Origin: Elusimicrobiota bacterium
Lineage (GTDB): Bacteria; Elusimicrobiota; Elusimicrobia; F11
Length of the DNA: 14,521 bases
Direction of reading: 5' to 3'
NCBI GenBank assembly: GCA_046153645.1
Contig: JBJXGI010000036.1
Span: forward strand, 1-14,521
The notes beneath the pieces were generated by a model. The model searched no databases. It was given only the letters and a program-made list of their open reading frames with translations, and was not told the DNA's origin. Below, one piece after another: positions 1-14,521 of this stretch. Each line of letters opens with the position of its first letter. The first letter of the stretch is position 1. A program made the translations under genes and the position numbers.

Positions 1-2
1 GA

Positions 3-719
3 ATAGAAATAGCAGATGACCTTAATAACCCCGTCTACATTATGAATGTCATTCCCACTGGGGTGGGGGAAAAGGGGCGGAAAAGACAATCTTCTTTTAA
101 GGATGATCTTAAGTTTGCGACAACCTATAATATTCTTCTTGAATTCACAGAAGAGGTAAGCAGCCCCACTTTTAAACTGGGGGATATTGAGGCCATCAAT
201 TTAACTCCGGTGGGGTCGTCAAGAAATAAATGGCAGGGGCAATTGACCACACCGCCTTCTTCATCAAATGTTTCTTGCACTGACAAATGGAAAATGTTTG
301 TGACCGCTTTTGATGATGACAATCATTTTAATTTGCCCGGGCAAAGCGGTTATTCCACGAATGCGCCACTCGACCAAAACCCAGAAACCATTGCAACCCG
401 AATTGGAACTGAACCTTATCCGTGGAATGGTTATGAAACCGATTTAGAATCACAAGCGGAAATACCGCCACCTTGCCCTTGTTCAGCTTTGGGCGACCTT
501 GAAAACCCGGTTGTTTATATCACCGACATCCCCAACCCCTCTTGCTTAGCAAACACCACCCTTAGTGTGTCAGGGCATGTGAGTGATAATTGTATTCTTC
601 AATCTCTCACGATTGATAATGAACCTGTTTCAATGACGCCCAACTTAAGTTCCACCACTTTCACAAAATCAATTGTGCTGCCCGAAGGGCCCAGTCAAAT
701 TGACATGAATATTTTTTAA
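3..719 (+). CDS. 5'-truncated ORF: stalk-less (orphan) paralogue of the N-terminal region of the giant protein; putative alternative N-terminal cassette
   Basis: The frame is open from position 3 (IEIADDLNNPVYI-MNVIP...), so the true start probably lies left of the window rather than at the ATG at 42. It is colinear with giant-protein residues ~327-565: IEIAD/IEIRD, KFATTYNILLEFTEEV/KFEKQYSIKIIFSEPV, WQG/WKG, LPGQ..APLDQNPET/LPGQ..APIDENPKT, WNGYET/WTGYET, EIPPPCPC/EIPKPCTC. It then shares an identical ~61-aa block (TDIPNPSC...GPSQID) and ends MNIF-stop. Confidence 0.85.
   Translation: MEIADDLNNPVYIMNVIPTGVGEKGRKRQSSFKDDLKFATTYNILLEFTEEVSSPTFKLGDIEAINLTPVGSSRNKWQGQLTTPPSSSNVSCTDKWKMFVTAFDDDNHFNLPGQSGYSTNAPLDQNPETIATRIGTEPYPWNGYETDLESQAEIPPPCPCSALGDLENPVVYITDIPNPSCLANTTLSVSGHVSDNCILQSLTIDNEPVSMTPNLSSTTFTKSIVLPEGPSQIDMNIF
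520..706 (+). repeat. 187-bp direct repeat, copy 1
   Basis: tcaccgacatccccaacccc...cccagtcaaattgacat matches 3032..3218 at 186/187 nt. The only difference is G638 vs A3150 (synonymous Thr, ACG/ACA). Confidence 0.97.
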
Positions 720-728
720 GTGAAAAAG

Positions 729-757
729 TTAAGCTCTATGAAAGAAGTCGTTACAAT
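729..757 (+). promoter_or_regulatory. Possible sigma70-like promoter for the 823..1521 gene and downstream operon
   Basis: TTAAGC (729-734), 17-bp spacer, TACAAT (752-757). The -10 matches 5/6 and the -35 only 3/6, in an AT-rich spacer where chance matches are common. Confidence 0.25.
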
Positions 758-809
758 AAATATTTTTTTCTTCAGAGATAAAATATCAAAATAGAAAAAA
801 CAACAAATT

Positions 810-814
810 AAGGA
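810..814 (+). promoter_or_regulatory. Shine-Dalgarno site for the 823 ORF
   Basis: AAGGA at 810-814, 8 nt before the ATG at 823. Confidence 0.6.
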
Positions 815-822
815 AAATATAA

Positions 823-1521
823 ATGAAATTATTTACAAATTTTAACAATAGCGGAAAAGCCGATCTTAAATGGGTCTATTTCTTGATTTCTTTAATTCTT
901 TTTCTTTTCATTTTTTTAGTTATAAGTATCAGATGGGTAACTAAAACAAAAATTTGGTTTATTACAGATCCAATGAAAATAGTTTTTATTGATAGTAATT
1001 CTAATCAACCTATCCCAGGAGTGTTAGTCATGACAACTTGGCAGGCTGCGTTTCCAAATCTTGGTTCAATTGATCACAATATTGATAAAAAAGAATATCT
1101 TTCTGATAAAAATGGATTACTCGGAATTTCAAAAAACAAAAGTTGGCATTTATTTTCATTTTTTACTGATCAAGTAATAGATATTTTTCATCCTTACTAT
1201 CAATCAGAAACACTTTTTTCTTATAAAAATGGAGAAAAAAAAATAATTCCATTTGATTTTCTCGAAAACCGTTTAACTTATTCTTCAGAAACGATAACGG
1301 TCCATTTAATCTCATTGAAAAGTAAATATAAAGGCATCAAATGTAGAGAACAACTAAAAATCACAGATTGCGCAGAGATTAAATTTAAATTGTCTCAAGA
1401 TTATCGTAAAACTGTTAATTATTTTAACCTCTTGCCTCAGCATTTTAACATTGAGAATACACCTTCCATAGATGATTCAATATCATATTGGAATGAACTA
1501 AATGAAAGCATCTACAATTAA
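823..1521 (+). CDS. Membrane-anchored exported protein with a carboxypeptidase-regulatory-like (transthyretin-like beta-sandwich) domain; putative immunity protein
   Basis: 232-aa ORF with an RBS. It has one N-terminal hydrophobic helix (WVYFLISLILFLFIFLVISIRWV) and the pattern IVFIDSNSNQPIPGVLV...SDKNG...IDIFHPYY, which resembles CarboxypepD_reg-like domains. It is very AT-rich and stops 3 nt before the giant gene's ATG. The immunity role is inferred from context only. Confidence 0.75.
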   Translation: MKLFTNFNNSGKADLKWVYFLISLILFLFIFLVISIRWVTKTKIWFITDPMKIVFIDSNSNQPIPGVLVMTTWQAAFPNLGSIDHNIDKKEYLSDKNGLLGISKNKSWHLFSFFTDQVIDIFHPYYQSETLFSYKNGEKKIIPFDFLENRLTYSSETITVHLISLKSKYKGIKCREQLKITDCAEIKFKLSQDYRKTVNYFNLLPQHFNIENTPSIDDSISYWNELNESIYN

Positions 1522-1524
1522 TTC

Positions 1525-1575
1525 ATGAGGAAAATATTTTTTTTAAATATTATTTTTGTCTCTCTCAGTTTTGGG
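1525..1575 (+). other. Sec/SPI signal peptide of the giant protein
   Basis: MRK, hydrophobic core IFFLNIIFVSL, then S-F-G cleavage motif. The predicted mature N-terminus is YDNLKVH. Confidence 0.75.
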
Positions 1576-4500
1576 TATGACAATCTTAAAGTTCATCCCG
1601 GATTGACTTTAAGAAGTTTGGATCTTATTTCTTCTAATAATAATTCGTATGAAGAATTAAAAATATATGAAGAAAAAATAATTCAAGGAACTAGAGATGA
1701 AGATATACCGGATTACAATGTTTTGAATCATTTTTACAACCCCGTTACTGGTAAAGGTTTGACAATTCCAGGCCATTCATTTGACCCTTCGATTGTAAAG
1801 GGGAATATTTTATTGAATGAGGCAATTTTCGATTATCAATTTAATACCAATTTCAATGAAGCATATTACAAACTAGGAAAAGCATTACACTTAATGATTC
1901 AAGATATGGCTCAGCCACAACACCTGCATGATGATGCACATGCTCCAATAAGGCTTCATGGAGACGGCACTAGATATGAAGATTATTCGGAAATAAAATT
2001 CTTAACTGTACCCAGAGCAAATTCATTAACAATATCTCCTCAAAACCTAATTACTCTAAGTAAAATACTATCACAGCACACTTATTATGATTCTATGTTT
2101 CCTGGGACACATGACCAAACCTCGATTTTAATCACTCTTCCAGATAATAAAAAAATCAAGGCATTCTATGTCCCTGAACAAGTGGTTGACTCAACAATAG
2201 TTACACCTTCTCAATGGATTATAAGAGGAAAAAACAGACTACTTAGATACAATCCTAGTAAAACTGGGGACGGATTGGCACTTGGGGAATCCTCGTTTCA
2301 GAATTGGTGGAGAGTTCCAGAGCAAGATTCAGAATTTTATTATTTTGACCTCCAAGAAAATTGGAATGAAGAAATTTCAATTCAGGGCGTTCCGCTTGAA
2401 CTGTATTATATTAATAAGTTTGTTCCATTAGCTGAAGAATATGGTGCAAGTTTTATTAAATTATTCCACGATATTGTCAATTTACCGCCATCTGTTAAAG
2501 ATATTGAAATAAGAGATCGTGAAACAGGATCTTTAATTTATGAGTCGCATATAATCCCCGACATCAATAATGGAAATAAAATTATCAATAAAAGAATTTA
2601 TTATCGGCCAAAATTCGAAAAACAATATTCAATAAAAATCATATTTAGTGAACCTGTCGAGCAAGTGAATTTTTTATTAGGAACCCAAACAGTAACTATT
2701 CAGCAGAATGATGAAAAAGGCGAAGAATGGAAGGGTGTTTTTGAAATTCCTCGAACGCCATCGTCTGGGTCATTTTTTTGTGATGATTCAAATACTCTTC
2801 CTATTTATATTACCGCTAAAGATCTCCACTATCACCAGGTTCTACCCGGCCAAAACAGTTTAACTCTCGGCGCGCCAATTGATGAAAACCCTAAGACCCC
2901 ATCATTAATAAAAGAAGTGAATAATTACTATGAATGGACCGGATATGAAACAACTGGTTTATCTCAGGGCGAAATTCCCAAGCCATGTACTTGTGATTTG
3001 GACGCTGACACTGACGCGCCACTTATTTCTCTCACCGACATCCCCAACCCCTCTTGCTTAGCAAACACCACCCTTAGTGTGTCAGGGCATGTGAGTGATA
3101 ATTGTATTCTTCAATCTCTCACGATTGATAATGAACCTGTTTCAATGACACCCAACTTAAGTTCCACCACTTTCACAAAATCAATTGTGCTGCCCGAAGG
3201 GCCCAGTCAAATTGACATTTGTGCGACCGATATGAGTGGTAATGAACACTGCCAAACCAAACAAGTAACCGTTGACAATCAACCGCCTCAAGTTACTTTG
3301 GTTCAACCCCTTAATGGCGCCACAGAAGTGGCTACAAATGCCTCGGTTAAACTGAGTTATGATGAACCGCTCTCGGAAGGATATATTTCAGGAAGTGCCG
3401 CGGGAAATTCAGTTCGAGGGGCCAATAACATTGAATACACCCACCCCACCTTTGCCATTGATAGAACCTATCACTTTAGCGCCCATTCAGTAAAAGACAC
3501 GTGTGGAAATATTTCACCTGACATGAACTGGAGTTTTACAACACAACCTTTTTTGGCAGAAATTTTGTCTCCTCGTAGAGACGACCCTACCAACAACCAC
3601 TGGGAAAAAAGAGCCGAGCTCCCTGTAAAAGTGAGAGTACAAAACCCGTTAAATATCGCAACCATCACTGTTTGTATGGCCGGTGGTTGTCAAACACAGG
3701 TGGCCCCAGCCAGCGAAAACCAAACATTAACCTTTAATTTTGACTTAACAGGAAAAGAAGATGCCTTTGTTATTACAATGAACGGAAATTATAGAGGGTT
3801 TTCTGCCACTGATAGTTCGACTAAAAAAATTGATAACAAACCACCCACTCTTCTAGCCAACCCTCAAACTTCCATTGAAGTAGATAGCCCTGATATTGAT
3901 ATTTCCCTTTTCGGTTCTGACAGTGCCTCAGGGCTGAAACGATTATCGTATGGGCAAATATCAAATACTTATTCACCAAACCAAAATATTAAAAGTGCCT
4001 CAACGGCTGGGACTCATAAAGGACTTGTGTTTGGAAATAACACATTGACCGCTTTCGTAGAAGATCAGGTGGGAAACATAACAACAGCCAATATTTTGAT
4101 TCGTCGATCCGGCCATGCGAAATGGGAAATGAAAACAATTGAAAACCATTGTGGCGGCCCCGCTCATTGGCAAACCTTGTTAGAAGGAACACCTGGACTC
4201 CAAGTATTAACTGTTTTAACTCGTCCGCGCGGAAGCCCTATTAATCGATTTCAAAAAATAAGCAGTGAGGGAACTTTAATTAACGATTTCAATGCCGCAG
4301 ATGTTGGATCGTATAAACTTTCTGTTCGAGTTAAAGTACCCAACACCGGTGAAGTGGTACTACAAAAAGAAATTAACACAGGAATTGGCGTTTGCCGACC
4401 AGATCCCACATTCATTTCTGAACTTCCTATTTTAGAACCAACGCCTCCTGACAAAAAACCGGAATCATTTTCACCCGGAAGCAGTATCGGTATTCAAGAT

Positions 4501-7500
4501 TCTTATCAAACAACTTATTCGGCTCGTTATAGCAGAACGCAAACGACTATTGATATTTATGACTATCGGGGGCGACTCATAAAAAATTTATTTTCAGCTT
4601 CGCAAAATACCGGTCTTTATTCTCTTGTATGGGATGGAAAAAATCAAACGGGACATTTTGTTGACGAAGGCCTTTACACCATACGAATTCACGAAAGAAA
4701 TTTAGATGTCCCCTCAATCCAAGATGAAGAAAGAATTTTAGTTGAAGTTGATAAAACCGCCCCGTTGGTATCGCTAGAACGTTTAGAAGCGGTAGCAGAA
4801 TCTCCCAAAGTTATTGCTGTTTGGGGTGGAATACGAGAAAACAACCCGCAAAGAATTGAAATAAACCGAATTCATGGAAATCAAATAAATAAAGTTTATT
4901 CAGAATCTCTCCCCATAAATAAAGTATTTATTTCAACCGCACACATTGAAAAATTGGCCAACATTGATACTTCTGGATGGGGAGAAGGAACCTACCAATT
5001 ACAAATAGAGGTTATTGATTTAGCGGGCAACCGAACCATTGGTGGAAATAATTTAACTTATGAGGTTTTCCCTTCAAATCAACCAGTGGTTCACATTGCA
5101 GCGGGTATTTTGGGTCAAAACTTACTGCCTGGTAACAATGAAATCATTCCGGCTGATTCACCTCAAACATTTATTGAAGATGAATTGCCACTCTCGGCCA
5201 CAGCCATTGGTGATTGGAATTGGAGTGCTGTTTCTTATAGTGGCAACAAAGCGCACACAACAACTGGCGCTGGAGCGCATTATTTTATTCACGCCAAACC
5301 AGGTATTTTTATGGGGACGACTGATAACCTCATTCAATATATTTACCGGTCTCAAGAAGTAAAAGAAATTATTCTTCAAGTTTATACCGATCAAGGAAAT
5401 GGCGAACACCGCGTTTATTGGGGAGAAAATCTATATCCATCAGGAGGAACGCCGGGAAGTGTTTCATTGGTTTACGCGGGCGCCCTGCCACCTGCCAACC
5501 GCTGGGTGAGACTTCGAATTCCGGCCGAATCAATTGGTATCCAAAATAAAACAGTAAAAGGAATTTTATTTGCCTCTGAAGGAGGGCAAGTTCTCTGGGA
5601 TAAAACCACAACGTCTAATAACACGATGGATCCCGGGGGTTTGAGCGCAACTCTCGCCCCTTCTTCGCTTGCTGGAGACAGTGCCCAGACAGAGTTGATT
5701 TATCATTTAAATCAACCAACAGCACTTAAAGTGGATGTTGTTGGAACTTCAAGTGATGTCATTAAAACCCTATTGATGGGGAATAGTGACGACCCCGCTT
5801 GTTGCACAGAAGGGGACCATTTAACAAGTTGGGATCAAAAATCAACAACGGGAAATGTAATGCCTGATGGAAATTACGCTTTTCTTATTTCTCCCTTAGA
5901 GGGCGCCATTGACACAGAAATTTTTGCACAAGACCCTTCGTTTGACCCCCTTCAAAATTCTTATCCACAACTTCAAACGCTTCCGGTTCATGATGCCAAT
6001 GGAAATAAATTTTTTATTGATTTCAATCGAATTGTTAAAAAAAACGCATCGGGCCTTATGTTGGCCAATGTGGTGGTATTGACAAGCGGAACCATTCAAT
6101 CTCTTGGGATAAATGAACGGGGCGACATTTTCTTTCAAGATTCTTTTTCTCACATTCATAAATATCAAGCGGGAAGAGTTCCCTTTAACATCAACAACAT
6201 CACTTCTTATATTCGAATTCCTTGGAATAAGGCCATGGTCAAAGCCACTGTTCCCATTGTGGGGGGAGCCGGCGGTCGACAATTTAAAGAGTTTAAAATT
6301 GATGTGGCTCCTGGTTGGCCAGAGGATACAGATAAATGGGGAAATTCATTGTCTTCTTGGACTCTTTTAAATAAAAGTGTTTCTCCCGTGGTTGATCAAT
6401 TTGTTTTGCCTCCGGGCATTAGCACTGTTTATGGAAATTTGGCCAGTTGGGAAACGGGGTTAACGCCGGGAGAAGAATATCCAGAGCAAGACATTTTCCA
6501 CCCGCAATCGGGAGATCTCTACCGGGGCCGCTGGACGGTTCGAAACACAGTGTTCAATGTTCATGGCTCAAGCAAAGTGGCACTGGTCCCGGTGATTGTG
6601 GGAAGAGTCATTAATAATGCCGTGGGTGGTGTGGTTCGCTCAGATGACAATAAAGTCAGTGTCAGTATACCGGCCTTAAGTATGGATCAAGAGTGGACTG
6701 TCATGGGACTTATTCATTTTGAAAATTCAACTCAAGAGCCAGGGTTACCGATTATCCCGTCAAATTTTCGTCAGGTGAGTTCAATTTATGAATTTTTACC
6801 ACCAGCATTTCAATTTAGACGCTCTGTAAAAATGACTTTTGAAATTCCTGAAATAGATTCCCATACCGCTCATGTTGATTTATATGAATATGAACAATCC
6901 ACTCAACATTGGAAACGGCTTGAAACAATTCGAGAATTAAACGGAGATAAACCCGTTCTCACCTTTAAGAGTTTAAATAAATTGTCCGCACCAAGAGCTT
7001 TTTACGCGTTATTAGAAAGAACCGGTGTTCCGCCACCTCCTCTACTATTTGAACCACTCACTCCCACTCAGAACCGATTTATTTCACTTCATGGGAAAGC
7101 CGAACCTTTGGCCCAGGTGTTTGGATATACCACGGAATTTAGCACCAGTCTATTTCCGGTTGAAACAACCGCAAATGAAACGGGAGAATTTTCAACGCCG
7201 CCTTTGTACTTAACGCCGGGCGTGTATTCACTTTCTGTTTCTCAACTCCCAGCTGGCTTTTCTCAAGTTTCGTCGATCCATAGTGAACCGTCCACCCCTG
7301 TTACGATTCAGGTTTTGGCACCACCACCTATTGTTCCAACAAAATTAGAATTTGTTGAAGAAGACGGAAAAACACCGCGATCTTTAAATATCAAACCGAA
7401 TGAAACGGTTTTTATCAAACTGACAGGCTCAGACACAGTGTCTTCTCAGGCGGATATTGTTTACGCAAACATAAAAAGTGAAATTTCTGATATTCAGGGC

Positions 7501-10500
7501 ATTATTATTCCGTTGGTTGAAACAGCCCCCAATAGCGGTATTTATTTGGGTAGTTTTCATATGGGTGATCGTTCAGACGTAGGAGGTTTTCAGCTAAAAG
7601 TGCTTACTCAAGGTGAAAAAATTGAAGCCCGGTTAGAATCCCATGAATCATTCCAAGCAACCGCTTATTTTGATGGGGGAAATAACAATGTGGCTCCTGA
7701 GATTGTTTCACCTTCTCATTCGGCCCTATTTCAACATACTTTTGAAACAGGGAATGAGGGTTGGTCTATTTTTGACCCTAAAAGCGGTTGTTCCATAGCC
7801 ATATCCAGTGATACTGAAACCAGTAACCGTTCTTTGCGTGTGAAACAAGAAAAACCAGGGAATTTCTCCGTTTTAATAACCAACACTCCTTTTGATGTTC
7901 GCCAATTCCCGCTATTTTCTTTTGATGTGAAGATGAATCAACCGGTCCGGTTTAATTTCTTTTTCAAAATAAACAATCATTGGAAGGAACTGGTGTTTAG
8001 CGATACCCGAGAATTACCCAAAGTTTTCCCGCCATCTTTTGACCGATTGGGCAGTTTAGAAGATGAATTTGGAAACGCGCCCATTATTCCTAATAATGAG
8101 TGGAAACAATTTAATATCAACTTATTTAACTTACTATTTAATAATAATTCTAAATTAATAAACGACTCAGACTTTATCATTCAAGAAATTATAATAGGAG
8201 ATTGGGACGCGCGCGACTTGTTTGGTGTTGTTCCAGGAAATACTCAACCAGGTTCTTGGGTTGAGTTTGACAACGTCATCATCAATAATGGTGGGGTTAA
8301 CAATTCAAATCCTGAATTTTCTTGGTCGCTGGAACCTCTTCAATCCGCCTCAGGGTATTCCTTATTATTAGATGAATCAGCGCACGGCATACCAGCTGAA
8401 ACAATTAATACGGAAAACACTCTTGCCCGCTACCTTGACGTTCAACCGGGGTACCATACCTTTCATTTGCGGGCCAGAGACCAAAATGAGCGCTGGGGAC
8501 CAGTTAATCATTTTCGTTTTTTAGTGGACTCCTCGTCGCCCTATATTGATTCAAAAGAGCCAGCCCCGGGGTCGCGTTCTGATTCTCAAATTGTGAAAAT
8601 CTATTGGAAAGACCCTAAGGGAGAAGGTCTTAATCCGGCTTCTGTTTTGTTCTCTATTAATGGAAAACAATACAATAAAAATTCTGGCGCCCTGTTTTAT
8701 GATGAAAAAAATGGATTGTTACAAATTTCATTGGGAGCCATAAAACCTGTTCCACCTATTTTATTAGATGGTCAAAATATTTCTTTTTCAATTGATGATG
8801 CCACCGATTTTGCCGGCAATCACATCACTGAACCCATTCGTTGGAATTGGACCGCGGATTTTTCTCAATTTTCAGGGGGCGACTTTGTGCCTTTAACAGT
8901 CAACGGGGGAAGAGAAGCGTCTTGGTCACCCGAGGGAGAAAAAATCGTTTTTGTATCAGACCGGAATAATCAAACTGACTTATGGGTTATCTCATCAACC
9001 GCCAGTGCCGAATCAGGTCAAATGGCGAACTGGACCCATGACTTGTTGGTGGAGCGTAATCCAAGTTGGTCTCCAAACGGGAAATGGATTGTTTATGAAG
9101 CGGTGAACAACAATCAAACACACCTTTGGATTTTAAATACAGAAACCTTAGAAAAAAGAGAAATAACCACCGGGAATAGCGAAGACACTCATCCCTCGTG
9201 GTCGACTCTGGGTGATCAATTGGTCTTTTCGAGGAAAACAAATGCACTGGCCAATTTATATCGACTTGATATTAATCCAAACACGGGGCAAGTGATGACA
9301 GAGAATCAAATAACTTTTGATACTGTTGGTTATAATTATGAGCCTGTTTTTTCTCAATTTAATAATTCCATTTTGTACAGGCGTTCACTTTACCAAGATA
9401 ATATTTTTTCGATTCATTTAAATGGAACCAATACACGTCCTCTGACAACCGGCAATAAAGAATTTTCTCCAAGAAGCAAAAACAAAGACATCTTTTTTGT
9501 TAGCAAAAGAAATGGCAATCTTCCCACGCTTTGGGTTATGGACGAGCAGGGTCGAAATGCCAAAGTTTTCCTTGAAAATAACAACCTACACGCAGACTAC
9601 GATCCTGTTTGGTCTATTGATGGAAATCGACTGGCCTTTACAAGTTTCAGATCTGGTTCTGCCAATATTTGGACAATGACATTATTAGAAGTGAAAGATT
9701 TTAATGTGACGCCGTCGCGTTTTTCGCCGATAGCTGTTTCTAGTCCGACCTGTGACATTTCATTTCATGTAACCGCCTCTGGTGCCAAAGGAAGGTTGCT
9801 TATATCCGGCTCTCATGGTTTTTCCAAAGAATTGTTAAACACAAGCACTCTTTCATCAGGAACGCATCATTTCATTTGGGATGGGAAAAGCGATTTGGGG
9901 CAATGGGGCGATAGTGGCTTTTATACAGCACAATTAAGAATTGAACCGCTTGGTTCACCTGAACCCATTTTAAAAGAAGTCAACATAACGCTGGACATGG
10001 TTCCACCAGTGTCAAAATTAAGTTCAAGCTCCGGAGAGATTCCATTTGTTTCAACCCAATCACTTTTATCAATTCAAACCACTGATTTGCCCAGCAATCA
10101 CACAGAAAATAAAATAACCGCTTATTATTCGATAAACAACTCTGATTTTCAAAAATTAACTGAACCATTTTCCGTTCCTGCTGGAACGCAAACCCTTCGT
10201 TATTATTCAGTTGATTCGGTGGGAAATAATGAAGTTGTTCAGTTACAAACCCTCTATGTGGATGATGTTCCACCGCTTGTCTTTCTATCACCTGAAGAAC
10301 CCTATTTTGAGGGGGCCACAAATTTGTATATTTCCAGCTTGAGCGCGCTGAACCTAGAGGGCAATGATCAAATTGTCAATGCCCAATCGGTATTATCAGG
10401 ACACCATTTACTTCAGTATCAAATGGATGGAGAAACCCCCGTATTTTCATCACAATCACCGCTTCGAATTCCCATTAACTCCCTTAGATTTATCAGTGGA

Positions 10501-13500
10501 AACCACAACCTAACTTATCAGAGTTATGATAAAAGTGGCAACTCCTCTGGACAGTTTTCAAAATCGTTTTTTGTCGACACGGTTATGCCAACAGTTTTTG
10601 TTTCATCTTCTCAATTGATTCATAATGGGGTTCACACCTTCGCTCGTCCAGAAACAGCCATCGAATTTTTTGGCTTAGACTTTGAATCGGGAATAGAAAA
10701 AATTTCATATCAAATTGGTAATGAGGCTCCACAAATTTTTGTAGCCACCAGAGCTTTTTGGAGCGCACTTGAAGGTGAACATAACATTCAATTTTTCTCG
10801 GAAGACCAAGTCGGGAATATTTCAAATAAAGAAACTTTAAATCTTATTGTTACCAATAACCCGCCCAGTACATATCTCGAAATAAGCGGCCCTCGGTTTC
10901 GTGATTTTGTCTCCGATCAAACGAAATTTATTGTCCATCGTGCTACGGGGAGCGCTGTTTCTTCTCTTGAAATAAATATAGATGGGCAAGGTTTTATTCC
11001 TTATCCATTAGACAGTCCTTATCAATTTCTTTCAGCAGGTTTACACACCTTTGGGTTTCGTGGCGTTTTGCCAAATGGAGAAACAGAATGGGCAGATGAA
11101 ATTTCGATTTCTGTTGATACCCAGGCACCCACTCAAAATGTTTCATTTTCAAGCCCGACCTTTGAACTCAATAACGAAAGATGGGTGGGTGTTGATACGC
11201 TGATGAGTATTTTATCCACTGACACGGTTATTCCTTATTCTGGTGTTTCTACAGCTCGATATTCTCTAAATAATTCAACGAAAAATTACGTGGCTCCCTT
11301 CACGCCAAAATTAGCAGGAATTTCAACCGAAGGATCTTATCTTTTGTCGGTTCAATCGGAAGATAATGTCAATAATAAATCAGAATGGGAAAATTTTCCT
11401 CTGCGGGTAGACGCGTCTGCGCCATTATCACAACTGAATATGGGGCAACCTCAAATTCAAATCAGTGGAAAAATTTATGTGTCGTCAAATACATTGTTTT
11501 GGCTAGAGGCACATGAACAGGGAAATATTATTTCTGGCCTTCATCAAATTTCTTACTCTACGGGATCTGCTTTTAATACTTTCACAAGTTCTTTTAACAT
11601 CACCTCTGAAGGCTCAACTCAACTTTCTTATTTTTCATCAGACCGCGTAGGAAACCATGAACCAATAAAACGCTTAAATTTTATAACTGATATTTCGCCT
11701 CCTGACATTCGATTAGAACCATTGGGAACTTCCTATCAAAATGGAGAAACACTTTTCATTACGCCCGACACCTTATTGGTAGGAGTGGCCCCAGACACAC
11801 TCTCAGGATTAAGATTATTTCAACGTTCATTAAACAATGAAGATTTTGTTGATATAGATACCCCCATTCGAATTTTTGATTCTGGTTATCACCGGCTTCG
11901 CTTAAAAGCAACCGACCAAGTTTTAAATAGCGCCATGAAAAACTTTTCTATTTTAGTTGACGGTGAACCGCCCATTTCAACCCTTACATTTTTAGGGGAT
12001 CATTACATCAAAGAATCAACCCCCGTTCTTAAAGCAGGAACTCTACTCGCGCTCTCTTCCACAGACACCTTATCAGGAGTTCGGTCCACTCAATACTTGA
12101 TTGATAACCAAGCCATTCCCACTGATTATGTTTCTCCTATTTCATTAAGTCCGGGGTCTCATTTGGTTCGCTATTTTTCTTCTGATTTTGTGAACAATAA
12201 TGAACCCGTTCATGAAATAACCGTGGTTGTCGATCAAGAAGCACCGGTGACGGAGCGTCTGTTACCTCCCACAGCCACCATTCAAAATTCAAATATTTTT
12301 GTTTCAACAGGAACTTGGGTTGAAATAAAATCAAGTGACCGTCCTCTATTAATGGGGGTTGGGGTTATGAAATTAGAATGGCGTTTTAATGATTCGGTGC
12401 CAAATGTTTTAGTTTCATCGGGTTCTCAAAGTTTGTCAGCTTACATTCAGTTAAATGACTTAGGTATTCACACCATTAAAACTTATGGAGCTGATTTATT
12501 TGGGAATCAAGAAAATGAAAAAACTTTTACCCTCTGGGTGACAAGTTCACCGCCAACCCCTGATCCTGTCATTGTGGATATCAGCTCTCCAGTAACGTCC
12601 GTTTTTATTGAAGGCAACTCAATTGATTTGGCGGGTCACATATTTGTTAGTCCTAAGTCTCAAATAAAATTATTAGCTCAAGATGCATCACAAAACGCTT
12701 CTGGTGTGGCTGGAATATATGCGCGCTGGGATTCAAATAACTATGCCTCATTTTCAAGCTCATGGCCTGTTTTCAGCGGAAGTCACACACTTTCCTACTA
12801 TGCCGTTGATAATGCTGGAAATATAGAAATTCCTCATACCTTAACAGTTCACTCAGCCCCTTGGCTGGAACCAGGTTTTTATACAAACGACAAATCTGAC
12901 TTTCGTGGTTTCACCCATATTCAAGGAGATATTTTTAGCGGCGGTTCATTCAACGCGAAAGGGAAAGGACGCGTGAGTGGAAAAATTCGGTCGACTTCAA
13001 TTCAAATGCCCTCGGATTGGGTTGTTGAAGGGGAAGTGAATTTTGATCCCGTTCTATTTGAAGACTTACCCATGACCGAAATTGAGAATATGATGAACCT
13101 TCAAACCTCTTTACCCGACATTCATCTTCAAGACAACAGCCTCCTTCATCTCAGTAGCGGAAGTTATTTTTATCGTTCTTTGGTGATGGAGGGTCAGAGT
13201 CGATTGGAAGTTGAGGGCCCTGTTCAAATATATGTGTTAAATAAATTTTCGATCAGCGAGAATGCTCAAATTGTTTCGAGCGATTCATTTCATCAAGTTT
13301 TATTTGTTGCCTTAGGGGAGGAGAAAATTTCAATTCATGGTGGAAAAAACTCTCATTGGCACGGTCTTTTATTGGCGCCTGCAAGAGATATTCAGCTTTC
13401 AGGAACTGCGCGGTTGACGGGGAGTGTGTATGCTAAAAATTTATTCTCTATTGGGTCTCTCATTTTAAAATCAGGAGCTGAAAATGACCCTATTGATTTT

Positions 13501-13848
13501 TTTGATGAAGAGAAACTGGCCTCTGCATTAGATGCGACATTTGAATTAAAAAATTTATACGCCTATCCCAACCCGGCCCAAAAAGGGGATATCCCTAAAA
13601 TTCATGTTGAAGTGGGGGTGGCAGAACATGTGGAATGCCTTATTTTAGATTCAGCGGGAGAATTTGTTCGTCAAATTGAAAATCGTGATTTCCCCATTAT
13701 TTTAAATACACCTCAAGGACCTCAGTTCTCATATGAGTTCGTGATTGATGGGCATCTTCCTTCTGGTGTTTATCGTTATATTGTGACAGCCAAGAAAGCA
13801 AGTGAAACTCTTATTAGAAGAACAGGTCAATTCACGGTGATAAGGTAA
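1525..13848 (+). CDS. Giant (4107 aa) secreted multidomain protein: N-terminal Zn-phospholipase C/P1-nuclease-like domain, long stalk, T9SS-type C-terminal sorting domain; putative polymorphic toxin/adhesin
   Basis: Uninterrupted 12.3-kb ORF with a Sec-type signal peptide (MRKIFFLNIIFVSLSFG). Domain motifs are listed in the sub-features. A PorV-family gene follows 3 nt after the stop. Confidence 0.93.
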   Translation: MRKIFFLNIIFVSLSFGYDNLKVHPGLTLRSLDLISSNNNSYEELKIYEEKIIQGTRDEDIPDYNVLNHFYNPVTGKGLTIPGHSFDPSIVKGNILLNEAIFDYQFNTNFNEAYYKLGKALHLMIQDMAQPQHLHDDAHAPIRLHGDGTRYEDYSEIKFLTVPRANSLTISPQNLITLSKILSQHTYYDSMFPGTHDQTSILITLPDNKKIKAFYVPEQVVDSTIVTPSQWIIRGKNRLLRYNPSKTGDGLALGESSFQNWWRVPEQDSEFYYFDLQENWNEEISIQGVPLELYYINKFVPLAEEYGASFIKLFHDIVNLPPSVKDIEIRDRETGSLIYESHIIPDINNGNKIINKRIYYRPKFEKQYSIKIIFSEPVEQVNFLLGTQTVTIQQNDEKGEEWKGVFEIPRTPSSGSFFCDDSNTLPIYITAKDLHYHQVLPGQNSLTLGAPIDENPKTPSLIKEVNNYYEWTGYETTGLSQGEIPKPCTCDLDADTDAPLISLTDIPNPSCLANTTLSVSGHVSDNCILQSLTIDNEPVSMTPNLSSTTFTKSIVLPEGPSQIDICATDMSGNEHCQTKQVTVDNQPPQVTLVQPLNGATEVATNASVKLSYDEPLSEGYISGSAAGNSVRGANNIEYTHPTFAIDRTYHFSAHSVKDTCGNISPDMNWSFTTQPFLAEILSPRRDDPTNNHWEKRAELPVKVRVQNPLNIATITVCMAGGCQTQVAPASENQTLTFNFDLTGKEDAFVITMNGNYRGFSATDSSTKKIDNKPPTLLANPQTSIEVDSPDIDISLFGSDSASGLKRLSYGQISNTYSPNQNIKSASTAGTHKGLVFGNNTLTAFVEDQVGNITTANILIRRSGHAKWEMKTIENHCGGPAHWQTLLEGTPGLQVLTVLTRPRGSPINRFQKISSEGTLINDFNAADVGSYKLSVRVKVPNTGEVVLQKEINTGIGVCRPDPTFISELPILEPTPPDKKPESFSPGSSIGIQDSYQTTYSARYSRTQTTIDIYDYRGRLIKNLFSASQNTGLYSLVWDGKNQTGHFVDEGLYTIRIHERNLDVPSIQDEERILVEVDKTAPLVSLERLEAVAESPKVIAVWGGIRENNPQRIEINRIHGNQINKVYSESLPINKVFISTAHIEKLANIDTSGWGEGTYQLQIEVIDLAGNRTIGGNNLTYEVFPSNQPVVHIAAGILGQNLLPGNNEIIPADSPQTFIEDELPLSATAIGDWNWSAVSYSGNKAHTTTGAGAHYFIHAKPGIFMGTTDNLIQYIYRSQEVKEIILQVYTDQGNGEHRVYWGENLYPSGGTPGSVSLVYAGALPPANRWVRLRIPAESIGIQNKTVKGILFASEGGQVLWDKTTTSNNTMDPGGLSATLAPSSLAGDSAQTELIYHLNQPTALKVDVVGTSSDVIKTLLMGNSDDPACCTEGDHLTSWDQKSTTGNVMPDGNYAFLISPLEGAIDTEIFAQDPSFDPLQNSYPQLQTLPVHDANGNKFFIDFNRIVKKNASGLMLANVVVLTSGTIQSLGINERGDIFFQDSFSHIHKYQAGRVPFNINNITSYIRIPWNKAMVKATVPIVGGAGGRQFKEFKIDVAPGWPEDTDKWGNSLSSWTLLNKSVSPVVDQFVLPPGISTVYGNLASWETGLTPGEEYPEQDIFHPQSGDLYRGRWTVRNTVFNVHGSSKVALVPVIVGRVINNAVGGVVRSDDNKVSVSIPALSMDQEWTVMGLIHFENSTQEPGLPIIPSNFRQVSSIYEFLPPAFQFRRSVKMTFEIPEIDSHTAHVDLYEYEQSTQHWKRLETIRELNGDKPVLTFKSLNKLSAPRAFYALLERTGVPPPPLLFEPLTPTQNRFISLHGKAEPLAQVFGYTTEFSTSLFPVETTANETGEFSTPPLYLTPGVYSLSVSQLPAGFSQVSSIHSEPSTPVTIQVLAPPPIVPTKLEFVEEDGKTPRSLNIKPNETVFIKLTGSDTVSSQADIVYANIKSEISDIQGIIIPLVETAPNSGIYLGSFHMGDRSDVGGFQLKVLTQGEKIEARLESHESFQATAYFDGGNNNVAPEIVSPSHSALFQHTFETGNEGWSIFDPKSGCSIAISSDTETSNRSLRVKQEKPGNFSVLITNTPFDVRQFPLFSFDVKMNQPVRFNFFFKINNHWKELVFSDTRELPKVFPPSFDRLGSLEDEFGNAPIIPNNEWKQFNINLFNLLFNNNSKLINDSDFIIQEIIIGDWDARDLFGVVPGNTQPGSWVEFDNVIINNGGVNNSNPEFSWSLEPLQSASGYSLLLDESAHGIPAETINTENTLARYLDVQPGYHTFHLRARDQNERWGPVNHFRFLVDSSSPYIDSKEPAPGSRSDSQIVKIYWKDPKGEGLNPASVLFSINGKQYNKNSGALFYDEKNGLLQISLGAIKPVPPILLDGQNISFSIDDATDFAGNHITEPIRWNWTADFSQFSGGDFVPLTVNGGREASWSPEGEKIVFVSDRNNQTDLWVISSTASAESGQMANWTHDLLVERNPSWSPNGKWIVYEAVNNNQTHLWILNTETLEKREITTGNSEDTHPSWSTLGDQLVFSRKTNALANLYRLDINPNTGQVMTENQITFDTVGYNYEPVFSQFNNSILYRRSLYQDNIFSIHLNGTNTRPLTTGNKEFSPRSKNKDIFFVSKRNGNLPTLWVMDEQGRNAKVFLENNNLHADYDPVWSIDGNRLAFTSFRSGSANIWTMTLLEVKDFNVTPSRFSPIAVSSPTCDISFHVTASGAKGRLLISGSHGFSKELLNTSTLSSGTHHFIWDGKSDLGQWGDSGFYTAQLRIEPLGSPEPILKEVNITLDMVPPVSKLSSSSGEIPFVSTQSLLSIQTTDLPSNHTENKITAYYSINNSDFQKLTEPFSVPAGTQTLRYYSVDSVGNNEVVQLQTLYVDDVPPLVFLSPEEPYFEGATNLYISSLSALNLEGNDQIVNAQSVLSGHHLLQYQMDGETPVFSSQSPLRIPINSLRFISGNHNLTYQSYDKSGNSSGQFSKSFFVDTVMPTVFVSSSQLIHNGVHTFARPETAIEFFGLDFESGIEKISYQIGNEAPQIFVATRAFWSALEGEHNIQFFSEDQVGNISNKETLNLIVTNNPPSTYLEISGPRFRDFVSDQTKFIVHRATGSAVSSLEINIDGQGFIPYPLDSPYQFLSAGLHTFGFRGVLPNGETEWADEISISVDTQAPTQNVSFSSPTFELNNERWVGVDTLMSILSTDTVIPYSGVSTARYSLNNSTKNYVAPFTPKLAGISTEGSYLLSVQSEDNVNNKSEWENFPLRVDASAPLSQLNMGQPQIQISGKIYVSSNTLFWLEAHEQGNIISGLHQISYSTGSAFNTFTSSFNITSEGSTQLSYFSSDRVGNHEPIKRLNFITDISPPDIRLEPLGTSYQNGETLFITPDTLLVGVAPDTLSGLRLFQRSLNNEDFVDIDTPIRIFDSGYHRLRLKATDQVLNSAMKNFSILVDGEPPISTLTFLGDHYIKESTPVLKAGTLLALSSTDTLSGVRSTQYLIDNQAIPTDYVSPISLSPGSHLVRYFSSDFVNNNEPVHEITVVVDQEAPVTERLLPPTATIQNSNIFVSTGTWVEIKSSDRPLLMGVGVMKLEWRFNDSVPNVLVSSGSQSLSAYIQLNDLGIHTIKTYGADLFGNQENEKTFTLWVTSSPPTPDPVIVDISSPVTSVFIEGNSIDLAGHIFVSPKSQIKLLAQDASQNASGVAGIYARWDSNNYASFSSSWPVFSGSHTLSYYAVDNAGNIEIPHTLTVHSAPWLEPGFYTNDKSDFRGFTHIQGDIFSGGSFNAKGKGRVSGKIRSTSIQMPSDWVVEGEVNFDPVLFEDLPMTEIENMMNLQTSLPDIHLQDNSLLHLSSGSYFYRSLVMEGQSRLEVEGPVQIYVLNKFSISENAQIVSSDSFHQVLFVALGEEKISIHGGKNSHWHGLLLAPARDIQLSGTARLTGSVYAKNLFSIGSLILKSGAENDPIDFFDEEKLASALDATFELKNLYAYPNPAQKGDIPKIHVEVGVAEHVECLILDSAGEFVRQIENRDFPIILNTPQGPQFSYEFVIDGHLPSGVYRYIVTAKKASETLIRRTGQFTVIR
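1576..2100 (+). other. Zinc-dependent phospholipase C / S1-P1 nuclease-fold domain (approximate bounds)
   Basis: Motifs occur in the order typical of the tri-zinc helical fold: aromatic mature N-terminus plus His (YDNLKVH), GTRDED, NHFYNP, AYYKLGKALHLMIQDMAQPQH, HDDAH, YEDY. Confidence 0.75.
3010..4110 (+). other. Tandem bacterial Ig-like domains, including an SbsA/Big_5-like unit (approximate bounds)
   Basis: Recurring D-x-x-(A/P)-P starts and A-x-D-x-x-GN ends (ATDMSGN, KDTCGN, VEDQVGN). PPQVTLVQPLNGATEVATNASVKLSYDEPL...WSFTT is typical of Big_5. Confidence 0.65.
3032..3218 (+). repeat. 187-bp direct repeat, copy 2 (inside the giant gene, first Ig-like stalk domain)
   Basis: 186/187 identical to 520..706. 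The offset is 2512 bp and both copies are translated in the same frame. Confidence 0.97.
4470..4760 (+). other. FlgD-like Ig domain 1 (similar units at ~5690-5900 and ~9690-9995)
   Basis: TIDIYDYRGRLIKNL...GLYSLVWDGKNQTGHFVDEGLYTIRI. Compare SWDQKSTTGNVMPDGNY and FIWDGKSDLGQWGDSGFYTAQL. Confidence 0.75.
8885..9685 (+). other. TolB-like beta-propeller (about six PD40 repeats)
   Basis: ASWSPEGEKIVFVSDR, PSWSPNGKWIVY, PSWSTLGDQLVFSR, PVFSQFNNSILY, a degenerate SPRSKNKDIFFVSKR, and PVWSIDGNRLAFTSFRSG. Confidence 0.85.
9994..12855 (+). repeat. About ten tandem ~95-aa beta-sandwich protein repeats (OmpL47-type/Ig-like), diverged at DNA level
   Basis: Units start D-x-x-(P/A)-P and end with YYSVDSVGNNE, YQSYDKSGNSS, FFSEDQVGNIS, FRGVLPNGETE, VQSEDNVNNKS, YFSSDRVGNHE, LKATDQVLNSA, YFSSDFVNNNE, TYGADLFGNQE, YYAVDNAGNIE. 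Confidence 0.75.
13537..13848 (+). other. T9SS (Por) type C-terminal sorting domain-like region
   Basis: LYAYPNP...ILDSAGEFVRQI...LPSGVYRYIVTA...GQFTVIR-stop matches the YPNP / I(Y/F)DxxG / GxY / terminal (K/R) pattern of T9SS C-terminal domains. Confidence 0.8.
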
Positions 13849-13851
13849 TTT

Positions 13852-14521
13852 ATGAAAAAATTTCTTCTTGTTATTGTTTGGGCTTCATTATTCATTCAGT
13901 TTCCATTGAGCGTTTTTTCAGAACAAAGGAAATCTGGCGCTTCATTTTTGAAATTAGGAGCAGGCGCCAGAGAATTGGGATTGGGGTCTGCCGCCTCAGC
14001 TATCAGTGAAGGCTCTAACTCACTTTATTGGAACCCTGCCGGTTGCGCAAAACTATCCGCAACGGAGTTTTCTTTTACACATGCCGATTGGTTGGGAGAT
14101 GCTCACTATGATTATTTTGGAATTGTTTCACCAACAAAATGGGGAAATTGGGGAATAAGCGGTATATATTTTAACCCTGGTTCACAAGAGGGGCGAGACG
14201 CTGCTGGCCTTAGAACAGGTTCTTTTTCTGCAAGTGATGTGGCCATGGGATTAAGCTACGCAAAAGAAGCTTTTCCTCATTTTGGACTAGGAACCCAAGT
14301 CAAATATATCGAGAGTCACCTTGGAAGAGAGTCAGCCAAAACATTCGCTCTTGATTTTGGCGGTCAATATTCTTTTCGAAATGGATTTATCATAGGTTCT
14401 AGCATTCGTCATTTAGGGCCGGCTCAAAAATTTATTGAACAAAAAGACCCCTTACCTCTTATTTTTTCTATTGGCGTTTCAAAAGTTTTTGCGCCCGTTT
14501 TTTTGGTTTCTATTGACTTCG
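13852..14521 (+). CDS. PorV/PorQ-family (FadL-like, UPF0164) outer-membrane beta-barrel protein, 3'-truncated by the window edge
   Basis: Not in the ORF track because there is no stop in the window. My translation is MKKFLLVIVWASLFIQFPLSVFSEQRKSGASFLKLGAGARELGLGSAASAISEGSNSLYWNPAG...FSFTHADWLGD...GLSYAK...GTQVKYI...ALDFGGQY...IRHLGP...DPLP. It has a signal peptide and the FLKxGxGARxxGxG...YWNPAG family signature, and is open for 223 codons to the edge. Confidence 0.9.
   Translation, partial: MKKFLLVIVWASLFIQFPLSVFSEQRKSGASFLKLGAGARELGLGSAASAISEGSNSLYWNPAGCAKLSATEFSFTHADWLGDAHYDYFGIVSPTKWGNWGISGIYFNPGSQEGRDAAGLRTGSFSASDVAMGLSYAKEAFPHFGLGTQVKYIESHLGRESAKTFALDFGGQYSFRNGFIIGSSIRHLGPAQKFIEQKDPLPLIFSIGVSKVFAPVFLVSIDF

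Follow-up and report, generated by a model that had tools for sequence, protein, structure and literature searches.

How did two copies of one 187-bp coding sequence come to lie 2512 bp apart in an Elusimicrobiota genome when the homologous sequence just upstream of each has diverged so widely? In the window, by which we mean the whole stretch of 14,521 nucleotides analysed, positions 520-706 and 3032-3218 are identical at 186 of 187 bases (blastn E-value 1.7e-91), the window's only such match in the 2.63-Mb genome besides a 127-bp contig overlap. The sole difference, G at 638 and A at 3150, turns ACG into ACA, both encoding Thr, and separates exact stretches of 118 and 68 bp; codon phase is the same in both copies, and identity ends with mismatches at positions 519 and 707. 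Upstream of the repeat, the two linkers are homologous at the protein level, with about 30% identity outside the repeat (118 of 242 residues when linker and repeat are aligned together), and at the DNA level nothing is alignable beyond short matches of 14-69 bp. Four-fold silent sites are equal at 20 of 21 positions in the repeat and at 8 of 30, which is saturation, between the enzyme domains (heads A and B) that precede the linkers. The initial annotation had described a near-perfect, in-frame repeat with one synonymous change below diverged homologous sequence, and had read it as a recent event; these points are confirmed, and an old duplication that decayed evenly is ruled out, because silent sites are saturated between the heads and not in the repeat.

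Contig C45, which shares 127 bp with the beginning of the window and lay beyond the view of the initial annotation, completes the locus. The upstream ORF proves to be a complete gene of 592 aa (gene A) that begins on C45 (L001:4076), where its signal peptide and phospholipase C (PLC)-like domain are located, and that has its own partner gene; its stop ends 13 bp past repeat copy 1. The order of the locus is partner A; signal peptide, Zn-PLC-like head A, linker, repeat and stop; partner B; head B, linker, repeat, a stalk of ~3540 aa and a type IX secretion (T9SS)-type tail; and a PorV-family gene (Table 1). Only the downstream module is fused to the stalk and sorting-type tail, the upstream one keeping 62 stalk codons before it stops. 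The spacer between them showed no promoter excess (6 promoter-like sites against 6.0 expected) and no terminator, its 24-codon open frame is at chance level, and searches for Rfam families and tRNAs gave zero matches.

Table 1. Features of the window (coordinates in nucleotides from its first letter).
Feature	Position	Strand	Remarks
3' part of displaced head A gene	1..719	+	Ig-like linker, repeat copy 1, stop at 717-719
Repeat copy 1	520..706	+	~62 codons opening the stalk's first Ig domain, whose end is missing
Spacer, 116 bp, 20% GC	707..822	+	left edge is the putative non-homologous junction
Partner gene B, 232 aa	823..1521	+	membrane-anchored; candidate protective (immunity or inhibitor) protein
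Giant secreted protein gene, 4107 aa	1525..13848	+	head B, linker, repeat copy 2, Ig/FlgD/beta-propeller stalk, C-terminal sorting-type tail
Signal peptide and Zn-dependent phospholipase C/P1-fold head B	1525..2502	+	metal ligands intact; signal peptide presumed from alignment position
Linker B	2503..3031	+	homologous to linker A (~30% protein identity); travels with head
Repeat copy 2	3032..3218	+	start of constant stalk
C-terminal domain similar to type A sorting domains of T9SS	13480..13848	+	weak, below cut-off
PorV/PorQ-family gene	13852..14521	+	NF033709, 136.8 bits (cut-off 90); cut by contig end

By profile, structure match and ligands, both heads belong to the Zn-dependent phospholipase C/P1 nuclease fold. 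The head profile matches the PLCs of B. cereus and Listeria (E-values from 1e-14, for 1ah7, to 1.5e-19), all of the top 14 Foldseek rows for the head model (pLDDT 87.6) are Zn-PLCs (Foldseek probability 1.0), and the His/Asp metal ligands are present in A and B and invariant across 33 rows, 12 of which, the window's own head not among them, match PF00882. Head A is intact, with start codon and ligands, and is 38% identical to head B; in a tree of 38 heads the two are sisters (100/98) on long branches. A hydrophobicity scan did not pick up the short signal peptides of the heads. The heads share the helical fold and His/Asp ligands of known members (PF00882; PDB 1ah7, 8cqm) and differ from them in a beta-rich insertion, the fusion to a 3500-aa stalk and an obligate-looking partner; the putative substrate is lipid or nucleic acid, the fold also including the S1/P1 nucleases according to PMC3482391. 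Heads and partners have GC contents among the lowest 0-3% of 1195 long ORFs, with the stalk at the 72nd percentile; the codon usage of the cassettes (71st-100th percentile) does not mark them as foreign.

Partner B consists of an N-terminal membrane anchor, a transthyretin-like (CarboxypepD_reg-like) sandwich and a helical C-terminus, and is 31% identical to partner A, which is membrane-anchored too. A fold search gave a best Z of 8.7, tied between transthyretin-like sandwiches with no functional name, and the prediction of a complex between head B and partner B scored 0.00, which is no call either way. This family lies directly upstream of 52 of the 66 PLC heads with upstream room in 78 metagenome loci, and at only 2 of 18 heads in named genomes; the PLC head of genome G046 has a different partner, and heads in Patescibacteria are preceded by a different small anchored gene. 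Partner type tracks head type, the NlpC partners of two genomes being 35% identical (E-value 2e-46). The partner is a candidate immunity or inhibitor protein of its head.

Pfam domains on the giant protein are confined to Ig, FlgD and PD40, with no Rhs/YD or haemagglutinin repeats; the Ig domain at repeat copy 2 gives a Glucodextran_B-like match below cut-off. The window's tail is a weak match to T9SS signals (PorZ tail, E-value 2.8e-5; TIGR04183, E-value 0.023; 14.7 bits against a cut-off of 23), and a homologous tail at locus L174 passes with 32.6 bits. The genome has 14 PorV-family matches over cut-off and a weak SprA match (E-value 9e-5); GldN and the C25 sortase were not found in it by searches whose controls were also silent.

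Comparison with relatives suggests that the heads are interchangeable parts on a constant carrier. In G046 (L052) an array holds a stub and NlpC/P60-like, M23 and PLC heads, and in G071 (L050, L174, L175) PLC, NlpC/P60-like, amidase (Amidase_3) and lipase (PGAP1-like) heads stand on homologous stalks, so that within each genome one carrier is fused to different enzyme domains. Genome G281 has a stalk 40% identical over 818 aa and the same upstream Fn3 gene, without a PLC head, and its N-terminus changes at the Ig domain of the repeat, a head/stalk boundary at the same place. Detached cassettes with carrier homology occur beside the main gene in the window and at L052, L174 and L175. In six of six cases, chosen by eye from three genomes (the window's and two others of the phylum), the upstream copy reaches a stop 6-24 bp past the end of its homology to the downstream gene, at truncation points that differ between arrays; in the two other genomes these upstream heads are of PLC, NlpC/P60-like and M23 type. 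At L174 identity climbs toward the break (100, 98, 92 and 73% in 60-bp windows). Most relatives have a single module without an upstream cassette (e.g. L037-L040, L042-L046). A single-query search of the 40 nearest genomes gave no head match and no A-only or B-only allele of the species, and no relative was found on viral contigs.

Taken together, these data make the repeat most probably a scar of displacement, in which an incoming phospholipase-like front end with its partner gene took the place of the old pair on the giant secreted protein. We give a probability of roughly 60% to a mirror-image polymorphic effector locus that has diversified by N-terminal displacement, with B as the newcomer, an exported head that attacks neighbours or prey and a partner that blocks the head. 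B is taken as the newcomer because module A shares its order of HEAT gene, partner and PLC head with four relatives (L037, L038, L049, L050). The genome also has recA and comEC, in line with displacement. The ancestral allele would have been partner A, head A and stalk, and the incoming DNA would have carried partner B and a head B fused to a stalk of nearly the same sequence; entry by homologous recombination within the stalk at its right end and non-homologous joining at 706/707 at its left end, or alternatively by one crossover of a circle in the repeat, would have left 187 bp of old stalk on head A. The N-terminus would be the variable end because export needs the C-terminus, and old heads and partners would therefore pile up upstream. 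The giant protein would be exported by a T9SS-like, PorV-dependent route, its stalk would place a head that cleaves membrane lipids well away from the cell, where it could attack neighbours or prey, and the partner, in the producer's inner membrane and facing the periplasm, would block the head.

An unlikely alternative dispenses with an incoming cassette: an old partial tandem duplication of partner, head and stalk start would have diverged in place for long, with recent gene conversion of the 187 bp only. The sister position of A and B in the head tree speaks for it, as do metagenome arrays that resemble plain partial duplications (L103, L157 and L160; 75% over 1529 bp, 84.5% over 1226 bp), the first two of whole modules, and patchy conversion could give the identity gradient of L174. 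However, it cannot account for arrays in which unrelated head families, with their matching partners, share one stalk, it requires a useless 62-codon stub to persist while silent sites became saturated, and the left edge of identity coincides with the head/stalk boundary also seen in G281.

Also unlikely is the proposal that displacement took place as described, but among hydrolases for feeding, predation or surface remodelling, with the partner a folding helper or activator and not an immunity protein in kin conflict. Every head seen attacks envelopes (lipid, peptidoglycan) by predicted family, the small anchored gene of Patescibacteria differs from the partner, and giant genes of related phyla have been linked to cell-wall degradation by predators, as outlined in 10.1101/2023.11.21.568195. 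Against this, one partner per head, retained with displaced heads in low-GC units, is the toxin-immunity pattern as reviewed in PMC4436062.

The initial annotation saw the 2512 bp as an exchangeable cassette. The crossover that it predicted would indeed be in frame, deletion between the repeats yielding an intact A-stalk gene of 4131 aa, and recA is present; the nature of the exchanged item, an enzyme head with its cognate partner gene, had been missed. The proposed check for a joint between sequence left of 520 and right of 3218, or for an excised circle, found neither in four public runs of one study, a weak check because the contigs are fragmented and depth is ~4x, and ORF reading and Pfam revealed no recombinase on either contig (C45, C84). 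A working, selected switch that alternates heads A and B by frequent excision and re-integration is quite improbable. It would accord with the in-frame product, the intact head A and a Salmonella rhs precedent (522 bp at 95%, as given in PMC3967940), and in run X2 one contig, which cannot be phased, joins the copy-1 allele (G at 3150) to the stalk. However, the two copies collapsing into one at short word length would account for that contig just as well, cassette B in run X1 is covered no less deeply than its flanks, there is no adjacent recombinase, and truncation points vary between arrays, unlike a fixed site. The evidence is more in keeping with an insertion scar able to revert than with a programmed switch; as a side possibility, head A could be restored at low frequency if RecA recombined one repeat with the other. 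A mis-assembly that fused an A-stalk strain to a B-stalk strain at the repeat, suggested by the metagenomic origin of the bin, a contig break 400 bp upstream, a 706/707 junction covered in 0 of 4 runs (bins 601-800 empty in all 4) and contigs that cross 3218 unbroken, is highly improbable, given that two other genomes also show the stop just past the end of homology, that contigs in X1 and X2 have position 3032 as their first base and one stops at 549, the pattern expected of two left contexts, and that the 127-bp overlap exceeds the exact repeat stretches, so that single 127-letter words should span each copy.

Polymorphic toxins, including CDI, resemble the displaced-head locus in combining a secreted multidomain protein, a variable enzyme domain, a small adjacent partner, extra cassettes and a neighbouring secretion gene (Jamet and Nassif 2015, PMC4436062; Zhang 2012, PMC3482391). 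As defined in these reviews, the toxin is C-terminal, trafficking N-terminal and immunity downstream; here all three are inverted, with the head as candidate toxin N-terminal, the sorting-type tail C-terminal and the candidate immunity partner directly upstream, the downstream gene being of the PorV family. Discovery pipelines look for C-terminal tips and downstream immunity, and a family of opposite polarity would escape them. Our literature searches turned up no account of N-terminal displacement or of the present system, and the supplements of PMC3482391 and PMC12419801 may list such architectures. Somewhat short of an even chance, in our judgement, is the wider proposal that polymorphic toxin systems of reversed polarity form a class in this uncultured phylum, with PorV-linked T9SS-like export of giant stalks and interchangeable envelope-attacking N-terminal heads. 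Displaced heads, still expressible, would lose the export tail and thus be trapped in the periplasm, forcing the cell to keep the partner genes, and the repeat could re-arm them. If true, many PorV-linked giant proteins of a little-known phylum would have a role in competition, and the widespread unit of PLC and partner would supply new candidate toxin-immunity pairs; the present locus would offer an unusually fresh displacement event, with both junctions readable base by base.

The C-terminal displacement and orphan tips of Rhs proteins (Jackson 2009, PMC2935791; Koskiniemi 2014, PMC3967940) are similar, as described there: core fragments of various lengths, almost identical in sequence, recur as direct repeats, the variable ends are dissimilar and low in GC (low GC of the tips being reported in PMC2935791), displaced ends are kept in arrays, and orphans can be re-attached by recombination. 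In contrast, polarity is reversed here, with the variable end N-terminal, partner and displaced modules upstream and no Rhs repeats, and displaced heads keep start codon and signal peptide, both of which Rhs orphans mostly lack in those accounts. For the T6SS of Vibrio cholerae, where effector-immunity modules displace one another sequentially (PMC5361080), homology-facilitated illegitimate recombination has been proposed to leave the old modules behind as an array; what persists there is mostly immunity genes, whereas here whole heads are intact and no T6SS is involved. The TANFOR toxins of Bacteroidetes (PMC7073777) are polymorphic toxins with a signal peptide and a proposed T9SS link, but with TANFOR N-terminal, the toxin C-terminal, immunity downstream and T9SS substrates as neighbours, whereas the sorting-type tail here is on the toxin candidate itself.

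Self-comparison of the window, which makes up all of contig C84, showed that the two copies of the direct repeat agree in 186/187 bases, the sole difference (638 G / 3150 A) being silent; codon phase is the same in both, and mismatches begin at once beyond both ends. The recomputed alignment and codon phase thus bear out the location, 187-bp length, single synonymous change and shared frame given in the initial annotation. The remaining direct-repeat families of the window (19 listed) have imperfect copies of 20-29 bp. The repeat is the start of an Ig domain and sits after an N-terminal head and linker in genes A and B. A short open frame begins at the left junction of cassette B, the stretch between the copies, whose offset is 2512 bp; it is maybe a donor gene's cut end, yet its length is within chance.

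The 3' end of contig C45 (seen as region L001) is the window's first 127 bases, and the combined order is Fn3-rich gene, HEAT-repeat gene, partner A, gene A, partner B, gene B and PorV-family gene. The partners, small genes 5' of each head gene, are 31% identical, each with one N-terminal hydrophobic helix; the structure model has a predicted transthyretin-like sandwich plus helices. A REP-like palindrome directly 5' of partner A recurs on five or more other contigs. PLC domain A and its linker meet at the contig break, where a possible fork in the assembly could mean a further allele.

Features of the locus and of related regions (window positions unless a contig or region is named)
Feature	Position	Size or identity
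Partner A	on C45	247 aa
Repeat copy 1 (gene A)	520-706	
Gene A	stop at 719	592 aa
Open frame at junction	707-781	24 codons
Partner B	823-1521	
Repeat copy 2 (gene B)	3032-3218	
Gene B		4107 aa
PorV-family gene	3' of gene B	
REP-like palindrome	L001:3303-3343	
Contig break	1-127 / L001:5136-5262	
G281 matching locus, secreted protein and HEAT-like genes	L173:2776-5131	217 aa (secreted protein)
G285 inverted linker copies	L035: 7644-8025 vs 5116-5497	382 bp at 98.4%
G367 inverted linker copies	L048: 3940-4217 vs 1277-1620	205 bp at 90% + 78 bp at 94%
Rhs-like fragments, source genome	C63: 1538-2066 vs 2865-3393	90%
Giant ORF, source genome	C86:11312-41851	

The N-terminal domains of genes A and B are 38% identical, and a 33-row head profile finds the phospholipases C of B. 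cereus and Listeria (E 1e-14 to 1.5e-19), with PF00882 matched in 12/33 rows. For the modelled head (pLDDT 87.6), all top rows of the structure search are Zn-PLCs. Invariant His/Asp residues are kept in both heads, and head A is thus not decayed. The linkers are ~30% identical; after the repeat, gene B continues into its stalk, built from Ig, FlgD and propeller domains, and the tail of gene B has a weak likeness to T9SS sorting domains.

Four-fold sites are equal at 20/21 positions in the repeat vs 8/30 between the PLC domains, which rules out an evenly decaying old duplication and upholds the recent event first proposed. When 1195 long ORFs are ranked by GC content, the partners (27-29%) and PLC domains (33-34%) fall into the bottom 0-3%, and the stalk, with 40.7%, reaches the 72nd percentile. 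By codon likelihood, partners and PLC domains do not stand out as foreign. Among 38 heads, A and B are sisters (support 100/98) on long branches, head A being flagged for composition. Given the four-fold-site contrast and this placement, the heads are long-separated alleles or paralogs within a single lineage, and the repeat that links them is very young. In the same tree a record named as Elusimicrobiota (L059) clusters with genomes of the source's phylum, which makes Elusimicrobiota the probable affiliation. Mis-assembly at the repeat is unlikely, judging from assembly word length, because the 127-letter words are longer than both of its exact stretches. In four runs from a single study the window is represented by short contigs (~4x depth), and junction 706/707 is covered in none of these runs; contigs begin exactly at 3032 in runs X1 and X2 and one X1 contig ends at 549, as expected if both linkers run into the repeat. 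Cassette B depth is not reduced in X1, a weak test both ways at ~4x.

The head profile is matched by 62/401 genomes of the phylum, a count including the source genome and weak stand-alone PLCs; as a single query the head has matches in 0/40 nearest genomes. Among 52 regions read, most hold a single module without upstream cassette, often as HEAT gene, partner, head-stalk-tail and PorV. The HEAT, partner, head order of L037, L038, L049 and L050 agrees with module A, so module B is likely the newcomer. Genome G281 carries gene B's stalk (40% identical over 818 aa) behind the same Fn3 gene, at a locus without a PLC head where homology starts at the repeat's Ig domain. There, the giant gene is preceded by HEAT-like genes, one of them split, and by a secreted protein with an HExxH-like motif, possibly a further displaced head. 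Inverted post-head linker copies in G285 and G367 lie 5' of the HEAT gene and bracket HEAT and head; inversion between them would separate head from stalk, possibly as an on/off switch or a scar.

Head arrays occur in two genomes. The G046 array (L052) comprises a stub, then partners with an NlpC/P60-like head (1416 aa), an M23 head (354 aa) and a PLC head whose gene passes the contig end. G071, read from separate regions (L050, L174-L176; L050 and L174 may adjoin), has a PLC head cut at 586 aa, an NlpC/P60-like head, a truncated stalk piece of 753 aa, and a partner with a full Amidase_3-headed gene (4356 aa, tail passing TIGR04183); lipase heads stand elsewhere on homologous stalk. The NlpC/P60 assignment draws on a two-row profile matching MepS (E 5e-4) and on an NlpC/P60 motif. 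A stop falls 6-24 bp past the end of homology in 6/6 upstream copies, the window's included, picked by eye from three genomes.

A partner profile, started from six sequences at loci of the phylum, was applied to 78 metagenome loci with 84 PLC heads, 66 of them with at least 700 bp upstream. A partner lies within 250 bp upstream of 52/66 heads, and 54/58 partner matches stand 5' of a head, in loci that had been found via the head. Searching from the partner side, 7/11 strong matches precede a PLC head; two others are near contig ends, one is interrupted and one precedes an ORF without head match. Among 20 named-genome loci the family precedes only 2/18 heads, Patescibacteria having another small anchored gene in this position. 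At L055, L058, L061 and L095, of Patescibacteria type, PLC-headed large proteins follow a different 157-176-aa membrane-anchored gene. NlpC heads of two genomes share their own partner family (35%, E 2e-46), and the partner of the G046 PLC head is unrelated to the window's. In three loci (L103, L157, L160) a partner and a short head are followed by a second partner and a long head; two of these loci align across the whole module (75%, 84.5%), which suggests that plain partial duplication builds such arrays too.

To the observed anatomy, fold, age contrast, recurring truncation and partner-head pairing we add a putative mechanism: B would have come in with its right end joined by homology within the stalk and its left end joined non-homologously at 706/707, or alternatively as a circle. 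The genome has recA and comEC. The same entry model was proposed for Vibrio T6SS arrays (PMC5361080) and Rhs tips (PMC2935791), of which the window locus is the mirror image; this polarity follows if export requires the C-terminus, as in T9SS (PMC7073777). In the genome search 14 PorV-family matches score over cut-off and SprA is weakly matched, but GldN and C25 were not found; the route would thus be T9SS-like at most. A crossover had been expected to fuse the upstream N-terminus to the stalk: the computed deletion does give an in-frame A-stalk gene of 4131 aa, resembling the Salmonella rhs fusion (PMC3967940), but no such joint is listed in the four runs, a weak test both ways with short contigs at ~4x.

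By definition, polymorphic toxins have the toxin at the C-terminus and immunity encoded downstream (PMC4436062, PMC9424270, PMC3482391), both absent from this locus, which does share with them a variable enzyme on a constant carrier and detached cassettes; it thus works like a polymorphic toxin system without classical membership. Head toxicity and partner immunity are suggested by head chemistry and pairing. We found no account of such reversed polarity in the literature searched; in the passages covered, PMC12419801 and 10.64898/2026.09.22.753552 mention T9SS-linked toxins without describing it. The source genome also encodes dozens of giant ORFs of up to 10179 aa (on C86, C74, C80, C31 and C29, for example) with a common N-terminal signal-like motif and often Ala-Ala, Gln-Ala or Asn-Ala at the end, some with duplicated C-terminal stubs. 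On its contig C63, Rhs-like fragments with small genes in between look like a classical C-terminal orphan array.
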